Positions 1 to 64,000 of a stretch of 64,000 bases of DNA are shown piece after piece. The stretch lies in sequence record OM632671.1, one strand, 5' to 3'. The translations under genes were made by a program, and so were the position numbers. The notes under the pieces are model-generated. The model made no database searches, was not told the DNA's origin, and saw only the letters and a program-made list of their open reading frames with translations. The DNA comes from Escherichia phage BEU50. The number at the start of each line of letters is the position of its first letter. Within the stretch, counting starts at the first letter, position 1.

Positions 1-189
1 ACCGAAGAAGTTATTCGCAACCGCCACCCTGAAGTTCGTATCGATTCAGTACAAGATTCCAAGTTCTGGACAACTGAGCTTAATCTGAGCGGCCCTTATG
101 AAGCTGTTAAGAAGTTCATGGTTGAAGAATACTGCGAAGGCATGCACCCCGAAGACGCCAAGTTTTATGTCAATTTGATTAAAAAATAA
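1..189 (+). CDS. 3' end of an upstream gene (partial, hypothetical)
   Basis: Open frame from position 1 to TAA at 187-189; no recognisable motif. Confidence 0.4.
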   Translation, partial: TEEVIRNRHPEVRIDSVQDSKFWTTELNLSGPYEAVKKFMVEEYCEGMHPEDAKFYVNLIKK

Positions 190-218
190 TTTACAAACTC
201 TTGAGAGCAGAGTATAAT
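189..218 (+). promoter_or_regulatory. sigma70-type early promoter (-35 TTTACA, -10 TATAAT), copy A of a duplicated cassette
   Basis: TATAAT at 213-218; short inverted repeat GAGAGC/GCTCTC flanks the -10. Confidence 0.5.
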
Positions 219-237
219 GCTCTCGTTGGATAATAAA
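192..237 (+). repeat. 46-bp promoter-leader cassette, copy A (second copy at 26356..26401)
   Basis: 43 of 46 nt identical between copies. Confidence 0.6.
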
Positions 238-259
238 CCACCAATTGAAAGGTAATAAT

Positions 260-853
260 ATGAACACACTGAAGAAACTTGTTGAATTCATCCGCACTAA
301 ACTGGGTACTGCTATGGCTAAAAATCTGACTGTCGAAGAACAGTATAACGCAGCTGCAGATAAGTTGATTACCCAAATCAAAGAACTAAAAACGGCTTCT
401 GTTAAATCTATTAATGAAGAAAAACGTATTCGCGAACTTGTTAATGAAAAGAACAAGCAAGCCGCTTCTAAGGAACGTGAAATTCGTAAGCTCCTTGCTG
501 AAGGACAAGATGTTACTATGCATGCTAAGCTTGGTCTTCTGTATCGTCGAACTGCCGAACAACTTAATACAAAGGCTGACGGGTATGCCGCTATGCGAAT
601 TGAAATTGCTCGTAAGGTGGTTGAACTTGACGATGCTCGTCAGAACCTGGCAATCAAACTCGAATACATTCGTGAAACTCGAGCAGCCAATGCCCTTGGT
701 ATCTCTACGGCCGATGATGTAATTGAAATAGCTGCACTGACTAAGGTTGATATCGAAGACACTCTGACTCGTGTTGAAACGTTCAATGGCACTCCAGCCG
801 GCGTCGAAACCACTTCTGCTGATGTACAAGAATATATTAACTCTTTGAAATAA
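260..853 (+). CDS. hypothetical protein, predicted coiled-coil (197 aa)
   Basis: ATG 260 after GAAAGG; ORF-track start at 245 is TTG; charged heptad-like sequence. Confidence 0.55.
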
Positions 854-861
854 AATAATAC

Positions 862-883
862 GGAGGACTCCGGTCCTCCTTTT
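862..883 (+). terminator. rho-independent terminator hairpin
   Basis: GGAGGAC-tccg-GTCCTCC followed by TTTT. Confidence 0.6.
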
Positions 884-902
884 GGATAATAAAGGAGTTA
901 AC

Positions 903-1385
903 ATGCGAAACCAAAATAATGATATTGACTCAATGTTCGAAGAGTTCCGAGATAAGGTAAATCCACCTACGTCTTTAGTTGATTCATTACGATATGTTGC
1001 AACTGGACGTAAATGGTACTGGTCGTCTTCTTATGAGACCACCGAGAAAACGGCTAGCCATAGCAGAAAATCTTTATTAGCCCCAGGTATTATGATTCAT
1101 GATATCGGAGCTATTGCTAAACTAGTTGCAGACCATGATATTAGATTCACCGATTTCGTTGCTCCTACATGGTCTGTTTGTTGTTTAAACACTGAATGGG
1201 AAGCTCCAGATCGTACTCTTCTTCAGTTTGATTGGCAAACATGGCACACTGGTTCTCGTGCAATTAGTAACGGATGGCGTTGGTTCGGACGTGTATCTCG
1301 TAATACAGACCGAGTTAAAAAGATTACCAATGAAATTCGTGTCAATGCCCAAGTTTATCTGGAATTCCCTATGGAAGGTTGGTAA
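903..1385 (+). CDS. hypothetical protein (160 aa)
   Basis: ATG 903 after AAAGGAG; ORF-track start 882 is TTG. Confidence 0.5.
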   Translation: MRNQNNDIDSMFEEFRDKVNPPTSLVDSLRYVATGRKWYWSSSYETTEKTASHSRKSLLAPGIMIHDIGAIAKLVADHDIRFTDFVAPTWSVCCLNTEWEAPDRTLLQFDWQTWHTGSRAISNGWRWFGRVSRNTDRVKKITNEIRVNAQVYLEFPMEGW

Positions 1386-1876
1386 TGATTAACAAAACAT
1401 ATTGGTCTAATATAGACGATGGCGACGAAGGTATTTCGTATTATTCGGTAGATTGGACAGGATGTCCATCCTACTTAGTGAAACATATTTGCCAAGAATT
1501 TAAAATCGACCAGCCAGCAGGTATTATTGTGAACAGATACATTAATGGATATCAACCTATCGATGAAGTAATACGAACAACTCAAGCTGAGCTTGAAAAG
1601 TTTTTCAATAAGTGTCAATGGATAACAGGATGGATTATATTTGTACCGTCGGTATGGTTTTTTAGTACTAAAGTAAGTGCCTTTGCTGTACTAGATATTA
1701 TCGCTATCTTATTAGCATCTACTATCGTAAGTATTATTGGTGGTATTATTGGTGGAGGTACTATAGGCATCATTATTAATCTTGTTAAAAGTAGTTTACA
1801 AGAACATAAAGACAAGATAAAAGCCAAGAATAATGAAGTTGAACGTTTTATTACCGAATGCAGGAATTTGAGATGA
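1385..1876 (+). CDS. hypothetical membrane protein (163 aa)
   Basis: ATG overlaps upstream stop (TAATG); hydrophobic Gly/Ile-rich segment. Confidence 0.5.
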   Translation: MINKTYWSNIDDGDEGISYYSVDWTGCPSYLVKHICQEFKIDQPAGIIVNRYINGYQPIDEVIRTTQAELEKFFNKCQWITGWIIFVPSVWFFSTKVSAFAVLDIIAILLASTIVSIIGGIIGGGTIGIIINLVKSSLQEHKDKIKAKNNEVERFITECRNLR

Positions 1877-2109
1877 GTATAGCAATTTACATTAAATCAG
1901 AATCATGTGATAGTTATCTGTACACATATGATAAAGATGTGTCAGAAGAAAAAATCAAAGACGACCTTAATATGGACCTTGATATGTTCTGTCCTATTGC
2001 AGATTACAAACTTGCGGTCTCTAATAGTGAAAGTCCATCTAAAGAAACGCGCATTGAAGAATTTATGTCCGAATTAATGGCCAAATCATGGGACCGAGAT
2101 GATGAGTAA
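1873..2109 (+). CDS. hypothetical protein (78 aa)
   Basis: ATGA start/stop overlap with upstream ORF. Confidence 0.4.
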   Translation: MSIAIYIKSESCDSYLYTYDKDVSEEKIKDDLNMDLDMFCPIADYKLAVSNSESPSKETRIEEFMSELMAKSWDRDDE

Positions 2110-2557
2110 GAAAAATAAAGTGAAAGAACTATCAGCCGGTATTATTTTCCTTACCGAAGATAAAGAATTATTCATGGGGCGTGTAACTGGTTCTCGTCCT
2201 AAAGGTGCATTAGCTCATCGGTGGGATATTCCTAAAGGCCGTGTCGAACCTGGCGAATCTCCTATCGAAGCCGCTATTCGTGAATGCGAAGAAGAAACTG
2301 GGTTTACACAATATGACCCTGCCTTCCTGAAAGACCTAGGCGAACATCATTACTCAGACAATAAGAATATTCATCTGTTCCTATATACCATCCCTGTAGA
2401 GCACGAGCAATTCAGAAACAGTGTTTGTAATTCCTATCATACATTCCCAGACGGACGACAGATTCCTGAATTTGATGCATTCGCTTTAATTAAACCTTCT
2501 CAATGGGAATATGTAATGGGCAAATCATTATATAAGGTGCTCACCACCCTCCTATAA
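2099..2557 (+). CDS. nudE: Nudix hydrolase
   Basis: Nudix box GRVEPGESPIEAAIRECEEETGF; sits immediately upstream of e as in T4. Confidence 0.85.
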   Translation: MMSKKNKVKELSAGIIFLTEDKELFMGRVTGSRPKGALAHRWDIPKGRVEPGESPIEAAIRECEEETGFTQYDPAFLKDLGEHHYSDNKNIHLFLYTIPVEHEQFRNSVCNSYHTFPDGRQIPEFDAFALIKPSQWEYVMGKSLYKVLTTLL

Positions 2558-2565
2558 GTAATAAA

Positions 2566-2589
2566 TACCTCCTATAAACGTGGGAGGTA
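2566..2589 (+). promoter_or_regulatory. hairpin sequestering the e ribosome-binding site
   Basis: TACCTCC (2566-2572) pairs with GGAGGTA (2583-2589); loop TATAAACGT. Confidence 0.45.
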
Positions 2590-2591
2590 TT

Positions 2592-3080
2592 ATGAATATA
2601 TTTGAAATGCTTCGTAATGACGAAGGTCTTAGACTGACTTTATACAAAGACACCGAAGGCTTTTGGACGATTGGCATAGGCCATTTAGTAACAAAGAACC
2701 CGTCTTTAGCCGTAGCTAAAGCTGAACTTGACAGAATGATCGGACGTAAATGCAACGGTACAATTACCCTTGATGAGGCTGAAAAGCTATTTAATGAAGA
2801 CGTTGATAAAGCCGTTCGCGGAATCTTGGGTAATGCTAAACTTAAACCGGTATATGATTCTTTAGATGCGGTTCGTCGTTGTGCATTGGTCAATATGGTC
2901 TTCCAAATGGGTGTAGCAGGCGTCGCCGGTTTTACTAATTCTCTTCGTATGCTTCAACAGAAACGTTGGGATGAAGCGGCAGTAAATCTAGCCCAATCTA
3001 AATGGTATCGTCAGACACCTAATCGCGCGAAACGTGTAATCTCAACATTTAAAACAGGAACTTGGAAAGCGTATATATGA
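2592..3080 (+). CDS. e: lysozyme (endolysin)
   Basis: MNIFEMLR...GIGHL...[13 protein letters not shown] matches T4 lysozyme along its length; ORF-track start 2580 is GTG. Confidence 0.95.
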
Positions 3081-3358
3081 AAACATATAGTGAATTTTTA
3101 TCAGAATCTATTCTTAACGAAGCTACTGACACATTTGCAACTAAGCTAGGTGCAGCTTTGGTTGAAGCTGAAAGTCTATTAGCACGTATTTCTGAACTTG
3201 CTAGTAAGATAGATACTCGCAAATTTGAACGTACCAGCGATATCGCTAAGCTTGAAGCTTTGTTACGTATGTGCGATAAACCGGAAGAAATCGCTAAGAA
3301 CGGCTCGTTAATGAAACAACGTCTTGAAAAATATATTTCAGGCGCTTCAGAAAAATAG
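3077..3358 (+). CDS. internal-protein-like protein with capsid targeting sequence
   Basis: N-terminus [10 protein letters not shown] resembles T4 IP targeting sequence MKTYQEFIAE; ATG overlaps e stop (ATGA). Confidence 0.55.
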
Positions 3359-3359
3359 T

Positions 3360-3412
3360 GTTTACTTCCTCCAAGGACTTTGATACTATACATTCATCAA
3401 CTACTTGGAGGA
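3360..3412 (+). promoter_or_regulatory. early promoter inside inverted repeat (upstream of denV)
   Basis: GTTTAC 3360-3365; arms TCCTCCAAG (3367-3375) and CTTGGAGGA (3404-3412), distal arm is the SD. Confidence 0.5.
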
Positions 3413-3416
3413 AATT

Positions 3417-3830
3417 ATGACTCGTATCAATTTAACACTTGTTTCTGAACTGACTGACCAACATCTTATGGCTGAGTATCGTGAATTACCACGCGTATTT
3501 GGTGCAGTCCGTAAACATGTTCAAAACGGTAAACGTGTAAAGGATTTTAAAATCTCTCCAACATTTATCTTAGGCACAGGTCACGTAACATTCTTTTACG
3601 ACAAACTCGAATTTTTACGTTTACGTCAAATCGAGCTAATCGCTGAATGTTTGAAACGTGGTTTCAAAATCAAGGACACGACAGTCCAGGATATTTCCGA
3701 CATCCCTGCCGAATTTCGTAATAATTATGTCCCGTCCGAAGCGTCCATTGCGATAAGTCAAGCACGCTTAGATGAAAAAATTGCTCAACGTCCGACTTGG
3801 TACAAATACTATGGTAAATCAATTTACTAA
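3417..3830 (+). CDS. denV: endonuclease V, pyrimidine-dimer DNA glycosylase
   Basis: [12 protein letters not shown]...[11 protein letters not shown] matches T4 DenV; ORF-track start 3405 is TTG. Confidence 0.95.
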
Positions 3831-3836
3831 GGAAAA

Positions 3837-4097
3837 ATGAAAATGTATCAAGAATTTATCATTGAAGCAGATGCCAAAGGTCCTAAATTTAAAGTTAAAG
3901 CTTTCATTGGTGATGCGGAAGACTTTGGCTCATTAAAACGTAATGGGTATTCTTTCTTAGGTGGCGATGGTAAAGAAATCAACACCTATGCAAAACGTAG
4001 TGAAATTGCTTATGTTGTAGCAAGTCCTAAAGTAGATGTTGACGATATTGGATATGATTTTAACAACTTCGGAATTATTTCTGGCGGTAAAGCTTAA
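3837..4097 (+). CDS. internal-protein-like protein with capsid targeting sequence
   Basis: N-terminus MKMYQEFIIE. Confidence 0.6.
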   Translation: MKMYQEFIIEADAKGPKFKVKAFIGDAEDFGSLKRNGYSFLGGDGKEINTYAKRSEIAYVVASPKVDVDDIGYDFNNFGIISGGKA

Positions 4098-4100
4098 ATT

Positions 4101-4130
4101 GTTTACGCTTAAGTATTAATATGGTATAAT
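4101..4130 (+). promoter_or_regulatory. early promoter
   Basis: GTTTAC 4101-4106, TATAAT 4125-4130. Confidence 0.5.
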
Positions 4131-4160
4131 TACTCTATCAAAACAAACAAGGAAACAAAA

Positions 4161-4475
4161 ATGAAAACGTATAAAGAATTTATTGCAGAATCCGCCAACC
4201 AACGCGTTGAAGGTGGTTATATTTGGATTGAACAAGTTGAGCCACCGAGCCGCACTTCTACAGGTAAATGGAAAATTACTGTTGACGGTCCTGGTGGTAA
4301 ACGTAGGACTCTTAAAGAAATTAATGGGTACTATGAAGAAGCTCTTTCGGATGCAGGAACTTACATGATGCAAATCATGATTAAAAACCCTGAAAACCGT
4401 TTTGCAGCTAAAGTCTTCCGTCGTATTGGTAATAAACTTTATGATGCATACTCTAAAAACTTCCCTAAAGAATAA
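4161..4475 (+). CDS. internal-protein-like protein with capsid targeting sequence
   Basis: N-terminus MKTYKEFIAE. Confidence 0.65.
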   Translation: MKTYKEFIAESANQRVEGGYIWIEQVEPPSRTSTGKWKITVDGPGGKRRTLKEINGYYEEALSDAGTYMMQIMIKNPENRFAAKVFRRIGNKLYDAYSKNFPKE

Positions 4476-4500
4476 CATAAATTAAAACAATAGGAACAAA

Positions 4501-4830
4501 ATGAAAACATATCAGGAGTTTATCACTGAAGTTACATTATCTGCGGAACAGAAAGCTGCTATCGAAGAAGGTAAAAATCCCAAAGTAACATACAAAGTAA
4601 ATAGTAAAGGCGTTTTTGATGGCTTGGTTCAAGACCCTGAATTGAAAAAAGCTCTTTCTAAAACTAATGCGTACTTTGCTCCTAAATTTAACACAGCCGG
4701 TGTACTTATTGGATTGGATGTATTCAACTCTAAAGGTGTTCTATCTAATGCCTTTGGTTATGCCGCTAACAAAATTACCAAAGCCGCATGGGAATCCAAT
4801 ACCAAACAAGCTCAAAAGCCTAGAGTATAA
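4501..4830 (+). CDS. internal-protein-like protein with capsid targeting sequence
   Basis: N-terminus MKTYQEFITE. Confidence 0.65.
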   Translation: MKTYQEFITEVTLSAEQKAAIEEGKNPKVTYKVNSKGVFDGLVQDPELKKALSKTNAYFAPKFNTAGVLIGLDVFNSKGVLSNAFGYAANKITKAAWESNTKQAQKPRV

Positions 4831-5003
4831 TTCTTGCCTAATAAAGGGAAACGCAACCTCTCCTCATGAACGTCGAGTCCTCTGAGTGATGTACCTTTTC
4901 CAACCTGTAATAAGGTCGAGCGCAATGCGGTAATGGGTTTACATAGCGAGTCGAAGGACCTAACATGTGCCACGGAATGGCCCCAACCTAAAAGAGAAAC
5001 TAA

Positions 5004-5543
5004 ATGAGAACATTTTTAACTGGACCTTATCTATCCCTGATGAATGCTTTTACACACCATTCTGATGCTAGAGTAGAAGAAATTTGTAAGAACGGTTATA
5101 TCCCACCGTTTGAAGACGTACTCAAGCAGTACTGTACACTTCGTTTAGACGGCGGCAGACAATCAGGTAAATCGACCGCAGTAACTAATTTTGCTGCTAA
5201 TTGGCTGTATGACGGTGGAACAGTTATTGTTCTTTCTAATACTTCAGCTTACGCTAAAATTTCTGCAAATAACATTAAAAAGGAATTTTCTCGTTATTCT
5301 AGCGATGATATTCGATTCCGTTTATTTACTGATTCTGTTCGTAGTTTTATTGGCAATGAAGGTTCTAAATTCCGTGGATTAACGCTTTCTCGTATTCTGT
5401 ATATAATTGACGAGCCTATTAAAGCTCCTGATATGGATAAGATTTACAATGTCCACATTAAAACAGTACAGCACTGCTGCAAAAGCAAATATTGCATCGG
5501 CGGTAATGCTCGTCCTCAATTTTTTGTGATTGGAATGCAATGA
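5004..5543 (+). CDS. hypothetical protein with P-loop-like motif (179 aa)
   Basis: GGRQSGKST motif. Confidence 0.5.
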   Translation: MRTFLTGPYLSLMNAFTHHSDARVEEICKNGYIPPFEDVLKQYCTLRLDGGRQSGKSTAVTNFAANWLYDGGTVIVLSNTSAYAKISANNIKKEFSRYSSDDIRFRLFTDSVRSFIGNEGSKFRGLTLSRILYIIDEPIKAPDMDKIYNVHIKTVQHCCKSKYCIGGNARPQFFVIGMQ

Positions 5544-5848
5544 TGACCACTATTGAAGTTTTTGAGTATTGTTATAACAGCCCAGTATGCAATAAAAGGG
5601 CTCTTGTAGAAAATTATGAGATTTACCATTTTAAACCTAAACGATATCGTTTGACTAAAGGTCCGTTCGCAGGGCAGCAGGTTCTTTGTACTGCTCCTAA
5701 TGCACGGTTGATGACTAGTATTCCGCATTTCAAAATGGAATTTATTGATGGGCCATTTAAGGGATTAATCACTCAAAGTTTAATGGCGTTTAATTCCGAC
5801 CCATTTTTGATTAAAGAAAAATCTTGGATAAATTTATTTTCTAATTGA
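5540..5848 (+). CDS. hypothetical protein (102 aa)
   Basis: ATGATGA overlap with upstream stop. Confidence 0.45.
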   Translation: MMTTIEVFEYCYNSPVCNKRALVENYEIYHFKPKRYRLTKGPFAGQQVLCTAPNARLMTSIPHFKMEFIDGPFKGLITQSLMAFNSDPFLIKEKSWINLFSN

Positions 5849-5854
5849 GGTTAT

Positions 5855-6217
5855 ATGAAAGCATATCAAATTCTTGAAGGTGCACATAAAGGCACTATTT
5901 ATTTTGAAGACAGTACTCAAGCCCGGATTATTGTCTCTAAGACTTTTAAAGAAGACGCTATTGTAGACCCGGAAATTTTCTACGGTTTGCATGCTCGTGA
6001 AATTGAAATTGAACATCAACCTAAAGTTAAAATTGAAGGTGGTCAACACCTGAACGTTAACGTTCTGCGTCGTGAAACTCTGGAAGATGCAGTTAAGCAT
6101 CCGGAAAAATATCCGCAGCTGACCATCCGTGTATCCGGATATGCAGTTCGCTTTAACTCTCTGACTCCGGAACAGCAGCGCGACGTTATCGCTCGTACCT
6201 TTACTGAGAGTCTATAA
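5855..6217 (+). CDS. autonomous glycyl radical cofactor (GrcA/YfiD-like)
   Basis: C-terminal [59 protein letters not shown] with RVSGY glycyl-radical motif. Confidence 0.85.
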
Positions 6218-6441
6218 TGGCTAAATTGATTATAGAAGGGTCTGAAGATGTTTTAAAATGTTTTGCCGCCTGGTTTAGTTGCTCAGGCGAGCAATCATTC
6301 ATTGAAGCATTTAGAATGGGTGATATTACTGGAAACTATCCGACAACTGATATCACTGTACATGGATATGGTATTAATGAGCCTATCCAATTGGTCGAAT
6401 ATGACCTTGCCACCGATGAGGAAATTCCTTATGTCGATTGA
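6217..6441 (+). CDS. hypothetical protein (74 aa)
   Basis: ORF track. Confidence 0.45.
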   Translation: MAKLIIEGSEDVLKCFAAWFSCSGEQSFIEAFRMGDITGNYPTTDITVHGYGINEPIQLVEYDLATDEEIPYVD

Positions 6442-6697
6442 AGACATCAAAGGCTACAAGCCGCATACCGATGATAAAATCGGTAAAGTGAACGCTATTA
6501 AAGATGCTGAAGTCCGTCTTGGATTGATGTTTGATGCTCTGATTGAAGAAGCATATATCTTGAAAGAAAATGAAACAGAGCAACAAACCAAAGAAGATAT
6601 GGATGCAGTGCAGGCTCTTAAGTATGCTAAGCAACATCTAAAAGAAGCCAGCATGTGGGCATGTCGTGCGGTATTTCGACCTGAGGAAAAATACTAA
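6431..6697 (+). CDS. hypothetical protein (88 aa)
   Basis: Start moved to ATG 6431, which overlaps the upstream stop. Confidence 0.45.
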   Translation: MSIEDIKGYKPHTDDKIGKVNAIKDAEVRLGLMFDALIEEAYILKENETEQQTKEDMDAVQALKYAKQHLKEASMWACRAVFRPEEKY

Positions 6698-6912
6698 TGG
6701 CTTCTACTATTACTGGGTTATTGGACTTCCAAGAAAAGGTCAACAAAATTTGTAGTGAATACTTAAAGTATCTTGAAGAAGACCTTGAAGATTGTAAGGA
6801 AGAAGGCGAAGAAGACTATGCTGACCAGCGTCGCCGCCAAATCGAAGAGATGAGGCATTTCGCCAATATGGTATCTAAAGAATCTTGGGCTTTAACTCCG
6901 TTTTATCAATAA
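6697..6912 (+). CDS. hypothetical acidic protein (71 aa)
   Basis: TAATG overlap. Confidence 0.45.
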   Translation: MASTITGLLDFQEKVNKICSEYLKYLEEDLEDCKEEGEEDYADQRRRQIEEMRHFANMVSKESWALTPFYQ

Positions 6913-6916
6913 AGTA

Positions 6917-6967
6917 GTTTACTTCTCCTCTAGTTGTGTTACTATAGACCTGTCAACTAGAGGAGAA
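6917..6967 (+). promoter_or_regulatory. early promoter inside 14-bp inverted repeat (upstream of regB)
   Basis: GTTTAC 6917-6922; arms TTCTCCTCTAGTTG (6923-6936) and CAACTAGAGGAGAA (6954-6967). Confidence 0.55.
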
Positions 6968-6973
6968 ATCAAA

Positions 6974-7432
6974 ATGACTATCAATTCGGAAGTTTTTATC
7001 CGCCGTAATAAACTCCGTCGAATCTTTGAAACGGAGTTCCGCAAAATAAATGCCAGTATAAAAGACGCTGCAAAGTCTCTTGGACTACCAGGCTTTCATA
7101 TCAAGTATTCTCAACATCTCTTAGATCGTGCTATCCAGAGAGAAATAGATGAGAATTACGTTTTTGAATTATTTCGTAAAGTAAAAAATCATGTTAAAGA
7201 AGTTGCAGAATTTTTATCAATGCCGGCACGTCCAGATGTTGATGAAGATTTTGTCGAAGGTGTCGAATATCGCCCGGGCCGTTTAGAAATAACTGATGGA
7301 AATCTTTGGTTGGGACTTACAGTTTGTCGCGAAAATCCGGCATTCAAAATGAAGACTCTTCAATGCAGAATGGCTATTATTAACAGTAAACGACTACCAG
7401 GAAAAGCTTCTAAAGCAGTGATTAAAATCTAG
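6974..7432 (+). CDS. regB: RegB site-specific endoribonuclease
   Basis: MTINSEVFIRRNKLRR...YSQHLLDRAIQREIDE matches T4 RegB. Confidence 0.9.
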   Translation: MTINSEVFIRRNKLRRIFETEFRKINASIKDAAKSLGLPGFHIKYSQHLLDRAIQREIDENYVFELFRKVKNHVKEVAEFLSMPARPDVDEDFVEGVEYRPGRLEITDGNLWLGLTVCRENPAFKMKTLQCRMAIINSKRLPGKASKAVIKI

Positions 7433-7440
7433 AGGTAAAC

Positions 7441-7983
7441 ATGAGAAAAGCACTACTCGCTGGTCTATTTGCTCTTTCATTATCAGCACATAGCTCCGAG
7501 CATACTTTTAGTAATGTCCAACTCGATAACTTGAATTATGCTTATCAGTTTGGGGAACAGTTTTCTAAGGACGGAAAATTTAAAACGCATGAAAATATGC
7601 ATAAGAAAGGACTTGGATACATAATGGCCGCAATACTATGGCAGGAATCATCTGCCGGTATTAATCTTAAAGATAAGAAAGGTCACCATGCGTATGGAAT
7701 GTTCCAAAATTATCTACCAACAATGAGGGCAAGAATTAACCAGCTTGGTTATAATATGACTGATGCCCAAATTAAGAAAATGCTATCTAAGCGGTCTAAT
7801 TCAACCAGATGGGCTTATATCGAATTTTCTTATTGGTTAAATATACATAACGGGGATATAAGAAAAGCTATATCCTCATATAATGCGGGATGGAAGACAA
7901 GCGCTGGAAGTAAATATGCTTCTGAAGTCCTAGAAAAGGCTAATTACCTTAAATCAAATAAACTACTGGAAATAAAAGAATGA
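7441..7983 (+). CDS. secreted lytic-transglycosylase-like protein (SLT domain)
   Basis: Signal peptide; ILWQESS catalytic-Glu context and YNAG motif. Confidence 0.55.
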   Translation: MRKALLAGLFALSLSAHSSEHTFSNVQLDNLNYAYQFGEQFSKDGKFKTHENMHKKGLGYIMAAILWQESSAGINLKDKKGHHAYGMFQNYLPTMRARINQLGYNMTDAQIKKMLSKRSNSTRWAYIEFSYWLNIHNGDIRKAISSYNAGWKTSAGSKYASEVLEKANYLKSNKLLEIKE

Positions 7984-8327
7984 CCAAAATGTTGGCTTTA
8001 ATAGTTGGCTTGGTTTCATTTAACGCTCTTGCTAATACTACATATACTGATGTAACGGAGTATACAAACAGAACGGCGTCTGATTATTGTGGTAAAAGTC
8101 AAGAGTGTAAAGTAGATTTTTCACAAAAATTGTTATATGCGTATAAAGACGGAGAAAAAGATGGGGCGTCTAGTAGGTTCAAGGCGTCTACCTTAATTAA
8201 AAGATACTATAAAAAATGGCAAATATTAGAATGCTCTGTGGCGGAACCTAAAGATAAGGCAGCATGCAATTCTATGGTGGACCGTCTAGTTGACTCTTAT
8301 ACTAGAGGACTTGCAGCAAGTGATTAA
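7980..8327 (+). CDS. secreted hypothetical protein (115 aa)
   Basis: N-terminal signal-peptide-like segment, several Cys. Confidence 0.5.
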   Translation: MTKMLALIVGLVSFNALANTTYTDVTEYTNRTASDYCGKSQECKVDFSQKLLYAYKDGEKDGASSRFKASTLIKRYYKKWQILECSVAEPKDKAACNSMVDRLVDSYTRGLAASD

Positions 8328-8784
8328 AAACTATATCAAGGGCGATATTGTCGCCCTGTTTTCTAAAGGTAATAATATTGCTCATGGGTGTAATTGTTTT
8401 CATACAATGGGCGCCGGTGTAGCAGGCCAATTAGCAAAGGCTTATCCAAAAATTCTGGAAGCCGATAAACTTCAAACCGAATTCGGAGACAAGTCTAAAC
8501 TCGGGACTTATTCGGTTTATGAAAAATATTTTAAGACCCATAAAGCTTATTGCTTTAATCTTTATACACAGTTTGAGCCGGGACCTAATTTTGAGTACTC
8601 TGCTTTAATGAATTGTATAATAGAATTAAATGAATTCGGAAAGAATAAGATAATAAAGCCTGTAATTTATATGCCTAGAATTGGTGCAGGTATTGGTGGT
8701 GGAAACTGGGATATCATCGAAGAGATTTTAGATACGTATTCCACTAAACTAGAAATTGTGATTGTTGATTGGGAACCTAAATGA
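8320..8784 (+). CDS. macrodomain-like protein (ADP-ribose binding/hydrolase fold)
   Basis: IAHGCNCFHTMGAGVAGQL and IGAGIGGGNW resemble macrodomain motifs; no in-frame ATG before the motif, GTG 8320 proposed. Confidence 0.55.
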   Translation: MIKNYIKGDIVALFSKGNNIAHGCNCFHTMGAGVAGQLAKAYPKILEADKLQTEFGDKSKLGTYSVYEKYFKTHKAYCFNLYTQFEPGPNFEYSALMNCIIELNEFGKNKIIKPVIYMPRIGAGIGGGNWDIIEEILDTYSTKLEIVIVDWEPK

Positions 8785-8963
8785 AATTAACTAAAGAAGA
8801 GAAAGCTAAATTGTTCGAACTTATCCATGACCTATTGGATGAGCAAGCAGCCACCAATGCGTATGATGAATATGCTCCTTTAACAGATGAAGAATATCAA
8901 GCATTGATGGAATCATTTGACAGGAAAGAACAAGAACTCATTGACTACGTGAATTCACTATAA
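8781..8963 (+). CDS. hypothetical protein (60 aa)
   Basis: ATGA overlap. Confidence 0.4.
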   Translation: MKLTKEEKAKLFELIHDLLDEQAATNAYDEYAPLTDEEYQALMESFDRKEQELIDYVNSL

Positions 8964-8972
8964 GGGGCTCTT

Positions 8973-9554
8973 ATGGCTAGTTTAATTTTTACATATGCCG
9001 CTATGAACGCCGGTAAGTCTGCTTCATTACTTACTGCCGCACATAACTATAAAGAACGTGGCATGGGTGTATTAGTTCTTAAACCGGCTATTGATACTCG
9101 TGATTCAAAAGGTGAAATAGTCTCTCGTATTGGTATTCGTCAGGATGCCAATATAATTACAAAAGACATGGATATCTTTGAATTCTATAAATGGGCTGCA
9201 GCACAAAAGGATATTCACTGTGTATTTGTTGACGAAGCTCAGTTCTTAACTACTGAAAAGGTGTATCAACTTAGTCGTATTGTTGACGTATACAATGTGC
9301 CGGTAATGGCATATGGACTACGAACAGATTTTAAAGGTAATCTATTTGAAGGTTCTCAAGCATTAATGGCTATTGCCGATAAGCTTGTTGAACTTAAAGG
9401 TGTCTGTCATTGTGGTAAAAAGGCCACAATGGTAGCTAGAGTCACGGAAGACGGACTTCCAATTACAGATGGCAGTCAAATTGAAATTGGTGATACTGAT
9501 AGATATGTGTCATTATGCCGGAAGCATTGGAATGATTTGACAGGATTGTTATAA
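8973..9554 (+). CDS. tk: thymidine kinase
   Basis: NAGKSASLL P-loop, VDEAQFL, C-terminal Zn-ribbon cysteines. Confidence 0.95.
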   Translation: MASLIFTYAAMNAGKSASLLTAAHNYKERGMGVLVLKPAIDTRDSKGEIVSRIGIRQDANIITKDMDIFEFYKWAAAQKDIHCVFVDEAQFLTTEKVYQLSRIVDVYNVPVMAYGLRTDFKGNLFEGSQALMAIADKLVELKGVCHCGKKATMVARVTEDGLPITDGSQIEIGDTDRYVSLCRKHWNDLTGLL

Positions 9555-9557
9555 ATA
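9550..9557 (+). promoter_or_regulatory. late promoter core TATAAATA
   Basis: Exact TATAAATA octamer. Confidence 0.45.
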
Positions 9558-9581
9558 CTAATATCTAACCAAGAGGTATAT

Positions 9582-9794
9582 ATGCAGCAATTAAACGAAA
9601 GACAACTTCGTAATCTTACTGTAACCCAATTGGATGAAATCCGAAGAGAATTAGGACATTCTATTTCTCATTTAAACGAGGATATCCGTCAAACTGGTTC
9701 TAAAGCTGATTATACACGCAAGCGCAAGCTGGAAAAATACCTCACAGATGTTAAGGCCGTCCAAAGGCGAAAAATAAATACTGGCCAAAATTAA
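9582..9794 (+). CDS. hypothetical basic protein (70 aa)
   Basis: ATG after AAGAGG. Confidence 0.45.
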
Positions 9795-9806
9795 CAGGAG
9801 GCCTAT

Positions 9807-10109
9807 ATGGCCTTAAGAGCGATAGCTGTCATGGCGATGCTGGGGTTTTTTGCAGCAACAACTCCTATCGTTGGTACTGCATATGTTGACCCATATTTTG
9901 ATAACTTTATGGAATCAGGGATTAAAAACGTATATACTTTGTTTGAAATTCAAAATGTCGAGAATTCTGAAAAATTCTATAAGTATATGGCAAAGCATTA
10001 CAAAAATAGCCCCTGTGATGATGCATTTGAATGTCACGAACAAGGCATAAAAACTGCCAGACAATTTGCCGAGTTCATGAAAATAAAATTAGAGCCTACA
10101 TCTATCTAA
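9807..10109 (+). CDS. rI: lysis-inhibition regulator rI
   Basis: Signal-anchor N-terminus; DPxFDxFMESGI...KYM similarity to T4 RI; adjacent to tk. Confidence 0.8.
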   Translation: MALRAIAVMAMLGFFAATTPIVGTAYVDPYFDNFMESGIKNVYTLFEIQNVENSEKFYKYMAKHYKNSPCDDAFECHEQGIKTARQFAEFMKIKLEPTSI

Positions 10110-10115
10110 TTTACT

Positions 10116-10143
10116 AGCCCCTTCCGAAAGGTTGGGGCTTTTT
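10116..10143 (+). terminator. rho-independent terminator
   Basis: AGCCCC...GGGGCT hairpin followed by TTTTT. Confidence 0.6.
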
Positions 10144-10154
10144 GGCATCTATCA

Positions 10155-10205
10155 GTTTACTTCTCCTCAGGTTGTGTTATAGTAAACCTTACTTACTAGA
10201 GGAGA
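10155..10205 (+). promoter_or_regulatory. early promoter with imperfect inverted repeat
   Basis: GTTTAC 10155-10160, TATAGT 10178-10183. Confidence 0.45.
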
Positions 10206-10210
10206 ACGTT

Positions 10211-10390
10211 ATGACACGTAAAGAAAAAATTTCTAAGTTAATGTTTTTGATTGAAGAGTACGCTAATGCGGTATCTGATTGGGAAAATGCTCATGGTTGC
10301 GAAGATGGAGACATCGACATTAACAGAGCTATGAAAAAGATGGCTGATGCCCACACCGAATTGCAAATGTATGTTAACGAGATTATGTGA
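10211..10390 (+). CDS. hypothetical protein (59 aa)
   Basis: ATG 10211 after GAGGAGAA. Confidence 0.4.
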   Translation: MTRKEKISKLMFLIEEYANAVSDWENAHGCEDGDIDINRAMKKMADAHTELQMYVNEIM

Positions 10391-10397
10391 GGATATT

Positions 10398-10604
10398 ATG
10401 CTTTACGATTATACTGGAAAATCTGAAGACGGTGTACTTGAACTTTTACCTGAAAGCGCTGAAGATGATGATATGGTGGCGATGTTTTGTAAAAATGGCC
10501 CTGGGGATAAGGGATGGATTTATCTTCGTCAAGAAAATGACTTAATTGTTTTGGACCCTAAACAAGTTGAAGAACTTTATCAACATTTAAAACACAATCG
10601 GTAG
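10398..10604 (+). CDS. hypothetical acidic protein (68 aa)
   Basis: ATG 10398 after GAGGA. Confidence 0.4.
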   Translation: MLYDYTGKSEDGVLELLPESAEDDDMVAMFCKNGPGDKGWIYLRQENDLIVLDPKQVEELYQHLKHNR

Positions 10605-10642
10605 TTTACAACTTGGTAGGACTATGTTATAGTAGTCCTACC
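10604..10642 (+). promoter_or_regulatory. early promoter inside 9-bp perfect inverted repeat
   Basis: GTTTAC 10604-10609; GGTAGGACT (10615-10623) / AGTCCTACC (10634-10642). Confidence 0.5.
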
Positions 10643-10661
10643 AAAACAAATGGAGAACAAA

Positions 10662-10772
10662 ATGAAACTTTTGCTTATCGCTTATGTTGTAGTACAATAC
10701 AATTATCCGATGTTTACGTATAACATGGTAAATGGTGTAATGAATCTTATTGAAGCGAGTATGGTAAAATGA
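10662..10772 (+). CDS. small hydrophobic peptide (36 aa)
   Basis: ATG after GGAGAA; below ORF-track cutoff. Confidence 0.25.
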   Translation: MKLLLIAYVVVQYNYPMFTYNMVNGVMNLIEASMVK

Positions 10773-10869
10773 CCTGTGAAATGGATCTTATTTAATTTTT
10801 ATAGAAATCAGGTTGATGCTCGTCAGAATGATTTGGTGAATTTTGTTGAAACTTTAATTGGTGAATAAT

Positions 10870-11400
10870 ATGAAAACTGTAATTGAAACGACTGAGTTGT
10901 TTGGTGATTTATGTATCGAAAAACGTGGTTATGCGTACGTTCTGACGCAAGAAGATGATGTTGTTACTATTCTTCCTATGGAACTAGACAAGATTTTGAA
11001 ACTCAATCCACCAGGTCATGCATCTGTAATTAACATTGATGAAGACCTCCAAGTTCGTTTTTATCACGGACTTTATAGTGGGGTTAATATCGAAACCGAA
11101 GACGAATGTTTTTCTATTAATAATTGGAAAACATTTGTCACTAAGGTGAAAGAATTCATGGAATCTGAAACAGCCAAAAAGGCCAAACTTCAATGGGCTA
11201 AATGCCGTAATGCTTTTATTACAAATCAGGACCGCCCTGACTATACAACAGTCCTAGGCGTTAATCCTTCTTATGAAGATGGTGATGTCGTAGTTATTCG
11301 CCAAATTGATGACCTTCGTCAACATATCATTACATTAGACAAAGATGAAGCAGTTGCTCTTAAAGCTTATCTCGATTCTATTATCCCAACTTTGAAATAA
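10870..11400 (+). CDS. hypothetical protein (176 aa)
   Basis: ORF-track start 10858 is TTG; first ATG at 10870. Confidence 0.5.
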   Translation: MKTVIETTELFGDLCIEKRGYAYVLTQEDDVVTILPMELDKILKLNPPGHASVINIDEDLQVRFYHGLYSGVNIETEDECFSINNWKTFVTKVKEFMESETAKKAKLQWAKCRNAFITNQDRPDYTTVLGVNPSYEDGDVVVIRQIDDLRQHIITLDKDEAVALKAYLDSIIPTLK

Positions 11401-11409
11401 GGAATTATT

Positions 11410-11886
11410 ATGATTATCAATGAAAACTCTTGGCACTTTAAAATTTATGCCGCGTTCAATAGTACATGGAATCGTCCGAAAACGTTATGTGCTTATTTTT
11501 GGAAAACGTTTCTCCCGGTATTGGCTGCTTCAATTATTGGATTTGCGATTTTAGCAGCAGTCACAATCATTGGCCAGGAAATTTTAACTAAATTCTTTGT
11601 TTTTAGCAGTCTATGGACATTAGTTCTGGCTTCAATTGGTGTAGGCATTTTAATGGTAGCAGTCATGGCTTTTATTGCTACCGGGTTGGTAATTGGTCCG
11701 TCTTGGTTGTTAGACAAATATAACGACAGAAAATATTATAAAGAAATTGAGCTCATTGCACAAAACCAAGAACGAATTAAAAATGGACTTGAGCCTATTG
11801 AACGTAAGAAATCGATTATCGTTGAATTTTTAAAAGCTCGTAAAGCTAAAGTGTGTCCTACTCTTGAATACAAGCCAGGCAAATGA
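11410..11886 (+). CDS. hypothetical membrane protein (158 aa)
   Basis: Two hydrophobic helices. Confidence 0.5.
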   Translation: MIINENSWHFKIYAAFNSTWNRPKTLCAYFWKTFLPVLAASIIGFAILAAVTIIGQEILTKFFVFSSLWTLVLASIGVGILMVAVMAFIATGLVIGPSWLLDKYNDRKYYKEIELIAQNQERIKNGLEPIERKKSIIVEFLKARKAKVCPTLEYKPGK

Positions 11887-12665
11887 ATTATATCAAATGT
11901 TATGATGCAATAATTCAACGAGGAAAACTTAGAGGCAGTGATAAGTCTGAGTTGAATTATTATACTGAATCCCATCACATAATCCCTTCATGTATTGGAG
12001 GGAGTGATGACCCGAGTAATAAAGTTTTATTGACTGCCAGGGAACATTTTATCGCTCATTGGTTATTATCAAAAATTCACCCAAACTCTGAAGGATTGAT
12101 TTACGCTTACTGGGCGTTCTATAATTTAGGCGAAGATGCTTTAGGACGAAATCTTAAATTAACCTCAAGAGGCTATAAAGACGTAAGGGAAAAGTTTTCA
12201 GAAATTCACTCTAATAGAATGAAAGATATATGGGAATCACAAGAATATCGTGATAAGCGTTCAGCGACCATGAGCCTCCCTGAGATAAAGGCTAAAATGT
12301 CAGATTCTCAAATAGAGGCACAGAATAGACCTGAAGTTAAAGCAAAAATATCTACTGCTATCAAAGAGGCCTTTAAGAGAGATGATGTTAAAGAACGGCA
12401 TTCAAGAGCTGTTAAAAAGGCCCTAGATAATCCAGAAACTAAAAAGAGACAGTCTGAAGCGTCTAAAGCTAGACAACGAACTGGTAAACACTGGGAAGAT
12501 TATGATATGCTTTACGAACTTTGGATTAAATTGAATCGACCTAAGCGTGGGGCTTTCGGAACCCATATTAGTAAAATGGGTTATCCTAAATCAAATTACC
12601 AACGCTTAATATTACAGTTCATTGAAGATTATGAAAGGAAAGTGAATAATGAAAACGATTGTTAA
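11883..12665 (+). CDS. HNH homing endonuclease
   Basis: MNY N-terminus; HHIIPSCIGGSDDPSNKVLLTAREH motif; C-terminal NUMOD-like repeats. Confidence 0.8.
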   Translation: MNYIKCYDAIIQRGKLRGSDKSELNYYTESHHIIPSCIGGSDDPSNKVLLTAREHFIAHWLLSKIHPNSEGLIYAYWAFYNLGEDALGRNLKLTSRGYKDVREKFSEIHSNRMKDIWESQEYRDKRSATMSLPEIKAKMSDSQIEAQNRPEVKAKISTAIKEAFKRDDVKERHSRAVKKALDNPETKKRQSEASKARQRTGKHWEDYDMLYELWIKLNRPKRGAFGTHISKMGYPKSNYQRLILQFIEDYERKVNNENDC

Positions 12666-13635
12666 GGCTTACTTTGGTAGCCACCTTTATGGAACGTCTA
12701 CCCCTGAATCTGACGTTGATTTTAAAGAAATTTATGTCCCTCATGCTCGTGATATCTTGACCGGTAACGTTAAAGAACATATGAGCAAGAACACGAATAA
12801 CACATCTTCTAAGAACACAAAAGACGACGTGGACCATGAGTTATATAGTCTCAAATATTTCTTTAAACTAGCTGCAGATGGTGAAACTGTCGCATTAGAT
12901 ATGCTTCACACTCCACCAAGTCTAGTAGTTAAATCTGATTTGCCTGATGTATGGAAGTATATTCAAGATAACAGGTCTCGTTTCTATACCACTAACATGA
13001 AATCTTATTTAGGGTATGTCCGTAAGCAAGCTTCTAAATACGGTGTCAAGGGTTCTCGACTGGCTGTTCTTCGTCAAGCCCTTAAACGTTCTAATGAATG
13101 GGGACAATACTTTGATAATGGTGCAGTAATTCGTTTATCACATATGAAGAATGTTCTGCCTGTAGGTGAATTTGCTTCATGGGTTGAAACCGAAAACGAG
13201 AAAACAGGTAAGCAAACATTCTATAATCTGTTAGACCGTAAATTCCAAGATACGTTAACCAATAAAGAGTTCAATGCCATCCTGGTTAAACTGGAAGAGA
13301 ACTACGGTGAACGTGCTCGTAAGGCGGAAGCCAACGAAGGTATTGACTGGAAAGCATTGAGTCATGCATGCCGTGGTGGACTTCAACTATTGGAAATTTA
13401 CAAAACCGGCGACCTGGTTTACCCACTTCAGGATGCTCCATTTATTCTCGATGTTAAGCTTGGTAAACATACGTTTAAAACTGTACAAGAATTCCTAGAA
13501 GATATCGTTGACCAAGTTGAACAAGCATCAGAACAAGCCGCTAAGAACGGTATGCAACAAAAAGTAGATATGAGTTTCTGGGATGACTTCCTTGAACAAG
13601 TCTATCTCGAAAATCATAATTCTTACTATAAATAA
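12649..13635 (+). CDS. predicted nucleotidyltransferase (Pol-beta-like fold)
   Basis: YFGSHLYGTSTPESDVDF minimal NTase motif. Confidence 0.55.
   Translation: MKTIVKAYFGSHLYGTSTPESDVDFKEIYVPHARDILTGNVKEHMSKNTNNTSSKNTKDDVDHELYSLKYFFKLAADGETVALDMLHTPPSLVVKSDLPDVWKYIQDNRSRFYTTNMKSYLGYVRKQASKYGVKGSRLAVLRQALKRSNEWGQYFDNGAVIRLSHMKNVLPVGEFASWVETENEKTGKQTFYNLLDRKFQDTLTNKEFNAILVKLEENYGERARKAEANEGIDWKALSHACRGGLQLLEIYKTGDLVYPLQDAPFILDVKLGKHTFKTVQEFLEDIVDQVEQASEQAAKNGMQQKVDMSFWDDFLEQVYLENHNSYYK
13627..13634 (+). promoter_or_regulatory. late promoter core TATAAATA
   Basis: Exact TATAAATA upstream of the secreted ORF at 13667. Confidence 0.45.
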
Positions 13636-13666
13636 GTAGATAAATAACCATTAACTTGAGGTAAAT

Positions 13667-13948
13667 ATGAAAAAATTAGTAATTGGTTTATTCGCAGTAA
13701 TGATGGCATTCTCTGTTGGTGCTACCACAGGTGCTGCTGGCGGTAGTGCAGGAGCTGGTGGTAACCAGTCTTCTGGGCCTTCCAATGGTTCGGTAAATGC
13801 ATCACATTCTCAGGGTATTGAGAACATTAAATCAAGCTATATTAATAGCACGGCAGGTCAAGCAACTGAAGCATGGTCAAAGGGCCGAGTAGTTACTCGC
13901 TCCGTATTCTGTGATATGCCTAATTATGTTGCTAAGTGCGATAAGTAA
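13667..13948 (+). CDS. secreted Gly/Ala/Ser-rich protein (93 aa)
   Basis: Signal peptide followed by low-complexity Gly-rich region. Confidence 0.5.
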   Translation: MKKLVIGLFAVMMAFSVGATTGAAGGSAGAGGNQSSGPSNGSVNASHSQGIENIKSSYINSTAGQATEAWSKGRVVTRSVFCDMPNYVAKCDK

Positions 13949-13953
13949 ATGTG

Positions 13954-13973
13954 GGGACCTTCGGGTCCCTTTA
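13954..13973 (+). terminator. UUCG-tetraloop hairpin, weak terminator
   Basis: GGGACC-ttcg-GGTCCC then TTT. Confidence 0.45.
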
Positions 13974-13999
13974 GGGGGTTAAAATATTTTTAAAAAGTA

Positions 14000-14028
14000 G
14001 TGTACATGCTTTTAGGATATGTTATTAT
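14000..14028 (+). promoter_or_regulatory. early promoter
   Basis: GTGTAC 14000-14005, TATTAT 14023-14028. Confidence 0.4.
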
Positions 14029-14066
14029 AGACCTATCGAAACGAAATGAGTAAATTGGAGAATAAA

Positions 14067-15047
14067 ATGTTCAACGTTCAAATCAAAAAAGGTATCTATC
14101 GTAATAACGAAATCTCTGGTTCTTATGTTGCCACAAAGACATGGTTCCCGGCAAAGCTTAATCCTGAATGTTCCCACTTAGGTGATGGTAAAATTTTCGT
14201 TATGATTGATGGTTCTGAACGTGGAGTATGGGTCTTCAAATCAGACATCGTAATGGAAGGAGTTGAGACATCTCCAGTTTCAGTTGTTGAAAGCACTGAA
14301 GATATGAAAACTCGTATCAACAAACGCTTTAAAGTAATGAACATGATGACGAATGGCATTATCGATGGCAAAATTCGTTCACTCATTATTTCAGGTGCAG
14401 CCGGTATTGGTAAGACGTATTCTCTGGATAAAGCACTTAATAATGCTAATGATAATGGTTTCATCAAATACAAAAGCATTAATGGTAAAATCTCTGGTAT
14501 TGGCCTTTACGAACAACTTTGGCTCAACCGTGATGCATACAGCGTTCTCTTAATCGACGACGTTGATGTATTCTCAGATATGGACATCTTGAACCTTCTT
14601 AAAGCAGCATTAGATACCGGAGATAAACGCAAAGTTTGTTGGAGCACTGCGTCATCTTATCTCGATGATAAGGGTATTGATAAAGAATTTGAGTTTGAAG
14701 GTACTATCGTTTTCATTACAAACGTTGATATCGATAAAGAGTTAGAACGCGGTTCGAAACTTGCTCCGCACCTTCAAGCTTTAGTATCTCGTTCAGTGTA
14801 TTTGGACCTTGGAGTACACTCTAATGAAGAGATTATGGTTCGAGTTGAAGATGTAATATTATCTACTGACATGATGCAGAAACGTGGCCTGACGGATGCA
14901 GAAACGTATAAAGCATTGTCCTGGATGAAGGCTAACGTATCTCGTCTTCGCAATGTATCATTACGTACGGCTCTTTATGTAGCGGATTTTATTTCAACTG
15001 ATAAAGATGGTTGGGAGGAAATCTCTGAAGTAACTTTACTGAAATAA
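14067..15047 (+). CDS. P-loop NTPase of unknown function
   Basis: Walker A GAAGIGKT, Walker B LLIDDVD; ATG 14067 has the better SD. Confidence 0.55.
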   Translation: MFNVQIKKGIYRNNEISGSYVATKTWFPAKLNPECSHLGDGKIFVMIDGSERGVWVFKSDIVMEGVETSPVSVVESTEDMKTRINKRFKVMNMMTNGIIDGKIRSLIISGAAGIGKTYSLDKALNNANDNGFIKYKSINGKISGIGLYEQLWLNRDAYSVLLIDDVDVFSDMDILNLLKAALDTGDKRKVCWSTASSYLDDKGIDKEFEFEGTIVFITNVDIDKELERGSKLAPHLQALVSRSVYLDLGVHSNEEIMVRVEDVILSTDMMQKRGLTDAETYKALSWMKANVSRLRNVSLRTALYVADFISTDKDGWEEISEVTLLK

Positions 15048-15185
15048 GCTTATAGGAAGTTCTGAGGTAACAAAAGCCATAAAGATGAATAATCATATGG
15101 CTTACCTCAAAGAAGGACACCAGGAACCTACTGAGGGCATAGAAATATTTAAAAATAATGATGTACAAATCAAAGAGGATATGTT

Positions 15186-15473
15186 ATGGATTTTATGCAA
15201 AAAATTAAAGCCGCAGTCGAACTCTATGCTCATCGTATGGTTAGTTCTACAATGCAATATAGCGAGGAGGTTCGCCAGGACTCTTCCTTGAAAGGAAAAA
15301 CTAGAGCCTTAATTACCTTAGACCGTCTACAAAAGAATGCCATAGAGATGCTCCAGTACGACAAGGGTGTATATAAGAAAGAACAGGAAGAGAAACTTAA
15401 ATCTGAAAAATTACAAAAAATCCCGAAGTCTGTTTGGTTCAGTGGAAAAAATACCGAAAAAAGTTTCTTTTAG
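15186..15473 (+). CDS. hypothetical protein (95 aa)
   Basis: ATG after AGAGGA. Confidence 0.45.
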   Translation: MDFMQKIKAAVELYAHRMVSSTMQYSEEVRQDSSLKGKTRALITLDRLQKNAIEMLQYDKGVYKKEQEEKLKSEKLQKIPKSVWFSGKNTEKSFF

Positions 15474-15475
15474 TT

Positions 15476-15510
15476 GTTTACAAGGTCTATGGTTATGTTA
15501 TTATAGACCT
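15476..15510 (+). promoter_or_regulatory. early promoter inside 8-bp inverted repeat
   Basis: GTTTAC 15476-15481; AGGTCTAT / ATAGACCT; TATTAT 15499-15504. Confidence 0.5.
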
Positions 15511-15531
15511 ATCAACTACTGGAGGTAAAAC

Positions 15532-16059
15532 ATGAACGCTAAAGATATTTTCAACCTGGTAAATTATAACGACGGTAAATTTAAATCTGAAGCACAAAGC
15601 AAGTTCTTTAATGACGTTGCTTATGGTAACGAGATTACCGTGGACGGAGGTCAGATTTTCAAATCTCGCTGGAATTGGATTGTTATCATCGATTCAGTTG
15701 GAATTGTGGAAGTCTACAAAAACACTAACAAAAAACGTACATTATTCTGGTCTCGTGAAACTAACGAGCAGTACAAAAAGGATAAAGCATCTCGTTTATC
15801 CAAAGTAACCCAGGAAGATATCGAGTTTATCAAGAAAGATATCGAGATGTACGAAAATTTAATCGCTGAAGACCAGGCAGTACTCGATAAGTTTGATGAA
15901 ATTAAAGCTTCTCGTGAAATCCCTGACTTCATGAAAGAAACAGTAAACGAACGATACGCTCTCACTTCAGAACGTATTGCAAACTATACAAAACAGAAAG
16001 CAGAACGTATTAGTACTCTTCGGAAATTTGAAGAACGTTTAAAGACGGTTCACGCATAA
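15532..16059 (+). CDS. hypothetical protein (175 aa)
   Basis: ATG after GGAGGT. Confidence 0.5.
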   Translation: MNAKDIFNLVNYNDGKFKSEAQSKFFNDVAYGNEITVDGGQIFKSRWNWIVIIDSVGIVEVYKNTNKKRTLFWSRETNEQYKKDKASRLSKVTQEDIEFIKKDIEMYENLIAEDQAVLDKFDEIKASREIPDFMKETVNERYALTSERIANYTKQKAERISTLRKFEERLKTVHA

Positions 16060-16061
16060 AC

Positions 16062-16086
16062 GCTTTACCCAAGGACGGGTTATAAT
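16062..16086 (+). promoter_or_regulatory. promoter of the CCAAGGA-spacer subfamily
   Basis: GCTTTACCCAAGGACGGGTTATAAT. Confidence 0.4.
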
Positions 16087-16121
16087 GGTTTTGAGTTCCA
16101 ATTCAATCTGAGGAAATAGTT

Positions 16122-17117
16122 ATGAGCATTACATCTGATGCGGTAAAACATGAAATTAACGGTTTATGTGCTTCACAGATTAAAGTGTGGTTTAAAGACC
16201 ATAATGATCGCAGAGCACTTAATTATGAGCAAATTGCTATCCAAGTTCATCAATTACTGACTAGTAAATTTGATTTTCATATGCCGTCTGAAATCTATAC
16301 TAATCTGCCGCGAGCGCTTATTAAAGCGTGTAAAGGTTACGGAAAATCAATGGCTGATGGAATCTTCAGCGCGCTGAATAAACTTAACGTTCTGTCGATG
16401 ATTAACTCTAACAACATCCTGCGTAATCTAGGACGTACTGATTTGTTCGGTCGTGAACAGTGTAAAATGCCTTTGAAATGGATTGTTGCTCATCTTAACG
16501 AGAACCAAACACGTTTTATGGCCGTATCAGCACGCTTACAAATGGGTCTAGATCGTCAGATGAACTTTAAAACTCATCCATGTTATTCAGGTTCAACAGA
16601 CTTTTATAAATGTGAGCTTCAAAAGGTTGGTGGCAAAACTGTCTTAGTAGTTCGTGTAACGTTTGAAGGACGACGTCAAGGATATTTTAACCTAATCGGC
16701 TCTGGTCTTAAACATTGTGGATTTATCGACGAAGTTGATATCAAGCGAGACGGCACTGGATATCGTATTGGATATGTTTGTACTCTTAAAGAAGAGATTT
16801 CAGGACCAGCTCCAGGACTAAAAGATGTTAGATATAAAGATGAGCTCGTTGAAGAAATAAAAGAAGTTGAATATGATATCAACCAAGAAGATGCTCTTAA
16901 AGACCTTATTGATGAACTAAACCAAGACGTTATTCCGGTTCAGAAATTTGAATCAAAACATGCTGAGCAAATCAAATACTTTGAAGCTTTGATTAACGAA
17001 CTTAATGTAACTATTCAACAGACCGACGATGAAATCTCACGATTAGCAGGCTTAAACGGTAAAAATAAAACAGAACGAGCTAATCTTATTCAAGTAGTAA
17101 AACTTCTTAAGGAATGA
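16122..17117 (+). CDS. hypothetical protein with C-terminal coiled coil (331 aa)
   Basis: Own promoter and SD. Confidence 0.55.
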   Translation: MSITSDAVKHEINGLCASQIKVWFKDHNDRRALNYEQIAIQVHQLLTSKFDFHMPSEIYTNLPRALIKACKGYGKSMADGIFSALNKLNVLSMINSNNILRNLGRTDLFGREQCKMPLKWIVAHLNENQTRFMAVSARLQMGLDRQMNFKTHPCYSGSTDFYKCELQKVGGKTVLVVRVTFEGRRQGYFNLIGSGLKHCGFIDEVDIKRDGTGYRIGYVCTLKEEISGPAPGLKDVRYKDELVEEIKEVEYDINQEDALKDLIDELNQDVIPVQKFESKHAEQIKYFEALINELNVTIQQTDDEISRLAGLNGKNKTERANLIQVVKLLKE

Positions 17118-17146
17118 TGTACAACCAAGGATGGTTGGAGTATAAT
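17116..17146 (+). promoter_or_regulatory. early promoter, CAACCAAGGATGGTTGG subfamily
   Basis: TGTACA..CAACCA-agga-TGGTTG..TATAAT 17141-17146. Confidence 0.5.
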
Positions 17147-17172
17147 AAATTTTTCAACATGAGGAATATAAA

Positions 17173-18132
17173 ATGGCTTTTATTACACGTAGAGAACTTA
17201 TCAAAGAATTTACCTCGAACGCATATACTCCAGGACCTAATCCTATCCGTATGCCTGTAAAGACTCCTGAAGAGATTGAGGAAATCTGTTCATATTATGG
17301 GATTACTTCTCGTAAGTTTACTCAATTTGAATGCGTTACTAACACACCCGTTAAAGAGTTCATTAAAAATGGTGAGTTCAGCCGTTTATTAGCCAAACAG
17401 AAACTTCGTAATTTTTGTATTGGTGGTGAAGGACAATATTTCGCTAAGCAGTTCCGGAATAACCTTAACAATCTGATGGCCATTGCTTCTCGTATTCGTC
17501 CTCAAGCAATTAACATGAAACATTTGAAATATACTTACGATAAGTTAGAAATCATGGTTATCGGTGAGAACGAGTTCACTCTTACGTATAAACCTAAGAA
17601 TGATAACGTTGCTCGTGTATTCCACCAAGCGTTGGAAGTTTTAGGTGATAATATCCACCAGATTAAAGCAATTTATTCTCGTGAGCTTAATATTATCGAC
17701 CCTATCAAGAATAAGGGCCATATCGCTATCCAGGCTCGTGTATCTATTGGTAAAAAGGTTCCTGCGCCATGGTGGCACAAAGACTCTGAATACTATCAAA
17801 ATCTTAAAAAGGAAAATGCATTGTTTGAAGCATCGCTTACTGGGACCCCAATTGAACAGGCCGAAGTCCTAAGTGCTTATTCTACTTCGGGTAAATCAAT
17901 GTTTAAAGGTTTGCCAAATGTGTGCAAACTGTCTGCAGTAAAACTAAATGTTTCTAATGACCTTCTTCCGGCCGAAGATTACCGTTACAATCAAATCAAG
18001 GCCACTATGGACCAACTGTCTGTTGAACTTGACAAAGCACAAGCTAAGCTTCGTGATGCTCAAAGTGTTGTAACGAATCTCCAGTTGCAGTATTCTAAAC
18101 TTTTTAACGCAATGAATGCATTAAAATCATAA
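17173..18132 (+). CDS. hypothetical protein with C-terminal coiled coil (319 aa)
   Basis: Own promoter and SD. Confidence 0.55.
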   Translation: MAFITRRELIKEFTSNAYTPGPNPIRMPVKTPEEIEEICSYYGITSRKFTQFECVTNTPVKEFIKNGEFSRLLAKQKLRNFCIGGEGQYFAKQFRNNLNNLMAIASRIRPQAINMKHLKYTYDKLEIMVIGENEFTLTYKPKNDNVARVFHQALEVLGDNIHQIKAIYSRELNIIDPIKNKGHIAIQARVSIGKKVPAPWWHKDSEYYQNLKKENALFEASLTGTPIEQAEVLSAYSTSGKSMFKGLPNVCKLSAVKLNVSNDLLPAEDYRYNQIKATMDQLSVELDKAQAKLRDAQSVVTNLQLQYSKLFNAMNALKS

Positions 18133-18136
18133 AATA

Positions 18137-18166
18137 GTTTACAACCAAGGATGGTTGGAGTATAAT
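18137..18166 (+). promoter_or_regulatory. early promoter, CAACCAAGGATGGTTGG subfamily
   Basis: GTTTAC 18137-18142, TATAAT 18161-18166. Confidence 0.55.
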
Positions 18167-18194
18167 GAATCTATCTTAACGAGAGGAAAATATT

Positions 18195-19145
18195 ATGACA
18201 CGTTCACATTACATTGAATACTTTGCAGGTCTTATCGCTAACGTTCATGCCCAACGTGCTTCTGGTTCATTAGGATTTGATGTTCCACACCGAGATGTAG
18301 TAAGTGGTATTCTTCGAGATTTTGGTACATACATAGGCCAAGAAAATCATATCTGTAAAGATACTCAAAATGCGTATTCTCATTCGTTAGGGACGTTGCT
18401 TCAATGGTTCAAACGTTCTCGTTTATTATCTTCTACTGTAGCTCGCGATAACATTAAAAACTTTATGAAGCCGAGCTTTATTAAATCTGTGACATCTAAA
18501 ACCGATTTGGTTGAATTCACTATTGTTAATGATGTTAAAAAGACTCATTTGGCTGATTGGTTAACTACCATTCCTGAAACTAAATTTGCTGATAAATTTG
18601 CTTGTGAATTCAATAACCAAGTGAATATGCTTTTTAAACATTCTCGTAAATTATTCACAGGCGGCGATGATCGTACAAATAAAGTTCATGCTAAAGATTG
18701 GGTTACTGCAGTGTTCAAACCAACCGGTAATGGTACCGCATCATTATCAATTGATATTCAGGTTCCTTATTATTACTCACGTAATCTCGGCACCATGAAA
18801 GCTGAAGAAATTAAGAAGCACAATAAAACCATTCGTTCGCTGTCTTATAAACTTCGCATGATGTTAAGAATCATGGACGTGGTAGAAATGTATGATGAAA
18901 CCGAAGATAATGGTTCAATGTTATACAGTTCTCGCATTCAAATTAAGTTGAAGAACCCTAACGAGTATAAGCCTAAGCCTATTAAAGAGCCTAAAGCAGA
19001 AAAAGTTGATAACTTAAGAGAAGAACGCGAATATCTCAAATCTCGTCTGAAAGAAGTCGAAGCCCAGATTGCAGAACAAACTAAATCATTAAAAGCTCTG
19101 AATGCAAAAGCGGATGGTTTACGAAATGCCATTGAGGTTTTATAA
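18195..19145 (+). CDS. hypothetical protein with C-terminal coiled coil (316 aa)
   Basis: Own promoter and SD. Confidence 0.55.
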   Translation: MTRSHYIEYFAGLIANVHAQRASGSLGFDVPHRDVVSGILRDFGTYIGQENHICKDTQNAYSHSLGTLLQWFKRSRLLSSTVARDNIKNFMKPSFIKSVTSKTDLVEFTIVNDVKKTHLADWLTTIPETKFADKFACEFNNQVNMLFKHSRKLFTGGDDRTNKVHAKDWVTAVFKPTGNGTASLSIDIQVPYYYSRNLGTMKAEEIKKHNKTIRSLSYKLRMMLRIMDVVEMYDETEDNGSMLYSSRIQIKLKNPNEYKPKPIKEPKAEKVDNLREEREYLKSRLKEVEAQIAEQTKSLKALNAKADGLRNAIEVL

Positions 19146-19450
19146 TGAAACTACGTCTTTTAGAGGATATTGATATGAGCACTAATCATGACTTGGTTAA
19201 GTTTATTGACGATAGTTCAAAGATTGAATTTGTTCAGCGAGATAAAATCCACGGTGAAGAAGAGTTCGTTCCTCCGGCATGGAACGAAATCATGAAAATG
19301 GTTGAACGACGTGAAAATGCTGCCAAATCGGCAGCAAAACATCCATGTCCGGAATGTGGAACTATCCAAGTCCAACTGGTTAACTGGACCACTGATAACT
19401 TGAAATTGAAATGCCGTAAATGCTTCCACAAATTTGAGAGAACATTATAA
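19145..19450 (+). CDS. zinc-ribbon protein (101 aa)
   Basis: CPECG...CRKC motif. Confidence 0.5.
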   Translation: MKLRLLEDIDMSTNHDLVKFIDDSSKIEFVQRDKIHGEEEFVPPAWNEIMKMVERRENAAKSAAKHPCPECGTIQVQLVNWTTDNLKLKCRKCFHKFERTL

Positions 19451-19863
19451 TGAGATATAGCCTTCGTTGTTTTATTGCAGCTTTAGTTTTTGCCATCATT
19501 CCATTCATTTGGAACAGCCAGAATACTTACATGGAAACTAAAGTAATTCCTGTGGAGGTAGTGGAATTAATTTCAGGTCAATCTACAGGAAAATATTCTA
19601 AATTAGAATTTATTGCCGTCTATAAAGATGAGCAAGGACGAGTTTTTGACAGGCGTGTATCACCGTCGTTTTATACGCTTCTGAATAAAGGTGATACGAT
19701 AGCTATAGAAATTCGTGAGATGGATATCAAACAAACTACTAAAGATAACCTGATTTGGTTCTTTGGTACAGTGTTGATGTTCTCTATCGGTATCACAGGT
19801 TTTATTACATGTATTGTATTTGGTGTTGCATATTTAATCGATGAAAGGAAAAATAATGTTTAA
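19450..19863 (+). CDS. hypothetical membrane protein (137 aa)
   Basis: N- and C-terminal hydrophobic helices. Confidence 0.5.
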   Translation: MRYSLRCFIAALVFAIIPFIWNSQNTYMETKVIPVEVVELISGQSTGKYSKLEFIAVYKDEQGRVFDRRVSPSFYTLLNKGDTIAIEIREMDIKQTTKDNLIWFFGTVLMFSIGITGFITCIVFGVAYLIDERKNNV

Positions 19864-20119
19864 AGTGTACGGGTATGACTCTACTATTCACCGTTGTGTT
19901 TTCTGTGATAATGCGAAAAGATTGCTGACTGTTAAGAAACAGCCATTCGAATTCATTAATGTTATGCCAGAAAAAGGTGTGTTCGATGATGAGAAAATTG
20001 CTGAGCTTCTGGTTAAGCTTGGTCGTGAATCACAAGTCGGATTGACTATGCCTCAAGTGTTTGCTCCTGACGGAAGTCACATTGGTGGATTTGACCAACT
20101 GCGAGAATATTTTAAATGA
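19856..20119 (+). CDS. nrdC: glutaredoxin/thioredoxin NrdC
   Basis: MFKVYGYDS..CVFCDNAKRLL matches T4 NrdC; start moved to ATG 19856. Confidence 0.9.
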   Translation: MFKVYGYDSTIHRCVFCDNAKRLLTVKKQPFEFINVMPEKGVFDDEKIAELLVKLGRESQVGLTMPQVFAPDGSHIGGFDQLREYFK

Positions 20120-20451
20120 ACAATATTGATTTCGCCAAAGCATATAAATTTGTAGCAACTCTTCTCGGCCCTGACGCTCCTACTAAGCTTGAAGTTTTAA
20201 ATTTGATTCCGACTTCATTGGTTCGAGATGCTGAAATATGGACATGGGACGACCCAGCTGTTTGTGAAGACCTGTACATTCTGATGAATGACATGATGGT
20301 TAAAAAGCCTGAAACAATGGTTACTATTACTGTTGAAGAATATAATCGCCTACAAGCCATCGAAGAGCTTCTGTGGAATGTTGAATCTGATTTGCCGTCC
20401 GGACTAGAATCCTGGATTGATTATGAAGAGCTCGATAAGCTCCGCGGTTAA
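20116..20451 (+). CDS. hypothetical protein (111 aa)
   Basis: ATGA overlap with nrdC. Confidence 0.5.
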   Translation: MNNIDFAKAYKFVATLLGPDAPTKLEVLNLIPTSLVRDAEIWTWDDPAVCEDLYILMNDMMVKKPETMVTITVEEYNRLQAIEELLWNVESDLPSGLESWIDYEELDKLRG

Positions 20452-20579
20452 ACCGTGGTATTCGGCTCGATGGGAGACAGTCGAGCCAGACGTCGAAACA
20501 GTTTACAACGACGAAGAAACGTGTTATGATGAACCTTCAATAAATGAATTAATTAATATGGAAATGGGAAGAGATTATT

Positions 20580-20750
20580 ATGCAAGTTAAATTATTGTAC
20601 CGTTTATTAAAAAATGGCAAGCATGATTGGTATTTGCTTATTAAAACCGATCCGAATTTTTTCTCCGGACAACCATTTACAGTTCGTCCTACTAAACGTC
20701 AGCTTCGCAAAGCTAAACGTTCTCATCGTAACTTTTATAACGTTTACTAA
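20580..20750 (+). CDS. small basic protein (56 aa)
   Basis: Below ORF-track cutoff; Lys/Arg-rich. Confidence 0.3.
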   Translation: MQVKLLYRLLKNGKHDWYLLIKTDPNFFSGQPFTVRPTKRQLRKAKRSHRNFYNVY

Positions 20751-20759
20751 ATAATAAAT

Positions 20760-20787
20760 ACCCTTATCTATTTAAGGTAAGGGTTTT
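20760..20787 (+). promoter_or_regulatory. hairpin immediately 5' of the gene 49 start
   Basis: ACCCTTA...TAAGGGT stem followed by TTTT and ATG 20791. Confidence 0.4.
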
Positions 20788-20790
20788 ATC

Positions 20791-21262
20791 ATGTTATTAT
20801 CAGGCAAAATATAAAGAAGAAAAACAAAAATTTTATGATGCACAGAATGGTAAGTGTCCTATTTGCCACCGTGAATTAGACCCTGATGTTCAAGGTAACC
20901 ATCTTGACCACGACCACGAATTAAACGGGCCAAAAGCCGGTAGAGTTCGTGGATTACTCTGTAATCTGTGCAACGCAGCAGAAGGTCAAATGAAGCATAA
21001 GTTCAACCGTTCCGGTCTTAAAGGACGTGATGTTGACTACCTCGAATGGCTTGAAGCTCTTCTTGCTTATTTGAAACAAGATTATTCTTATAATAATATC
21101 CATCCTAATTTTGTTCCAGACAAAACTAAAGAGTTCTCAAGACTAGGTAAAGAGGAAATGATGGCTGAGATGCTTCAAAGAGGATTTGAATATAATGAAT
21201 CTGACACCAAAACACAGTTAATAGCTTCATTTAAGAAGCAACTTAGAAAGAGTTTAAAATGA
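20791..21262 (+). pseudogene. 49: endonuclease VII (gene 49) homologue with disrupted 5' reading frame
   Basis: ATG 20791 gives MLLSGKI then TAA at 20812; the homologous frame (YKEEKQKFYDAQNGKC...HLDHDHELNG...) runs 20807..21262 with no ATG before 20990. Confidence 0.6.
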
Positions 21263-23076
21263 CAATTGAAAAAGAAATTGAAGGATTGATTCATAAAACT
21301 AATAAAGACCTTTTAAACGAGAATGCTAATAAAGATTCTCGTGTTTTTCCAACTCAACGGGACCTTATGGCTGGTATTGTGTCTAAACACATTGCCAAAA
21401 ATATGGTCCCGTCTTTTATTATGAAAGCGCATGAAAGCGGAATTATCCATTTCCACGATATTGATTATTCCCCTGCTCTTCCATTTACTAATTGCTGTTT
21501 AGTAGATTTAAAAGGAATGCTTGAGAACGGGTTTAAGCTCGGTAATGCACAGATTGAAACTCCTAAATCAATCGGTGTTGCTACTGCAATTATGGCACAA
21601 ATTACTGCACAAGTTGCTTCACACCAGTATGGCGGAACGACTTTTGCTAATGTAGATAAAGTACTTTCTCCTTATGTTAAACGCACCTATGCAAAACATA
21701 TTGAGGATGCAGAAAAATGGCAAATCGCTGATGCGTTGAATTATGCTCAATCCAAAACAGAAAAAGATGTCTATGACGCATTCCAAGCTTATGAATATGA
21801 AGTAAACACTCTCTTTAGTTCAAACGGACAAACGCCTTTTGTAACAATTACATTTGGTACGGGAACTGACTGGACTGAACGAATGATTCAGAAAGCAATT
21901 CTGAAAAATCGTATTAAAGGTCTTGGTCGTGATGGGATAACTCCTATTTTCCCTAAGCTTGTTATGTTCATTGAAGAAGGTGTTAATCTTTATAAAGACG
22001 ATCCGAACTATGATATTAAGCAGCTTGCGTTAGAATGTGCAAGCAAAAGAATGTATCCTGACATTATTTCGGTTAAGAATAATAAAGCTATTACCGGTTC
22101 ATCTGTTCCTGTTTCTCCAATGGGTTGCCGTAGTTTCTTGAGTGTATGGAAAGATTCAACCGGTAATGAAATTCTTGATGGTCGCAATAATCTTGGTGTT
22201 GTAACATTGAATCTTCCTCGCATCGCGTTAGATTCTTATATTGGAACGCAATTTAACGAACAGAAATTTGTTGAATTATTCAATGAACGAATGGATTTAT
22301 GTTTTGAAGCTTTGATGTGTAGAATTAGTTCCTTAAAAGGAGTTAAAGCGACTGTTGCTCCTATTCTTTACCAAGAAGGTGCATTCGGGGTTCGTCTTAA
22401 ACCTGATGACGATATAATTGAGTTATTTAAAAATGGTAGAAGTTCAGTGTCCCTAGGATACATTGGTATTCACGAATTGAATATTCTTGTCGGTCGTGAT
22501 ATTGGACAAGAAATTTTAACTAAAATGAATGCTCATCTTAAACAGTGGACTGAAAGAACTGGATTTGCTTTTAGTTTATATTCGACTCCTGCTGAAAACC
22601 TTTGTTATCGCTTCTGTAAACTTGATACAGAAAAATATGGAAGTGTAAAAGATGTTACCGATAAAGGCTGGTACACTAACAGTTTCCACGTTTCAGTAGA
22701 AGAAAATATTACTCCGTTTGAAAAGATTTCTCGTGAAGCGCCATATCATTTCATTGCGACAGGTGGTCACATTTCTTATGTTGAACTTCCTGATATGAAA
22801 AATAACTTAAAGGGTCTTGAGGCCGTATGGGATTATGCTGCACAACATTTAGATTATTTTGGTGTTAATATGCCAGTAGATAAATGTTTTACATGCGGAA
22901 GTACCCATGAAATGACTCCTACTGAAAACGGATTTGTTTGTTCTATTTGTGGAGAAACTGATCCTAAAAAGATGAATACCATAAGAAGAACATGCGGCTA
23001 TCTTGGAACTCCTAGCGTTGTTCCATGGAATTTAGGTAAAATGAAAGAAATGGTAAAACGAGTAAAACATGCATAG
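21259..23076 (+). CDS. nrdD: anaerobic ribonucleoside-triphosphate reductase
   Basis: 605 aa; C-terminal Zn-ribbon cysteines and glycyl-radical motif RRTCGYLG. Confidence 0.95.
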   Translation: MTIEKEIEGLIHKTNKDLLNENANKDSRVFPTQRDLMAGIVSKHIAKNMVPSFIMKAHESGIIHFHDIDYSPALPFTNCCLVDLKGMLENGFKLGNAQIETPKSIGVATAIMAQITAQVASHQYGGTTFANVDKVLSPYVKRTYAKHIEDAEKWQIADALNYAQSKTEKDVYDAFQAYEYEVNTLFSSNGQTPFVTITFGTGTDWTERMIQKAILKNRIKGLGRDGITPIFPKLVMFIEEGVNLYKDDPNYDIKQLALECASKRMYPDIISVKNNKAITGSSVPVSPMGCRSFLSVWKDSTGNEILDGRNNLGVVTLNLPRIALDSYIGTQFNEQKFVELFNERMDLCFEALMCRISSLKGVKATVAPILYQEGAFGVRLKPDDDIIELFKNGRSSVSLGYIGIHELNILVGRDIGQEILTKMNAHLKQWTERTGFAFSLYSTPAENLCYRFCKLDTEKYGSVKDVTDKGWYTNSFHVSVEENITPFEKISREAPYHFIATGGHISYVELPDMKNNLKGLEAVWDYAAQHLDYFGVNMPVDKCFTCGSTHEMTPTENGFVCSICGETDPKKMNTIRRTCGYLGTPSVVPWNLGKMKEMVKRVKHA

Positions 23077-23088
23077 GGTTAAACACCA

Positions 23089-23721
23089 ATGAATTATGAC
23101 AGAATCTATTCAAATCTAGTTAATTCTGCTGAACACCCATCTAAGCCCCGTCAAACTAAAGCCGGGTATGAACTTCATCATATAATTCCAAGAAGCATGG
23201 GTGGTCCAGATGATTTAGACAACTTAGTATTTTTAACTTATAAGGCCCACTATACTGCTCACCATTTATTGGCTAAAATATATGGTGGAAAGATGTATGA
23301 TGCATATTGGATAATGAGTAATAGTAAGCATAGAAAAGTTACTTCTTCACAATACGCGTATGCAAAAGCTAAGAAATTTGAAAATCAGCGTGGCGCAAAA
23401 AGAAGCGATAAAACTAAGAAGCTAATGAGCATAGCTAGGTCTAAAGTAACTCTTCCTGATGATTTTGGAAAAAGGATATCTGATGGGCTAACAGGAAGAA
23501 CTTTGTCTACTAGTCATAAAGAGCATATCAAAAATAGTTCTAGAAATCGCTTTAACACCAAAACGGTTATTGGCTATTCACCAGACGGAAATACAATAGA
23601 ACTAACTGGAGCAACTGAAATAAGAAATGCAGGATTTTTTCATTCTGCTGTTTATAAATGTTGCAAAGGAATTCAATCTATTCATAAGGGATATACTTGG
23701 AAATATAAAGATGAATTATGA
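23089..23721 (+). CDS. HNH homing endonuclease
   Basis: MNYDRIY N-terminus; HHIIPRSMGGPDDLDNLVFLTYKAH motif; lies between nrdD and nrdG. Confidence 0.8.
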   Translation: MNYDRIYSNLVNSAEHPSKPRQTKAGYELHHIIPRSMGGPDDLDNLVFLTYKAHYTAHHLLAKIYGGKMYDAYWIMSNSKHRKVTSSQYAYAKAKKFENQRGAKRSDKTKKLMSIARSKVTLPDDFGKRISDGLTGRTLSTSHKEHIKNSSRNRFNTKTVIGYSPDGNTIELTGATEIRNAGFFHSAVYKCCKGIQSIHKGYTWKYKDEL

Positions 23722-24181
23722 TAGAATATACCCGTGCTGCTTTGTTAATGGTCCTGGATGCAGGGTCGTTCTCTTCGTCACTGGATGTTTGCATAAATGC
23801 GAAGGTTGTTATAATCGTAGTACTTGGAATGCTCGTAACGGACAGTTATTCACTATGAATACCGTTAAAGAACTTGCGTCCCATTTAAGCAAATCGTATA
23901 TCCAAGGCCTTACCTTAACCGGTGGTGACCCACTTTATCCACAGAACCGAGAAGAGATTTCAAATTTAGTTTCTTGGGTTAAAGCAAGATTTCCGGAGAA
24001 AGATATCTGGTTGTGGACAGGATATAAGTTTGAAGATATTAAACAGCTAGAAATGCTTAAATATGTTGATGTTATTATTGATGGGAAGTATGAGAAAAAT
24101 CTTCCGACTAAAAAGCTGTGGCGAGGATCAGATAATCAGCGACTTTGGTCAAATACCGATGGGGTGTGGAAACATGATTAA
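23711..24181 (+). CDS. nrdG: anaerobic ribonucleotide reductase activating protein (radical SAM)
   Basis: MNYDRIYPCCFVNGPGCR and CLHKCEGC (CxxxCxxC); ORF-track start 23627 is an upstream extension. Confidence 0.9.
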   Translation: MNYDRIYPCCFVNGPGCRVVLFVTGCLHKCEGCYNRSTWNARNGQLFTMNTVKELASHLSKSYIQGLTLTGGDPLYPQNREEISNLVSWVKARFPEKDIWLWTGYKFEDIKQLEMLKYVDVIIDGKYEKNLPTKKLWRGSDNQRLWSNTDGVWKHD

Positions 24182-24291
24182 ATTGAATTACATTATGGAT
24201 ACTATAAATGATATGATTTTTCGTTTTGGTCCAGAATTTTATTCGCAATATAGTTTAGTGCTTATCAATGCTTAGTTAATTAAGGGTAAAT

Positions 24292-24504
24292 ATGTATAAA
24301 TTTCGTAAAGGTTTAGCTGATTTTCTTACAACTGTAACATTCTTTTTGTTTATGGCAGTTGGAGCTATTTTTCTTATTCCTTTTACTGCTGTATTTTTCG
24401 TGATTAGTTTAATTTCTCCGGAAAAGGGTTTATCCTCCAGCGAATTCAATGAACGTTTGGACAAAATTACTAATAAACTGAATTCTGTTCTTGGCAAGGA
24501 ATAA
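24292..24504 (+). CDS. small membrane protein (70 aa)
   Basis: Two hydrophobic helices. Confidence 0.45.
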   Translation: MYKFRKGLADFLTTVTFFLFMAVGAIFLIPFTAVFFVISLISPEKGLSSSEFNERLDKITNKLNSVLGKE

Positions 24505-24506
24505 TT

Positions 24507-24815
24507 GTGGAACACAACAAGATTGAAATTTATGGCATCCCTGAAGAAGTAGGACGTTGTCCAGGATGTTATACTGTTACAAAACTTTTAAAGGAGCTCA
24601 ATGCTCCTTATACATTTTATAAAGTCCTCACTAATAATGGTAAGATTGAATATGACCGTCCTTTAATCGTATCTCTTGCTAAACGTGCAGGATTCACTTC
24701 ACTTAATATTCGTTATCCTGTCATATTTTTAAATGATAAGAAACAAAAGAATATTGCAGAGTTTAAAAAGTCCTTGATTTCATTAGGATATGACTCTGAT
24801 ATCATAGAAGATTGA
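24507..24815 (+). CDS. nrdH: glutaredoxin-like NrdH
   Basis: CPGC redox motif; GTG start; adjacent to nrdG. Confidence 0.75.
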   Translation: MEHNKIEIYGIPEEVGRCPGCYTVTKLLKELNAPYTFYKVLTNNGKIEYDRPLIVSLAKRAGFTSLNIRYPVIFLNDKKQKNIAEFKKSLISLGYDSDIIED

Positions 24816-24838
24816 CCAGGTGCCGCCTGGTCTTCTTT
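24814..24838 (+). terminator. rho-independent terminator
   Basis: GACCAGG-tgccg-CCTGGTC followed by T-rich tract. Confidence 0.55.
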
Positions 24839-24923
24839 ATCTCATTTCTAATATAATCCATTGGAATCTTCACTTCACTATCTCCTTGTGCCCCTCTCAA
24901 ATCGAAAATATTTTCATAAAACA

Positions 24924-24952
24924 GTTTACATCCTCAATAGACGTGTTAAGAT
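24924..24952 (+). promoter_or_regulatory. early promoter
   Basis: GTTTAC 24924-24929. Confidence 0.4.
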
Positions 24953-24980
24953 TAAACCATCTACTATAGAGGAAAATAAA

Positions 24981-25163
24981 ATGACAATTGAAGATAAAGA
25001 AATTAAGGTTGACCAGTACTATTCTGTCAACGGTAATGCAGTACAGATAACCAGAGTTTCAAGCCTGGATGTTTGGTACCGTTTAATCAAATATCCAGAA
25101 ATTGGCGAAATGCTTTGTGACCGTGGTATCTTCTGTTCAATTGCGAAGGAAATTAAGCCATGA
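24981..25163 (+). CDS. hypothetical protein (60 aa)
   Basis: ATG after GAGGAAAA; ORF-track start 24861 is TTG. Confidence 0.35.
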   Translation: MTIEDKEIKVDQYYSVNGNAVQITRVSSLDVWYRLIKYPEIGEMLCDRGIFCSIAKEIKP

Positions 25164-25408
25164 TTAGTTTAGATTCAAAGAAAGTTGTTCTAACCCTTAA
25201 AGTTAATGACGAGCGACCGGTATTCGTTACCATTTCCGATTTGCATGTTGAAATTGCTAATGGCGTTCGTACTTATCAAGCAAATAAAACTCAATGGGAT
25301 TATATCCCGATGTTGACGCTTACTCAGCGTTTAGAAGCAATTGGCCTTAAAGACCTTTCAGTAAGTGAAGTGAATTTTATCAAACGCATTGTATCAATCA
25401 ACCTCTGA
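25160..25408 (+). CDS. hypothetical protein (82 aa)
   Basis: ATGA overlap. Confidence 0.45.
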   Translation: MISLDSKKVVLTLKVNDERPVFVTISDLHVEIANGVRTYQANKTQWDYIPMLTLTQRLEAIGLKDLSVSEVNFIKRIVSINL

Positions 25409-25415
25409 GGTACTT

Positions 25416-25709
25416 ATGGGTAAAACATATCGTCGTAAAGATTTGAAAGTTCGCGATTACGACTATTTTGGTAAGCGTAAAGCTCCTGATGGTGTTAGCC
25501 ACAAAGACATGGTTGAAAACATTTTCCGCTCAGATAAATGGAAACGTATGAAAGGCGTTGATTCTGAAGTCAAGAATGAAATGAATCGACAACTCCGCAA
25601 AGAAGTTCGTAAGTTGAAAAAAGATGTTTACAGTAAAGAAGAGTATGATTATAATACTTCTCATACTGAAGCCAAACGTAAAGCTAACGAATGTTATCGT
25701 TACAGTTGA
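25416..25709 (+). CDS. hypothetical basic protein (97 aa)
   Basis: ATG after TGAGG; Lys/Arg-rich. Confidence 0.45.
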   Translation: MGKTYRRKDLKVRDYDYFGKRKAPDGVSHKDMVENIFRSDKWKRMKGVDSEVKNEMNRQLRKEVRKLKKDVYSKEEYDYNTSHTEAKRKANECYRYS

Positions 25710-25848
25710 GGAAATTATGAATATCAAACGCTGGCTTTTTAAGCAAGGGTTCTACACTTTAAATGCTACTCCAAAAGGCGATACAACTAAGTGGTCAGTA
25801 ACTGACTGGATTAAATTTATTGATGAAAATGGCAATTGGGAAATTTAA

Positions 25849-26049
25849 ATGAATCCTGAATCTATGTTATCTCAAAAACTTCGTGAAGAACGTGCCGAAT
25901 TCTTTGCCAATATGAAACTCAACGGTGTTGAGGATGAAGACTTCTTACGCTGGTTCTGGATTTACAAATACAAAGAATGCCAGCACGCTGTACTACTGAC
26001 TTGTGCAGTTATGTACGAAGGCTGGAAAGGCGCTAAAAAGTTCGGTTAA
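25849..26049 (+). CDS. hypothetical protein (66 aa)
   Basis: ORF track. Confidence 0.4.
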   Translation: MNPESMLSQKLREERAEFFANMKLNGVEDEDFLRWFWIYKYKECQHAVLLTCAVMYEGWKGAKKFG

Positions 26050-26058
26050 TAATGTACA

Positions 26059-26093
26059 ACGATAGGAAGACATGTTATTATCTTTCCTATCGT
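26059..26093 (+). promoter_or_regulatory. promoter-like element inside an 11-bp imperfect inverted repeat
   Basis: ACGATAGGAAGA...TCTTTCCTATCGT flanking CATGTTATTA. Confidence 0.4.
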
Positions 26094-26113
26094 CTTAAAA
26101 TGAGGAAAATATC

Positions 26114-26353
26114 GTGGCCCAAGAATTAGATTTTATCAAATTCAAAAAACACCTCGACGTTAAAATTGGGGATTCAATTGTTAGGATTGAGTATGACATT
26201 TTAACAGATGCTATTACTGTTAGTTGTGATGGAAATAGTTTCAGCTTCGATACAACCGAAAACAAGTACCCAATCTATAAAGGCATCTTTGATATGGGTG
26301 TTGATATTACTCCACGTGATACAAATTACTTACTTTTCATGCTTAAAAAATAG
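26114..26353 (+). CDS. hypothetical protein (79 aa)
   Basis: GTG start after GAGGAAAA. Confidence 0.45.
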   Translation: MAQELDFIKFKKHLDVKIGDSIVRIEYDILTDAITVSCDGNSFSFDTTENKYPIYKGIFDMGVDITPRDTNYLLFMLKK

Positions 26354-26382
26354 TATACAAACTCTTGAGAGATGAGTATAAT
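26354..26382 (+). promoter_or_regulatory. early promoter, copy B of a duplicated cassette
   Basis: GTATAC..TATAAT 26377-26382; inverted repeat GAGAGA/TCTCTC. Confidence 0.5.
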
Positions 26383-26401
26383 TCTCTCGTTGGATAATAA
26401 A
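26356..26401 (+). repeat. 46-bp promoter-leader cassette, copy B
   Basis: Near-identical to 192..237. Confidence 0.6.
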
Positions 26402-26419
26402 ATAACCGAGGAAAATAAT

Positions 26420-26752
26420 ATGTCTACTAAAATCAAAAACGTAGTTAATTCTTTCGCTTTCGATAAAGTTGTTGCTCTTCTGGAATCCGGCAATATTGTT
26501 ACTCCTCAAGTTCTTGACGCGTGGGAATTCCGTCTTTATGAAATCATGCAAAAACACGACCAGAAAATTGGACGTAATTCTATTCGTGAAATTCTAGTAC
26601 AATATATTCTTTCTGAATTTGACGTTGCTGCATTTGGTGTTGAATCTAAAGCTTATCAGAAACATGAAATCTCTGAAAAGACTATCCGTCGTATGAAAAA
26701 TCAACGTAAGAAAAAATTCGTTGACCTGAAAATTGTTAAGGCGGTAAAATGA
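26420..26752 (+). CDS. hypothetical protein (110 aa)
   Basis: ATG 26420 after GAGGAAAA; the ORF-track ATG at 26372 lies inside the -10 hexamer. Confidence 0.5.
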   Translation: MSTKIKNVVNSFAFDKVVALLESGNIVTPQVLDAWEFRLYEIMQKHDQKIGRNSIREILVQYILSEFDVAAFGVESKAYQKHEISEKTIRRMKNQRKKKFVDLKIVKAVK

Positions 26753-26976
26753 GCGTATTAACAGAAACTTTGATTAATGACCTGCGTCTAGCTGGTTACG
26801 AAGTTGGTACAAATAGCCTAGGTCTTCCTCAGATTGAAGGGCCTGGATTTATCCTAGAATATGAATTCAAACAATGGTGGTTATATGCTACGGTTGACGA
26901 TGCGTTGAATATTGATTTTGTTGACCAATTTGATTCGTTGGATGCTGCTCTTGAAGCAGCAAAGGAACTAGAATGA
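26749..26976 (+). CDS. hypothetical acidic protein (75 aa)
   Basis: ATGA overlap. Confidence 0.45.
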   Translation: MSVLTETLINDLRLAGYEVGTNSLGLPQIEGPGFILEYEFKQWWLYATVDDALNIDFVDQFDSLDAALEAAKELE

Positions 26977-27242
26977 AATTAACTCGAATCAGTATAACTG
27001 AAGAAAAGCTGGGCGAATTTTATGTTGACGAATACATGAAAGTCACGTATTTTCCATTCGTTAAAGGTGTTGGTTTTTGGGAAACTCATGTATCTCAATT
27101 AAACGAAGGCGACTATAACGAAACACATGAGAACTTTTTAGATTTTCTTTATAATGCCGGTCTTACTGAGCTTTATATCGATATCCATGAGTTCAAACGT
27201 TTAATGGAAAAAGTGTTTCAGGCTTATTGTTTGCTCCGATAG
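26973..27242 (+). CDS. hypothetical protein (89 aa)
   Basis: ATGA overlap. Confidence 0.45.
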   Translation: MKLTRISITEEKLGEFYVDEYMKVTYFPFVKGVGFWETHVSQLNEGDYNETHENFLDFLYNAGLTELYIDIHEFKRLMEKVFQAYCLLR

Positions 27243-27249
27243 TATCTCG

Positions 27250-27293
27250 TGCTTTAAGATAGGTCTCTAAATATTATGATATAATAGACCTAT
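27250..27293 (+). promoter_or_regulatory. promoter-like element with 8-bp inverted repeat upstream of gene 55
   Basis: TGCTTTAA box; ATAGGTCT / AGACCTAT arms flanking TATTAT and TATAAT. Confidence 0.4.
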
Positions 27294-27314
27294 GAATTGA
27301 GCCAAGAGGTACTT

Positions 27315-27872
27315 ATGACTGAACAAAAACCTAAAAATAACTATGTGAATAATAAAGAGCTTCTCGCTGCTATAATCGAGTGGAAAAAGGAGCTCTTAAA
27401 TAATAAAGACCCAAACAAAATTATTCGTCAGAATGATACCATCGGATTAGCAATTATGCTTATCGCCGAAGGCCTGTCCAAACGTTTCAACTTTTCAGGA
27501 TATACCCAGTCTTGGAAGCAGGAGATGATTGCAGATGGGATTGAAGCCTCTATTAAAGGTCTTCATAATTTCGACGAAACTAAGTACAATAACCCACATG
27601 CATACATAACTCGAGCTTGTTTTAATGCTTTTGTCCAACGTATCAAAAAAGAACGTAAGGAAGTTGCAAAGAAATATAGTTACTTCGTTCATAATGTCTA
27701 CGACAGTCATGACGATGATATGGTAGCGTTGGTAGATGAAACGTTTATTCAAGACATCTACGATAAAATGACGCATTATGAAGAATCCGCTTATAAAGCT
27801 CCTGGGGCTGAAAAGAAGGAAGTTGTTAGCGATTCGCCTAGTTTGGATTTTTTATATGAGGATGACAATTGA
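27315..27872 (+). CDS. 55: late-transcription sigma factor gp55
   Basis: 185 aa, [17 protein letters not shown]...[25 protein letters not shown] matches T4 gp55. Confidence 0.95.
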
Positions 27873-28071
27873 CATCTCTAACTATTTAGAAGAACCTTTT
27901 GACGAAGCAATCCCTTATTTGGTAAAACTGTTGGGTCGTGAATTTAAAATTAATTTTGACATCGACCCTTTGAACCCACATGACGTGTCATTTTCGATAA
28001 ATGGGACTCCGGTTGAGTATGAGTTCTGTATTGAAGAGGATGGGCGTTTTTATTTTAATTTAATGAGATAA
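27862..28071 (+). CDS. hypothetical protein (69 aa)
   Basis: Start chosen at ATG 27862, overlapping the gp55 end. Confidence 0.4.
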
Positions 28072-28072
28072 T

Positions 28073-28396
28073 ATGACTACCGAGATTATTGAAAATAAAG
28101 AAGCAGAAGATGCAGTAGCTAAAATGCTACAAGAAATCCAAAAGAAAAATGAAGCTGAAGCACGTAAAAAATCCGAAAAGATTCTTAAAAAGAATCGTTT
28201 TGAACTAAACCGTCTTTATGCTCATGCTCAAGAAGCAGCAATTCAAAACAACTTCGAAGCTTACGAATATGCTATTAAGAAATCTCGGGATATTCTACGA
28301 CAACCATATAATGACAAGTTAATTAAAATCCAGTGGGTTACTACTCGTCAGGCTATTGAGGACATCATTAATGGCGCTAGTTCAAACAAAGTTTAA
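28073..28396 (+). CDS. hypothetical protein (107 aa)
   Basis: ORF track. Confidence 0.5.
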   Translation: MTTEIIENKEAEDAVAKMLQEIQKKNEAEARKKSEKILKKNRFELNRLYAHAQEAAIQNNFEAYEYAIKKSRDILRQPYNDKLIKIQWVTTRQAIEDIINGASSNKV

Positions 28397-28577
28397 ACGT
28401 CTGAAGCTGAACGCAGGGTTCACCCTTAAATTGGGAGGTCCTCTTTGTGTTAAAATTTCTGAAAAGGAATATCACGACGGTTCTATTACAGAAATTTGTC
28501 CGCCTATTGTAAAGGCAGACCCAAAACAACTCGTGTGGGTCGATTCATTTCAAGTTAAGAAATGGTGGAAACGATGA
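28371..28577 (+). CDS. hypothetical protein (68 aa)
   Basis: ATG 28371 after GAGGA; ORF-track start is TTG. Confidence 0.4.
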   Translation: MALVQTKFKRLKLNAGFTLKLGGPLCVKISEKEYHDGSITEICPPIVKADPKQLVWVDSFQVKKWWKR

Positions 28578-28616
28578 GAGAAATTGATTTAGGCATTTTC
28601 TGAGAGGTGCTTATGC

Positions 28617-28790
28617 ATGACGAACGACCTGACCTCTGAAAATTTCGATAAAATCCGTAAAGGCAAAGCAGAAAGAATGAGACGTTTTAAAGAGTCTTAT
28701 GATAAAGCTAAAGCCGAAGGAACTATTACATACAAGCCCATTAGATTTAAAAGTTCAAATGAGCCTCTGTACGGTGTACTATGTGGATAG
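28617..28790 (+). CDS. small hypothetical protein (57 aa)
   Basis: ATG after GAGAGG; below ORF-track cutoff. Confidence 0.3.
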   Translation: MTNDLTSENFDKIRKGKAERMRRFKESYDKAKAEGTITYKPIRFKSSNEPLYGVLCG

Positions 28791-28814
28791 GAACTCTTCG
28801 GAGTTCCTTTTTTT
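28790..28814 (+). terminator. rho-independent terminator (UUCG tetraloop)
   Basis: GGAACTC-ttcg-GAGTTCC followed by TTTTTTT. Confidence 0.7.
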
Positions 28815-28837
28815 GCTTTATAAACGGATGATAAAAT
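28812..28837 (+). promoter_or_regulatory. MotA-box-like middle promoter upstream of gene 47
   Basis: TTTGCTTTA 28812-28820, then 11 nt, then TAAAAT. Confidence 0.45.
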
Positions 28838-28860
28838 GAATTAACTAATGAGGAAATAAT

Positions 28861-29880
28861 ATGAAAATTTTGCACTTAGGCGACTTCCATATCGGAGTCA
28901 AACAAGACGACCCATGGGTTCAAGATATTCAACGTGATGGTATTCGTCAAGCAATTGAATACTCTAAGAAACACGGGATTAAAACTTGGATTCAGTACGG
29001 TGATTGGTTCGACGTCCGTAAAGCAATAACACATCGTACAATGGAATTCAATCGTGAAATCGTTGATATGATTTCTAAAGCAGGCATTCACGTTCATGTC
29101 ACGATAGGAAACCATGACATGGCGTTTAAGAATACAATAACACCCAACACTGTTTCTGAATTGTTAACTCAATTTGAAAATTTTACTATTTACGAGCATC
29201 CAACTACTGTAGATTTTGACGGATGTCTTATTGATATCATTCCATGGATGTGTGAAGAAAATACAGGTGAAATCTTAGAGCACATCAAGACTTCTTCTGC
29301 AGCGTATTGTGTTGGGCACTGGGAACTGAACGGCTTTTATTTCTATAAAGGGATGAAGTCTCATGGGCTTGAACCTGATTTCTTAAAGACCTATAAACAA
29401 GTCTGGTCCGGCCACTTCCACACAATCTCTGAAGCTGCTAACGTCAAATATATTGGGACACCATGGACCCTTACTGCAGGTGATGAGAACGACCCACGCG
29501 GATTCTGGGTATTTGACACTGATGTTGAACGTATGGAATTTATTCCTAATGAAACAACATGGCATCGACGAATCACTTATCCGTTTAAAGGCAAAATCAA
29601 TTATTCTGATTATACTAATCTAGCCGTACGTGTTATAGTATCAGAAATTGATTCAGAGTTGACTAAGTTTGAATCTGAACTTGAAAAAGTAGTTCACTCT
29701 CTTCGTATGGTTTCTAAAGTTGATAACAGTGTTGAATCTGATGACGACCAGGAAATCGAGATTAAATCACTTCAAGATATCATTAAAGAATATATTGACG
29801 CGATTCCAGATATCTCAGACGAAGACAGAGAAGCGCTGGTCAAATATTCCAACGAACTTTATATTGAGGCAACACAATGA
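28861..29880 (+). CDS. 47: recombination nuclease subunit gp47 (Mre11-like)
   Basis: LHLGDFHIG, GNHD phosphoesterase motifs. Confidence 0.95.
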   Translation: MKILHLGDFHIGVKQDDPWVQDIQRDGIRQAIEYSKKHGIKTWIQYGDWFDVRKAITHRTMEFNREIVDMISKAGIHVHVTIGNHDMAFKNTITPNTVSELLTQFENFTIYEHPTTVDFDGCLIDIIPWMCEENTGEILEHIKTSSAAYCVGHWELNGFYFYKGMKSHGLEPDFLKTYKQVWSGHFHTISEAANVKYIGTPWTLTAGDENDPRGFWVFDTDVERMEFIPNETTWHRRITYPFKGKINYSDYTNLAVRVIVSEIDSELTKFESELEKVVHSLRMVSKVDNSVESDDDQEIEIKSLQDIIKEYIDAIPDISDEDREALVKYSNELYIEATQ

Positions 29881-30140
29881 CTTTAGATGAATTTAACAAT
29901 GCTGGACTCAGGCTTGAAGTTGAAATGGACGTTAAAGATGATGATGGATTCGAGAACACTATCAAGTATTGGATTGAGCCATTACGCGTTGAAGGCAATG
30001 AAGTTAAAGCAGTTCATGTCTGCACCGACTGGGCTGTATCCTTTAACTTCAACATTTTAGATAATGACACACCTAAATCATTGCGAGATATGGCTGTATC
30101 TTGTATTAAGGATGCATACTGTGAAGTTTTCGACATTTGA
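29877..30140 (+). CDS. hypothetical protein (87 aa)
   Basis: ATGA overlap with gene 47. Confidence 0.45.
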   Translation: MTLDEFNNAGLRLEVEMDVKDDDGFENTIKYWIEPLRVEGNEVKAVHVCTDWAVSFNFNILDNDTPKSLRDMAVSCIKDAYCEVFDI

Positions 30141-30156
30141 CATTAATGATGAATTC
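30108..30156 (+). repeat. diverged direct repeat, copy A (SD + GTGAAG start + first codons)
   Basis: AAGGA, GTGAAG and GA(C/T)ATTAATGA(T/C)GAATT in the same spacing as 30312..30358. Confidence 0.5.
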
Positions 30157-30327
30157 ATAGCAAACATTGATTATACCGAAGAAGATTCTAGATATGTTGG
30201 AATAATTTATATTACATCAAAAACAGCACAAGGCGTTGTTTGCATGGCTGAATTTGATGAATACTTTTTAGATTATGATGATATGATAGAATGGTCTAAA
30301 AGATACATTAAAAGGAATCTTTTGTGA
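30121..30327 (+). CDS. hypothetical protein (about 68 aa)
   Basis: GTG start with AAGGA SD; N-terminus duplicated at the start of the downstream HNH gene. Confidence 0.4.
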   Translation: MKFSTFDINDEFIANIDYTEEDSRYVGIIYITSKTAQGVVCMAEFDEYFLDYDDMIEWSKRYIKRNLL

Positions 30328-30358
30328 AGAATTTTAAACTTGATATTAATGACGAATT
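30312..30358 (+). repeat. diverged direct repeat, copy B, at the start of the HNH gene
   Basis: Collinear with 30108..30156. Confidence 0.5.
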
Positions 30359-31178
30359 TTTAATAAAGGAATTAGTTGAAAAATTAGTGTTGAGCGAAGA
30401 AGACGCCAAGTCTTACATTAATTTTATTTCTATGAATTCAACTGTTAAAACTCCGGGTAAAACGGAAGCACATCACGTGCTTCCTAAATCAATATTTCCT
30501 GAATATTTAAAATCTACATGGAATTTAGTTAATTTAAGTCATTTTAATCATTTCAAAGCACATTTCTTATTAGCAAAAGGTAAAAATGGAAAAATGCTAA
30601 ATGCTTTAAATAGAATGATGTCAGGAAAAACATATAAAAATTTATCTTTAGCCGAAGTTGATTTAATAGCTGCTGAATATAGTTTTATAAGACAAGATGT
30701 AAGTGACACAATATCAAAAAGGCTTCAACAATATTATTCAAATCCGCAAAATAGAAATGCTGCTAGAGAAAGGGCATTAAAATATTTTTCAGTAGCAAAA
30801 AATAGGAAAGATAACAAAGAAAGATTAAATAATTTTAAAACAAAACAAAAAATTTCAATGGCTTCAAGGGAATGGTTTAATAACGAAGAAAATAAAATTA
30901 AACACCAAAAGGCTGTTCGTGCTGCTTTATCAAAACCTGAATATAAAATAGCTATATCAAATTCAGTAGCTGCTAGTTGGAAAAATCCGGAGATTAGAAA
31001 AGCTCATATAGCATCTCGACGAAAAGGCTATCATTGGGATAATAAAGATAAATTGTATGAATTGTGGATATCATATAATCGTCCTAAACATGTGATGTTT
31101 AGGAAAATGTTAGTTAAGAATGGATATCCAATAGAGGCTTCATTACAGGCTTTAGTTAAAGAATTTTCTTCATTGTGA
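30324..31178 (+). CDS. HNH homing endonuclease inserted between genes 47 and 46
   Basis: GTG start; AHHVLPKSIFPEY...LVNLSHFNHFKAH motif; Lys-rich NUMOD-like C-terminus. Confidence 0.75.
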   Translation: MKNFKLDINDEFLIKELVEKLVLSEEDAKSYINFISMNSTVKTPGKTEAHHVLPKSIFPEYLKSTWNLVNLSHFNHFKAHFLLAKGKNGKMLNALNRMMSGKTYKNLSLAEVDLIAAEYSFIRQDVSDTISKRLQQYYSNPQNRNAARERALKYFSVAKNRKDNKERLNNFKTKQKISMASREWFNNEENKIKHQKAVRAALSKPEYKIAISNSVAASWKNPEIRKAHIASRRKGYHWDNKDKLYELWISYNRPKHVMFRKMLVKNGYPIEASLQALVKEFSSL

Positions 31179-31193
31179 ACAATTGGATACAAA

Positions 31194-32882
31194 ATGAAAT
31201 CATTTAAACTTAATAGAGTAAAATATAAAAATATAATGTCAGTTGGTCAAAATGGAGTTGACATTCAATTAGATAAAGTCCAAAAGACATTAATCACTGG
31301 TAAAAATGGCGGTGGTAAATCTACGATGTTAGAAGCCATCACTTTTGGACTTTTCGGCAAACCATTTCGTGATGTTAAGAAAGGACAAATCATTAATAGC
31401 ACGAACAAGAAAGAGCTCTTAGTTGAGCTTTGGATGGAATTCGATGATAAAAAATACTTCATTAGACGTGGCCAAAAGCCCAATATTTTCGAAATCTCCG
31501 TTGACGGTGTTCGTCTTGATGAATCTGCCAGCAGTCGTGACTTCCAAGAAGAATTTGAACGTAGCATCGGAATGTCATACGCGTCTTTTAAACAAATCGT
31601 TGTGCTTGGGACGGCAGGGTATACCCCTTTCATGGCTCTTAGCACCCCTGCTCGTAGAAAACTTGTCGAAGACCTTTTAGAAGTCGGCACACTCGCTGAA
31701 ATGGATAAAATCAATAAGTCTCAAGTTCGAGAACTTAATTCCCAGGGACAAGTTCTCGATGCCAAGAAAGATGGTGTTATCCAACAAATTAAGATTTATA
31801 ACGAGAATATCGAACGTCAAAAGAAATTATCTGGTGATAATGTAGCGCGTCTACAGAATATGTATGACGACCTAGCCAAAGAAGCTCGTTCATTAAAAGC
31901 AGAAATCGAAGAAGCTAATGAGCGACTACTTAATATCGTTCTTGATGAAGACCCTACTGAGGCATTCAACAAGATCGGACAAGAAGCATTCTTGATTAAA
32001 TCTAAAATTGACTCATATAACAAAGTTATTAAGATGTATCATGATGGTGGTACATGTCCTACTTGTGCATCACAGTTGCACCAGGGTGATCCTATTGTCT
32101 CTAAGATTACCGATAAGCTTCACGAATGTAATCACTCATTCGAGCAACTTACATGTCACAGAGATAATCTGAGTGTCCTAGTGGACGAATATAGAGCTAA
32201 TGTTAAGACTAAACAGGACCTTGCATCTGATATTCGTACCAAGAAACAAGCAATGATTGCCACTATTGATAAAGCTAAGAAAGTTAAAGCTGCAATAGAA
32301 CAAGCCTCGGCGGAATTTATCGACCATGCCGATGAGATAGCTTTGCTTCAAAAAGAACTTGATAAAATCATTAAAACAAAATCGGATATCGTTCTTGAAA
32401 AATACCATCGCGGTATTATCACAGATATGTTAAAAGATTCTGGTATTAAAGGTGCTATCATTAAAAAATATGTGCCTCTGTTCAACAAGCAGATTAACCA
32501 TTATCTTAAAATCATGGAAGCTGATTATGTGTTTTCTATTGACGAAGAATTCAATGAATCTATAAAATCACGTGGACGTGAAGAATTCAGTTATGCTTCG
32601 TTTAGTCAAGGTGAAAAGGCACGTATCGATATCGCATTGTTGTTTACATGGCGAGATATCGCTGAAAAGGTCTCTGGCGTTAGAATCAATACATTAATTA
32701 TGGACGAAGTCATGGATTCCGCGACTGATTCTGAAGGTATTAAAGCTATTTCAACAATTCTTAACTCTCTAACCGATGCAAACGTGTTTATAATTAGTCA
32801 CAGAGACCATGACCCACAAGCTTATGGACAACATCTTCAAATGAGCAAAGTTGGACGATTTACTGTAATGAAAGCCTCTTAA
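31194..32882 (+). CDS. 46: recombination ATPase gp46 (Rad50-like)
   Basis: Walker A GKNGGGKST, CPTC zinc hook, long coiled coil, C-terminal signature region. Confidence 0.95.
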   Translation: MKSFKLNRVKYKNIMSVGQNGVDIQLDKVQKTLITGKNGGGKSTMLEAITFGLFGKPFRDVKKGQIINSTNKKELLVELWMEFDDKKYFIRRGQKPNIFEISVDGVRLDESASSRDFQEEFERSIGMSYASFKQIVVLGTAGYTPFMALSTPARRKLVEDLLEVGTLAEMDKINKSQVRELNSQGQVLDAKKDGVIQQIKIYNENIERQKKLSGDNVARLQNMYDDLAKEARSLKAEIEEANERLLNIVLDEDPTEAFNKIGQEAFLIKSKIDSYNKVIKMYHDGGTCPTCASQLHQGDPIVSKITDKLHECNHSFEQLTCHRDNLSVLVDEYRANVKTKQDLASDIRTKKQAMIATIDKAKKVKAAIEQASAEFIDHADEIALLQKELDKIIKTKSDIVLEKYHRGIITDMLKDSGIKGAIIKKYVPLFNKQINHYLKIMEADYVFSIDEEFNESIKSRGREEFSYASFSQGEKARIDIALLFTWRDIAEKVSGVRINTLIMDEVMDSATDSEGIKAISTILNSLTDANVFIISHRDHDPQAYGQHLQMSKVGRFTVMKAS

Positions 32883-33595
32883 TGAGGCTTATATTTACAA
32901 TTATCGAAATGCCAACGATGCATATTAGCAGGGATCCCTATTTTATCGCAATGAGGACATTTAATTTTCTTGTCCTCTTTTTTCTTTCTGTTAGGATTTG
33001 ATTTACAGAATTTTATATGTGGCTTTAACGCCGATAACTTAGTAGTTAAGCCACAAAACGGGCAAGAATCTTCTTTCCAAATTTTCGTGGCCATGGTTTT
33101 AATTATTTTATCTTTTGTTTCTTGATCAAGTTTTACTATTTTAGGCGTTGGACCTTGTTTACAATTATCAAAATGCCAACGTCGCATGTTTCCTTCAGTT
33201 CCAGTTAAACCACAATGTGGACAGGTAATCTTTGGTTTATTTTTTGCAGACTCGGACATTTTCTTACGGGTTTCAGCAGTGAATTCTTTATTCTTTTGAA
33301 CTTCTTGATTCTTACGTCGAAGCCATCCAAATAATTTGTTTTTGCTTCTATCTGCTTTAGGAGATGATATGGTCATCATACGAGCGGCATATATTAAAGA
33401 GGCATTATCTGGATGGATTTTTACCAACAGTTGATGTGCCAAATAATGTTCTTCCGGTGTTAAGTCTACTAAGTTTAAAGCATCATCACTTCCACCTAAA
33501 CATTGTGGTATAATGTGATGACGTTCTGTATAACCATCTAAACTTCTTGATTTAGCATTGGTGATAAGCTTTTCGTATATTGAGTTATAATTCAT
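32879..33595 (-). CDS. HNH homing endonuclease (minus strand)
   Basis: MNYNSIY N-terminus; HHIIPQCLGGSDDALNLVDLTPEEH; C-terminal CPxCG zinc-finger repeats. Confidence 0.8.
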   Translation of the reverse strand: MNYNSIYEKLITNAKSRSLDGYTERHHIIPQCLGGSDDALNLVDLTPEEHYLAHQLLVKIHPDNASLIYAARMMTISSPKADRSKNKLFGWLRRKNQEVQKNKEFTAETRKKMSESAKNKPKITCPHCGLTGTEGNMRRWHFDNCKQGPTPKIVKLDQETKDKIIKTMATKIWKEDSCPFCGLTTKLSALKPHIKFCKSNPNRKKKEDKKIKCPHCDKIGIPANMHRWHFDNCKYKPH

Positions 33596-33672
33596 TTACT
33601 AAATCCTTATTTGATACAGCAACAGATAAATTGATAAACCTATTTATATTGCTTTAATCACGGAGATTTATA

Positions 33673-33864
33673 ATGGCGGAGTATTCAACCGGACAACATC
33701 TTCTCGTTGTCCCTGAAATTAAAAGATATGTTTTGACCAATACGTTTTCAGGTGAAGAACATATTGTTACTGAACAAATGCTCAAATCTGCTTTTAAAGA
33801 TGAGTATAATAAAATAATGTCTAATCGCAATTCCGCATGGACAGTTACCGACTTCTACGAATAA
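33673..33864 (+). CDS. hypothetical protein (63 aa)
   Basis: ORF track; upstream GCTTTA box. Confidence 0.45.
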   Translation: MAEYSTGQHLLVVPEIKRYVLTNTFSGEEHIVTEQMLKSAFKDEYNKIMSNRNSAWTVTDFYE

Positions 33865-33876
33865 GAGAGAAATAAT

Positions 33877-34293
33877 ATGTTTACTACTGCTAAAGGTTTC
33901 ACTGCTGCTGATCTGAAAGTTACTTCTATCCGTACTGACGCTAACCCACATAACCATAATCGTGTTCGTAAAGCATGGGTCCTGCATTGTGATGACGCAA
34001 GTGCTAAAAAACTCCAATCTTTGCCACAAGAAACTCGTTTTATGATTTATGGTTTTATTGATAACGATGTATCTGATATGTGGATTCATCTGATGCGTAA
34101 GCACTATAAAGATTCTATTGAAGCTGGCGGAAAAATCGTTCTTGATAAAGACGGTTCTGAGCGTCTGGAAGATTTCTATTGTGTTGATGCCGACGAACAA
34201 CTAATTGCAGCTGGCGAAATTGTTGCTTCTAAAATTCCAGAATATATTGAATCACTGCCTGAAGCTATTAAAAAGCAGATGGTTGCTGCATAA
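33877..34293 (+). CDS. rpbA: RNA polymerase binding protein RpbA (by position)
   Basis: 138-aa ORF immediately upstream of gene 45; assignment by synteny only. Confidence 0.5.
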   Translation: MFTTAKGFTAADLKVTSIRTDANPHNHNRVRKAWVLHCDDASAKKLQSLPQETRFMIYGFIDNDVSDMWIHLMRKHYKDSIEAGGKIVLDKDGSERLEDFYCVDADEQLIAAGEIVASKIPEYIESLPEAIKKQMVAA

Positions 34294-34335
34294 TAAATTT
34301 GTTATAAACTTTGAATTGTCTTGAAAGGAAATAAA

Positions 34336-35022
34336 ATGAAACTGTCTAAAGATACTATCGCTATTCTGAAAAACTTTGCCTCTATTAACTCCGGCATTCT
34401 GCTTAGTCAAGGTAAATTTATTATGACTCGTGCAGTTAATGGCACCACTTATGCGGAAGCAAATATCTCCGATGAAATTGATTTTGACGTAGCACTTTAT
34501 GATTTGAATAGCTTCTTAAGCATTTTGAGTCTAGTGTCTGATGATGCTGAAATTTCAATGCACACTGATGGCAATATTAAAATTGCAGACACACGTTCCA
34601 CAGTTTATTGGCCTGCCGCTGACAAGAGCACCATTGTTTTTCCTAATAAGCCAATTCAATTCCCAGTGGCTTCTGTGATTACTGAAATTAAAGCCGAAGA
34701 CCTTCAACAATTGCTTCGAGTTTCACGTGGTCTTCAGATTGATACAATTGCTATTACAAATAAAGATGGTAAAATTGTTATCAACGGCTATAATAAAGTT
34801 GAAGATTCTGGACTAACTCGTCCTAAGTATTCTTTGACTCTTACCGATTATGATGGTTCTAACAACTTTAACTTCGTAATCAATATGGCTAATATGAAAA
34901 TCCAGCCAGGTAACTATAAAGTAATGTTGTGGGGAGCTGGTGATAAAGTTGCAGCTAAGTTTGAAAGCTCTCAAGTAAGTTATGTTATTGCGATGGAAGC
35001 CGATTCTACCCACGACTTCTAA
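34336..35022 (+). CDS. 45: sliding clamp gp45
   Basis: 228 aa; MKLSKDTIAILKNFASINSGI...ALEADSTHDF close to T4 gp45. Confidence 0.95.
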   Translation: MKLSKDTIAILKNFASINSGILLSQGKFIMTRAVNGTTYAEANISDEIDFDVALYDLNSFLSILSLVSDDAEISMHTDGNIKIADTRSTVYWPAADKSTIVFPNKPIQFPVASVITEIKAEDLQQLLRVSRGLQIDTIAITNKDGKIVINGYNKVEDSGLTRPKYSLTLTDYDGSNNFNFVINMANMKIQPGNYKVMLWGAGDKVAAKFESSQVSYVIAMEADSTHDF

Positions 35023-35054
35023 GTCAAAGCTTTACGTTTATTGTGATACGTTTA

Positions 35055-35072
35055 TGGAGGAGAAATCCTCCA
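35055..35072 (+). promoter_or_regulatory. GNRA-tetraloop hairpin between genes 45 and 44
   Basis: TGGAGGA-gaaa-TCCTCCA. Confidence 0.45.
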
Positions 35073-35097
35073 GTTTAATGATAATGAGGAAAATTAC

Positions 35098-36060
35098 ATG
35101 ATTACTATCAATTCCAAAGAACACATTCTAGAACAGAAATATCGTCCTTCTTCCATTGACGAATGTATTCTGCCTGCGTATGACCATGAAACATTCAAGT
35201 CTTTAGTATCTAAAGGAAAACTTCCTCATATTATTTTGCACTCTCCTTCTCCTGGTACAGGTAAAACAACCGTAGCAAAAGCATTATGTAACGATATCAA
35301 CGCTGAAATGATGTTCGTCAACGGTTCTGATTGTAAGATTGATTTTGTGCGTGGTCCGTTAACTGCATTCGCTCGTTCAGTCTCAATGGAAGGCAAGCCG
35401 AAAGTTATCGTTATCGATGAATTTGACCGTAGTGGCCTTGCTGAATCACAACGGCACCTTCGTACATTCATGGAAGAATTCTCTAGTAACTGTTCTATTA
35501 TTATTACTGCTAACAACATCGATGGAATTATTGAACCATTACGTAGTCGTTGTCGAGTTATCGAATTCGGACGTCCAACCGAAGAAGATAAAATCTCGAT
35601 GATGAAGAAAATGATTCATCGTATGGTTGAAATCTGTAAGAACGAAAATATCGAAATCGCTGATATGAAAGTTGTTGCAGCTCTGGTTAAAAAGAACTTC
35701 CCGGACTTTCGTCGTACAATTGGACAATTAGACCAGTACTCGTCTAAAGGTGTTCTCGATGCAGGTATTCTGTCTATCGTAACTAATGACCGTGGCACAG
35801 TCTCTGATGTTATCGAAGCAATGAAGAACAAAGATATCAAACAACTTCGTGCATTAGCTCCAAAATATGCTGCAGATTATTCATGGTTCATCGATAAATT
35901 AGTTTCAGAATGTTATGACCAAGTTGCACCTGGTAAAAGTATTATTTCGCTTTACGAAATTGCAGGCGAAAATAATAAGTTTCATGGACTAGCTAGTAAT
36001 ATTGAATTACATGTTATGTATATGCTTCTTCAATTGACTTGTGAACTGACTTGGAAATAA
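35098..36060 (+). CDS. 44: clamp loader large subunit gp44
   Basis: AAA+ motifs GTGKTT, DEFD, SRC. Confidence 0.95.
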
Positions 36061-36061
36061 T

Positions 36062-36625
36062 ATGAACTTATTCGATGATGACGTCCGGCTTAACGAGCAC
36101 CAAATTGCATGGAAGTCTAATGACGCTGATGCGATTCAAAAATGTGCTGACATGTTTAAAGAAAAACCTGAGAATGAATTCTTTAAAATCATTAATGCTA
36201 TTAATGAAAAGAAATCTATGTCAATTGCTCAGGTCGACTACTCAAAATTTATGGTTGAGAACTCATTATCCCAGTTCCCGGAATGTATGCCAGCTGTTTA
36301 CATGATGAACTTAGTCGGTTCTGAATTAAGTGATGAAGCACACTTCAACTATATGATGGCGGCAATTCCGCGTGGTCGTCGATTCTCTAAATGGGCTAAA
36401 CTAGTTGAAGACACTTCAGAGTTACTAGTTATCAAACTGTTGATGAAACATTACACAATCAACATGAATGATGCTACCGAGTATAAGCGGCTCCTTGAAA
36501 AAAATAACAAGTTGCCAATAGTCCTTAAAGAACTGAAGGCCATGGTCACTGATGAGTTTCTCAAAGAAGTTACAAAAAATGTGAAAGAACAAAAACAATT
36601 TAAAAAATTAGCATTGGAATGGTAA
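36062..36625 (+). CDS. 62: clamp loader small subunit gp62
   Basis: Position and size between 44 and regA. Confidence 0.85.
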
Positions 36626-36627
36626 AA

Positions 36628-36996
36628 ATGATCGAAATTAAATTGAAGAACCCTGAAGATTTTCTGAAAGTCAAAGAGACTTTGACCCGTATGGGCATCG
36701 CTAATAACAAGGATAAAGTCCTTTATCAGTCCTGTCATATACTCCAAAAGCAAGGTAAATATTACATCGTCCACTTTAAAGAAATGTTGCGTATGGATGG
36801 ACGACAAGTTGATATCGATGGTGAAGACTACCAACGACGTGATTCGATTGCTCAGTTGCTTGAAGACTGGGGCTTGATTGTTATTGAAGACTCTGCTCGT
36901 GAAGATCTGTTTGGCCTGACTAATAACTTCCGTGTTATCTCTTTTAAACAGAAAGATGACTGGACTTTGAAAGCAAAATATACAATTGGTAATTAA
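36628..36996 (+). CDS. regA: translational repressor RegA
   Basis: 122 aa; MIEIKLKNPEDFLKVKETLTRMGIANNKDKVLYQSCHIL matches T4 RegA. Confidence 0.95.
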   Translation: MIEIKLKNPEDFLKVKETLTRMGIANNKDKVLYQSCHILQKQGKYYIVHFKEMLRMDGRQVDIDGEDYQRRDSIAQLLEDWGLIVIEDSAREDLFGLTNNFRVISFKQKDDWTLKAKYTIGN

Positions 36997-37000
36997 AGCA

Positions 37001-37020
37001 ATGGGACTTCGGTCCCATTT
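37001..37020 (+). terminator. UUCG-tetraloop hairpin, weak terminator or RNA stability element
   Basis: ATGGGAC-ttcg-GTCCCAT then TT; TATAAT follows at 37025. Confidence 0.4.
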
Positions 37021-37077
37021 GGAGTATAATAAGTTCATCAACAAACAAAAGACAATAACTCGTCTAAAGGAAATTAA

Positions 37078-39789
37078 ATGAAAGAATTTTACTTAACGGT
37101 TGAACAGATTGGTGATTCAATTTTTGAACGTTACATCGATTCTAATGGCCGTGAACGTACTCGTGAAGTAGAATATAAACCATCACTGTTTGCTCATTGT
37201 CCAGAAAGTCAGGCTACGAAATATTTCGATATCTACGGTAAACCGTGTACTCGTAAGTTGTTCGCTAATATGCGTGATGCCTCCCAATGGATTAAACGCA
37301 TGGAAGATATCGGACTTGAAGCACTTGGCATGGACGATTTCAAATTGGCGTATTTGTCTGACACTTATAACTATGAAATCAAATACGACCATACAAAAAT
37401 TCGTGTGGCTAACTTCGACATCGAAGTAACATCTCCGGATGGGTTCCCTGAGCCGTCACAAGCAAAACATCCTATTGATGCTATCACCCATTATGACTCA
37501 ATTGACGACAGGTTCTACGTATTTGATCTATTGAATTCTCCATATGGTAATGTGGAAGAATGGTCTATCGAAATTGCGGCTAAGCTTCAAGAACAAGGCG
37601 GTGATGAAGTTCCATCCGAAATTATCGACAAAATCGTTTATATGCCGTTCGATAACGAAAAAGAATTGTTGATGGAATATCTCAACTTCTGGCAACAGAA
37701 AACTCCTGTCATTTTGACTGGATGGAACGTTGAGTCATTTGATATTCCATATGTGTATAACCGAATCAAGAATATTTTTGGCGAATCTACTGCGAAACGT
37801 TTATCACCACATCGTAAAACTCGTGTTAAAGTTATCGAAAACATGTATGGTTCTCGTGAAATCATTACATTGTTCGGTATCTCTGTTCTTGATTACATTG
37901 ACCTTTACAAAAAATTCTCTTTTACCAATCAACCGTCGTATTCTCTGGATTACATTTCAGAATTTGAATTGAACGTTGGTAAACTGAAATATGACGGCCC
38001 TATTTCTAAGCTTCGTGAAAGCAATCACCAACGATATATTTCTTATAACATTATCGACGTGTATCGTGTATTGCAAATTGATGCTAAGCGTCAGTTCATC
38101 AACTTGAGCTTGGACATGGGTTATTATGCTAAGATACAGATTCAATCTGTGTTTAGCCCAATTAAAACATGGGATGCTATTATTTTTAATAGCCTTAAAG
38201 AGCAGAACAAGGTGATTCCACAAGGTCGTTCTCACCCAGTTCAACCTTACCCTGGTGCTTTTGTTAAGGAACCTATTCCAAATCGATACAAATATGTAAT
38301 GAGTTTCGACCTTACATCTCTGTATCCAAGTATTATTCGCCAAGTGAATATTAGCCCGGAAACAATAGCAGGAACGTTTAAAGTAGCTCCACTGCATGAT
38401 TATATTAACGCAATCGCTGAACGTCCTTCAGATGTGTACAGTTGCTCTCCTAACGGCATGATGTATTATAAAGACCGTGATGGTGTAGTTCCAACTGAAA
38501 TCACTAAGGTCTTTAATCAACGTAAAGAACATAAAGGTTACATGCTTGCAGCTCAACGTAATGGTGAAATAATTAAAGAGGCATTGCATAATCCTAATCT
38601 TTCTGTTGACGAACCATTAGATGTTGATTATCGTTTCGACTTCAGTGATGAGATTAAAGAAAAGATTAAAAAGTTGTCTGCTAAATCTCTTAATGAAATG
38701 TTGTTTAGAGCTCAACGTACTGAAGTTGCAGGTATGACTGCACAGATTAACCGTAAATTGCTCATCAACTCACTTTATGGTGCACTTGGCAACGTTTGGT
38801 TCCGTTATTATGATTTGCGTAATGCTACTGCAATCACAACATTTGGTCAAATGGCTTTACAGTGGATTGAACGTAAAGTTAATGAATATCTGAATGAAGT
38901 TTGTGGTACAGAAGGTGAAGCTTTCGTTCTATATGGTGATACAGACTCCATTTACGTATCTGCAGATAAAATTATTGATAAGGTTGGTGAATCTAAATTC
39001 CGTGATACCAACCATTGGGTAGACTTCTTAGATAAGTTCGCTCGTGAACGTATGGAACCTGCTATTGATAGAGGTTTCCGTGAAATGTGCGAATACATGA
39101 ACAATAAACAACACTTAATGTTCATGGACCGAGAAGCTATCGCTGGTCCTCCGCTCGGTTCTAAAGGTATTGGTGGATTTTGGACTGGTAAGAAACGTTA
39201 TGCATTAAACGTGTGGGATATGGAAGGAACCAGATACGCTGAACCTAAGCTTAAAATCATGGGTCTCGAAACACAGAAATCTTCGACTCCTAAAGCAGTA
39301 CAGAAAGCTCTTAAAGAATGTATTCGTCGTATGCTTCAAGAAGGTGAAGAATCATTACAAGAATATTTTAAAGAGTTTGAAAAAGAATTCCGTCAATTGA
39401 ATTATATTAGCATCGCGTCGGTATCTTCTGCGAATAACATTGCTAAATATGATGTAGGTGGATATCCAGGACCTAAATGCCCGTTCCATATTCGTGGAAT
39501 TCTGACGTATAACCGGGCTATCAAAGGTAATACCGATGCACCGCAAGTTGTAGAAGGTGAAAAAGTATATGTTCTGCCTTTACGTGAAGGAAACCCATTC
39601 GGTGATAAATGTATCGCATGGCCTTCTGGTACTGAAATCACAGATTTAATTAAAGACGATGTACTTCATTGGATGGACTACACTGTTCTCCTTGAGAAGA
39701 CATTTATTAAACCACTTGAAGGATTCACATCAGCAGCGAAACTCGATTACGAGAAGAAAGCATCTCTGTTCGATATGTTCGATTTTTGA
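37078..39789 (+). CDS. 43: DNA polymerase gp43 (family B)
   Basis: 903 aa; exonuclease and polymerase motifs (DIE, YGDTDS); sequence matches my recollection of RB69 gp43. Confidence 0.97.
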   Translation: MKEFYLTVEQIGDSIFERYIDSNGRERTREVEYKPSLFAHCPESQATKYFDIYGKPCTRKLFANMRDASQWIKRMEDIGLEALGMDDFKLAYLSDTYNYEIKYDHTKIRVANFDIEVTSPDGFPEPSQAKHPIDAITHYDSIDDRFYVFDLLNSPYGNVEEWSIEIAAKLQEQGGDEVPSEIIDKIVYMPFDNEKELLMEYLNFWQQKTPVILTGWNVESFDIPYVYNRIKNIFGESTAKRLSPHRKTRVKVIENMYGSREIITLFGISVLDYIDLYKKFSFTNQPSYSLDYISEFELNVGKLKYDGPISKLRESNHQRYISYNIIDVYRVLQIDAKRQFINLSLDMGYYAKIQIQSVFSPIKTWDAIIFNSLKEQNKVIPQGRSHPVQPYPGAFVKEPIPNRYKYVMSFDLTSLYPSIIRQVNISPETIAGTFKVAPLHDYINAIAERPSDVYSCSPNGMMYYKDRDGVVPTEITKVFNQRKEHKGYMLAAQRNGEIIKEALHNPNLSVDEPLDVDYRFDFSDEIKEKIKKLSAKSLNEMLFRAQRTEVAGMTAQINRKLLINSLYGALGNVWFRYYDLRNATAITTFGQMALQWIERKVNEYLNEVCGTEGEAFVLYGDTDSIYVSADKIIDKVGESKFRDTNHWVDFLDKFARERMEPAIDRGFREMCEYMNNKQHLMFMDREAIAGPPLGSKGIGGFWTGKKRYALNVWDMEGTRYAEPKLKIMGLETQKSSTPKAVQKALKECIRRMLQEGEESLQEYFKEFEKEFRQLNYISIASVSSANNIAKYDVGGYPGPKCPFHIRGILTYNRAIKGNTDAPQVVEGEKVYVLPLREGNPFGDKCIAWPSGTEITDLIKDDVLHWMDYTVLLEKTFIKPLEGFTSAAKLDYEKKASLFDMFDF

Positions 39790-39829
39790 TATAATGTCAT
39801 GGACGGTAAACTAATTAAATGAGAGAAAT

Positions 39830-40465
39830 ATGAAAACTACTCCTATTACTATCGCTATTGACGCAATCATAAAACAAGCTTCTTCTTTGGCCGCTATGGC
39901 CAAAGTAATTAGTCAAAACCCTGCTCGTTATAATGCTATTCTAGAAACTCTTCGACGCCCGGGACTTAGTAATTATGAAAGCCGAGTAATTATTACAGGT
40001 GTTGGTAAGAATGCTAATATTGCAACTAAAGCTTCTGAGACATTTGCTTCACTCGGTATCCCGAGTATGTACTTGAACACTGGGCATTATTCTCACGGTG
40101 ATGCAGGATTCATTGCGCCTAATGATGTGTTGATTCATATTAGTCGTTCTGGTAAAACTGAAGAAATGATAGGCGTGGCTAAGCATCTTAAAATGATTCG
40201 ACCGAACGTCAAACAGATTCTGTTGCATTGTAACCCAGACATTCCACAAGAAAATGAAGCCCTTTTTGATTACTCTTTCTGTACAGGCATCGCAGTAGAG
40301 GTTGATGAGAATTCTCTGGCTCCGACTATGTCCACTACATTGTTGTTAGCGCTTATCGATACGTTTGCTATCAACCTTTCGTCTGAACGTGGATTTACCT
40401 CTAATGACTTCCTTAAGTTCCACCCTGGTGGTGCACTAGGTGCCATGTTACGAGGCGAACAATGA
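39830..40465 (+). CDS. SIS-domain sugar-phosphate isomerase, KdsD/GutQ-like arabinose-5-phosphate isomerase without CBS domains
   Basis: ITGVGKNANIATKASETFASLGIPS, HGDAGFIAPNDVLIHISRSGKTEE, LAPTMSTT...FHPGGALG parallel the KdsD SIS-domain motifs. Confidence 0.75.
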   Translation: MKTTPITIAIDAIIKQASSLAAMAKVISQNPARYNAILETLRRPGLSNYESRVIITGVGKNANIATKASETFASLGIPSMYLNTGHYSHGDAGFIAPNDVLIHISRSGKTEEMIGVAKHLKMIRPNVKQILLHCNPDIPQENEALFDYSFCTGIAVEVDENSLAPTMSTTLLLALIDTFAINLSSERGFTSNDFLKFHPGGALGAMLRGEQ

Positions 40466-40605
40466 AAGCAATAACAATAGGACTTTTACTATTGATGCTT
40501 GTCATGACTATCTACTGGAGCTTAACGGCTCCAGTAATGATTCCAACACTTGTAATTGGATGGATTATGATTGGACTACAAGCAAAGTATGAATGCTTTA
40601 ACTAG
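40462..40605 (+). CDS. small membrane protein (47 aa)
   Basis: ATGA overlap with the isomerase stop; two hydrophobic segments; below ORF-track cutoff. Confidence 0.3.
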   Translation: MKAITIGLLLLMLVMTIYWSLTAPVMIPTLVIGWIMIGLQAKYECFN

Positions 40606-40646
40606 AATAGTGTACAATACTCCTACTTACCAATGAGGACCACAAC

Positions 40647-42332
40647 ATGAAAAAAGCTGTTATTCTTGGTGCTGGACTGGCAACTCGTTTATATCCAATT
40701 ACTCACCATATTCCTAAGGTGCTTGTTAACTATAAACAAGACACTATTCTGAGCAATTTGTATACAATTTATTCTGACCTAGGCGCAGATGAAATTATTG
40801 TAGTAGTTCATTCAAAATTTGCTGAAACTGTTCGAGCTTATTGTGAGCAAGAAGGGTTCAATGTGACTATTCGTACAGTTGATGAAGCGTATGGTTCTGC
40901 TTATGCTCTTGCTAAATTACACAAAGATTTAGACGGCCATAATGTAATTGTTAACTGGTGTGATATTATTCCGGATTTTGGTTCATGGTCTTGGAATGTT
41001 AACGCAATCTATGTTAAGGGTGACGAATGTCGATATAATTTCGACGGTGAAAATATCACTAACGTAGGTTCAACAGGTGGTAATGTTGTAGGAATTTATC
41101 AGTTCAAAGACTGGGAATTCTATATGGGTTCTACTGATGAGGAAATTCATGAATACTGCAAAGGACGTGATTTCGTAGAATTCCTTTACGGCAGCGCATT
41201 CAATAAATCAGAGCTTATGAATCTAATTGATTTAGGTGATATGCCTAAACTTGAAAAAGCTCATGAAGTTCGTGAACTTAATCGTAGTTTTAATGCAGTT
41301 GAAATTGGTGAAGAAACTGTAACTAAATTCGCATTAACCGAACAGGGCCGAGCTCTTCAGAAAGATGAGATTTCGTGGTATTTGAAAGTGAAATCAGATT
41401 CAGTCCCTCAGTTAGTTTCTGTTAATGAAAATAACTTTGAAATGGAACGCATTAAAGGTAAGCCGGCATTTGAATATATTAAATCCAAATCAAGTCTTGC
41501 TCGTCCACAAATTGTTGATGCAATTTTAGATGCACTGAAATTCAGCACAGACACTTATTTTGTAAGTCCTGAAACTGTTCGTCGTGATTTCACTAAAGAA
41601 TTCTATACGAAAGTTATTGATCGTTGTGAAAGCATTCAACCATTGATTGATTCATTTGGTAAAATCACACATGTGAACTACACTAAGATTGGACGTCTGA
41701 AGCCAATGCTGAAACAAGCTTTAGAACACCTTATTCGTTATCATAACCGTTCTCAGGGACAGTACTCTGTTATTCATGGTGACCCGAACTTCAGTAATAC
41801 TATGATTACTGATAACGGCGAAGTCAAATTTATCGACCCTCGTGGATATTTTGGCGAAACCAAGATTTACGGGCCAAAATTGTACGATGAAGCTAAAGTG
41901 CTTTACGCTGTTTCAGGTTATGATGAATTCAATGCTAATCCGACCTGGGGACAGTTTACTATTGATGAAACAACTTGTAATGTGACTATTAACATCAATC
42001 CATTAGTTTACAAATATGGAAAGATGAGTTCGTTTAACGAGTATCATCATTTGGCAGTGGCAATTATCTGGATTGCATTAGGTGGTTATTTCAAGAATAA
42101 TCCACTTAAAGCGGTAGCCGCATATTATAAAGGTATGGAACTTCTGACTAAGCAATTACGTAACATGGGCCGTGTACTTCAGGACGGCTCTATTAGTTAT
42201 GACGTAGCAGAACCTGTAACGGCTACTCTGATTACAAAAAATCCTGGTAAATGGGTACTAACTGATAAAGAAACTGGTGTTTCCTATCGTCCAATCGGTG
42301 GCGATATCACTCATCAATGGGAACGAATTTGA
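40647..42332 (+). CDS. bifunctional sugar-1-phosphate nucleotidyltransferase / sugar kinase
   Basis: N-terminal ILGAGLATRLYPIT NTP-transferase motif; C-terminal VIHGDPNFSNTMITDNGEVKFIDPRGYFG kinase catalytic loop. Confidence 0.7.
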   Translation: MKKAVILGAGLATRLYPITHHIPKVLVNYKQDTILSNLYTIYSDLGADEIIVVVHSKFAETVRAYCEQEGFNVTIRTVDEAYGSAYALAKLHKDLDGHNVIVNWCDIIPDFGSWSWNVNAIYVKGDECRYNFDGENITNVGSTGGNVVGIYQFKDWEFYMGSTDEEIHEYCKGRDFVEFLYGSAFNKSELMNLIDLGDMPKLEKAHEVRELNRSFNAVEIGEETVTKFALTEQGRALQKDEISWYLKVKSDSVPQLVSVNENNFEMERIKGKPAFEYIKSKSSLARPQIVDAILDALKFSTDTYFVSPETVRRDFTKEFYTKVIDRCESIQPLIDSFGKITHVNYTKIGRLKPMLKQALEHLIRYHNRSQGQYSVIHGDPNFSNTMITDNGEVKFIDPRGYFGETKIYGPKLYDEAKVLYAVSGYDEFNANPTWGQFTIDETTCNVTININPLVYKYGKMSSFNEYHHLAVAIIWIALGGYFKNNPLKAVAAYYKGMELLTKQLRNMGRVLQDGSISYDVAEPVTATLITKNPGKWVLTDKETGVSYRPIGGDITHQWERI

Positions 42333-43078
42333 TACATTATCTCTACAAAACTACTAATCTTATAAACGGTAAAGTTTATTTAGGAATGCACTCGGCTGAA
42401 GAAGCCGAGCCTTTAGATTTATATAAAGGTTCTGGTAAATTATATAAAAAGGCTGAAAGGAAATACGGTAAGGAAAATTTTCTTAAAGAAATCATTTCCT
42501 ACCATAGCTCAAGAGAAGAATTAAAAATAGCTGAAAAGGCTCTAATAACATTAGACATAGTTAAAGACCCGAATTATTACAATCTTAAAACTGGTGGCGA
42601 AGGTGGTTCTGACGGGTTATCCCAAAGGTCCAAGGATAAAATTTCTAAGGCAAATAAAGGACGTTTAGTTGGTGATAAAAACCCAAGATGGGGTAAAACT
42701 TTGTCAGCTGAATCTATAGCTAGGGGTAAAGAAAAGCACAGGAGGTATGGTAAACCTGCATTACATGGTCTAAAGATTAATGTAGATGGCAAATATTATG
42801 AATCCTGTCGGGAAGCGGCTAAAGATTTGGGTATATCTTCTGCCACGATTCAAAAGAGAGTAAAATCGCCTAAATATCTTAATTATCGATATCAGGACGA
42901 AAGCAAAAATGCTCACAAGTCTCAAAAATTTGTTAAAATAAACGAAAATTACTATGAATCTCTTAGGATAGCTGAAAAGAAAACGGGTATTCCTAGAAAG
43001 CGTATAGCTGATAATATTAAAAATTCTATTGAAGGATATTGCTATGAAACCATTACATCTTTGCGTGGACGTCGATGA
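42317..43078 (+). CDS. GIY-YIG homing endonuclease (Seg-like)
   Basis: IHYLYKTTNLINGKVYLGMH GIY-YIG motif; C-terminal NUMOD/HTH-like region; overlaps both neighbours. Confidence 0.75.
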   Translation: MGTNLIHYLYKTTNLINGKVYLGMHSAEEAEPLDLYKGSGKLYKKAERKYGKENFLKEIISYHSSREELKIAEKALITLDIVKDPNYYNLKTGGEGGSDGLSQRSKDKISKANKGRLVGDKNPRWGKTLSAESIARGKEKHRRYGKPALHGLKINVDGKYYESCREAAKDLGISSATIQKRVKSPKYLNYRYQDESKNAHKSQKFVKINENYYESLRIAEKKTGIPRKRIADNIKNSIEGYCYETITSLRGRR

Positions 43079-43418
43079 TTGTATAACAGAGTGGAATAAC
43101 AATCGTGATTACGTGAACTTCAAACCAGACGTCGAAATGGTGTCTGCCATTAATGCCCTGTATGAGGCAGGGCATACCATAACGCTTTACACTGCTCGCG
43201 GTATGAAGTCAGTAGGTCCTGGTCGTATAGCAATTGACATTCTCCCAAGTCTGATTCAGAACTTGGCAAACATTGGCTTGAAGTACCATAATTTGCTAAC
43301 ACATAAACCAGTATATGATTGGATTATCGACGACAAAGCTATGCGTCCTGACGAATTCAAAGCTCTTATGAATAAAGGCGAATTCGAAACATTTAAATCA
43401 TATAAACCGAATCTATAA
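43044..43418 (+). CDS. HAD-superfamily phosphatase
   Basis: DVDDCIT motif I, downstream T, K and IIDD motifs; ORF-track start 43029 is TTG. Confidence 0.6.
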   Translation: MKPLHLCVDVDDCITEWNNNRDYVNFKPDVEMVSAINALYEAGHTITLYTARGMKSVGPGRIAIDILPSLIQNLANIGLKYHNLLTHKPVYDWIIDDKAMRPDEFKALMNKGEFETFKSYKPNL

Positions 43419-43464
43419 TAATTTAAGTAAGACCTGCAAAAACCATCGCATCAATTAACGTGAG

Positions 43465-44637
43465 ATGCAAAAAAAAATGAATACTTTTAAAATCGGAACG
43501 AATTTTGATTTAGCTCTTCTTGATAAAATCGTAGAGCTCAATAAAACTTATCCTAATAGCTTGATAAACGAAGTATACGGCTCTACAAGAGAAATGGCTT
43601 TTGTAGCAGCCAGACCTGATTTTAGGCTTCCTGACGTTGACAAAAAGATGTTAGAAGATTACGTTAAACGTTGTAACGAATTAGGTATTTGCTTTAACTA
43701 TACACTCAACACGATAAATCCTGGTTCAAAAAGAGAACTAGTTGAGTGGAAGAAGAAAGCTATTCAGGATTATGTTCAGTATCTTTGGTCAATAGGCGTA
43801 TGGCGTATTACTATCGCTAACCCTGTTGTTATGGAAATTGTTCGTGAAGTCAATAAAGACATTGAGATTGAAGTTTCAACAATTCTACATGTCGATGCTG
43901 TAACTCAAATCAAATACTTGCATGACCAATATAATATCAAAAAGGTCTGCTGTGGAATTCATAAGAACCGTTCAGTTTCTTTCCTGAAGCGTGCAGCAGA
44001 GTTTTGCAATAAGAACAATATAATATTTGAAGTTCTTGTAAATGAGTTCTGTTCTAATGCTGGTAAAGGGTATACAACACATTGTAGCTATCGTGACTCT
44101 TGCTATATTTTCCATAGTACTGATGTTACAGCTGATGATGCTAAATCCTTAAACGGATATCCAATGCAGCACTGTATTAAAGCTCGTGATACAGACCCAT
44201 TTAACTGGTTGAGAACTCGTTTTGTTCGTCCTCAAGATTTGAAACTTTATAATGATATTGGTATCACTCAATTCAAAGTTTCAGGACGTACAGGTAGCAC
44301 AGACTACATTTTGAAAGTTCTTGAAGCATACGCTTCTGAAAAGTTTGAAGGTAATTTGTTAGAACTGTGGAAGCCTTTAGAGACTATTTTCACTCTTGAA
44401 AACGAAACTGAGTTTTCACATACGGTAAATATTGAAACCTCTTTGTTAGATGGCTTTTTAGAAAAAAGGTGGTTCAGACATCCAGATTTCGATTGTGCTA
44501 ATGAAATCTGCGGGACGACGTGTACATATTGTGAAAGATATTATAAACGTCAGTTATCTAAAAATGGGTTATCAGAAAATTCTATATCTATTATTGATAT
44601 AACTAACTCTGACGACGCTTTGAGGTACCCGGAATGA
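43465..44637 (+). CDS. hypothetical Cys-rich protein, possible Fe-S enzyme (390 aa)
   Basis: C-terminal CANEICGTTCTYC (CxxxCxxC within it) plus CSYRDSCYIF; family not assignable by eye. Confidence 0.5.
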   Translation: MQKKMNTFKIGTNFDLALLDKIVELNKTYPNSLINEVYGSTREMAFVAARPDFRLPDVDKKMLEDYVKRCNELGICFNYTLNTINPGSKRELVEWKKKAIQDYVQYLWSIGVWRITIANPVVMEIVREVNKDIEIEVSTILHVDAVTQIKYLHDQYNIKKVCCGIHKNRSVSFLKRAAEFCNKNNIIFEVLVNEFCSNAGKGYTTHCSYRDSCYIFHSTDVTADDAKSLNGYPMQHCIKARDTDPFNWLRTRFVRPQDLKLYNDIGITQFKVSGRTGSTDYILKVLEAYASEKFEGNLLELWKPLETIFTLENETEFSHTVNIETSLLDGFLEKRWFRHPDFDCANEICGTTCTYCERYYKRQLSKNGLSENSISIIDITNSDDALRYPE

Positions 44638-44873
44638 TTTCTAGAAAAACTTTTAATTATAAACTTAATGAAGAGATTTTGACTATGAAACTGAACACCA
44701 ACGAACAAATTCTTAAAAAGGCCCTTATGGGCCTGTTTGAAACCAAAGCGGCTAAAGTGATTAAAGAACCTATTCAATTGGAATACTATGCTGATGCATT
44801 TCTTCATAGTGTTCTTGGAAGTATCGATGCTGAAGCTTTACGTTATATCAACATTGCCAAGAAATTCAAATAA
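44634..44873 (+). CDS. hypothetical protein (79 aa)
   Basis: ATGA overlap. Confidence 0.45.
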   Translation: MISRKTFNYKLNEEILTMKLNTNEQILKKALMGLFETKAAKVIKEPIQLEYYADAFLHSVLGSIDAEALRYINIAKKFK

Positions 44874-44896
44874 GCTTTACGAATTGAGTATATAAT
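44873..44896 (+). promoter_or_regulatory. middle-promoter-like element upstream of the gene 42 homologue
   Basis: AGCTTTA box, 11 nt spacer, TATAAT 44891-44896. Confidence 0.35.
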
Positions 44897-44915
44897 AAAT
44901 TGTATTGAGGTAAAC

Positions 44916-45632
44916 ATGGGAAAACATAACACAATGAAATATATCAAAGCCGCAGATTTTCAAGCCGCATTTAAAGCAGTCAATCGTGAAATTTTAGAAA
45001 ACCCGGAATTCGTAACTGATTCTCGTATTGGGCGTTGTAATGAAATTGGGTCTATGACAGTAGTTGTTGACACTCCATCATCATTCAAAATGACCGACCC
45101 ACGTATTAACCGCATCTCTTATGAATATGCCGAAGACTTCTGGAAGTTTATGATTTCTGGTGGTACCAACGCAGAAGAAGCGTTTAAGGCATATCCTAAT
45201 GTCGCTAAATTTATTTCTAAACCAAAATCAGATGTTTTGCCGGCGAACTTCAACACTTTCTATGGTCCTCGCATTGCGGCCCAATTACCAGCTCTTCTAA
45301 AAGAACTTAAAGAGAAGCCTAACTCTCGAAGAGTTGTGTTCCAAATTCTAGAAAGTTCTGATCAGGCTTTGCTTGATTCAGACGAAACGCTTGAATATCC
45401 ATGTACTGACTCAGTGACTTATTATATTCGTGATGGTAAGCTTTATACCCACTGTCATATGCGTTCTCAGAACTGTGCTGTTGTTATGCAGTTGGATTTT
45501 TATCTCCAAGGAAAATTACTTCATTATATCGCTAACGAATGTGGTGTAGAAGTTGGTGATTATACTCATACCATGGTAAGTGCCCATGTGTTTGAACGTG
45601 ATTTTGATTATGTTAAAGGATTCCTTGACTAA
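44916..45632 (+). CDS. 42: thymidylate-synthase-family deoxypyrimidylate hydroxymethylase (gene 42-like, divergent)
   Basis: PNSRRVVFQI, CTDSVTYYIRDGKLYTHCHMRSQN and SAHVFERDF parallel T4 gp42/ThyA catalytic regions, with low overall similarity to T4 gp42 as I recall it. Confidence 0.65.
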   Translation: MGKHNTMKYIKAADFQAAFKAVNREILENPEFVTDSRIGRCNEIGSMTVVVDTPSSFKMTDPRINRISYEYAEDFWKFMISGGTNAEEAFKAYPNVAKFISKPKSDVLPANFNTFYGPRIAAQLPALLKELKEKPNSRRVVFQILESSDQALLDSDETLEYPCTDSVTYYIRDGKLYTHCHMRSQNCAVVMQLDFYLQGKLLHYIANECGVEVGDYTHTMVSAHVFERDFDYVKGFLD

Positions 45633-46531
45633 TGGCTATTTTCCGCGTACCTATTTTGAGTATGCGGTCTTATGAAACTGGACAGTATGCCATCCTTAAG
45701 GATGGCAACTTCCAACTTCATTTGCACCGTGCTAATCCAGGTGATGTGATTACATATCCACGTAATGCATCCGATATTAAAGAATGTGAACGTCTTTTCC
45801 CAGAATTTAAGTTTGTTCCATTATGGTATAAAGATAACGCGTATAACACTCGTAAATATTTCTGGTCTGAAAATGAATTTGTGGTTGATTCATTAATCGC
45901 TTATTATGATTGTGATTTTCTAATCACAGATATCACTGGATACGACGGCGCTTTTGATGTAGAATTCAATTTCAATATCACTGCAGACCCTAATAAACCA
46001 CGTTTTTATATTGACGAATTCTTAAAAACCGACATGTTGTCGGTTAATCGTTCAATCCAAACAACTGTGTTGAATAAACGTCAAAAGGAAGTGCTGGTTA
46101 ACGCAGGTGCAGATGGTAATAAGATTATCATAACCCAGAAAGTTATACGTCCTTCCATCATGCAGCGTCTTGTAGGTGATTTAGCTCCTATTCATCTAGA
46201 TGGTATTTTTCATCCATTTCGAATTAGTGACCCGTGCTATCGGTTTGAACAAGTGGTTGAATGTGCAATTCAATTAGGCCAACCGCTTTATATAACCGAT
46301 CCAAATAATAGCTTCGACAGAAATAAGTATCCTGAAGAAGCGCTGATTCGAATTTTTAAACCAACTAAAACTGAGTACTATCAAATTCTTAAAGGACGTC
46401 CGAAGATTCAATATTTCGAAAATCCTGAAGAAGTATTCCATCCAGGTCTTGGTGAGTTCATCTACTTTAATGCTTTAATTTCTTCACCGTATAATATACC
46501 TAAATACGAAGATGTCGTAATCGAGGAATAA
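45632..46531 (+). CDS. hypothetical protein in the beta-glucosyltransferase position (299 aa); candidate DNA sugar transferase
   Basis: No recognisable motif; placement between gene 42 and uvsX only. Confidence 0.45.
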   Translation: MAIFRVPILSMRSYETGQYAILKDGNFQLHLHRANPGDVITYPRNASDIKECERLFPEFKFVPLWYKDNAYNTRKYFWSENEFVVDSLIAYYDCDFLITDITGYDGAFDVEFNFNITADPNKPRFYIDEFLKTDMLSVNRSIQTTVLNKRQKEVLVNAGADGNKIIITQKVIRPSIMQRLVGDLAPIHLDGIFHPFRISDPCYRFEQVVECAIQLGQPLYITDPNNSFDRNKYPEEALIRIFKPTKTEYYQILKGRPKIQYFENPEEVFHPGLGEFIYFNALISSPYNIPKYEDVVIEE

Positions 46532-46532
46532 A

Positions 46533-47081
46533 ATGGCTAAAATTATTTTAGTAGATGGCCCGGATAATGCTGGTAAAACAACTTTCATTAATGACATAAT
46601 GGAAATTAGTGAAAGATATGTAAAGATTGATTTCCCTAAACGAACAGTTGATGGACGTTTCGATGTTAAGTCTCGAAATGAAGTTGGCTGTTTCGAAACG
46701 ATGTTGAATTATTTAGACCCTACTAAGATTTATCTGTTAGACCGTGGATATATTAGTAACTGGGTTTACGGACGTATTCGACAAGATGCGGACTCTGTTC
46801 TTGACGTTTATGAACAGGATTATGTTCGTCTTTGCCAAAACCATGATGTGTTCACAATTATTTTAACACGTAACGAAATGACTGAAAGTTTTGAAGACGA
46901 CCTTATTACTTTGTCTTCATTCGGTTTTAATACAGTCATTTCACATTTTGAAGAGTTTGCAATTCATAACAAAATCCAAACGTATCAATTACTTAATCAT
47001 GATGGTGCTAACAAAGTTATAGGATTTAATGCAAGCGAACGTAATGTTTTGATTACAGAAATCATCAAATGGGCTCGTTAA
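46533..47081 (+). CDS. P-loop nucleotide kinase (thymidylate-kinase-like)
   Basis: Walker A VDGPDNAGKTT and DRGY (DRY-like) motif. Confidence 0.6.
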   Translation: MAKIILVDGPDNAGKTTFINDIMEISERYVKIDFPKRTVDGRFDVKSRNEVGCFETMLNYLDPTKIYLLDRGYISNWVYGRIRQDADSVLDVYEQDYVRLCQNHDVFTIILTRNEMTESFEDDLITLSSFGFNTVISHFEEFAIHNKIQTYQLLNHDGANKVIGFNASERNVLITEIIKWAR

Positions 47082-47101
47082 GAGCCATTTAAAGTTTTAA
47101 A

Positions 47102-47126
47102 TGCTGTATAACCCTTAGTATATAAT
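47102..47126 (+). promoter_or_regulatory. middle-promoter-like element upstream of uvsX
   Basis: TGCTGTA box, 12 nt, TATAAT 47121-47126. Confidence 0.35.
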
Positions 47127-47179
47127 CATCTTATCTTTTAAACATGAGTAAAATATAATGATGCCTATGGAAAAATACA

Positions 47180-48352
47180 ATGTCTGATTTAAAATCTCGT
47201 CTGATTAAAGCTTCTACTTCTAAAATGACTGCAGACTTGACTAAGTCTAAGCTGTTTAATAATCGTGATGAAGTCCCTACTCGTATTCCGATGTTGAATA
47301 TTGCATTAGGTGGTGCACTGAATGCAGGGTTGCAATCAGGCTTAACTATTTTTGCTGCTCCTTCTAAACACTTTAAAACGTTGTTTGGGCTGACTATGGT
47401 TGCAGCGTATATGAAGAAATATAAAGATGCAATCTGTTTGTTTTATGACTCAGAATTCGGTGCTTCAGAATCTTATTTTCGTTCAATGGGTGTTGATTTA
47501 GACCGTGTAGTTCATACTCCGATTCAATCTGTCGAACAACTTAAAGTCGATATGACTAATCAGCTTGACGCTATTGAACGCGGTGATAAAGTTATTATCT
47601 TTATTGACTCGATTGGTAATACTGCATCTAAGAAAGAAACCGAAGATGCATTGAACGAGAAAGTTGTAGGTGATATGTCTCGTGCTAAGGCACTTAAATC
47701 TCTGTTCCGCATTGTGACTCCTTATCTGACTATTAAAGATATTCCATGTGTTGCAATTAACCATACAGCAATGGAAATCGGCGGATTGTATCCTAAAGAG
47801 ATTATGGGCGGTGGTACAGGTATTCTTTATTCTGCCAACACGGTATTTTTTATCTCTAAACGTCAGGTTAAAGAAGGTACAGAATTGACCGGTTATGACT
47901 TCACGTTGAAAGCAGAAAAATCTCGCACAGTTAAAGAGAAATCTACTTTCCCGATCACGGTTAATTTTGATGGCGGTATTGACCCATTCAGTGGCTTGTT
48001 AGAAATGGCAACTGAAATTGGTTTTGTAGTTAAGCCTAAAGCCGGTTGGTATGCTCGCGAATTCCTTGACGAAGAAACAGGTGAAATGATTCGTGAAGAA
48101 AAATCATGGCGTGCTAAAGCTACTGATTGTGTAGAATTCTGGGGACCTTTGTTTAAACACAAACCTTTCCGAGATGCAATTGAAACTAAATATAAACTAG
48201 GTGCTATCTCTTCTATTAAAGAAGTTGATGACGCTGTTAATGACCTTATTAATTGCAAAGCAACAACTAAAGTTCCGGTTAAAACTTCTGATGCTCCGTC
48301 TGCAGCAGATATAGAAAACGACCTTGACGAAATGGAAGATTTCGATGAATAA
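47180..48352 (+). CDS. uvsX: RecA-like recombinase UvsX
   Basis: 390 aa; RecA-fold Walker motifs; acidic C-terminus. Confidence 0.95.
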   Translation: MSDLKSRLIKASTSKMTADLTKSKLFNNRDEVPTRIPMLNIALGGALNAGLQSGLTIFAAPSKHFKTLFGLTMVAAYMKKYKDAICLFYDSEFGASESYFRSMGVDLDRVVHTPIQSVEQLKVDMTNQLDAIERGDKVIIFIDSIGNTASKKETEDALNEKVVGDMSRAKALKSLFRIVTPYLTIKDIPCVAINHTAMEIGGLYPKEIMGGGTGILYSANTVFFISKRQVKEGTELTGYDFTLKAEKSRTVKEKSTFPITVNFDGGIDPFSGLLEMATEIGFVVKPKAGWYAREFLDEETGEMIREEKSWRAKATDCVEFWGPLFKHKPFRDAIETKYKLGAISSIKEVDDAVNDLINCKATTKVPVKTSDAPSAADIENDLDEMEDFDE

Positions 48353-48686
48353 TCTCGATGATTTAAATCTAGAAATCGTTGATGAATCCCCTTCTTCGGA
48401 AGGGGAAGACATTCGCAAAGAACGAGTGTTTAATGAATCTCTTAAAATTATCCGTTCAGCAATGGAAAATGTCATTCAAGAGATTCTGATTACACTTGAA
48501 GACGGTTCCCATCATATAGTCTATATTACAAAACTAGACTGGGTTGATGGTAAAATCGTAATGGACTTTGCAGTTCTTGACCAGGACAGAAAAGCAGAAC
48601 TTGCACCACATGTTGAAAAATGTGTTACAATGCAAGTACAACAAGCTTTTAATGAACGAACCAAGAAAAAATTTAAATTCTTTTAA
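48345..48686 (+). CDS. 40: gp40 head vertex assembly chaperone (by position)
   Basis: Between uvsX and 41 as in T4; start overlaps the uvsX end. Confidence 0.55.
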   Translation: MNNLDDLNLEIVDESPSSEGEDIRKERVFNESLKIIRSAMENVIQEILITLEDGSHHIVYITKLDWVDGKIVMDFAVLDQDRKAELAPHVEKCVTMQVQQAFNERTKKKFKFF

Positions 48687-48695
48687 GGAGTTATC

Positions 48696-50138
48696 GTGGT
48701 AGAAATTATTTTGTCTCATCTAGTATACGACCAGGCTTATTTTTCTAAGGTCTGGCCTTATATGGATTCTGAGTATTTTGAGCGTGGACCGGCAAAAAAC
48801 GTCTTTAAAATTATAAAGAGCCACGTTAACGAATATAATGCAATGCCATCTATCAATGCATTAAAGGTGGCTTTAGATAACAGTTCTTTAACTGAAGCCG
48901 AATATAAAGGAACTTCAGACCTAATTGAAAAATTGGCTGATACTCCTGAAGACCACGAATGGTTGGTTAAAGAAACTGAGAAATATGTCCAGCAAAAAGC
49001 GATGTATAATGCTACATCCAAAATCATTGAGATTCAGTCTAATGCTGAACTACCTCCAGAACAACGTAACAAGAAAATGCCTGATGTAGGAGCTATTCCT
49101 GATATTATGCGTCAAGCACTTTCAATTTCGTTTGATAGTTATGTTGGACATGACTGGATGGAAGACTACGAAGCACGCTGGCTTTCTTATCTAAATAAAG
49201 CACGTAAGGTCCCGTTCAAATTAAACATTCTGAATAAAATCACTAAAGGTGGTGCTGAAACAGGTACACTAAACGTTTTAATGGCTGGTGTTAACGTTGG
49301 TAAATCTTTAGGCCTTTGTTCACTTGCTGCAGATTATCTTCAAACAGGTCATAATGTTCTTTATATTTCCATGGAAATGGCTGAAGAAGTTTGCGCTAAG
49401 CGTATAGATGCAAACATGCTTGACGTATCACTTGATGATATCGATGATGGTAACGTATCTTATGCTGAATATAAAGCCAAGATGGAAAAATGGCGTTCAA
49501 AATCCACATTAGGACGTTTAGTAGTTAAACAGTATCCTACTGGTGGAGCTAATGCTAATACATTTCGTGCATTGCTTAATGAGTTAAAACTTAAGAAGAA
49601 CTTTGTGCCATCTGTAATCATGGTTGATTACTTAGGTATTTGTGGGTCTTGTCGTATCAGAGTTTACACTGAAAATAGCTACACATTAGTTAAAGCTATC
49701 GCAGAAGAACTTCGTGCATTAGCAGTAGAATCTGAAACAGTTCTATGGACTGCAGCTCAAGTAGGACGTGCAGCATGGGATGCTTCGGATATGAACATGA
49801 GTGATATTGCAGAATCAGCAGGTTTACCAGCAACGGCAGATTTCATGTTGGCCGTAATTGAAACCGAAGAACTTGCACAAGCTGAACAACAACTTATCAA
49901 ACAAATCAAATCACGATATGGTGATAAGAATAAGTGGAATAAATTCCTGATGGGTGTACGTAAAGGCAACCAGAAATGGATTGAGATTGAGCAAGAAGGC
50001 ATGAACACACCTAACACAGTAAATGAAAACGCAGGTGCTCAGATGCGTCAGGCAGAGGTGAATCGTACGGAACGCGTAGGTAAAGCCAAAGCAACACGGG
50101 CTGACCTAGATAGCTTAGCCAATGAGTTAAAATTTTAA
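48696..50138 (+). CDS. 41: replicative DNA helicase gp41 (DnaB-like)
   Basis: GTG start after AAGGAG; MVEIILSHLVYDQAYFSKVW...GVNVGKSLGL Walker A. Confidence 0.95.
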   Translation: MVEIILSHLVYDQAYFSKVWPYMDSEYFERGPAKNVFKIIKSHVNEYNAMPSINALKVALDNSSLTEAEYKGTSDLIEKLADTPEDHEWLVKETEKYVQQKAMYNATSKIIEIQSNAELPPEQRNKKMPDVGAIPDIMRQALSISFDSYVGHDWMEDYEARWLSYLNKARKVPFKLNILNKITKGGAETGTLNVLMAGVNVGKSLGLCSLAADYLQTGHNVLYISMEMAEEVCAKRIDANMLDVSLDDIDDGNVSYAEYKAKMEKWRSKSTLGRLVVKQYPTGGANANTFRALLNELKLKKNFVPSVIMVDYLGICGSCRIRVYTENSYTLVKAIAEELRALAVESETVLWTAAQVGRAAWDASDMNMSDIAESAGLPATADFMLAVIETEELAQAEQQLIKQIKSRYGDKNKWNKFLMGVRKGNQKWIEIEQEGMNTPNTVNENAGAQMRQAEVNRTERVGKAKATRADLDSLANELKF

Positions 50139-50144
50139 TAAAAA

Positions 50145-50164
50145 GGAGACTTCGGTCTCCTTTC
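50145..50164 (+). terminator. rho-independent terminator (UUCG tetraloop)
   Basis: GGAGAC-ttcg-GTCTCC then TTTC. Confidence 0.55.
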
Positions 50165-50167
50165 GGG

Positions 50168-50197
50168 GTTTACATCTTCCTCTAGGCATGATATGAT
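50168..50197 (+). promoter_or_regulatory. early promoter
   Basis: GTTTAC 50168-50173, TATGAT 50192-50197. Confidence 0.45.
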
Positions 50198-50226
50198 GTA
50201 CTTACACCAACCAAGAGGAAAACATT

Positions 50227-50601
50227 ATGAATATGTCTCAAGCAATTTTTACTGCAATCACCGAAAACACAACTGTTGAAGTAGTTTCTCCACTGGCAAC
50301 CTACGTTATTCTTGCTCCTAAAACTATTGTATCTCGTATGGAAAACATGGGCAAACGTATCGTACAAATAGTTGGAGCCGGAAATCAAAAACTTGATTAT
50401 CTACGAACCATCAAAGCTTATGAACATTTCCAACTCGAAAAAGGTTCTCCTATCCAGGTAGAACTCGTAAATGGTGATATCGTTCGAGCAATGTTCCATC
50501 ATTTCTATGCATTGAATGACCCATCTAAAGCGGTTCGTTTAATTGCATACGATGCAAACCAAAACGAAATCAACGCAGATATATCTAAATTACGTTTTTA
50601 A
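50227..50601 (+). CDS. hypothetical protein (124 aa)
   Basis: ATG after AAGAGGAAAA. Confidence 0.5.
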   Translation: MNMSQAIFTAITENTTVEVVSPLATYVILAPKTIVSRMENMGKRIVQIVGAGNQKLDYLRTIKAYEHFQLEKGSPIQVELVNGDIVRAMFHHFYALNDPSKAVRLIAYDANQNEINADISKLRF

Positions 50602-50650
50602 GTTTACTTCTCCAGTAGTTGTGTTATTATAGATCTATCAACTACTGGAG
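50602..50650 (+). promoter_or_regulatory. early promoter inside 12-bp perfect inverted repeat
   Basis: GTTTAC 50602-50607; CTCCAGTAGTTG (50610-50621) / CAACTACTGGAG (50639-50650); TATTAT in the loop. Confidence 0.55.
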
Positions 50651-50656
50651 AACAAA

Positions 50657-50974
50657 ATGAAAACCATCGATTGTAAAGCAGAATTTAAGATTTTTTATCA
50701 CGGTTCAAGTAGTTCAGCTAACATCGAAAACATGCTTTGTCCTCCTGAGGAAACAGGAGTTCTGTCTGAAACTGGACGTAAGAAAAACTTGGATCGTGTA
50801 TTCTTTACTGAAGATATCGGTTTAGCAAAGATTTATGCAGGACGAGCAGCACGCTCTTATGGAGGTGAACCACGTCTCTACCGAGTAATTTCTCCGGTAG
50901 ATGTAGTTCAAATGAATGATACTAAAGGCGCTACAGTTTATCACGCTGAATGGGCATTTTGCGAGGAAATATGA
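50657..50974 (+). CDS. hypothetical protein (105 aa)
   Basis: ORF track. Confidence 0.5.
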   Translation: MKTIDCKAEFKIFYHGSSSSANIENMLCPPEETGVLSETGRKKNLDRVFFTEDIGLAKIYAGRAARSYGGEPRLYRVISPVDVVQMNDTKGATVYHAEWAFCEEI

Positions 50975-51159
50975 GCAAATTAACTAAAGTTACTTTTATC
51001 GGTTGGTTTAAAAGCGGTGAGATGTTCACTAAAGATATGATGTTATCAGGTGATCGCGAAGAAATCGAGTGGGTTACGGTACAACTTGCTGAAGTGAACA
51101 AAGCATTAGTTAAAGCATTTGTTAATGACGAGAAAGTTTTCGAAGCAGATTTTCGATAA
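50971..51159 (+). CDS. dmd: Dmd-like antitoxin (inhibitor of host RnlA/LsoA RNase toxins)
   Basis: VTFIGWFKSGEMFTKDMM...AEVNKALVKAFVNDEKV resembles T4 Dmd; ATGA overlap. Confidence 0.75.
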   Translation: MSKLTKVTFIGWFKSGEMFTKDMMLSGDREEIEWVTVQLAEVNKALVKAFVNDEKVFEADFR

Positions 51160-51172
51160 TTTTAAAATAACT

Positions 51173-51202
51173 GTTTACAAGCCCCACATACTGTGTTACT
51201 AT
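51173..51202 (+). promoter_or_regulatory. early promoter
   Basis: GTTTAC 51173-51178, TACTAT 51197-51202. Confidence 0.45.
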
Positions 51203-51230
51203 CTTTCTATCAACTACAGAGGAAATTGAA

Positions 51231-51599
51231 ATGAAAAAATTAATCGCTTTAGCAATGGTATTCGGATTAACCGGATGTGGTGCCCATGGCTTTATCCCTA
51301 ATAACGTTGGCCAACTGATTTACAATCCGAATGTTAAACAGTACGACCAACCTAAAGTTGAAGTGGAAGACCCGGTTACTGTAGGTAATCGAATGATTCA
51401 AGCTGATGCCCATGCTCAACGTTATCGTGACTCTGATACTGTAGCATTGTCAAAAGAACAACGCGTTAAAGAACATTGCTTACAGGCTACTGAAATCGCA
51501 TTCATTCGCTATGTTGAAACAACTGGTAAAGAGCCTACCCAGAAACAAATAGCGAATAACTACGTCCAGTGTATTGAACGTTTAAACAAATTTAATTAA
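51231..51599 (+). CDS. predicted lipoprotein (122 aa)
   Basis: Signal peptide ending LTGC lipobox. Confidence 0.5.
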   Translation: MKKLIALAMVFGLTGCGAHGFIPNNVGQLIYNPNVKQYDQPKVEVEDPVTVGNRMIQADAHAQRYRDSDTVALSKEQRVKEHCLQATEIAFIRYVETTGKEPTQKQIANNYVQCIERLNKFN

Positions 51600-51660
51600 T
51601 TGGTTTACACCAAAGTTAAAACAAGATACTATAAACATAACAAATCAAGAGGAAATTAAC

Positions 51661-51909
51661 ATGGAATTATTCGTAGCTAGTTCAGTAGCAGTTTTAATCG
51701 CAGGTATTGGTTCAATCATCATTTACATGTTGCCTTGGGTAATCGCACTTATTCGTGGCACAAAAGGCACAACAGCAATCTTCTTTGTATCTTTACTCTT
51801 TAACTGGACGATGGTTGGTTGGATTGGAACTTTAATTTGGTCTATCGTTGCCGAAAAGAAATCTGCTCAGCAGCCTCAACAAGTAATTATTATTCGCGAA
51901 AAAGAATAA
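51661..51909 (+). CDS. small membrane protein, superinfection-immunity (Imm)-like
   Basis: Two TM helices with a GW-containing loop. Confidence 0.45.
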   Translation: MELFVASSVAVLIAGIGSIIIYMLPWVIALIRGTKGTTAIFFVSLLFNWTMVGWIGTLIWSIVAEKKSAQQPQQVIIIREKE

Positions 51910-51913
51910 ACTT

Positions 51914-51948
51914 GTTTACATTATAGATGGACTATAGTATAGTAGTCC
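51914..51948 (+). promoter_or_regulatory. early promoter with inverted repeat
   Basis: GTTTAC 51914-51919; GGACTA / TAGTCC arms. Confidence 0.45.
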
Positions 51949-51972
51949 TATCAAATCAACTAAGGAGTTAAA

Positions 51973-52266
51973 ATGAAAAAGTTATCATTGGCAGCAATCT
52001 TACTTGCAGTATCATGTGCACCGGCTCCAGTTACGGCAGGTTATGATAAAGACCTCTGTGAGTGGTCAATGACTGCAAATCAAGAAGATGTTGAACAACA
52101 AATCTTCTCTGATATCATGAACATCACTAAACGAGACCGTCCTAATATGGTTAATAAAGTTGTTGAACAACTTAAGTCTGGCGGTATCATGCAGTACAAC
52201 TATGTTTTGTATTGTGACCCTAATTTCGATAACAAAGATATCGTAACCGAAATCACAGGTGAATAA
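51973..52266 (+). CDS. sp: Spackle-like periplasmic superinfection-exclusion protein
   Basis: 97 aa with signal peptide; AGYDKDLCEWSMTA...GGIMQYNYVLYCD matches T4 Sp as I recall it. Confidence 0.7.
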   Translation: MKKLSLAAILLAVSCAPAPVTAGYDKDLCEWSMTANQEDVEQQIFSDIMNITKRDRPNMVNKVVEQLKSGGIMQYNYVLYCDPNFDNKDIVTEITGE

Positions 52267-52267
52267 T

Positions 52268-52918
52268 ATGATTTATTATATGCACAAAAATGCGCCATTT
52301 AAATATGGTAAATTTCCTAATGCACAATGTTATAATATAACGCCGAATGAAAATAATAACGGATACCATCTCGGTGTAATTTTTGTAATTGTTAAAGATA
52401 ACGAAATCGTTGCCTGGGCAGATTTTAAAGGTACAACATATGACGTTAATCCTGTGCCTTTCACATATTACAATATAATGGATTTGGCATATGATTATAA
52501 TTGGTTTAATCATGACACGTTGGCTCATATTGAAGGTGTAGGATTTGACATCTCTTATTCTAGTTATTCATTATGTCCTATGAGCCGAGCTCACGGTAAA
52601 GATGCATCATATCTTTCAATTCGGAAACGTGTAAACTTCAAACGTAGTACAGAGTATGTTGGTGGACTCTTTGTTAAAGATAATAAAATAACCCGTATTA
52701 GTTATCCTCTAAGTGTAGGCCAAAAAGATGTTGATGTTGATTTGGACTTAACTGAAAATAACATTAATCGTATTGCTTCTGTATATTTTGATATCGATGA
52801 AAAAATTGTAGTGTGTGGATATGAATTACCACCTGAAGAAAAGGCTGAAGCAATTGAAGTCGAATTAGAAATTTCTGTTGATGACCAAATATTTAATGCA
52901 TTTATGAATCGAGGTTAA
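52268..52918 (+). CDS. hypothetical protein (216 aa)
   Basis: ATG after AGGTGA; ORF-track start is GTG. Confidence 0.5.
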   Translation: MIYYMHKNAPFKYGKFPNAQCYNITPNENNNGYHLGVIFVIVKDNEIVAWADFKGTTYDVNPVPFTYYNIMDLAYDYNWFNHDTLAHIEGVGFDISYSSYSLCPMSRAHGKDASYLSIRKRVNFKRSTEYVGGLFVKDNKITRISYPLSVGQKDVDVDLDLTENNINRIASVYFDIDEKIVVCGYELPPEEKAEAIEVELEISVDDQIFNAFMNRG

Positions 52919-52919
52919 A

Positions 52920-53117
52920 ATGACTACTGCAATTTGCACTGGTTCTAAAATTAGTGTTTTTACAAGTTTTGAAGATTATGAAGTTGTTTCAAAACACCAA
53001 TGCCATATTAGCGTAAAAGCTAATGACGGTGTAATTTGGAATATTCCACAGTATGAAGGCACTACATATGAAGTCACAGATATAAATGGTGACAAAGCGA
53101 TCTTTGTAATTGATTAA
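52920..53117 (+). CDS. hypothetical protein (65 aa)
   Basis: ORF track. Confidence 0.4.
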   Translation: MTTAICTGSKISVFTSFEDYEVVSKHQCHISVKANDGVIWNIPQYEGTTYEVTDINGDKAIFVID

Positions 53118-53136
53118 ATATACTCAGGAGGTACCT

Positions 53137-53604
53137 ATGGGTATTATTAACACTGCAATAGATTCTGTTTATGCATATAAGTTTATTCGACTAATGCAAA
53201 AACCTTTTACCGAATGGAAAGCATACGAAGCCAAAATCATCGATGAACGTGGAAGTGTTCTTAAACGTCCTTCTACTCCCGAAGAAAAAGCGGCGTATAC
53301 ACCTTTTCATGCTTCAGTTCGTTCAATGAAGCGAATGATGAGCACTGTTCCGGGTCTTAATGGAATGGCCTCAATGATGTCTGCCTGGAGTGCTGTAGCT
53401 TCACGCTATAACATTACGGAAGAACAACAGAAAGAAATATTTAAAGAACTCCCTTTATTTGAGGATATGGTTGCTGGTGATTCAGGCGGCAGTCCTCAAG
53501 CTATTGCATCAGGAACAACTACAGGTGCAGTCGTAAATAAAGGTCCAGACCAAATTCCTTCCAAGAAAAGAAAGCGAATTAAAGTAAATATTAATAAGTT
53601 GTGA
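53137..53604 (+). CDS. hypothetical protein (155 aa)
   Basis: ATG after CAGGAGG. Confidence 0.5.
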   Translation: MGIINTAIDSVYAYKFIRLMQKPFTEWKAYEAKIIDERGSVLKRPSTPEEKAAYTPFHASVRSMKRMMSTVPGLNGMASMMSAWSAVASRYNITEEQQKEIFKELPLFEDMVAGDSGGSPQAIASGTTTGAVVNKGPDQIPSKKRKRIKVNINKL

Positions 53605-53610
53605 TATGAT

Positions 53611-53632
53611 GGCCTTAAATTAATTTAAGGCC
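53611..53632 (+). promoter_or_regulatory. perfect 22-bp palindrome upstream of gene 61
   Basis: GGCCTTAAATTAATTTAAGGCC. Confidence 0.4.
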
Positions 53633-53645
53633 TCTGGAGAATACT

Positions 53646-54668
53646 ATGGCTGAATGGATAGATAATGAATTTGCTTATCGTGCGTTTTCTCACCTCCCTC
53701 GTTTTAGACAAATCAATAATTCAAGCACATTTAAATTAACGTTTCGTTGTCCAGTTTGTGGCGACTCTCAGACAGATGCAATGAAAGCTCGCGGTTGGTA
53801 TTATGGCGGTACTCCTGGTAATGTACATTGCTATAACTGTCAATACCACAATACAATTTCCGGATACTTAAAAGAGTATGATGAAGAGCTTTATCGCGAA
53901 TATCTAATGGAAGTTCGTAAAGAAAAAGCTAGAATGGAACCAAAGATTGAAAAGGTTCCTGAAGCTAAGCCAGAGCCAGAGAAAAAGACTATAAATTCTT
54001 TGCCGTCTTGTTCTCGTCTGGACAAGTTGCCTGAAGAGCATCCTATTGTGAAATATGTTAAGTCTCGGTGTATTCCTAAAGAATCATGGAACAGATTATG
54101 GTTCACATTAGAATGGCCCAAATTGGTCAACAAGATTCAACCTGGTACGTATAAGAAAGAGATTCCAGAACCACGTTTAGTGATTCCTATTTTTAATAAA
54201 GATGGGAAGGCCGAGTCATTCCAAGGACGTGCACTTCGTAAAGATGCTCCTCAGAAATATATCACTATTAAAGCGTTTGAGTCTGCAACAAAAATTTATG
54301 GTGTTGAACGTGTTAAGGAAGGAGACGTCTGGGTAATGGAAGGCCCTATTGATAGTTTATTCATACCCAATGCAATCGCTATTACAGGCGGCTCAATAGA
54401 TTTAGATGTGGTACCATTTAAAGAACGTCGGGTATGGGTAATGGATAATGAACCTAGGCATCCGGATACTATAGCTCGCATGAAGCGATTAGTTGATGCA
54501 GGCGAACGTGTCATGTTCTGGGATCGAGCTCCATGGAGATCAAAGGATGTGAATGATATGGTAATGAAAGAAAATGCAACACCACAAGAAATTTTAGAAT
54601 ATATGAAACAGAATATTTCAAGTGGGTTGCATGCTAAAATGAGATTATCTCGTTATTCGAAGATTTAA
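53646..54668 (+). CDS. 61: DNA primase gp61
   Basis: Zn-ribbon FRCPVCGD...HCYNCQYH; strong match to T4 gp61 throughout. Confidence 0.95.
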   Translation: MAEWIDNEFAYRAFSHLPRFRQINNSSTFKLTFRCPVCGDSQTDAMKARGWYYGGTPGNVHCYNCQYHNTISGYLKEYDEELYREYLMEVRKEKARMEPKIEKVPEAKPEPEKKTINSLPSCSRLDKLPEEHPIVKYVKSRCIPKESWNRLWFTLEWPKLVNKIQPGTYKKEIPEPRLVIPIFNKDGKAESFQGRALRKDAPQKYITIKAFESATKIYGVERVKEGDVWVMEGPIDSLFIPNAIAITGGSIDLDVVPFKERRVWVMDNEPRHPDTIARMKRLVDAGERVMFWDRAPWRSKDVNDMVMKENATPQEILEYMKQNISSGLHAKMRLSRYSKI

Positions 54669-54853
54669 ACAAGCCCTATAATAGCAAAGGCCAAATCAAC
54701 TACAGTATCCAATGGAACAGAAGGAACTATAATACCATGGGCAACTAACAATGGTGCAATCCCGAAGTTCCATGAAATAATGCCACCTACAACTATTGCA
54801 GTTTTCTTTTTATTGCCTTTAATAGCGTTGATTAACGATGGAAGTTTAAACAT
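54665..54853 (-). CDS. small membrane protein (62 aa, minus strand)
   Basis: Hydrophobic; ORF track only. Confidence 0.35.
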   Translation of the reverse strand: MFKLPSLINAIKGNKKKTAIVVGGIISWNFGIAPLLVAHGIIVPSVPLDTVVDLAFAIIGLV

Positions 54854-54941
54854 AATATCTCCTTAGTTACCTATTATTTATTACGCTTTATAAAATTAAT
54901 GTTAGAATTAACTCTCTTATACTGAATTGAAAGGAAAAATA

Positions 54942-55463
54942 ATGGCACACTTTAACGAATGTTCACAACTTATTTCTGGTGTTGATAAAGCAGAAGAAGC
55001 TTATTTTAATGCTCTGATTCACGAAGATAAAGACCCACTGCAGGTAATGCTTGATATGCAGAAATCTTTACAGGTTCGTCTGGCAAATGACAAGCCTGAA
55101 CATAACAAACATCCTGATGAATTGGCCACTGCTGGTGATGTTGTTGATTGGCTGCGTAATCAGAAAGATTATATTGATGATGAATTCCGTGAACTGCTGA
55201 CTTCACTTGGTGGTATGAGCAATGGTGAGAAAACCGCTAGCTCTGTATGGAAGCCATGGAAAGCACAACATGCTGAATATCGAAATCGTCGTATCGATGA
55301 ACTGTCTCCTGAAGACCAGCTTGAAATTAAATTCGAGATGATTGATATCCTCCACTTTGTTCTGAATATGTTCCAAGGTCTGGGTCTTTCCGCTGAAGAA
55401 ATCTTTAAACTTTACTACTTGAAAAACCAACACAACTTTGAACGTCAGGATAATGGTTACTGA
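54942..55463 (+). CDS. 56: dCTPase/dUTPase gp56 (MazG-like)
   Basis: MAHFNEC start as in T4 gp56; ORF-track start 54927 is TTG. Confidence 0.9.
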   Translation: MAHFNECSQLISGVDKAEEAYFNALIHEDKDPLQVMLDMQKSLQVRLANDKPEHNKHPDELATAGDVVDWLRNQKDYIDDEFRELLTSLGGMSNGEKTASSVWKPWKAQHAEYRNRRIDELSPEDQLEIKFEMIDILHFVLNMFQGLGLSAEEIFKLYYLKNQHNFERQDNGY

Positions 55464-55469
55464 TTAAGT

Positions 55470-55477
55470 TATAAATA
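55470..55477 (+). promoter_or_regulatory. late promoter core TATAAATA upstream of soc
   Basis: Exact octamer about 30 nt before the soc ATG. Confidence 0.55.
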
Positions 55478-55508
55478 CACCTGTAATTAAACAACAAAGG
55501 AGTTAATT

Positions 55509-55745
55509 ATGGGTGGTTACGTTAATATCAAAACCTTTACACATCCGGCTGGTGAAGGCAAAGAAGTTAAAGGTATGGAAGTTTCTGTACCGTTTGAGAT
55601 TTATTCAAACGAACATCGGATTGCAGATTCTCATTACCAAATCTTTCCATCAGAAAAGGCAGCTTATTCTGATGTCGTTTCTGATGCAGCAACTTGGAAA
55701 ACTAAGAACGCTGCAATGTTTACCCCTACACCAGTAAGTGGTTAA
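55509..55745 (+). CDS. soc: small outer capsid protein Soc
   Basis: GYVNIKTF...HYQIFPSEKAAYS resembles T4 Soc. Confidence 0.85.
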   Translation: MGGYVNIKTFTHPAGEGKEVKGMEVSVPFEIYSNEHRIADSHYQIFPSEKAAYSDVVSDAATWKTKNAAMFTPTPVSG

Positions 55746-55753
55746 ATAATTTA

Positions 55754-55781
55754 AGGAATCCTTCGGGATTCCTTTTTTTTT
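55754..55781 (+). terminator. rho-independent terminator (UUCG tetraloop)
   Basis: AGGAATCC-ttcg-GGATTCCT followed by nine T. Confidence 0.75.
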
Positions 55782-55790
55782 GTTTCTACA

Positions 55791-55820
55791 GTTTACATCC
55801 ACTAAAAACTGTGTTAAGAT
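55791..55820 (+). promoter_or_regulatory. early promoter
   Basis: GTTTAC 55791-55796. Confidence 0.4.
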
Positions 55821-55848
55821 ATTCTTACTTACTCAAGAGGAGAACAAT

Positions 55849-56076
55849 ATGTTAAATCGTTGGATTAAACCTAATAACACATTAGGTGCTTTGATTGCTC
55901 AAGAAGTTTCATTGAAATACGGTCTTGGATATTACGATGATGTAGTCGTACACTCATTCATGATGGATGGTGAAGACGTCAAATTTAATGCCGAAATCCG
56001 TTGGGATGATGGTGGTGTTCGTTTTGTTCGAGGAACAATTAATGCTTACGATACTGAAGAAGTTGTTTGCTGTTAA
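55849..56076 (+). CDS. hypothetical protein (75 aa)
   Basis: ATG after GAGGAGAA. Confidence 0.45.
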   Translation: MLNRWIKPNNTLGALIAQEVSLKYGLGYYDDVVVHSFMMDGEDVKFNAEIRWDDGGVRFVRGTINAYDTEEVVCC

Positions 56077-56089
56077 ACCAGGCGAAGGT

Positions 56090-56290
56090 ATGATGCCTAT
56101 TCCTGATACACATGAAAAGGCTTGGGAATACATTGGTGACGGCATGATAGAAGAAGTTGTTCGTCCAAAAACAAAACATGTTAATGCTTCAAGCTCTTCA
56201 AGTTATAATCATTCATACGTATCGTCTTGGCCTGGTGATTCTGGGTCAAGTTATTCTGATTGTGGTTCAAGCTCAGGGAGCTGCGAATGA
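56090..56290 (+). CDS. hypothetical Ser-rich protein (66 aa)
   Basis: ATG after GGCGAAGG. Confidence 0.4.
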   Translation: MMPIPDTHEKAWEYIGDGMIEEVVRPKTKHVNASSSSSYNHSYVSSWPGDSGSSYSDCGSSSGSCE

Positions 56291-56466
56291 ACAAGATAGT
56301 TAAATGGTTTAAAAGCTGGGACGATGGTGTCGGTCCAGAAGATTGGCTGGATGTTCTTGAAGAGAATATGGCTAAAGAATTCCAGAAACATGAAGAAAAG
56401 CTCGTCGAAGATGAAGGCGAACGTATTGTAAAACTTTATATGGGTGAACCATCGAGGAAATTATAA
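56287..56466 (+). CDS. hypothetical protein (59 aa)
   Basis: ATGA overlap. Confidence 0.35.
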   Translation: MNKIVKWFKSWDDGVGPEDWLDVLEENMAKEFQKHEEKLVEDEGERIVKLYMGEPSRKL

Positions 56467-56930
56467 TGGATGCTATGTTATTTAAAATGTATTTGCTTGA
56501 AGCCAAGTCATTTAAACATATACCAGTGGAAGATAAGACTCCACTAGAAATAGCTATTCTCATTAACAAAAGTCTAAATAATCCGCAATATATCGTAGAA
56601 GAATTCTGCAAATTGCAGATTCCTAAAGGTTACAAAATTCGTGTAGAGCGAGTTGGAGCTATTACTCATTCTAAAAATTCTCCGTTTAGTCTTGAAGAAG
56701 GCATAAAGGACTTAGGTTATGAATCTACGGAAAATGCCGTTTATGTGAATCCTGAAAAGCGTTTAGACTTGTTTGAAAAGCGAGACCATAAGTATTTTGC
56801 CAAAAAATACTTTATTACATCATTAGCAGATTTAATCCATTTGCAACGAGCTATTTGGAAATTTTTTAAGACAAAAGGTGTAGCGCTAGAAACATTCTCC
56901 GAGCAGCCTAGTTTTTATTTAGGTGAATAA
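56466..56930 (+). CDS. hypothetical protein (154 aa)
   Basis: TAATG overlap. Confidence 0.5.
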   Translation: MDAMLFKMYLLEAKSFKHIPVEDKTPLEIAILINKSLNNPQYIVEEFCKLQIPKGYKIRVERVGAITHSKNSPFSLEEGIKDLGYESTENAVYVNPEKRLDLFEKRDHKYFAKKYFITSLADLIHLQRAIWKFFKTKGVALETFSEQPSFYLGE

Positions 56931-56931
56931 T

Positions 56932-57111
56932 ATGGACCTTATGAGTATGTTTGACGAGCCTGAAGTTGAGGCTCCTAAAGTGCATCGTAGTGAACTTGTT
57001 GATGAACTAGATAGTATTATACAACGACACGGCTTTAGTTTACCTGTTGAAGCCCTGAAAGACCTTGCCTCTTATTATGACGACCCTCCGCCATGGAGTC
57101 CTTGGAAATGA
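56932..57111 (+). CDS. hypothetical acidic protein (59 aa)
   Basis: ATG just after upstream stop. Confidence 0.35.
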   Translation: MDLMSMFDEPEVEAPKVHRSELVDELDSIIQRHGFSLPVEALKDLASYYDDPPPWSPWK

Positions 57112-57272
57112 AAGAGAAATTTAAAGAGAAATTCTTACTAGAAATCAAGGAAAAAGACTTTGAGACATGGTATCGAATGGTGAAAGGGTTGACATTGCTT
57201 TTTAAAGCATCCTTATTCATGTTAGAACAACCTGGTCCTGATGGTCCTTTAGTAGGAAAGCTTAAAAAGTAG

Positions 57273-57300
57273 TTTACATTCCCTCCTCTCGTGTTATGAT
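57273..57300 (+). promoter_or_regulatory. early promoter
   Basis: GTTTAC 57273-57278, TATGAT 57295-57300. Confidence 0.45.
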
Positions 57301-57327
57301 AGGCTTATCTTTAAATGGAGGTCTATC

Positions 57328-57909
57328 ATGACATGTCAATCTGAACTTCAAGAACGTGAATACCTAACAAATCTGATTGATAGCAAATTCACCCGCCAAG
57401 AACAAAACATTCTCTGGGCTTGCACCGATTCTAAGGAAGACCCGGATTTCCACTATGAATTAGACCATCTTGTTCGTAAGCATATGACTTCTACAGTACC
57501 AGTAGAACTCTACCGTGGTGTAACTCCAGAAGAAGTAGAACGTCTTTCCCTTCTTTCTGTTGGATGCCATTGGTCTCCTGGACGAGTAACATCGTTCACA
57601 ACTGATTTCAGTACAGCTCGTCAATTCTCCGGGAGTTGGGAATATCAGACGTACACTATTCTTAGTCTCAGGAATGCTCCATTCATTTTTGATTACTACC
57701 AAAACATGATTAACATTGTACTTGCCGGAAAGAACCCTAAGCATGTTATGGAAGAAACTCGTATCGATGTCCTAGATATGATTGAATCTGAACAAGAGTA
57801 CATGGTCTCAGGCATCTCTCGATTTGAGATTGTGGAAATTGAAGACTTAGAATATGACCCTTTATCTCGATTATACAAAATCATTCATTTGAAAATGTTG
57901 AATTTTTAG
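57328..57909 (+). CDS. ADP-ribosyltransferase, ModB/ModA-like
   Basis: YRG (Arg), STS-like segment and EQEYMV (ExE-like) motifs; paralogous to next gene; between soc and dda. Confidence 0.65.
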   Translation: MTCQSELQEREYLTNLIDSKFTRQEQNILWACTDSKEDPDFHYELDHLVRKHMTSTVPVELYRGVTPEEVERLSLLSVGCHWSPGRVTSFTTDFSTARQFSGSWEYQTYTILSLRNAPFIFDYYQNMINIVLAGKNPKHVMEETRIDVLDMIESEQEYMVSGISRFEIVEIEDLEYDPLSRLYKIIHLKMLNF

Positions 57910-57938
57910 TGTACAAACTCTTCCGATGATGATATTAT
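57909..57938 (+). promoter_or_regulatory. early promoter
   Basis: GTGTAC 57909-57914, TATTAT 57933-57938. Confidence 0.45.
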
Positions 57939-57966
57939 ACCTTTATCAACCACAGGAGAAACCTAA

Positions 57967-58575
57967 ATGTTTATGCCGTATAACGAGTGTGAAATTGAAG
58001 AAATGGTTCGTCGTGCTCAAAACCCCGAATATCAAGATGTATTGCAGTACGAAATTGATAGTCAATTCAACGATAATGAACAAAGCATCCTTTGGCAGTG
58101 TATGGAAAACAAGCCAGACTGTATTCAACAGGAGTTAAGTTCAATCGTTCGTAGAAATTGGACGTCTTCTGTTCCTGAGACAATGTATCGTGGAATCTCT
58201 AAGAAAACTATGGCCACACTTGATGATAAAGGCATTGGTAGTATTATTAAATTTGACAGAGTAATGAGCTTCAGCCCAGTGTTCGGTGTAGCACGTAACT
58301 TTGCTTCGTATAATTTTTACGGAACATTTAATATGTTCTGCATCAAAGATGCACCATTTGCTTTCAACTTCCGTGAACATATGCTTAACATGATTCTGGC
58401 CGCGCCATCTTGCGAGTTCAATGGAGCTTTCCCTGAAGCGACAAGACGGTCTAATGCTAGACTTATATCTGACGAATGTGAATTTATGCTCCCTATAGGG
58501 ACTACACTGCGTGTAGATTCTATTATTCAAGATGGACGTTATACAATCTGGAATCTATCTATTGTCAGTTACTGA
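57967..58575 (+). CDS. ADP-ribosyltransferase, ModA/ModB-like
   Basis: YRGIS, SFSPVFGVA, ECEFMLP motifs; paralogue of the preceding gene. Confidence 0.65.
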   Translation: MFMPYNECEIEEMVRRAQNPEYQDVLQYEIDSQFNDNEQSILWQCMENKPDCIQQELSSIVRRNWTSSVPETMYRGISKKTMATLDDKGIGSIIKFDRVMSFSPVFGVARNFASYNFYGTFNMFCIKDAPFAFNFREHMLNMILAAPSCEFNGAFPEATRRSNARLISDECEFMLPIGTTLRVDSIIQDGRYTIWNLSIVSY

Positions 58576-58649
58576 CTGAATTGGAATAACCGGATGGAAC
58601 TCAGAACCATTATAACACATAAAAAATTAAAGCATTTTACGAAAAAAGA

Positions 58650-58678
58650 GTGTACACTACCTGAGGGCATGATATTAT
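58650..58678 (+). promoter_or_regulatory. early promoter
   Basis: GTGTAC 58650-58655, TATTAT 58673-58678. Confidence 0.45.
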
Positions 58679-58727
58679 AAGCTTATCAGCTAAATGACCT
58701 AACGTCCGTAAGACAGAGGAAAATATT

Positions 58728-59474
58728 ATGTTATCAAATAATAAAATTAACAAAATCAATCGTCGTCTTGACCACACCAGAGCTTCTGCGAAGAGACGCT
58801 CTAAGGATTTTAACTTAGACTTTAATTACCTTAAAAACATTCTTGATCAAAAGGTCTGCGCTTACTCAGGTGAATCTTTTAATAACTCTGTTGAAGGTGA
58901 GAAATTATCCTTAGAACGTTTTAATAATGATATAGGCTACATTAAAGGTAATGTTATCCCAGTTAAGAAAAAATATAACACGGCTCGTTCTGATTTAACA
59001 TTAGAAGAACTTATTGGGAAACGTGATGCCATTGCAAGACGTATCGCTAATCCTTCTGTCAGTAAAGTAGAGAAACTTAATCTTGACGAGAAGAAATGGG
59101 CCCAAATTAAAAAGGTTTATGATACTATTTTAAAAATCCGAGCAAAACGTGAAAATCGTGTTAAGCATATGGCGAACATGATGAAAAATCAACCTTTATC
59201 TAACGAATCTAAACTTAGAATTGTTGCTTTGAAAGCACGCATTAATGGCTCACATCAAGCACTAGGCCATGAACTTACTAAACTCAACGTTCTTCTTAAA
59301 GGCTCTGACTGGAAAACTAAAACTAAATTAACTGACGCTGAATCGCTTTTCGATACATATGATAAAGTTATCCAAGGTCTGCAACGTTTTGAAAAGATTG
59401 GTTTCATTGGTAAATTAAAATTGAAACGTGGCTTACCACTTAGCGCATCATTATTCCAACTGATTAAAGGTTAA
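58728..59474 (+). CDS. srd: Srd-like protein (by position)
   Basis: 248-aa basic protein between the mod genes and dda; synteny only. Confidence 0.5.
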   Translation: MLSNNKINKINRRLDHTRASAKRRSKDFNLDFNYLKNILDQKVCAYSGESFNNSVEGEKLSLERFNNDIGYIKGNVIPVKKKYNTARSDLTLEELIGKRDAIARRIANPSVSKVEKLNLDEKKWAQIKKVYDTILKIRAKRENRVKHMANMMKNQPLSNESKLRIVALKARINGSHQALGHELTKLNVLLKGSDWKTKTKLTDAESLFDTYDKVIQGLQRFEKIGFIGKLKLKRGLPLSASLFQLIKG

Positions 59475-59476
59475 TT

Positions 59477-59788
59477 ATGGTTTATGTATATGCAATAGTT
59501 TATCGAGATATGGAAGGATTTACTGTCCCGGTTCCACTTGATGAGCATCGTCCTGCAGTATTTTTTAGAAAGGATATTGCAGATAAAGTTTTCGATACTT
59601 TGAAAACACAGTATAAAACAGATTTAAAAATGGGAGTTCTAAGAATGGTCGAAACTCCGCGTAAGTTCTGGTTTAATAAGCTTGAAATGAAACACGTTAA
59701 ACTAGATGCGGAGACGCAAAGATTGTATCAACGAATCCTGGACACAGGCCGTATTGTTAGTATTCCAATTGCAGGGACTTTACGATGA
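59477..59788 (+). CDS. hypothetical protein (103 aa)
   Basis: Immediately upstream of dda. Confidence 0.5.
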   Translation: MVYVYAIVYRDMEGFTVPVPLDEHRPAVFFRKDIADKVFDTLKTQYKTDLKMGVLRMVETPRKFWFNKLEMKHVKLDAETQRLYQRILDTGRIVSIPIAGTLR

Positions 59789-61098
59789 CATTTGATGATT
59801 TGACTGAAGGTCAGAAAAACGCCTTCAACGTTGTTATGAACGCTATTAAAGAAAAGAAACATCACGTAACTATTAATGGGCCTGCTGGTACAGGTAAAAC
59901 AACCCTTACTAGATTCATCGTTGAAGCCCTTATTTCTTCTGGAGAATCAGGTATTATTTTAGCAGCCCCTACACATGCTGCTAAAAAGGTTCTAAGCAAA
60001 CTTGCTGGTCAAGAAGCATCGACTATTCATAGCATTCTTAAAATCAACCCAACTACATACGAAGAAAACGTATTGTTTGAACAGAAAAAGGTTCCCGACT
60101 TAGCCTTGTGCCGTGTACTGTTATTTGATGAAGCGTCAATGTGCGACCGTTCTCTGTTTAAAATAATGTTAGCTAGTATCCCTAAATGGTGTACAGTAAT
60201 TGGAATCGGCGACCGATGCCAGATTCGACCGGTAGACCCAGGCGAATCAACTGCGTATCTAAGTCCTTTCTTCACTCACAAAGACTTCGTGCAATGCAAC
60301 CTTACAGAAGTTAAACGTAGCAATGCACCAATTATTGATGTTGCGACTGATATTCGTAATGGCAAATGGATTTACGATAAAGTAGTTGATGGGCACGGTG
60401 TTCATGGATATACAGACCTTAAATCGTATATGATGAACTATTTTAACGTTGTTAAAACTCCTGAAGACCTTTTCGAAAATCGAATGATGGCATTCACAAA
60501 TAAGTCAGTGGACAAGTTAAATTCAATTATTCGCCGAAAACTTCTTGAAACAGAAAAACCATTTATTAAAGACGAAGTCATTGTTCTACAAGAGCCATTT
60601 ACTAAGACATATAAGCTAGATGGTAAAAATATGACCGAAATGCTTTTCAATAACGGGCAATTCGTTCGTATTCGAGATGCTGTAGAAACGTCTACATTCG
60701 TTAAAGCACGTGGTGTTTCAGGCGAATATATGATACGATACTGGAATCTTACAGTAGAAACATATGGGGATGATGAAGAATATATCCGCGAAGATATAAA
60801 GGTTATTTCTTCTGAAGAAGAGCTTTATAAATTCAATTTGTTTTTGGCTAAGACTGCAGAAACATACAAATTCTGGAATAAAGGTGGTAAAGCTCCATGG
60901 AGCGAATTCTGGGATGCTAAACGTATGTTCACTAAGGTGAAGGCACTACCTGTATCAACCTTCCATAAGGCCCAGGGTATGTCTGTTGACACGGCCTTTG
61001 TTTATACACCGTGTATCCATTATGCTGATTCAGAATTAGCTAAACAGTTATTGTATGTCGGCACGACTCGTGGTCGTTTTGACGTCCATTTTATTTGA
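59785..61098 (+). CDS. dda: Dda DNA helicase (SF1B)
   Basis: Walker A GPAGTGKTT, Walker B LLFDEASM. Confidence 0.95.
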   Translation: MTFDDLTEGQKNAFNVVMNAIKEKKHHVTINGPAGTGKTTLTRFIVEALISSGESGIILAAPTHAAKKVLSKLAGQEASTIHSILKINPTTYEENVLFEQKKVPDLALCRVLLFDEASMCDRSLFKIMLASIPKWCTVIGIGDRCQIRPVDPGESTAYLSPFFTHKDFVQCNLTEVKRSNAPIIDVATDIRNGKWIYDKVVDGHGVHGYTDLKSYMMNYFNVVKTPEDLFENRMMAFTNKSVDKLNSIIRRKLLETEKPFIKDEVIVLQEPFTKTYKLDGKNMTEMLFNNGQFVRIRDAVETSTFVKARGVSGEYMIRYWNLTVETYGDDEEYIREDIKVISSEEELYKFNLFLAKTAETYKFWNKGGKAPWSEFWDAKRMFTKVKALPVSTFHKAQGMSVDTAFVYTPCIHYADSELAKQLLYVGTTRGRFDVHFI

Positions 61099-61107
61099 GA
61101 GAAAATT

Positions 61108-61785
61108 ATGAGCACTGATGTTATTATAGATTTTGAAACATTCGGCAATACATCAAAAGCGGCTGTTATTGACCTTGCGGTTATTGCATATAATTCCGAC
61201 CCTGAAGTTGTTGAATCATTTGAAGAACTTGTTCAACGAGGTAAGCGAATTAAATTTAATTTAGCTTCTCAGAAAGGGAAGCGAGTTTTCGCTAAATCCA
61301 CTATGAAATGGTGGAAAGAACAATCGGCTGAAGCGCGTAAAAACTTGGCTCCGTCTGAAGACGATGTCACTACGCTTGAAGGCATTAAAATCTTTTTAGA
61401 CTATTGCCGAGCTAATAAAGTTGACCAATGGAAATCACAGATGTGGTGCCGTGGTATGAGCTTTGACTTCCCGATCTTGGTCGATTTGATTCGTGACCTC
61501 TATCGTGATGAAGGTGTTCTTGAACCAGATATTGATACTGATAAATTAGAACCGGTTAAATTCTGGGCTCAACGCGATATTCGTACGGCAATCGAAGCTT
61601 ACTCTTTGACACGAGGATTAAGTATGTGTCCATTACCGATGGGTACGCTAAAAGGATTCGTTGCCCATGATAGTATTCATGATTGTGCTAAAGATATTTT
61701 GATGTTAAAATATGCTCAGCGTTATGCGCTTGGCCTTGAAGATGTACCTGAGAATCCTGACCCGTTAAGTGTAAAACAGCGATAA
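61108..61785 (+). CDS. dexA: exonuclease A (DEDD family)
   Basis: IIDFETFG...AHDSIHDCAKDI matches T4 DexA. Confidence 0.85.
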   Translation: MSTDVIIDFETFGNTSKAAVIDLAVIAYNSDPEVVESFEELVQRGKRIKFNLASQKGKRVFAKSTMKWWKEQSAEARKNLAPSEDDVTTLEGIKIFLDYCRANKVDQWKSQMWCRGMSFDFPILVDLIRDLYRDEGVLEPDIDTDKLEPVKFWAQRDIRTAIEAYSLTRGLSMCPLPMGTLKGFVAHDSIHDCAKDILMLKYAQRYALGLEDVPENPDPLSVKQR

Positions 61786-61789
61786 AACA

Positions 61790-61819
61790 GTTTACAACCA
61801 AGGACGGTTGGAGTATAAT
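61790..61819 (+). promoter_or_regulatory. early promoter, CAACCAAGGA subfamily
   Basis: GTTTAC 61790-61795, TATAAT 61814-61819. Confidence 0.55.
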
Positions 61820-61850
61820 CTTTCTATCTTAACCAAACAGGAAAAACATT

Positions 61851-62345
61851 ATGAATATCAATACTACGGCTACTTACATCCTGAAAGACGAAAAACAAAT
61901 CAACTGGTACGGTGCTTCAGTGAGAGCTTATGAAAAGTTTTGTGAAATTTTAGGTGCCACTCAAGGTAATAGTTTCACTATTGTTAACTTCATCAAACAA
62001 GCTGAAGGCCCTTGGTTATTCTTAGAAATTAAAAATTCATACGGTACAATTTCTACTACCGCCCTTCCAAGCACCGACTTTGAACTGTTGATTGAAGAAG
62101 TAGAACCCGGTAAAGACATCTGTATTGATATGGATATCGCTTGTATGTACGGTACTCTGATTAAGCCTATTGAGCCTACTGATTTGTTGTGTAAAGCTGT
62201 TTCAATTCGACGTCCGTTCGCAGGTCCAGTGAGTGGATGGGTAACTGATCAATGGATTGAAGACGGTGTTGAACTTCTGAACGTTGTTCATGCAGGTGAT
62301 TTTAGTGTAGTTCCACGTAGTGCTGTGGTTAATATCCTTAATTAA
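61851..62345 (+). CDS. member of a tandem paralogous family (164 aa)
   Basis: Shares C-terminal GWVTDQWIEDG...LNVVHAGDFSVV with the next two genes. Confidence 0.55.
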   Translation: MNINTTATYILKDEKQINWYGASVRAYEKFCEILGATQGNSFTIVNFIKQAEGPWLFLEIKNSYGTISTTALPSTDFELLIEEVEPGKDICIDMDIACMYGTLIKPIEPTDLLCKAVSIRRPFAGPVSGWVTDQWIEDGVELLNVVHAGDFSVVPRSAVVNILN

Positions 62346-62346
62346 T

Positions 62347-62378
62347 GTTGTACATCCAAGGATGGATGGAGTATAGTG
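62347..62378 (+). promoter_or_regulatory. early promoter, CCAAGGATGG subfamily
   Basis: TTGTAC..CCAAGGATGGATGG..TATAGT. Confidence 0.45.
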
Positions 62379-62407
62379 AATTCAATTTAAACAAAGAGAG
62401 AAAAATT

Positions 62408-62863
62408 ATGATTACTATTGGTGAAATTAAGCGTGTATCGTCTGCATCTCGTTCTAAAGCTGCAGGTCGTCTAGTTGAAGTGGTAGGACTTCGTACTAAT
62501 GGTACTGGTCGTGTTAAAGAAGTTAAAGTTCGAATCATTCCTAGTTCTGGAAAAACTGAAACTCAGTACGCTTACGTAAGTCCTAAATTTTTGGAAACTC
62601 CTGTGAGCGCTCATTTTGCTTCTACTGAACCTAATGCACAGTTCAAATGGGCCCTTTGCAAAGGTGTTGAATTCCAGACGGATAAAGAATTTGACTTCAT
62701 CGATGAATACGGTTATCCAAGCAAAACTGATACTATGTGTGGCTTCATTAGTGACCAATGGGTTGAAGATGGTGAAAAGTTATACAATATCGTATTCTTA
62801 GGTGACTTCCGAGTTGTTAAAGAATCTGAAATCACTCGCTATGTGTCTCCTCGTAAAGCTTAA
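62408..62863 (+). CDS. member of a tandem paralogous family (151 aa)
   Basis: GFISDQWVEDGEKLYNIVFLGDFRVV; ATG 62408 after AGAGAG. Confidence 0.55.
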   Translation: MITIGEIKRVSSASRSKAAGRLVEVVGLRTNGTGRVKEVKVRIIPSSGKTETQYAYVSPKFLETPVSAHFASTEPNAQFKWALCKGVEFQTDKEFDFIDEYGYPSKTDTMCGFISDQWVEDGEKLYNIVFLGDFRVVKESEITRYVSPRKA

Positions 62864-62872
62864 GGAATTATT

Positions 62873-63292
62873 ATGAATATTGTAAATCTCTCTACAGGTG
62901 ATTATGTATATGTATCCGTTGCTTCTCGCTCTAAAGTTGCCGGGAAGTTGGTTGAAGTTCTTTCTGTGAGTGATCCGGTTTTTGGACGTAACGAAGTTAA
63001 AGTTCGTGACGCTGATGGTAACATTGGTTATGTCTCAAGCCAATTCATTGAACCAGAAGAAAAAGCGTTCAAATGGGGACTATGCAGATCAGTTTCTGTT
63101 GAAAAAGACCATGAATTCACTATTGCTGCGGCAACTGATGGAACACCGTGGAAAACTAAGCAAATCGCTGGATTTATTAGCGACCGTTGGGTAGAAGATG
63201 GTGTTAAGCTTTATAACATCGTTTTCGCTGGACAGTTCATGGTAGTTCCTGAATTCCAAATTAAAAAATATAGCCCAGCTGCTTTCGCATAA
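62873..63292 (+). CDS. member of a tandem paralogous family (139 aa)
   Basis: GFISDRWVEDGVKLYNIVFAGQFMVV. Confidence 0.55.
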   Translation: MNIVNLSTGDYVYVSVASRSKVAGKLVEVLSVSDPVFGRNEVKVRDADGNIGYVSSQFIEPEEKAFKWGLCRSVSVEKDHEFTIAAATDGTPWKTKQIAGFISDRWVEDGVKLYNIVFAGQFMVVPEFQIKKYSPAAFA

Positions 63293-63296
63293 AGTT

Positions 63297-63345
63297 GTTT
63301 ACTTCTCCTCTGGTTTTGGTATTATAACCATATCAACCAGAGGAG
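63297..63345 (+). promoter_or_regulatory. early promoter inside 11-bp perfect inverted repeat
   Basis: GTTTAC 63297-63302; CTCCTCTGGTT (63305-63315) / AACCAGAGGAG (63335-63345). Confidence 0.55.
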
Positions 63346-63351
63346 AATAAT

Positions 63352-63876
63352 ATGTTAGTTTACCGCGTAGAACGTAGTTTTTGTACTCAACGTGAATCAT
63401 TACCAGGAATTGCTATCGAAGACGGTAAAGCCGTCAGAATTTGGGAAACCTCTTGGAATAAAGAACCTCGCTCACCATACGGTTGGTCGGGCACCGACAA
63501 CTCTGAAGAAACATGGGAGTTCCTTGATAAACATGGAATAATCTCAGGTAATTTCTACCATCACGGCGACAACTATAACGTCCCTAATCGTCCTACAGTA
63601 AATGAAGACAAACTCCTTGAACAAAATATCTTAAGATACTATAGAATTGAGCACACATTTGAATTGAGTGAAGATTGGGCTCAAGGGTTCTATTTTGGAT
63701 TTGAAAGTGTTGACGCGGTTTATGCATGGTTTGATGACCAGGTGGATGTTGAACTCTTGAAAGCTAAAGGATACTACATCGCGGTCTATGAAGCACCTGA
63801 TTTCATCCTCGGAAGTTGTCAATTAATGTTCAGACGTTCATTGGCAGAACAAGTTGATTTTATTTTGCTAAAATGA
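63352..63876 (+). CDS. hypothetical protein (174 aa)
   Basis: ATG after AGGAGAA. Confidence 0.5.
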   Translation: MLVYRVERSFCTQRESLPGIAIEDGKAVRIWETSWNKEPRSPYGWSGTDNSEETWEFLDKHGIISGNFYHHGDNYNVPNRPTVNEDKLLEQNILRYYRIEHTFELSEDWAQGFYFGFESVDAVYAWFDDQVDVELLKAKGYYIAVYEAPDFILGSCQLMFRRSLAEQVDFILLK

Positions 63877-63910
63877 TGTACAACAACTATGGTCTATGAT
63901 ACTATAGACC
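63876..63910 (+). promoter_or_regulatory. early promoter with 7-bp inverted repeat
   Basis: ATGTAC; GGTCTAT / ATAGACC arms; TACTAT. Confidence 0.45.
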
Positions 63911-63933
63911 TATCAAAACAAGAGGAGAATATT

Positions 63934-64000
63934 ATGAAACGTCAAATCATTAAAAACGTAACTACTGATTCAAACATCGATGAGTTTGAAGATGTTCTGT
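63934..64000 (+). CDS. 5' end of a gene truncated by the window edge
   Basis: ATG after GAGGAGAA; open to the end of the window. Confidence 0.4.
   Translation, partial: MKRQIIKNVTTDSNIDEFEDVL

Follow-up and report, generated by a model that had tools for sequence, protein, structure and literature searches.

The 46 bp repeat shared by positions 192-237 and 26356-26401 of the window, by which we mean the whole stretch of 64,000 nucleotides analysed, is very probably a multi-copy T-even early-promoter cassette of the PeSL type, endowed with a stem that is under selection and with a RegB-type leader. Our full reading, to which we assign a probability of about 0.6, is that the selected hairpin of this PeSL-type early cassette, followed by its RegB leader, works in read-through RNA.

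The window belongs to a Mosigvirus, an RB69-like T-even phage, and is 98.4% identical to Mosigvirus a20. It aligns collinearly with RB69, running from 72.2 down to 6.7 kb of the latter, and its plus strand corresponds to the direction of early transcription. The RB69 tRNA genes map just 5' of the window. Copy A of the repeat is located between frd.3 (TAA at 187-189) and e.6 (ATG at 260), and the frd.3 coding sequence of RB69 ends at the same place. Copy B is located between a homologue of RB69 ORF075c (TAG at 26351-26353) and a homologue of 55.2 (ATG at 26420; DUF7570). No Rfam family was found at the gathering threshold anywhere in the 64-kb window. The predicted features of the two copies, and the regB gene, are the following.

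181..189, plus strand: UP-element-like A-tract with the last codons and the TAA (187-189) of frd.3; 5' edge of copy A, in an A-rich run common to copy B
190..195, plus strand: -35 sequence TTTACA of copy A, fitting the T-even early consensus TTTACW-N17-TAYWAT (Comeau 2014)
203..208, plus strand: 5' arm GAGAGC of copy A, in the spacer at -22 to -17
213..218, plus strand: -10 sequence TATAAT of copy A, within the hairpin loop AGAGUAUAAU
219..224, plus strand: 3' arm GCTCTC of copy A, at -6 to -1
228..238, plus strand: leader GGATAATAAAC of copy A, an 11-mer resembling a RegB/S1 target
249..262, plus strand: SD AAGG and ATG (260-262) of e.6; 3' edge of copy A
6974..7432, plus strand: regB gene (Pfam REGB_T4, E = 2e-69), whose product is the endoribonuclease predicted to cleave the leader of the cassette
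26345..26359, plus strand: A-tract of copy B with the TAG (26351-26353) of the ORF075c homologue, followed by the -35 sequence TATACA (26354-26359)
26367..26388, plus strand: hairpin of copy B, composed of the 5' arm GAGAGA (26367-26372), the loop TGAGTATAAT with the -10 sequence (26377-26382), and the 3' arm TCTCTC (26383-26388)
26392..26402, plus strand: leader GGATAATAAAA of copy B, the same 11-mer as in the T4 55.2 leader
26408..26422, plus strand: SD GAGG and ATG (26420-26422) of the 55.2 homologue

Both copies occupy short gaps between genes and contain a predicted, strong early promoter of the sigma-70 type with hexamers close to consensus, TTTACA-N17-TATAAT in copy A and TATACA-N17-TATAAT in copy B, which immediately follows the stop codon of the preceding gene and has an SD and an ATG 40-47 nt downstream. 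As in PeSLs, the upstream stop codon is embedded in an AT-rich tract, TAA 187-189 in TTAAAAAATAA and TAG 26351-26353 in TTAAAAAATAG. The leader of both copies consists of GGAUAAUAAA followed by A or C. Judged from standard spacing, i.e. 7 nt past the -10, transcription would start at about position 225 in copy A and 26389 in copy B. Because the cassette's own transcript would start past the 3' arm, read-through RNA and DNA are the only molecules in which the hairpin could form. The presence of a T4-type early promoter in both copies, and the fact that the T4 motB early promoter belongs to the same family, are in agreement with the original prediction of a promoter-leader cassette; what that prediction lacked is the published PeSL class and the identity of the leader as a RegB-like site.

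Copy A (TACAAACTCTTGAGAGCAGAGTATAATGCTCTCGTTGGATAATAAA) and copy B (TACAAACTCTTGAGAGATGAGTATAATTCTCTCGTTGGATAATAAA) are identical at 43 of 46 positions. When the window was searched with three mismatches allowed, they were the only matches obtained, and the number expected from shuffled sequences (n=100) was 0.00. The similarity is longer than 46 bp (52/57 for 181-237 versus 26345-26401), and picks up again with AATAATATG at the start codon. No similarity was detected between the proteins encoded 3' of copies A and B (e.6 and 55.2). Both the identity of the two copies and their position upstream of unrelated genes, as had been claimed, were confirmed by sequence and protein comparison. Going from copy A to copy B, C208 has become A, A209 has become T and G219 has become T. 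The innermost stem pair, made by 208 and 219, is C-G in copy A and A-U in copy B. The proposed compensatory stem change around the -10 is therefore present: the arms are GAGAGC/GCTCTC in copy A versus GAGAGA/TCTCTC in copy B, and pairing is kept. The remaining difference, 209 A>T, abolishes in copy B an extra A209-U218 pair that is available to copy A. The calculated energies of the RNA hairpins are -11.9 kcal/mol for copy A and -7.8 kcal/mol for copy B, and the signal of the latter relative to shuffled sequences is weak (z = -0.9). For a pre-specified stem of 6 bp, a rough estimate of the probability that two out of three random differences hit one pair with complementarity kept is ∼0.006, a value that alone is suggestive and becomes conclusive only with further cassette copies. 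The A>T change of copy B also generates an ATG in the hairpin loop (26372-26374) that is in frame with the 55.2 open reading frame (mechanical ORF 26372-26752). This ATG is probably meaningless, since it has no SD and is located upstream of the predicted start.

Further copies were found in RB69, which contains four cassettes, all on the early strand, located upstream of e.6, 55.2, ndd and ORF231c. The copy between frd.3 and e.6 is identical to copy A of the window, and the one between ndd.1 and ndd has GAGAGC/GCTCTC arms. The copy between ORF075c and 55.2 has CGAGAGA/TCTCTCG, the outer pair being U·G in the window, and the copy between pseT.1 and ORF231c has GGGAGC/GCTCCT, corresponding to one A-U to G-C double change plus one G·U. 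Among phage records overall, cassettes were detected at 1374 places in 766 records. In the scans of IMG/VR and metagenome contigs only ACAAACTC and (A)GAGTATAAT were fixed and both arms were left free. A first IMG/VR scan, in which the leader GTTGGATAA was required, gave 3 loci only, which was too few, and the matches listed for a looser scan with TACAAACTC-N11-GTATAAT were mostly unrelated promoters, which were retained as an internal control.

Among the matches listed, at least 34 are distinct T-even-type cassettes. They display 14 stem haplotypes, each of which is paired at six out of six positions: GAGAGC/GCTCTC, GAGAGA/TCTCTC, GGGAGC/GCTCCC, GGGAGC/GCTCCT, AGGAGC/GCTCCT, GGGAGC/GTTCCC, GGGAGT/ACTCCC, GGGACC/GGTCCC, GGGACC/GGTCCT, GGGATC/GGTCCT, GGGGCC/GGTCCC, GGGGTC/GACCCC, GGGGTC/GGCCCC and GAGGAC/GTCCTC. 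Eighty unrelated promoters among the matches listed, obtained with the same arm-free pattern, have between zero and five of the six pairs in register, mostly one or two. In the alignment of the 34 sequences all 204 core cells are paired, versus 82.5% in column shuffles (none of 500 reached 100%) and 45-55% in slid controls. Double-sided changes are present in five of the six core pairs, and among the 34 members pair 21-34 is seen as GC, CG, AU, UA, GU and UG. A seventh pair, 202-225, is partly supported (UA 12, UG 7, CG 1, and 6 unpaired of which three are C·A) and was kept out of the core helix. Locus L206, which matches the search pattern without having a stem, was rejected as a family member; it is located in the tRNA array of an unrelated contig, for which neither blastn nor tblastx showed similarity to RB69.

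The arms also differ between promoters of orthologous genes. Those of the 55.2 orthologues in two genera are wholly different and in each case complementary, one group having a GGGACC/GGTCCY cassette and Mosigvirus having GAGAGA/TCTCTC. At the e.6 orthologue promoters of more distant T-evens the -10 is again bracketed by complementary arms that are unrelated in sequence (AGGCTCAT/ATGAGCCT, ATTAGA/TCTAAT and GTGTAGGAG/CTCCTACAC). Within the ATTAGA/TCTAAT variant, the e.6 promoter of one T-even contig (L011, ∼540-575) has ATTAAA/TCTAAT and thus an A·C that is left uncompensated, in a promoter-hairpin family other than that of the cassette. Selection on secondary structure had been suggested on the basis of the two window copies; more copies were sought and non-compensatory changes in the core were absent from all 34. 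Together, these sequence comparisons strongly indicate that the stem is under selection for pairing.

On the sense strand, the 204 cells of the 34 members include 18 that are G·U or U·G and none that is A·C. On the antisense strand 91.2% of the cells pair, and A·C mismatches occur in 18 of the 204. The energies calculated for the DNA hairpins are -3.5 and -6.3 kcal/mol. Given that all intermediates are sense-strand G·U and that antisense pairing reaches only 91%, selection most likely acts on an RNA structure. The bias is suggestive only, since it represents perhaps five or six independent events; as read from the alignment, it would fit an RNA helix or, equally, a hairpin of the non-template DNA strand, and would be unexpected for a symmetric feature of duplex DNA. 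That the hairpin acts at the RNA level is put forward tentatively, at slightly less than even odds.

The copy number of the cassette varies between groups: it is one in Tequatrovirus records (upstream of motB), four in Mosigvirus records and two to four in contigs of JS98 size. Clustering of the flanks revealed a single upstream flank plus cassette in front of three different genes (L052, L066 and L156), whereas e.6 was met behind either of two upstream flanks. These shuffled flank combinations, together with the presence of four copies in RB69 and one in T4-type phages (motB), support the earlier view that the cassette has been copied between loci. In contig IMGVR_UViG_3300030021_000002 (L005), a PeSL of another family and an ORF of ∼85 codons are inserted between frd.3 and the e.6 cassette, at ∼13990-14290. 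The inserted PeSL has TGCACA-N17-TATGAT with a CCA-AGGA-TGG spacer, and the junctions fall at the two -35 regions, TGCACAAAC and TGTACAAAC. Hence, an indel junction maps to the -35 of the cassette, the mapping of recombination junctions to the cassette having been proposed earlier as a check. This polymorphism, PeSL-ORF-PeSL in one phage versus a single PeSL in another, is the one reported by Arbiol et al. Being repeated, the ∼60-bp unit would constitute a homology patch for the insertion, loss and swapping of genes.

The window also lacks ∼4 kb relative to RB69 (71042-67085) at positions 1195-1202, with an 8-bp overlap at the junction. In RB69 this region contains part of e.5, e.4, e.3, ORF139-ORF133 and part of ORF132; in the window, the ORF at 903-1385 crosses the junction. 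Of over 50,000 phage records, a20 alone covers at least 80% of window positions 1-3000 in one aligned place, and thus spans the junction. The 4-kb difference was discarded as evidence for cassette-mediated recombination, the junction being away from the cassette.

We then consider the leader. The RegB/S1 site is GGAGRAYARAA, with GGAGAAUAAAA as the T4 consensus, and sites having GGAU and a strict A-rich tail are cleavable (Durand 2006, PMC1702504). The leader 11-mer of copy A (GGAUAAUAAAC, 228-238) fits the A-rich tail at six of seven positions and that of copy B (GGAUAAUAAAA, 26392-26402) at all seven. These RegB-like sites are intergenic and early-oriented. They are unpaired in the centroid folds, and in the MFE fold of copy A the GGA pairs with UCU 199-201. 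According to the excerpted text of Durand (2006, PMC1702504), only two intergenic GGAU sites of T4 are cut by RegB, one of them in the 55.2 leader, and most T4 GGAU sequences are resistant; cleavage between G and A during infection is known there for the motB and 55.2 leaders of T4 and for one GGAU site of RB69. The T4 55.2 leader reads GGGCUUCGGCC-UUUUU-GGAUAAUAAAA, i.e. it combines the 11-mer of copy B with an upstream UUCG hairpin, and there is no promoter at that place.

The same association is seen in RB69. All six intergenic sites of the leader type having GGAU and an A-rich tail, located 19-36 nt before an ATG, are preceded by a stable hairpin, which in three cases is a cassette hairpin and in three cases a terminator-like tetraloop hairpin with a U-run. 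The excerpts of the same paper state that RegB/S1 cleavage needs no nucleotides 5' of the GGAG (Durand 2006, PMC1702504), and the hairpin would for this reason lie outside the sequence recognized by RegB. The GGAU site of T4 motB.2 was rejected as a member of the family: it sits in the SD, behind a different promoter, and has no clear hairpin. Promoter-less RegB-like leader sites arranged as in T4 55.2 are also present in the window, one at 862-894, where GGAGGAC-UCCG-GUCCUCC-UUUU is followed by GGAUAAUAAAG, and one at ∼28790-28836, where GGAACUC-UUCG-GAGUUCC-U7 is followed by GGAUGAUAAAA.

These features could be combined as follows. The arms of the 6-8 bp hairpin would occupy the sequence-free parts of the promoter, namely the spacer and the discriminator, with the -10 in the loop. 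RNA reading through from upstream promoters would carry the hairpin, and transcription might be attenuated or punctuated as a result; read-through across the cassette is assumed from the orientation of the genes and the absence of a terminator. By cutting GG^AU a few nt downstream, RegB would leave the upstream cistron with a 3'-terminal hairpin resisting 3' exonucleases, and another nuclease might replace RegB in cutting just 3' of the hairpin. Transcripts from the cassette's own promoter would be devoid of the hairpin, and RegB would trim only their first few nt, turning the 5'-triphosphate into a 5'-OH. Decay of early mRNAs that depends on PNK and RNase E/G is known to enter at such a 5'-OH end. 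As our best guess, read-through transcripts would be protected or attenuated at their 3' end by the hairpin. No usable T4 Term-seq or dRNA-seq results with 3' ends at the hairpin came out of a search of the literature.

Alternatively, as proposed by the PeSL authors, the hairpin may be a terminator or attenuator of upstream early transcripts that insulates gene cassettes and is unrelated to RegB. The cassette hairpin indeed comes right behind the stop codon of the upstream gene, the three hairpins without promoter that precede RB69 GGAU sites are terminator-like with U-runs, and an RB49 PeSL211/210 stem-loop placed between promoter and lacZ cut expression about as much as rrnB T1 (Arbiol 2010, PMC2839356). 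The cassette hairpin, however, falls far short of the RB49 polyG/polyC stems in strength, its stem is 6-8 bp long, and the sequence next to it is GUUGG, ACGG or CUUGG instead of a U-tract. In addition, T4 early transcription is known to continue past junctions of this kind and to reach delayed-early and middle genes. In view of the lack of a U-run after the 3' arm (tail GTTGGATA), the loop of 10 nt, and the fact that a scan for rho-independent terminators gave no call at the cassette, a role as classical intrinsic terminator is unlikely, and we consider the broader proposal of a RegB-independent terminator or attenuator rather improbable.

Another explanation is that the inverted repeat functions in DNA, either as a cruciform or non-template hairpin that modulates opening or shut-off of the promoter, or as the target of a recombination protein; a structure-specific recombination protein acting on PeSL stems was speculated on by Arbiol et al. 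(2010, PMC2839356). In favour of this, the -10 is bracketed exactly by the arms (-22 to -17 and -6 to -1), and sense-strand G·T pairs also fit a hairpin of the non-template strand. Indel junctions moreover map to the cassette, and the excerpted PeSL papers locate crossovers within the stem-loop or close to it and suggest that a DNA-binding protein may be involved. The 14 arm haplotypes, however, make a sequence-specific binder unlikely, and the junction in L005 is at the -35, outside the stem. For a cruciform the two strands must both pair, and 18/204 cells are A·C mismatches on the antisense one. With only -3.5 to -6.3 kcal/mol for the DNA hairpin and loops of 8-10 nt, extrusion would be poorly favoured. 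Finally, hairpins that have no promoter yet stand at this position ahead of an identical GGAU motif point to a role in RNA. We therefore hold a function at the DNA level to be quite unlikely. Its sense-strand version, in which a non-template hairpin presents or occludes the -10 when this is single-stranded, due to supercoiling or to passage of an upstream polymerase, appears very improbable. If true, most T-even early promoters with such stems would share a structure-based switch aiding the abrupt and unexplained early shut-off.

The idea that the pairing is functionless, an inverted repeat kept by descent in which the compensatory change is due to coincidence or hitch-hiking, fits the single double change seen in the two window copies alone and the copy B fold that is no better than shuffles, but is excluded by the covariation across 34 copies (100% paired with five covarying pairs, against 45-55% when slid and 0/500 shuffles), different complementary arms being found moreover at 55.2 in two genera and at the e.6 promoters of distant T-evens.

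Milder than the sense-strand DNA switch, but likewise speculative, is the idea that hairpin plus RegB site might be a conserved transcript-punctuation module that later received promoters.

Hairpins are not restricted to the promoters of this cassette. RB69 has 24 stringent early-promoter candidates, all on the early strand, and in 15 of them a hairpin over the spacer, the -10 and the discriminator beats arm-shuffled controls (p <= 0.05, mean z = -2.8). The hairpin promoters of RB69 form paralogous families, one of which, having TAGGACTA...TATAGTAGTCCTA, contains about nine members including internal-protein loci. This family, the second after that of the cassette and larger than it, is represented in the window at 10605-10660, 15477-15530 and 51915-51970, where a hairpin of 7-13 bp brackets or overlaps the -10 (e.g. 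GGTAGGACTA...TAGTCCTACC, -20.6 kcal/mol) and the 3' half TATAGTAGTCCTATCAAAAC is conserved. Its RB69 members are at 76797, 69239, 165268, 165780, 67944, 76444 and 19005, and the one at RB69 72339 has lost the 5' arm. In a third family, found in RB69 and present at 17118-17146, 18138-18166 and 61791-61819 of the window, CAACCA-AGGA-TGGTTG lies wholly inside the spacer between -35 and -10, and the copy at 61791 reads CAACC-AAGGAC-GGTTG.

One unit of ∼60 bp would thus unite a T-even early promoter, a PeSL shuffling cassette and a RegB leader site, which are usually described apart. Strand-specific covariation and the association of the hairpin with a RegB-like site are what is added here to the known picture of PeSLs, and we know of no earlier sequence-level evidence for pairing selection on PeSL stems. 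The covariation of the sense strand bears on the question, posed by the PeSL authors, whether the stems are terminators, recombination targets or something else, and suggests that they are selected for pairing, probably as RNA. In therapeutic T4-like phages the cassettes would be predictable breakpoints for gene gain and loss.

Several known systems resemble the cassette in part. REP elements and the UUCG-tetraloop hairpins of T4 are intercistronic 3' stabilisers that block 3'-5' exonucleases. The cassette hairpin shares with them its location directly past a stop codon, and in T4 55.2 and at RB69 e.5, gene 47 and gene 39, UUCG or UCCG hairpins occupy the same spot before a GGAU with an A-rich tail. 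These hairpins however are GC-rich tetraloop stems with U-runs and have no promoter, and the stabilising role of the cassette is a putative one. The T4 genes e, soc, 49 and I-TevI have hairpins for translational control with an internal promoter (PMC3014915). As in the cassette, the promoter is inside the segment encoding the hairpin, so that the long read-through RNA has the hairpin and the RNA starting internally does not. In those genes, though, the hairpin sequesters the RBS and the internal promoter is late, whereas the promoter of the cassette is early and its hairpin ends ∼25 nt before the SD.

The early promoter of T4 motB is a member of the same family (TAGTTTACAAACTCTTGGGACCAGAGTATAATGGTCCCGTGGAGTATAAAATC). 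Its -35, loop and spacing are identical to those of the window cassette and its arms are complementary, and the motB-type member of RB32 has GGTCCT. The T4 motB promoter is active, its 5' end having been mapped by primer extension, and the GGAG leader is the classic RegB/S1 substrate 'motB RNA' (Durand 2006, PMC1702504). The motB cassette differs in its downstream gene, in being the single Tequatrovirus copy, as compared to four in Mosigvirus, and in its leader 11-mer, GGAGUAUAAAA versus GGAUAAUAAA plus A or C. The window thus has GGAU where motB has GGAG, and GGAU placed in motB RNA is cleaved ∼3-fold more slowly (kon 0.025 vs 0.080; Durand 2006, PMC1702504). The motB hairpin is not discussed in the excerpted text of that paper.

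The closest parallel is provided by the PeSLs, described in RB49/phi1 (Arbiol et al. 2010, PMC2839356) and in PST/T4 and nt-1/KVP40 (Comeau et al. 2014, PMC4122927). Terminator or attenuator action of the stem-loop, and mini-circles resulting from PeSL recombination, are part of the description of PeSLs and were addressed by reporter assays and inverse PCR (Arbiol 2010, PMC2839356). In the excerpts of both papers (PMC2839356, PMC4122927), phages of the RB69 type and covariation are not treated and no connection to RegB is made, and the 2010 text contains neither 'RB69' nor 'compensatory'. The RB49 stems are polyG/polyC and were assayed as terminators, whereas the cassette stem is short and mixed, with a 10-nt loop and no U-run; and according to the legend of Comeau 2014 the PST/T4 stems are just upstream of the promoter, whereas the cassette stem brackets the -10. 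What is shared, as far as the excerpts describe it, is the order of elements, with an upstream stop in an AT-rich tract, a sigma-70-type N17 early promoter, a stem-loop, and an SD plus ATG. Furthermore, the PeSL stem-loop commonly overlaps the -10 or sits in the spacer, and that of the cassette (203-208/219-224) encloses the -10. Like PeSLs, finally, the cassettes are genome repeats found at indel or replacement junctions between related phages, and they fit as a further example of this described class (Arbiol 2010; Comeau 2014).

Follow-up and report, generated by a model that had tools for sequence, protein, structure and literature searches.

Do four small phage genes, whose products are unrelated to each other beyond a common ten-residue leader, encode internal proteins of the head that enter the host together with the genome, and if so, against what would they be directed? 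The question is raised by a gene cluster in the window, by which we mean the whole 64-kb stretch of DNA analysed here, and which belongs to an RB69-like Mosigvirus (98% identity to RB69 and 99.7% to NRG-P0074). The e-denV-vs.8 interval that holds the cluster is reportedly, following Repoila 1994, one of two classical hypervariable Ip loci in T-even phages.

Capsid-targeting leaders around denV

The four ORFs, here called IPa to IPd, were found exactly as the original prediction had described them, together with their T4-like N-termini (Table 1). All of them lie at a location typical of the T-even Ip family, between e and vs.8 and around denV, in synteny with ipIII-ipII-denV of T4. The T4 gene order here is e-ipIII-ipII-denV-vs.8, so that both ip genes precede denV, whereas in the present locus one Ip gene precedes denV and three follow it. 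The genes had been described as four in tandem; their number is right, but they are not strictly tandem, since denV, a non-Ip gene and a conserved resident of the locus, stands between the first and the second. IPa starts with an ATG (3077) that shares bases with the stop of the lysozyme gene e (ATGA), and in the ORF listing its reading frame is extended to an upstream TTG at 3062. For IPb, the first ATG keeps the capsid-targeting sequence (CTS) in register; in the NRG-P0074 annotation the gene begins at the second ATG.

Table 1. Features of the e-denV-vs.8 locus, in window coordinates
Feature	Position	Strand	Remarks
IPa, 93 aa	3077-3358	+	Orthologue of RB69ORF127c; member of the Ip5 family
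CTS-coding segment of IPa	3077-3106	+	Y4, F7, L8, E10; predicted gp21 cut after Glu10
Intergenic regulatory cassette 5' of denV	3357-3422	+	Early-type promoter and inverted repeat
denV, endonuclease V	3417-3830	+	From RB69 and NRG-P0074 annotation
IPb, 86 aa	3837-4097	+	Orthologue of RB69ORF125c
CTS-coding segment of IPb	3837-3866	+	MKMYQEFIIE
Predicted T4 early-type promoter 5' of IPc	4101-4130	+	GTTTAC then TGGTATAAT; from sequence
IPc, 104 aa	4161-4475	+	Ip10; orthologue of RB69ORF124c
CTS-coding segment of IPc	4161-4190	+	MKTYKEFIAE
IPd, 109 aa	4501-4830	+	Orthologue of RB69ORF123c
CTS-coding segment of IPd	4501-4530	+	MKTYQEFITE

The claimed likeness to the T4 leader MKTYQEFIAE, with which T4 IPII and IPIII do indeed start, was close: IPc and IPd depart from it at one position each, IPb at two and IPa at three. 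When all six frames of the window were searched for MKTYQEFIAE, allowing three substitutions at most, four sites only were returned, all on the + strand, and the looser pattern M[KR]x[YFW]x[EDQ][FLYIM] matched the same four and nothing else, no further CTS ORF being found in the 64 kb. By chance, 200 first-order Markov simulations of the window gave a mean of 0.005 matches and a maximum of 1. Mutagenesis in T4 has linked CTS positions 4 and 7 to targeting and positions 8 and 10 to cleavage (PMC9026906), and each of the four leaders keeps Y4, F7, I or L8 and E10, as is characteristic of the T-even Ip family. At related loci, 70 distinct CTS proteins give the consensus MKTY[QNK]EF[IL][TA]E[AS], with Y4, E6, F7 and E10 near-invariant. 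The leader-coding DNA forms a direct-repeat family (D1) in which the four members are 66-81% identical, with synonymous differences among them, which points to conservation at the protein level.

Downstream of the leader the four proteins had been called unrelated, and our comparisons agree: BLASTP between the mature parts found nothing below E = 0.09, and hhalign, run on family alignments from which the leader had been removed, gave a probability of at most 0.6% for every pair. IPc and IPd share phrog_3966, which suggested that they might be remote homologues, but the profile-profile comparison without the leader rejects this kinship. Across about 35 related loci, at least 16 unrelated mature families are joined to the leader, with one to five per locus, and a cassette swap and deletions have their breakpoints at the leader. 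At locus L007, the mature-coding part of IPc (4190-4491) is swapped for an IPIII-like cassette, one breakpoint falling where the CTS codons end and the other 9 nt short of the following start codon, and IPd is missing from loci L006 and L022. Cassette swapping is demonstrated by this analysis, as are the sequence features, the identity of the locus and the family membership of its genes. Recombination inside the conserved leader and ribosome-binding-site DNA would have exchanged such cassettes and so placed unrelated mature parts on a common leader.

Families of the mature proteins

The Ip5 (RB15; ipV of Yersinia phage PST) and Ip10 (Pol; Shigella phage SP18) proteins were reportedly named by Repoila et al. 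1994. IPa, listed in UniRef and RefSeq as 'internal head protein', falls into the PHROG of that name (phrog_3499, E = 2e-46) and aligns with Ip5 of RB15 and ipV of PST at 47.6% identity over 84 of its 93 residues (E = 2e-15), and IPa and Ip5 fall into one BLAST-linked family. IPa is a diverged subfamily; the Tequatrovirus copy of Ip5 occupies the other Ip locus (57B-tRNA.4), whereas its IPa relative abuts e. IPc shares a 90%-identity cluster with Ip10 of phage Pol (CAA84455), is 72% identical to Ip10 of SP18 over 104 residues (E = 3e-46), and is 96-97% identical to Tequatrovirus proteins labelled internal head protein. IPb belongs to phrog_2667, again 'internal head protein' (E = 7e-21) and likewise named in the RefSeq entry of RB69; its 217 phage records include those of Gaprivervirus SP18 (gp123) and Salmonella phage Melville.

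IPd, rarer than the other three, is unnamed in every source, all of its 90 phage records being 'hypothetical'. It is almost confined to Mosigvirus, although Dhakavirus AnYang has a homologue of 36% identity at this locus, and is carried by only about one-third of the genomes that have IPa. When 1.84 billion representatives were searched exhaustively by HMMER with mature IPd, only 8 matches were obtained; besides IPd itself and a 119-aa phage-like protein, these were long repeat proteins (MBG, cadherin-like, collagen) that we regard as spurious. At 95% identity or more, the records number 232 for IPa, 131 each for IPb and IPc, and 76 for IPd, and the families of IPa, IPb and IPd have members among Tequatrovirus, Gaprivervirus, Dhakavirus and Enterobacter phages.

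The likeness to T4 IPI-III consists of the ten-residue leader, the small size, the locus by e and the mutually unrelated mature parts. It does not extend to orthology of those mature parts, as BLASTP likeness stops at residues 11-18, and the T4 proteins belong to PHROGs 4363, 7857 and 5341, as against 3499, 2667 and 3966 for the four. No fold or domain of the four hints at a function: neither Pfam nor NCBIfam gave anything above noise for any of them, a PDB sequence search returned no meaningful match, and AlphaFold2 models of IPc and IPd were of low confidence (mean pLDDT 49 and 53) because only near-identical homologues could be supplied as input.

Probable packaging, targets and the DNA sugar

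We consider it probable, at roughly three chances in four, that the four ORFs belong to the T-even Ip family and occupy the e-denV-vs.8 locus of a Mosigvirus, and that their products are packaged, cleaved and injected, most likely as anti-nuclease proteins. The N-terminal CTS would bind the assembling scaffolding core of the prohead, and gp21 would cut after Glu10, leaving mature proteins of 83, 76, 94 and 99 residues that would begin with SILNEATD, ADAKGPKF, SANQRVEG and VTLSAEQK. Retained beside the DNA inside the head, they would enter the host with the genome and act ahead of any phage gene expression. We infer the packaging, cleavage and injection steps from T4. The prohead protease gp21 and gp22, gp67 and gp68 are encoded in RB69, where genes 67, 68, 21, 22 and 23 are annotated; the protease and scaffold genes lie outside the window, and their presence was judged from RB69, which is 98% identical across the region. 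As capsid-targeted, processed and injected internal proteins, which is what they had been proposed to be, the four are well supported by this context, namely by the locus, the CTS residues, the Ip5 and Ip10 families, and the gp21 and scaffold of RB69. In the only Mosigvirus virion proteome that we found, that of mar005P1, five proteins were detected and none is one of the four. Mass spectrometry of virions of this closely related phage did detect a CTS-like protein, MYTFNEFLAE..., which is encoded at another locus. The virion protein MAR005P1_00015 was considered as a product of one of these genes and rejected, as it maps near tRNA genes.

As for the targets, we hypothesize an anti-restriction function, in which the proteins, each with a narrow target of its own, would most likely inhibit host nucleases that are modification-dependent (type IV, GmrSD/McrBC-like) or otherwise belong to the first response. 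For every gene of the Ip loci, published work takes an anti-defence role as its working hypothesis, and the T4 proteins Ip1, Ip2 and Ip3 are injected inhibitors that each block a different GmrSD-type enzyme (PMC12373910). A CTS protein of Bas37 blocks McrBC (bioRxiv 2025.11.20.689424); this protein, Bas37_0260, is small, has the same N-terminal packaging motif and lies at an Ip locus, but is otherwise unrelated and comes from the other one, the ipI locus, and Ip targets thus exceed GmrSD. When ip4-10, a set that presumably includes Ip5 and Ip10, were screened against eight GmrSD variants, no reproducible inhibitor was found (PMC12373910). GmrSD-family enzymes do attack Mosigvirus DNA, and RB69 and the Mosigvirus NP stay sensitive to UTI89 GmrSD and BrxU, so that neither phage has an Ip set that covers these enzymes. 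The text of the Silas et al. supplement shows no leader of the four. It is conceivable, though unlikely, that IPd would inhibit, after injection, a defence with which no Ip protein has so far been connected, such as an arabinosyl-cytosine nuclease or a non-GmrSD first-response system.

For the cluster as a whole, it is rather doubtful that the injected effectors are aimed specifically at defences recognising arabinosylated cytosine. Mosigvirus DNA, and hence that of this phage, bears arabinosyl cytosine derivatives; IPd is found almost only in Mosigvirus, its relatives in Dhakavirus being distant; and the inactivity of Ip4-10 was seen with glucosyl-hmC T-even phages, which leaves room for other substrates. 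However, the 96-97% identical copies of IPc/Ip10 reside in glucosyl-hmC Tequatroviruses, the families of IPa, IPb and IPc span genera with other modifications, and what the known Ip proteins of T4 bind is the enzyme and not the DNA. The original prediction had suggested a tuning to the alternative DNA sugar; this finds no support, given the Tequatrovirus copies of Ip10, the occurrence of the other three families in several genera, and the separate IPI orthologue that RB69 carries at the other Ip locus.

Packaged proteins might instead serve a physical role in the head, in charge neutralisation, DNA condensation or as an aid to ejection. Mature IPc and IPd are basic (pI 9.6 and 9.7), and a T4 head contains IPs in about 300 copies, which bind DNA under low-salt conditions (PMC9026906). 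Mature IPa and IPb, however, have a pI close to neutrality (6.3-6.4), the gain, loss and exchange of the genes among close relatives and their unequal record counts would be unexpected of a structural requirement, and all three T4 IPs are specific nuclease inhibitors (PMC12373910), so that we hold a physical role to be improbable.

Regulatory elements and significance

The cassette upstream of denV contains a T4 early-type promoter, GTTTAC ... TACTAT, and an inverted repeat (I1, UUCCUCCAAG / CUUGGAGGAA) whose 3' arm contains the denV Shine-Dalgarno sequence and a GGAG. PeSL-like elements are known at the two IP loci (Arbiol et al. 2010, PMC2839356), and the denV cassette resembles such promoter/stem-loop elements. 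The top promoter-like site of the region is the one upstream of IPc, with 10 of 12 matches and an extended -10, from which we infer a promoter function. Like PeSL-type cassettes, which mediate modular shuffling in T4-like phages, the locus combines flanking early promoter and stem-loop elements (3357-3422, 4101-4130) with swaps and deletions at conserved junction DNA; its best-defined breakpoints, however, lie in the leader DNA and ribosome-binding site and not in the stem-loop.

No late promoter (TATAAATA) was found in or beside the cluster, the recognisable promoters being early-type, and late synthesis must therefore rely on read-through of e transcripts or on persisting early protein. These early-type promoters 5' of denV and IPc, and the observation that T4 IPIII without its CTS still functions when expressed in the cell (PMC9391042), would fit early accessory proteins of an ordinary kind that stay in the cytoplasm, unpackaged, and keep a common N-terminus for translation initiation or with the cassette junction, but there is little likelihood of this, as the leader is conserved as a peptide in 70 distinct proteins with synonymous DNA variation, CTS ORFs are confined to Ip loci, and the ten CTS residues of T4 alone suffice to package foreign proteins (PMC9026906).

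A separate observation concerns the region 5' of vs.8 (4838-4987), which has a pseudoknotted RNA leader supported by covariation, the pseudoknot pairing CGC (4852-4854) with GCG (4946-4948). It gave no match to Rfam or to tRNA and no similarity to T4 rnaC or rnaD; its single-sequence folding energy is no better than that of shuffles (z = +1.96), so the case for it comes from covariation only. A role as a replication origin was rejected, since T4 oriC is near rI.-1, about 6 kb off.

With the packaged Ip proteins as the preferred reading, the four are ordinary members of the family. The literature already covers the concept, the locus and most of these genes, and the value of the result is therefore that of a candidate list rather than a discovery. 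Only four of more than 30 Ip variants have known targets, and the locus adds four candidates, all orphans, in a phage whose DNA is arabinosylated, which makes it a clean setting for the question of whether it is the enzyme or the DNA modification that Ip specificity follows. Since Ip proteins arrive with the DNA, they decide survival of the first seconds of infection; they are compact natural inhibitors of type IV restriction and host-range determinants relevant to phage therapy cocktails.

The capsid-targeting leader and the proteins behind it

All six frames of the 64-kb window were scanned for MKTYQEFIAE, allowing three substitutions or fewer; the four matches are those of the small ORFs IPa, IPb, IPc and IPd, and a looser leader pattern returned the same four ORFs and no others. 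Simulated windows contained a mean of 0.005 leader matches by chance, and the four leaders are far from a chance occurrence. The N-termini are exactly those reported in the original prediction, and the T4 capsid-targeting sequence (CTS) quoted there was also correct, as both IPII and IPIII of T4 begin with it. Among 70 distinct CTS proteins of T4-like phages, taken from about 35 denV loci, the leader consensus was M-K-T-Y-[QNK]-E-F-[IL]-[TA]-E-[AS]. In T4, residues 1-10 of IPIII are enough to package foreign proteins, targeting needs positions 4 and 7, and cleavage by the gp21 prohead protease depends on positions 8 and 10 (Black laboratory, summarised in PMC9026906); Y4, F7, L/I8 and E10 are present in all four window proteins. 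The leader-coding DNA of the four genes is only 66-81% identical, with synonymous differences, indicating that the leader peptide is under selection and not merely copied. The predicted cut after Glu10 leaves mature IPa, IPb, IPc and IPd of 83, 76, 94 and 99 residues with predicted pI values of 6.3, 6.4, 9.6 and 9.7, respectively, and the core and protease genes 67, 68, 21 and 22 are present in RB69. By analogy with T4, the four proteins would be packaged, cleaved and injected.

Past residue 10, the proteins proved as unrelated to one another as had been proposed, since BLASTP shows zero pairwise similarity and profile-profile comparison of the family alignments, with the leader removed, gave every pair a probability of at most 0.6%. 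IPa-IPd were also considered as orthologues of T4 IPI, IPII and IPIII, and this was rejected because similarity ends after residues 11-18 and the PHROG families differ. IPa shows 47.6% identity to Ip5 of phage RB15 (GenBank Z35082, Repoila et al. 1994), and likewise to ipV of Yersinia phage PST. IPc shares a 90%-identity cluster with Ip10 of phage Pol; its identity to the Ip10 protein of Shigella phage SP18 is 72%, and its Tequatrovirus copies (96-97% identity) are labelled internal head protein in some records. Judged by sequence comparison, families named in 1994 account for two of the four genes: IPc is Ip10 itself and IPa a diverged Ip5 relative. RefSeq labels IPa (RB69ORF127c) and IPb (RB69ORF125c) of RB69 'internal head protein'. 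The sole un-annotated element of the cluster is IPd (RB69ORF123c), labelled 'hypothetical' across all records and sources examined; its only distant relative, at 36% identity, lies at the same locus of Dhakavirus AnYang, and mature IPd, searched exhaustively against 1.84 billion representatives, gave no informative match. Structure prediction and domain searches of IPa-IPd yielded no functional clue. The other Ip locus of RB69 holds two further CTS genes, one orthologous to IPI and one Ip7-like, so that about six such proteins are encoded in RB69-like genomes.

Two annotation differences were observed. In the RB69 reference (NC_004928, L001 4662-4934, against window 4161-4475), ORF124c is annotated as 90 aa and tblastn splits the IPc match in two, which indicates a frameshift, genuine or a sequencing error, in this copy of Ip10. 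The annotation of Escherichia phage NRG-P0074 starts IPb at the second ATG, whereby the leader loses its first two residues.

Organisation, expression and plasticity of the locus

Window 2500-5100 is 99.7% identical to NRG-P0074 and 98.2% to RB69, both Mosigvirus. Since T4 carries e-ipIII-ipII-denV-vs.8 at the equivalent position, the locus is one of the two classical T-even Ip loci. The description 'four tandem' genes holds for their number and only loosely for their arrangement, because denV splits IPa from IPb-IPd.

Features of the locus (window coordinates)
Feature	Position or length	Strand
nudE	2099-2557	
lysozyme e	3' end at 3080	
IPa	3077-3358	+
promoter/stem-loop element of the kind described at Ip loci	3357-3422	
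denV	3417-3830	+
IPb	3837-4097	+
early-type promoter, good match	4101-4130	
IPc	4161-4475	+
IPd	4501-4830	+
non-coding RNA-like element, immediately upstream of vs.8	4838-4987, 150 nt	+
spacer IPd/vs.8	173 nt	
vs.8	5004-5543	

The IPa ATG and the e stop codon overlap, and IPa may be translationally coupled to e. The late promoter TATAAATA is absent within and beside the cluster, its closest one-mismatch versions lying immediately upstream of e, and the + strand of the cluster has no terminator-like site. Thus, late supply of Ip proteins would have to rely on read-through from e, one possible late source, or on lasting early protein, and this supply is a weak point of the packaging model. Upstream of e, a hairpin CCUCC ... 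GGAGG (window 2553-2600) sequesters the Shine-Dalgarno sequence and encloses the late-promoter-like TATAAGTA, AATAAATA and TATAAACG, resembling the known T4 arrangement that restricts e translation to late transcripts; late e transcripts would continue into IPa. In the promoter/stem-loop element, an early-type promoter lies upstream of denV and has its -10 enclosed by the inverted repeat UUCCUCCAAG / CUUGGAGGAA. The 3' arm of the repeat carries the Shine-Dalgarno sequence of denV together with GGAG, the motif cleaved by RegB. The ribosome-binding sites of IPb, IPc and IPd (AAGGA, AAGGAAA and AGGAA) are without GGAG.

Across the sampled loci, which carry one to five CTS proteins each, we found at least 16 families without relation beyond the leader, and IPa, IPb, IPc and IPd are four separate ones among these. 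In Mosigvirus contig L007, whose flanks are 97% identical, identity covers the first 29 nt of IPc, ends at 4189 and returns at 4492, nine nt 5' of IPd, with an IPIII-like cassette in place of the intervening sequence. In contig L006 IPd is missing as well, and contig L022 has IPa and denV only. Copies of at least 95% identity occur in 232 (IPa), 131 (IPb), 131 (IPc) and 76 (IPd) records. This cassette exchange is the modular shuffling previously described for Ip loci. Arbiol et al. 2010 (PMC2839356) reported PeSL-like promoter/stem-loop elements at both of these loci, and the element at 3357-3422 is of this kind. The largest Ip cluster among the loci examined is that of Dhakavirus AnYang (L086 573-3168), where denV is surrounded by five CTS genes, one from a 132-aa family and the others IPIII-like, IPII-like, IPd-like and Ip7-like.

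A conserved RNA-like element upstream of vs.8

Between T4-like genera the RNA-like element retains 74-88% nucleotide identity, compared with just 35-67% identity for the denV and vs.8 proteins, and all three reading frames across the element are broken in the window. We aligned 34 sequences: the window, T4 (NC_000866, L003 6816-6944 on the minus strand) and 32 other loci. The alignment supports a fold of several helices (P1-P5) in which CGC 4852-4854 pairs with GCG 4946-4948 as a pseudoknot. In the proposed fold 92% of cells pair, against only 27-47% in slid controls, and compensatory changes occur at 18 of 29 pairs versus 9.8 ± 1.4 in shuffles, none of 500 shuffles reaching the observed value. 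Moreover, the four pseudoknot pairs all covary though they were left out of the search model. The folding energy by itself is unremarkable. In most of the 34 copies the 3' end lies 12-17 nt from the vs.8 ATG. We found no match in Rfam 15 and no copy in bacterial genomes. On the evidence of covariation, the motif is a candidate for a previously undescribed cis-regulatory leader or a riboswitch-like RNA.

Genomes carry one copy, apart from two T4-like contigs with a tandem pair (L016 3913-4034 + 4048-4174; L122 8963-9088 + 9098-9225), the first copy being without the 3' hairpin; the pairs are reminiscent of tandem riboswitch arrangements. The annotated start codon of T4 vs.8 (L003 6254-6913, 219 aa) lies inside the element. 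Because the equivalent 41 codons are interrupted by stops or frameshifts in the window (4838-5003) and most relatives, where the ORF begins at MRTFLTG, the N-terminal extension of T4 vs.8 is probably an over-call. NRG-P0074 has a minus-strand 'hypothetical protein' annotated over the element (window 4838-4966).

Virion evidence, restriction targets and the DNA sugar

The single Mosigvirus virion proteome found, that of the close relative mar005P1, lists only five detected proteins, and none of IPa-IPd is among them. One of the five mass-spectrometry proteins, MAR005P1_00015, starts MYTFNEFLAE, indicating that CTS-type packaging operates in Mosigvirus. Its gene (L091, LR027390.1, 6284-6910, minus strand, 208 aa) is outside the window, near tRNA genes and outside both classical Ip loci, and its N-terminus MYTFNEFLAETE is a CTS-like leader without the usual Lys2.

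T4 Ip1, Ip2 and Ip3 inhibit GmrSD-type type IV restriction enzymes, a different one each and without cross-protection, and every gene of both Ip loci has been proposed to target variants of this enzyme family (PMC12373910). In the same work ip4-10 had no reproducible effect on further GmrSD variants, so that Ip5-like and Ip10 proteins are still orphans. McrBC is inhibited by a CTS protein of phage Bas37. The suggested tuning to the arabinose sugar is unsupported, since a near-identical IPc occurs in glucosyl-hmC Tequatroviruses and the IPa, IPb and IPd families are spread across several genera.

The observation is correct. CTS gene clusters belong to the textbook picture of T-even genomes: they were described in 1994, and their function was taken up again in 2022-2025. 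The anti-defence reading restates the current hypothesis. Mosigvirus DNA has arabosylated cytosines and is cut by GmrSD-family enzymes; UTI89 GmrSD restricts RB69, and BrxU restricts Mosigvirus NP. Selective pressure on Mosigvirus exists, but the present Ip sets leave UTI89 GmrSD and BrxU uncovered.

Follow-up and report, generated by a model that had tools for sequence, protein, structure and literature searches.

The 173-bp non-coding gap upstream of the vs.8 homolog in Escherichia phage BEU50 (OM632671.1) encodes, judged by comparative sequence analysis, a conserved, compactly folded and pseudoknotted RNA of ~145 nt, read from the + strand. It belongs to a family of elements that has no model in Rfam 15 and no mention in the literature searched, and that is present in several unrelated lineages of virulent phages. 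The core of the element appears to be independent of vs.8, as it is present in non-T4 lineages without a Vs.8 homolog. The reading we prefer, and regard as moderately probable, is that the element is a stable structured RNA that is independent of vs.8 and acts through its fold.

The window, i.e. the whole 64,000-nt stretch of BEU50 DNA that was analyzed, comes from an RB69-like T4-type phage (Mosigvirus), and its positions 4500-5550 are 99% identical to Escherichia phage NRG-P0074. The local genes and the features of the predicted RNA are listed in Table 1. The counterpart of the upstream ip-like gene in NRG-P0074 is annotated as a hypothetical protein, and the vs.8 homolog is followed by vs.7, vs.6 and further genes through regB. 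The boundaries given to the gap in the preliminary description are correct, with the upstream ORF stopping at 4830 and the vs.8 homolog starting at 5004, and the two sequence strings quoted there were placed at 4915-4937 and 4967-4988.

Table 1. Genes of the locus and predicted features of the RNA element in the BEU50 window.
Feature	Position	Strand	Basis or remark
Lysozyme gene e	2580-3080		Local gene order
Internal-protein (ip) gene	Between lysozyme e and denV
denV	3405-3830		Local gene order
Three ip-like genes with MKTYQEF capsid-targeting start	After denV, the last one ending at 4830
Upstream ip-like gene, 109 aa, MKTYQEF start	4501-4830	+	ORF list; its stop codon is the 5' edge of the gap
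Non-coding gap, 173 bp	4831-5003		Between ip-like gene and vs.8 homolog
Spurious 42-aa ORF	4838-4966	-	CDS in some GenBank records (NRG-P0074, KaAlpha)
Whole structured RNA element, ~145-150 nt, UAAUAAAGG to GGCCCCAAC	4839-4987	+	Conservation and covariance model
P1, 5' strand AAAGG	4843-4847	+	Pairs with 4894-4898; all five pairs covary in A4
Pseudoknot, 5' strand CGC	4852-4854	+	Within the P1 loop; pairs with 4946-4948
Hairpin H1, ACCUCUCCUCAUGAAC...GUCCUCUGAGUGAUGU	4856-4892	+	Closing pair covaries, CG11/AU6
P1, 3' strand CCUUU	4894-4898	+	Alignments A1 and A4
P2, 5' strand UCC	4899-4901	+	Pairs with 4935-4937; closes the three-way junction
P3 hairpin, ACCU-GUAAUA-AGGU	4903-4916	+	Invariant columns in alignment A2
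P4 hairpin, GC-GCAAU-GC	4920-4928	+	Second pair covaries, CG59/UA5
Junction strand J4/2, GGUAAU	4929-4934	+	A2: GGUAA nearly invariant, in every lineage
P2, 3' strand GGG	4935-4937	+	Alignment A4
Linker UUUACAUA, pseudoknot 3' strand and variable loop	4938-4966	+	Also promoter-like TTTACA-N17-TAACAT
P5 (tentative), ACAU 4941-4944 / AUGU 4965-4968	4941-4968	+	84.9% of cells paired
Pseudoknot, 3' strand GCG	4946-4948	+	Within the 4938-4966 linker region
P6 hairpin, GCCA-CGGAA-UGGC, then CCCCA	4969-4981	+	Only in T4-like phages
vs.8 homolog, 179 aa, single P-loop ATPase domain	5004-5543	+	tblastn

The gap had been described as GC-rich, apparently structured and free of a convincing ORF. Its GC content is indeed 46.8%, compared to a window mean of 36.9% (standard deviation 3.8% across 173-bp windows), and 0.7% of windows are as GC-rich. 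The claim of structure was not borne out by single-sequence folding, in which the minimum free energy was not better than that of shuffled sequences (z = +1.98 for the + strand, +0.92 for the - strand), so that the gap sequence alone does not look structured; it is strongly upheld by the comparative analysis described below. The claim regarding ORFs held: stop codons interrupt all frames on both strands in most relatives, and 16 of the 19 relatives have them in the 42-aa minus-strand frame. Variation was spread over the three phases as 30/49, 26/51 and 26/49 columns, corresponding to no three-base periodicity. Thus neither strand yielded a protein-coding gene, with no open frame conserved among the relatives and no codon-periodic variation.

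A blastn search with positions 4825-5010 (186-bp query) retrieved 989 phage records at 75-100% identity, spanning at least eight named Tevenvirinae genera. Identity to the element is 95-100% in Mosigvirus, and lies between 79 and 88% across genera (Gelderlandvirus S16, 88%; Jiaodavirus KPV15, 88%; Kanagawavirus, 83%; Dhakavirus JS10, 82%; Roskildevirus FBB1, 79%; T4, 79% over the 3' half). Further blastn matches were to Karamvirus and to one unclassified Yersinia phage. The element was found once per genome. Its T4 copy is located at complement(64806..64942) of AF158101, and its RB69 copy at complement(63283..63440) of NC_004928. Vs.8 proteins from the same genera are 36-57% identical (tblastn), the lower values being 36-40%, and the upstream ip genes vary from genus to genus. 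At this junction, conservation is therefore highest in the non-coding segment. Lack of conservation in relatives had been named in the preliminary description as grounds for giving the feature up; alignment of the junction shows clear conservation.

In the predicted fold, P1 encloses the 5' strand of the pseudoknot together with hairpin H1, and abuts a three-way junction that is closed by P2 and holds P3 and P4. A full-length covariance model (R2) matches positions 4839-4996 at 170 bits. P1 occurs as AAAGC/GCUUU, AAAGA/UCUUU, GGGAA/UUCCC (T4), GAAUG/CAUUC and ACAGC/GCUGU, and P2 across lineages as CC/GG, CUGG/CCAG, ACU/AGU, GCA/UGU, CAC/GUG and CCAU/GUGG. H1 is highly conserved in most T4-like genera, with a shorter hairpin in T4 proper and in the non-T4 phages. 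The CCU/AGG stem of P3 is invariant, the outer pair of the hairpin changing from AU to GC in four sequences, and the P3 loop follows the pattern G-Y-R-A-W-A, equivalent to a GNRA-like loop plus two bases. P4 variants with GUC/GAC stems exist. The variable loop within 4938-4966 carries a conserved A(A/U)GGA(C/U), and the spacing of this region is interrupted by insertions of 20-35 nt in the KaAlpha type and in contigs L026/L047, with the flanking pairing kept; the T4 copy lacks TTTACA. The tentative P5 shows compensatory ACAA/UUGU variants, and in MHG19 and the second copy of L032 its register cannot be assigned unambiguously. Both-sided changes were observed in all four pairs of P6, for example CCG/CGG in S16 and GUCA/UGAC in FBB1. 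The 3' extension formed by P5 and P6 is specific to T4-like phages.

The pairing was assessed in an alignment of 19 T4-like sequences made by MAFFT only, without structural input (A1). The proportion of paired cells was 90.9%, compared to 21-44% with the partners slid by 1-3 columns, and the covariation score was 0.113, compared to 0.042 in shuffles (0 of 500 reached 0.113). The variable pairs of the pseudoknot in this alignment were CG10/AU4/GC4 and GC9/CG8/AU1. Model R2, built from the MAFFT alignment, was used to align 65 copies (A4), giving 91.1% paired cells and both-sided changes in 27 of 38 pairs, which 0 of 500 shuffles reached; many of the aligned rows are close relatives, so the cell counts overstate the number of independent compensatory events. 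The covarying pairs include all five of P1, all of P2 (CG50/GC11 and CG42/GC10/UA4/AU3/GU1), all of P6, and the pseudoknot (CG21/UA12/AU5/GC4/GU1 and GC29/CG9/AU3/GU3). A4 was fitted to the nested helices, and the pseudoknot was absent from the model that produced it. Compensatory changes were thus found in at least six helices, the pseudoknot included. Only an RNA of the + strand is compatible with the frequent G-U pairs, such as UG15 at pair 98-144.

RNAalifold, applied to the MAFFT alignment, proposed an alternative in which the pseudoknot forms a nested helix, with CCUUU paired to UAANGG instead of forming P1. We rejected this alternative, because compensatory changes in KPV15 and L021 (AAAGC/GCUUU) and in the KaAlpha type (CUGG/CCAG) preserve P1 and P2 but disrupt the pairing proposed instead.

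Viral, genome and metagenome collections were scanned with sequence patterns, and the matches were filtered by a 48-position core model (R1). The P1/pseudoknot/P2-P3-P4/GGUAA architecture was found outside T4-like phages as well: in rV5-like Vequintavirinae, Klebsiella phages of ~48 kb, 360-kb jumbo phage contigs (L060, L199), uncultured lineages (L029, L064/L070, L065/L068, L067, L069/L179, L164, L184), and two Pseudomonas megaplasmids. The P1 and pseudoknot sequences are lineage-specific yet complementary (GAAUG/CAUUC, GAGUG/CACUC, GCUGC/GCAGC); one lineage, for example, combines P1 ACAGC/GCUGU with pseudoknot CCGAA/UUCGG. No copy was found in 5,426 complete E. coli genomes. Bacterial genomes gave 52 pattern matches, compared to ~60 estimated from base frequencies, and the only convincing one was a Pseudomonas megaplasmid copy.

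The non-T4 loci encode no Vs.8 homolog. In 27 of these 35 loci, a tRNA gene lies no more than 1.2 kb from the element, and the closest tRNA invariably shares the strand of the element; most of the eight exceptions are loci that end a few hundred bases from the motif. In the rV5 and Klebsiella types the element lies upstream of the tRNA cluster, in L065, L067 and L068 it lies between tRNAs, and in L060 and L179 it starts 53-61 nt past a tRNA 3' end. In T4-like phages the nearest tRNA is ~6 kb upstream, also on the same strand. Tandem second copies were present in Karamvirus-like contigs and in L064/L129 (copies in L032, L036, L202, L064 and L129). Such gene-like duplication is typical of RNA genes, and supports independence from vs.8. 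All-against-all BLASTP of the neighboring ORFs and a Pfam scan revealed no protein partner common to the non-T4 loci. Terminase genes lie near the element in several non-T4 lineages, inconsistently.

As explanations, the preliminary description had offered a small RNA, what is left of a deleted gene or intron, and a scar of recombination. Conservation across genera and compensatory changes in at least six helices including the pseudoknot support the small RNA. The remnant and scar options fit poorly with a segment that is better conserved than its flanking genes, lacks an intron or other Rfam match, and has a core that recurs in unrelated phages.

We propose that the RNA would be co-transcribed with its neighbors and excised by host RNases, like the T4 tRNAs and RNA C/D. 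It would then persist as a stable species and act through its fold, binding a protein or RNA partner, and not via vs.8. In T4-like phages, the module may have left a tRNA cluster for the denV/ip-vs.8 junction, and there its 3' part may also bear vs.8 signals. The tRNA-operon setting suggests a role in tRNA supply, processing or protection. A more specific proposal, which we offer only tentatively, is that the element represents an undescribed class of structured RNA, shared by T4-like, rV5-like, jumbo and other phages, which forms part of phage tRNA operons and has a biochemical activity of its own. Candidate activities would be a new ribozyme, a ligand-sensing fold, or an RNA docking on tRNAs or on host factors that target tRNAs, for example as a decoy against anticodon-nuclease defenses. 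If this proposal is true, the mis-set ORF start that hides the RNA in T4 let it go unnoticed for decades.

That ORF is T4 vs.8, which is annotated as 219 aa, from a start 120 nt further upstream that adds a 40-codon N-terminal extension covering the element. The extension is open only in T4, and in close T4-type contigs stop codons interrupt the frame immediately ahead of the conserved MRTFLTG start. For these reasons, the annotated T4 vs.8 start codon is most likely mis-set.

The main rival to an RNA independent of vs.8 is a cis-acting 5' leader: the element would control translation or transcription of vs.8 through an aptamer-like or protein-binding fold, or the RNA and Vs.8 would work as partners. 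In nearly all T4-like phages vs.8 follows the element, at a spacing of 20-30 nt to the vs.8 start, and the two have almost the same distribution among T4-like phages (989 versus 1,010 records, and the numbers for each host genus nearly coincide). Such adjacency and shared distribution would be expected equally of a cis-leader and of a partnership between RNA and protein. Riboswitch aptamers, too, typically combine a three-way junction with a pseudoknot and invariant junction bases, and the restriction of the P5/P6 extension to T4-like phages points the same way. Vs.8 (PHROG 1488) is modeled by AlphaFold (pLDDT 82.7) as a generic single ASCE P-loop domain, weakly resembling helicase/terminase ATPase domains (best TM-score ~0.5) and uninformative about RNA; such a fold could in principle act on nucleic acid. 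However, in other lineages the core is found in tRNA clusters, with neither a CDS to regulate nor a Vs.8 homolog, in Jiaodavirus the element and vs.8 are kept apart by an ip-like gene, and tandem duplicates occur. In addition, no terminator-like site was found 3' of the element, and the alignments contain no conserved pairing that would sequester the vs.8 ribosome-binding site. We consider a leader or partnership rather unlikely.

We regard it as improbable that a novel self-cleaving ribozyme, or a dedicated RNA-processing element that cuts polycistronic phage transcripts beside tRNAs, is encoded here. The compact pseudoknotted fold with few invariant unpaired nucleotides would suit such an activity, and in several lineages the element directly adjoins tRNAs, by analogy to the theta and hammerhead ribozymes. 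However, no Rfam 15 ribozyme family matched even at E ≤ 10 (hammerhead, twister, twister-sister, pistol, hatchet, HDV-like and hairpin), and no candidate cleavage site could be named.

A DNA-level element is very improbable, whether as an early promoter, as a promoter/stem-loop cassette of the PeSL kind, or as a hotspot of recombination at the edge of the hypervariable ip locus. The preliminary description had reported no early-promoter motif in the gap. A promoter-like TTTACA-N17-TAACAT is in fact present at 4938-4966, where the -35 hexamer agrees with the T4/PST early consensus TTTACW and fits the PeSL consensus TTTACW-N17-TAYWAT (PMC4122927), and the element borders the variable block of internal-protein genes. 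Nevertheless, the description was right to the extent that the scan gave no more promoter-like sites than chance (2, compared to 2.3 expected). T4 lacks the -35 hexamer, and the 20-35-bp insertions of the KaAlpha type and L026/L047 break the promoter spacing, with retention of the flanking pairing. Nor would a DNA site be expected to show compensatory changes that include G-U pairs along ~145 nt, and a DNA-level element would account for the 3' third of the element at most.

A decayed gene or intron, or coding for the 42-aa minus-strand protein, is hardly credible: that ORF is annotated in some relatives, NRG-P0074 and KaAlpha among them, and the T4 annotation turns the region into the vs.8 N-terminus, but the former contains stop codons in most relatives and shows no codon periodicity, the latter is open in T4 only, the genuine genes on either side are less conserved than the segment, and no intron model in Rfam matches it.

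The covariance-model scan recommended in the preliminary description was carried out with Rfam 15 (4,227 models), and no family matched the element at the gathering score or at a level exceeding chance. At E ≤ 10 there were three chance matches to unrelated families, with E = 2-7.3, far below gathering. A gathering-level scan of the window and seven related loci detected only tRNAs and one group I intron, all located elsewhere, and a permissive Rfam scan of the L067 copy gave no match. ARAGORN found 0 tRNA genes in the 64-kb window, and no Rfam tRNA model matched the element. A group I intron or its remnant was rejected, as Intron_gpI gave no match on the element; the same model detects a real intron in L046, showing that the test works. 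Other candidates were also set aside. T4 oriE is located elsewhere, near repEA, and the ncRNA arrays of UG27 reverse transcriptases are unrelated. The resemblances of the GUAAUA loop to the 23S 1095 loop and of GCGGUAAU to the 16S 530 loop were dismissed, because ~10 such 8-mer matches are estimated to occur by chance. Full-text literature searches, covering vs.8, rnaC/rnaD and the core sequence itself, returned no description of the element, which may be present, unnamed, among the 10,006 candidates of PMC10690425. The small RNAs mentioned in the T4 omics paper are RNA C and RNA D only.

T4 is probably the best-studied phage, and the non-coding RNAs cataloged for it are RNA C, RNA D and eight tRNAs. 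Phage RNA biology would gain, in a testable way, from a second kind of RNA with a conserved fold. The element is carried by about 1,000 sequenced T4-like genomes, many of them from phage-therapy candidates. Its recognition would correct the T4 vs.8 start codon and remove spurious minus-strand "hypothetical proteins" from several records, and would provide a handle on the old question of why phage tRNA clusters carry extra stable RNAs.

Several known systems resemble the element in part. ROOL and GOLLD are structured RNAs of phages and prophages that often adjoin tRNA genes. They are 500-800 nt in length and form multimeric cages, whereas the present element is ~100-150 nt and gives no match to the Rfam ROOL or GOLLD models. 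HDV-like theta ribozymes and hammerhead ribozymes also occur beside phage tRNAs and are, like the element, small RNAs embedded in phage tRNA regions, with a pseudoknotted fold as a further likeness; the element differs in its GGUAA junction and GUAAUA loop, and is not matched by their covariance models. Comparison with riboswitch aptamers shows a shared type of fold, with a three-way junction, a long-range pseudoknot and invariant unpaired bases (the P3 loop and the GGUAA strand), and in T4-like phages a gene just downstream. In contrast to riboswitches, the element has no recognizable expression platform, most non-T4 copies have no adjacent CDS, and no Rfam riboswitch model matches.

PeSL cassettes consist of a single stem-loop and a promoter, repeated many times per genome (PMC2839356, PMC4122927). 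Like them, the element is a conserved non-coding sequence bordering a hyperplastic gene block, and its TTTACA agrees with the PeSL promoter consensus. Unlike them, it is single-copy, ~145 nt long, contains at least six covarying helices and also occurs outside the T4 group. With one copy per genome, a promoter spacing that is not conserved, and no -35 hexamer in T4, identity with PeSL was rejected.

A parallel in position is provided by T4 RNA C and RNA D, the stable RNAs also called species 1 and 2, which are ~120-140 nt in length, lie within the tRNA cluster on the tRNA strand, and are presumably freed by tRNA-processing enzymes (PMC9697503). Homology to them was rejected, since neither R1 (E ≤ 1) nor R2 matched anything in T4 67000-74500, which contains rnaC, rnaD and the tRNAs. 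The element has no sequence or structure similarity to either RNA, and its place in T4-like phages, ahead of vs.8, is ~6 kb away from the tRNAs. In 27 of the 35 non-T4 loci the copy has a position comparable to that of RNA C and RNA D, in or beside tRNA genes and on the tRNA strand; this does not apply to T4 or to the 64-kb window, which contains no tRNA.

Two open reading frames overlap the conserved pseudoknotted RNA element that lies upstream of the vs.8 homologue. As annotated, the T4 vs.8 protein has 219 aa, and its start lies 40 codons 5′ of the conserved MRTFLTG start. The frame of this extension contains stop codons in all relatives examined, including close T4-type contigs; the annotated T4 start codon is probably a mis-annotation. 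Stop codons break the minus-strand ORF of 42 aa in 16 of 19 relatives, and the ‘ARPYYR’ that it conserves is just what reverse translation of the RNA's invariant P3/P4 core yields.

Features of the RNA element, its copies and its flanks (L-numbers denote compared loci from other phages, contigs or plasmids)
Feature	Location	Strand	Remarks
T4 vs.8 N-terminal extension	L003 2487-2606 = AF158101 64793-64912		Overlaps RNA element
42-aa ORF	window 4838-4966	-	Hypothetical protein in NRG-P0074 (XKC24071) and KaAlpha (KAALPHA_132)
TTTACA-N17-TAACAT	window 4938-4966		Within element
Vs.8	window 5004-5543	+	Single-domain P-loop ATPase; Walker A GGRQSGKST, Walker B LYIIDEP
Tandem second copies of element	L032 5038-5307; L036 8964-9233; L202 371-513; L064 838-953; L129 2116-2231
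rV5-like flanking cassette	L058 (rV5 DQ832317) 2500-2700; L046 1-330		Both sides of element
Group I intron	L046 3115-3418		Rfam RF00028, 81 bits; rV5-like contig
48-kb Klebsiella-phage type	L016 5270-5446	-	Relatives L023, L034, L042, L130, L148, L178
Conserved extension, ~70 nt	L179, L069; ~20-100 nt 3′ of core
Full element copy	L100 4493-4614 (Pseudomonas sp. PLMAX megaplasmid pPLMAXa); NZ_CP143488 802632-802796

The element also contains a promoter-like sequence, the -35 hexamer of which agrees with the T4/PST early-promoter consensus. This site might give vs.8 a transcription start of its own near 4973. It is not present in T4, and the matches in a promoter scan were not above chance.

Neither tRNA genes nor Rfam matches at gathering level were found anywhere in the 64-kb stretch of this T4-type genome (1-64000). 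In rV5-like phages, the element is bordered 5′ and 3′ by a repeated cassette, consisting of the hairpin CCCnUAGAGGG followed by CTTGAWAGTGC, and lies upstream of promoter P74 and a tRNA cluster. These cassettes may be terminator/promoter units that let the element be transcribed separately, as a small unit. In one rV5-like contig, the element is followed ~3 kb downstream by the group I intron. The 48-kb Klebsiella-phage type has a long-range helix (GUUGUGAC/GUCACAAC) that closes the whole element, and a repeat containing TTTCCGTTGTG occurs 5′ of the element and again 5′ of the tRNAs. Where Karamvirus-like contigs carry tandem copies, the first copy lacks the P5 and P6 helices; in the second, the H1 hairpin is minimal and the P3 stem is GCCU/AGGC.

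The only convincing non-phage setting found was in two Pseudomonas megaplasmids of ~1 Mb each, which carry the complete element (P1 ACAGC/GCUGU, pseudoknot CCGAA/UUCGG). An HNH endonuclease gene lies ~1.7 kb upstream, and no tRNA was found within 8 kb.

Vs.8 is confined to T4-like phages (29 protein clusters in a large protein database). The names ‘endoribonuclease’ and ‘terminase large subunit’, one or other of which it bears in several GenBank records, seem to be carried over from other annotations. Its predicted fold bears a weak likeness to the ATPase domains of SF1 helicases and terminases. The extension shared by the otherwise different contigs L179 and L069 includes CUGACGAG, which appears to resemble the hammerhead core.

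Follow-up and report, generated by a model that had tools for sequence, protein, structure and literature searches.

The gene vs.6 of Escherichia phage BEU50 is a mosaic of a phage-type head and a host-like tail, the latter nearly identical in nucleotide sequence to the corresponding part of E. coli grcA. By sequence comparison, the tail was donated by Escherichia grcA in a transfer that is recent on the scale of enterobacterial divergence. The window analyzed here is a stretch of 64,000 nt (record OM632671.1), and all genes described below lie on its + strand. The gene vs.6, its family and the in vitro mechanism of the T4 ortholog are already known and widely annotated: many of the approximately 790 near-identical phage records already bear a GrcA annotation, and the orthologs of T4 and PhAPEC2 carry the name GrcA in RefSeq. 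The quantitative picture of the host-identical 3' block, with a hint of ongoing conversion, is the sole mildly new element. The nucleotide mosaic was not mentioned in full-text literature searches or in the T4 reviews examined.

The vs.6 coding sequence (5855–6217) runs from ATG to TAA and encodes 120 amino acids; direct reading of the sequence places a GAGG Shine-Dalgarno motif (5847–5850) 4 nt 5' of the start codon. Over its 363 nt the gene matches Escherichia phage a20 at 100% identity and other Mosigvirus members at 98–99%, with 98% for vs.6 of RB69, and the source DNA is an RB69-like Mosigvirus. The first-pass annotation, made from the letters alone, had proposed a GrcA/YfiD-like protein, and this assignment was confirmed by matches of the product to Pfam Gly_radical (PF01228; E = 2.2e-18, 67.2 bits with a cutoff of 22.2, residues 59–101) and to the NMR structure of E. 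coli YfiD (PDB 6OWR; E = 1.4e-42) as well as by 63% whole-length identity to E. coli GrcA in BLASTP. The product also matched the C-terminus of PflB (residues 696–759) with E = 3e-26, and alignments to GrcA and PflB identified Gly95 (codon GGA, 6137–6139) as the predicted glycyl-radical site of the RVSGY motif, aligned with GrcA Gly102 and PflB Gly734. PHROG 1209 covers Vs.6 over its full length (7.7e-63). With TIGR04365, the NCBIfam equivalog model for GrcA, Vs.6 scored 159.5 bits and thus just below the curated cutoff of 170 (E. coli GrcA: 233.9 bits), because the first 17 residues and the head are divergent. Vs.6 is best described as a phage branch of the GrcA family and not as a strict GrcA equivalog. 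It is a small stand-alone protein of approximately 14 kDa without a catalytic barrel, and the genes on either side, vs.7 and vs.5, are unrelated to it.

We are confident that the reading frame is the Mosigvirus ortholog of T4 vs.6 and encodes an autonomous glycyl radical cofactor; the T4 protein is also called Y06I, which we take to be the UniProt-style name of the T4 reading frame. T4 Vs.6 likewise consists of 120 amino acids, 112 of which (93%) are identical to BEU50; in the denV-regB block its gene is flanked by vs.7 and vs.5, as in BEU50, and it has the same mosaic structure, with a head of phage type and a tail of E. coli type. Seven of the eight substitutions are located in the head, and the eighth is histidine 73 in T4 in place of the arginine found in BEU50 and E. 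coli. T4 gave one vs.6-type match per record and hence contains a single gene of this type. In total, 1,514 phage records, among them those of T5-like phages, contained a homolog of vs.6. The reading frame is intact and has the same junction of head and tail in about 750 T-even phage genomes, and the independent origin of these genomes excludes an assembly chimera or chance as the source of the GrcA-like tail.

The phage-type head comprises codons 1–59 (5855–6031) and has a GC content of 0.35 and a GC3 of 0.22. It is distantly homologous to GrcA residues 1–66, with about 62% nucleotide identity, about 30% amino acid identity and a deletion of 6–7 residues relative to E. coli, and the entire BEU50 protein is 7 residues shorter than GrcA. 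Both proteins combine a variable N-terminal half with a radical domain and share the head motif ARxIV(A/S)K...F.ED.(V/I)V, whereas the AT-rich head sequence itself is phage-specific and vs.6 is expressed from a phage gene block and not from the host grcA locus. Among phages, the head shares 88.7% of its nucleotides with T4 and 74% with Klebsiella phage KP179, and the dN/dS ratio between T4 and BEU50 (0.055/0.455 = 0.12) reveals purifying selection. The host-like block (6033–6217) consists of codons 60/61–120 and the stop codon, contains the glycyl-radical domain and is nearly identical to E. coli grcA. Identity falls sharply 5' of 6033, to about 50–60%, and similarity ends at the vs.6 stop codon. 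The last 183 nt (6035–6217) are 97.3–97.8% identical to grcA in each of the 5,426 complete E. coli genomes, and the mismatches to the common E. coli allele are confined to four positions (6139, 6208, 6211 and 6214). On the protein level, the near-identity of the last 60 residues including RVSGY to the E. coli protein, noted in the first-pass annotation, turned out to be complete, with 60 of 60 residues matching GrcA 68–127. The GC3 of the tail (0.41) is close to that of the E. coli grcA tail (0.43), and the tail was the only E. coli-like segment when positions 1–25000 were compared with all E. coli genomes by megablast. The second-best megablast match of the tail after grcA was pflB with approximately 80% nucleotide identity, compared to 97–98% for grcA, and therefore grcA and not pflB was the donor. 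The radical-glycine codon ends in A (position 6139) in BEU50 and a20, which is a private synonymous change among the sampled copies, since E. coli, T4, RB69, T2 and the other copies have a T there.

The high identity had originally been ascribed to host acquisition or strong constraint, and in fact both apply, the protein being nearly invariant and the nucleotide sequence being 97–98% identical to E. coli grcA. The tail protein hardly varies across Enterobacterales and Pasteurellaceae, and amino acid identity alone is therefore no proof of acquisition. At the nucleotide level, however, the grcA tails of Citrobacter (92%), K. pneumoniae (88%), Salmonella (84%) and Yersinia (84%) are clearly distinct from E. 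coli despite only 0–2 amino acid differences. Between E. coli and Salmonella, dS in the grcA tail is about 1, and across 80 species not one of the 57 interior third positions is invariant. In a neighbor-joining tree of the tail, BEU50, RB69, T4 and a Tequatrovirus isolated on Yersinia grouped with E. coli and Escherichia sp. with 99.7% bootstrap support, so that the alignment with host grcA that had been suggested as a check nested the phage sequences within Escherichia. Selection on the RNA or DNA itself, acting through codon choice, the structure of the mRNA or a regulatory element embedded in the sequence, could in principle produce nucleotide identity without recent ancestry, and the high expression and codon bias of grcA and the host-like GC3 retained in the phage tail would fit such an explanation. 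We nevertheless regard it as highly improbable, given that host grcA genes encoding the same or nearly the same tail vary at synonymous sites to the extent described above, that identity is only 73–85% for the homologs of Klebsiella phages, Krischvirus and T5-like phages and that an Rfam search with the entire 64-kb stretch returned no match. The Yersinia-isolated phage in the tree, vB_YepM_ZN18 (Tequatrovirus, from Yersinia pseudotuberculosis; extracted locus 301–663), has a tail with 96% identity to E. coli and 83% identity to Yersinia grcA, which suggests that its evolutionary host is E. coli.

The synonymous divergence between T4 and BEU50 differs strongly along this region. In the neighboring genes, which are much more diverged than vs.6, dS was 0.7–1.8 in the six genes in which it was measurable and saturated in two more, while it was 0.455 in the head and 0.094 in the tail of vs.6. 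The tail dS between the two phages is about equal to the distance of each phage to E. coli grcA (0.045–0.09). Four synonymous differences between T4 and BEU50 were observed in the tail, where at least 21 were expected from the neighboring genes (P < 6e-8), and therefore an old acquisition with later drift is ruled out. This pattern implies recent or recurrent host-to-phage exchange of the vs.6 tail. When the interior 171 nt of the E. coli allele (corresponding to 6034–6204) were used as query, 373 phage records were at least 99% identical and a further 269 were 95–99% identical. T2 and several other phages were 100% identical to the E. coli allele over these 171 nt, and such copies occurred in both genera, Tequatrovirus and Mosigvirus. 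Polymorphism was compared between 95 host contigs from metagenomes and 14 phage copies; IMG/VR yielded only 5 further loci, and most contigs from the metagenome scan were of host origin (101 host, 7 phage). Six of the nine common third-position polymorphisms of E. coli were also variable in phages, mostly with the same allele, which has a hypergeometric probability of about 8e-4 when each of the 57 sites is taken to vary with equal freedom and of about 0.1 when only about 25 of them are. A multi-site host haplotype was not found in the 14 phage copies in the comparison with the 95 host contigs. Fixed phage-specific differences are located at the edges of the block, at 6029–6032 and at 6208–6214, the latter tracking the phage genus, and this placement is expected if conversion tracts fall inside the block.

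We tentatively propose that, in T-even phages infecting E. coli, homologous gene conversion keeps replacing the 3' half of vs.6 with chromosomal sequence of the infected cell, a reading to which we assign a little less than an even chance. Constraint on the protein would keep the block of approximately 180 nt similar enough to recombine, and recombination would in turn erase phage-specific drift; the head follows the phage phylogeny, and the tail was acquired or re-copied recently from the host chromosome, most probably by this route. Recurrent conversion would account for the 171-nt blocks that match a host allele exactly in hundreds of lytic phages, for the tail dS of 0.09 next to neighboring genes with values near 1 and for the occurrence of host polymorphisms in phages. 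Alternatively, a single very recent capture in one T-even lineage may have been followed by spread from phage to phage in Tequatrovirus and Mosigvirus without any ongoing exchange with the host, which we consider a serious rival, somewhat less likely than recurrent conversion. A single event would readily explain that all phage copies have the same 5' edge (AAAA at 6029–6032), that 13 of the 14 sampled copies have a T at 6211 and that the multi-site host haplotype was not seen in phages, and the head dS of 0.455, lower than the 0.7–1.8 of the neighboring genes, would fit a transfer of the entire gene from one lineage to another. However, RB69 was reported to be unable to recombine with T4 (PMC6024577), which speaks against a transfer involving RB69-type phages, and since the two genera share only 49% identity in the vs.5 flank, any crossover would need to lie inside the tail. 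Furthermore, phage variants coincide with polymorphic sites of E. coli above expectation under the equal-freedom model given above, and copies fully identical to the major E. coli allele are present in both genera. Taken together, these observations lead us to favor recurrent host-templated conversion, with due reservation, over a single capture with subsequent spread among phages. If correct, recurrent conversion would constitute a natural and measurable case of routine DNA flow from the host to virulent phages, and the mosaic of head and tail offers a compact natural system of approximately 180 nt for gauging recombination between virulent phages and the host chromosome.

GrcA-like genes with an MKAYQ(I/N)L... 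head and a ...RVSGYAVRF tail, similar to vs.6, are also present in Klebsiella Jiaodavirus, Slopekvirus, Pseudotevenvirus, Krischvirus and T5-like Demerecviridae. In contrast to vs.6, their tails are only 73–88% identical to any sampled host grcA, so that such a close match to the allele of a living host is confined to the T-even group of E. coli. Homologs in T5-like phages and Krischvirus that infect E. coli have 73–74% identity to E. coli grcA, so infection of E. coli is not sufficient for homogenization. For the tail of Klebsiella phage KP179, the best match was K. pneumoniae grcA (91% over 173 nt), but this pairing had a bootstrap value of only 17%, and we therefore refrain from postulating another independent recent capture in Klebsiella phages. 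In Klebsiella phage CPRSA (OM971648.1), the vs.6 homolog is frameshifted (365 nt, extracted locus 301–665) and annotated as two coding sequences, which represents either a pseudogene or a sequencing error. Two PLSDB entries labelled as plasmids, CP125156.1 (K. pneumoniae, 5.37 Mb, 'plasmid unnamed2') and LR134122.1 (K. aerogenes NCTC10006 'plasmid 2'), contain grcA, adjoined by srmB in the latter, and are evidently chromosomal sequence.

The function proposed in the first-pass annotation, rescue of oxygen-damaged host pyruvate formate-lyase (PFL), has been established in vitro for the T4 ortholog Y06I, the radical domain of which differs from that of BEU50 only by R73H. According to PMC8683613, which refers to Wagner et al. 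(2001), YfiD and T4 Y06I are spare parts of approximately 14 kDa on which the PFL activase installs a glycyl radical, and which bind PFL after cleavage by O2 and make it active again. They are the only two validated PFL spare parts (PMC8683613), and the YfiD (GrcA) mechanism is repeated from the same source, Wagner et al. (2001), in a 2026 review (PMC13450708). The disordered residues 1–60 of YfiD promote cPFL binding and radical installation (PMC8683613). For BEU50 Vs.6, we infer the same mechanism because 60 of 60 residues of its radical domain agree with E. coli GrcA and the steps were demonstrated in vitro for Y06I and YfiD. Cleavage of host PFL by O2 at the radical glycine Gly734 would deprive the enzyme of its C-terminal radical domain. 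The host radical-SAM activase PflA would recognize residues 61–120 of Vs.6 and abstract a hydrogen atom from Gly95 in RVSG95Y, and Vs.6 would then dock in the damaged PFL in place of the lost domain and restore the conversion of pyruvate to acetyl-CoA and formate. The part replaced by Vs.6 or GrcA is the glycyl-radical domain of PflB (residues 696–759) or TdcE, which has a homologous fold and the RVSGY motif; Vs.6 differs from PflB in being a stand-alone protein of the size given above, in addition to the lower nucleotide identity already mentioned. T-even phages shut off host transcription and degrade the host DNA, and consequently no new host GrcA is made. Phage-encoded Vs.6 would thus let fermentation go on providing energy and acetyl-CoA to infected cells in the micro-oxic gut. 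For an infection phenotype of vs.6, for a vs.6 phage mutant or for experiments with the BEU50 protein, the full-text literature searches and the T4 reviews examined yielded nothing.

As the Vs.6 head shares only about 30% of its residues with YfiD's N-terminal half, affinity or partner choice could differ from the host protein, and the phage head may tune affinity or timing. One could also envisage that Vs.6 acts as a decoy or modulator that titrates PflA, redirects PFL or provides a spare radical domain for NrdD, without repairing PFL in vivo. The presence of NrdD/NrdG as a second glycyl-radical system on the same stretch would be compatible with such a role, and so would the strong divergence of the N-terminal half, which serves cPFL binding in YfiD and yet is conserved among phages. 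This role is improbable, however, considering that the T4 ortholog restores PFL activity in vitro (PMC8683613), that the radical domain matches GrcA at every residue and has its closest similarity to PflB (E = 3e-26), and that beyond the glycine motif (IRxxGY) little is common to the C-terminus of NrdD (...IRRTCGYLG...). Even less credit can be given to the view that vs.6 is a functionless passenger, i.e. host DNA repeatedly picked up via residual homology. The tail is indeed host DNA, and the copy in phage CPRSA is frameshifted, but about 750 T-even genomes contain an intact reading frame, the dN/dS of the head is 0.12, and the position of the gene is conserved across Straboviridae genera, with homologs in Demerecviridae. 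Rescue of PFL is the reading that we retain for BEU50 Vs.6, by analogy to Y06I. Vs.6 would then represent a phage-supplied repair part for a host fermentation enzyme, with relevance to the physiology of phage therapy, and its diverged but conserved head could help to define the part played by YfiD's disordered N-terminus.

The genes flanking vs.6 are vs.8 (5004–5543) and vs.7 (5540–5848) on the 5' side and vs.5 (6217–6441) on the 3' side, all of them open reading frames. Vs.8 and Vs.7 were identified by tblastn with 97–99% identity to PhAPEC2 Vs.8 and Vs.7, both with unknown function in PHROG, and Vs.5 is 94.6% identical to PhAPEC2 Vs.5. The genes are tightly spaced, with a 4-nt overlap between vs.8 and vs.7, a 6-nt gap between vs.7 and vs.6 and a 1-nt overlap between vs.6 and vs.5, where the ATG of vs.5 uses the last A of the vs.6 TAA; vs.8, vs.7, vs.6 and vs.5 are probably co-transcribed. 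The gene order e, denV, vs.8, vs.7, vs.6, vs.5, (vs.4), regB, vs.1, vs, tk is common to BEU50, RB69, PhAPEC2 and T4. Sigma-70-like sites were not enriched (8 found, 8.7 expected) and included no convincing promoter for vs.8–vs.5, and neither the T4 late motif (TATAAATA) nor a MotA box was detected on the + strand between 4000 and 7000. The spacer 5' of vs.8 (4831–5003, 173 nt) is free of open reading frames and has a GC content of 0.44–0.47, compared to a mean of 0.37 for the stretch; its predicted folding was worse than that of shuffled sequence (z = +1.98), and it had no Rfam match. PhAPEC2 contains an IpIII-like gene near the equivalent position. At the other end, the divergence between T4 and BEU50 rises from approximately 2% to approximately 50% exactly at the vs.6 stop codon, and vs.5 (75 codons in BEU50, 59 in T4, at 5382–5558 of the T4 locus) is almost unalignable between the two phages at 49% nucleotide identity.

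Together with nrdD, nrdG, nrdH and nrdC, vs.6 had been viewed as part of a support set for anaerobic metabolism. All four nrd genes are indeed present on the same stretch, but they form separate blocks 14–19 kb downstream of vs.6, with dozens of unrelated genes in between, and do not constitute one unit with it. The tie between the nrd genes and vs.6 is thematic, namely life without oxygen, and not structural. Open reading frames and tblastn identified nrdC (19856–20116; Pfam Glutaredoxin was among the matches of the nrd block), nrdD (21259–23076; Pfam NRDD, 1e-171), nrdG (23711–24181; Pfam Fer4_12/Radical_SAM) and nrdH (24507–24815). NrdG is the activase of NrdD. BEU50 thus encodes two glycyl-radical proteins, NrdD and Vs.6, and a phage-encoded activase only for NrdD, so that Vs.6 must rely on host PflA, for which Y06I provides a precedent. 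Vs.6 as a spare part for NrdD was rejected on the basis of the sequences, which have little in common at the C-terminus apart from the glycine motif. Between nrdD and nrdG, and overlapping the start of nrdG, lies an open reading frame for an HNH endonuclease of 210 amino acids (23089–23721; Pfam HNH, 5.7e-6) that is absent in PhAPEC2, where nrdG abuts nrdD. NrdG is 79% identical to PhAPEC2, compared to 96–97% for nrdD, gp49 and nrdC, and these sequences suggest that a homing endonuclease gene was inserted here and its flank co-converted.
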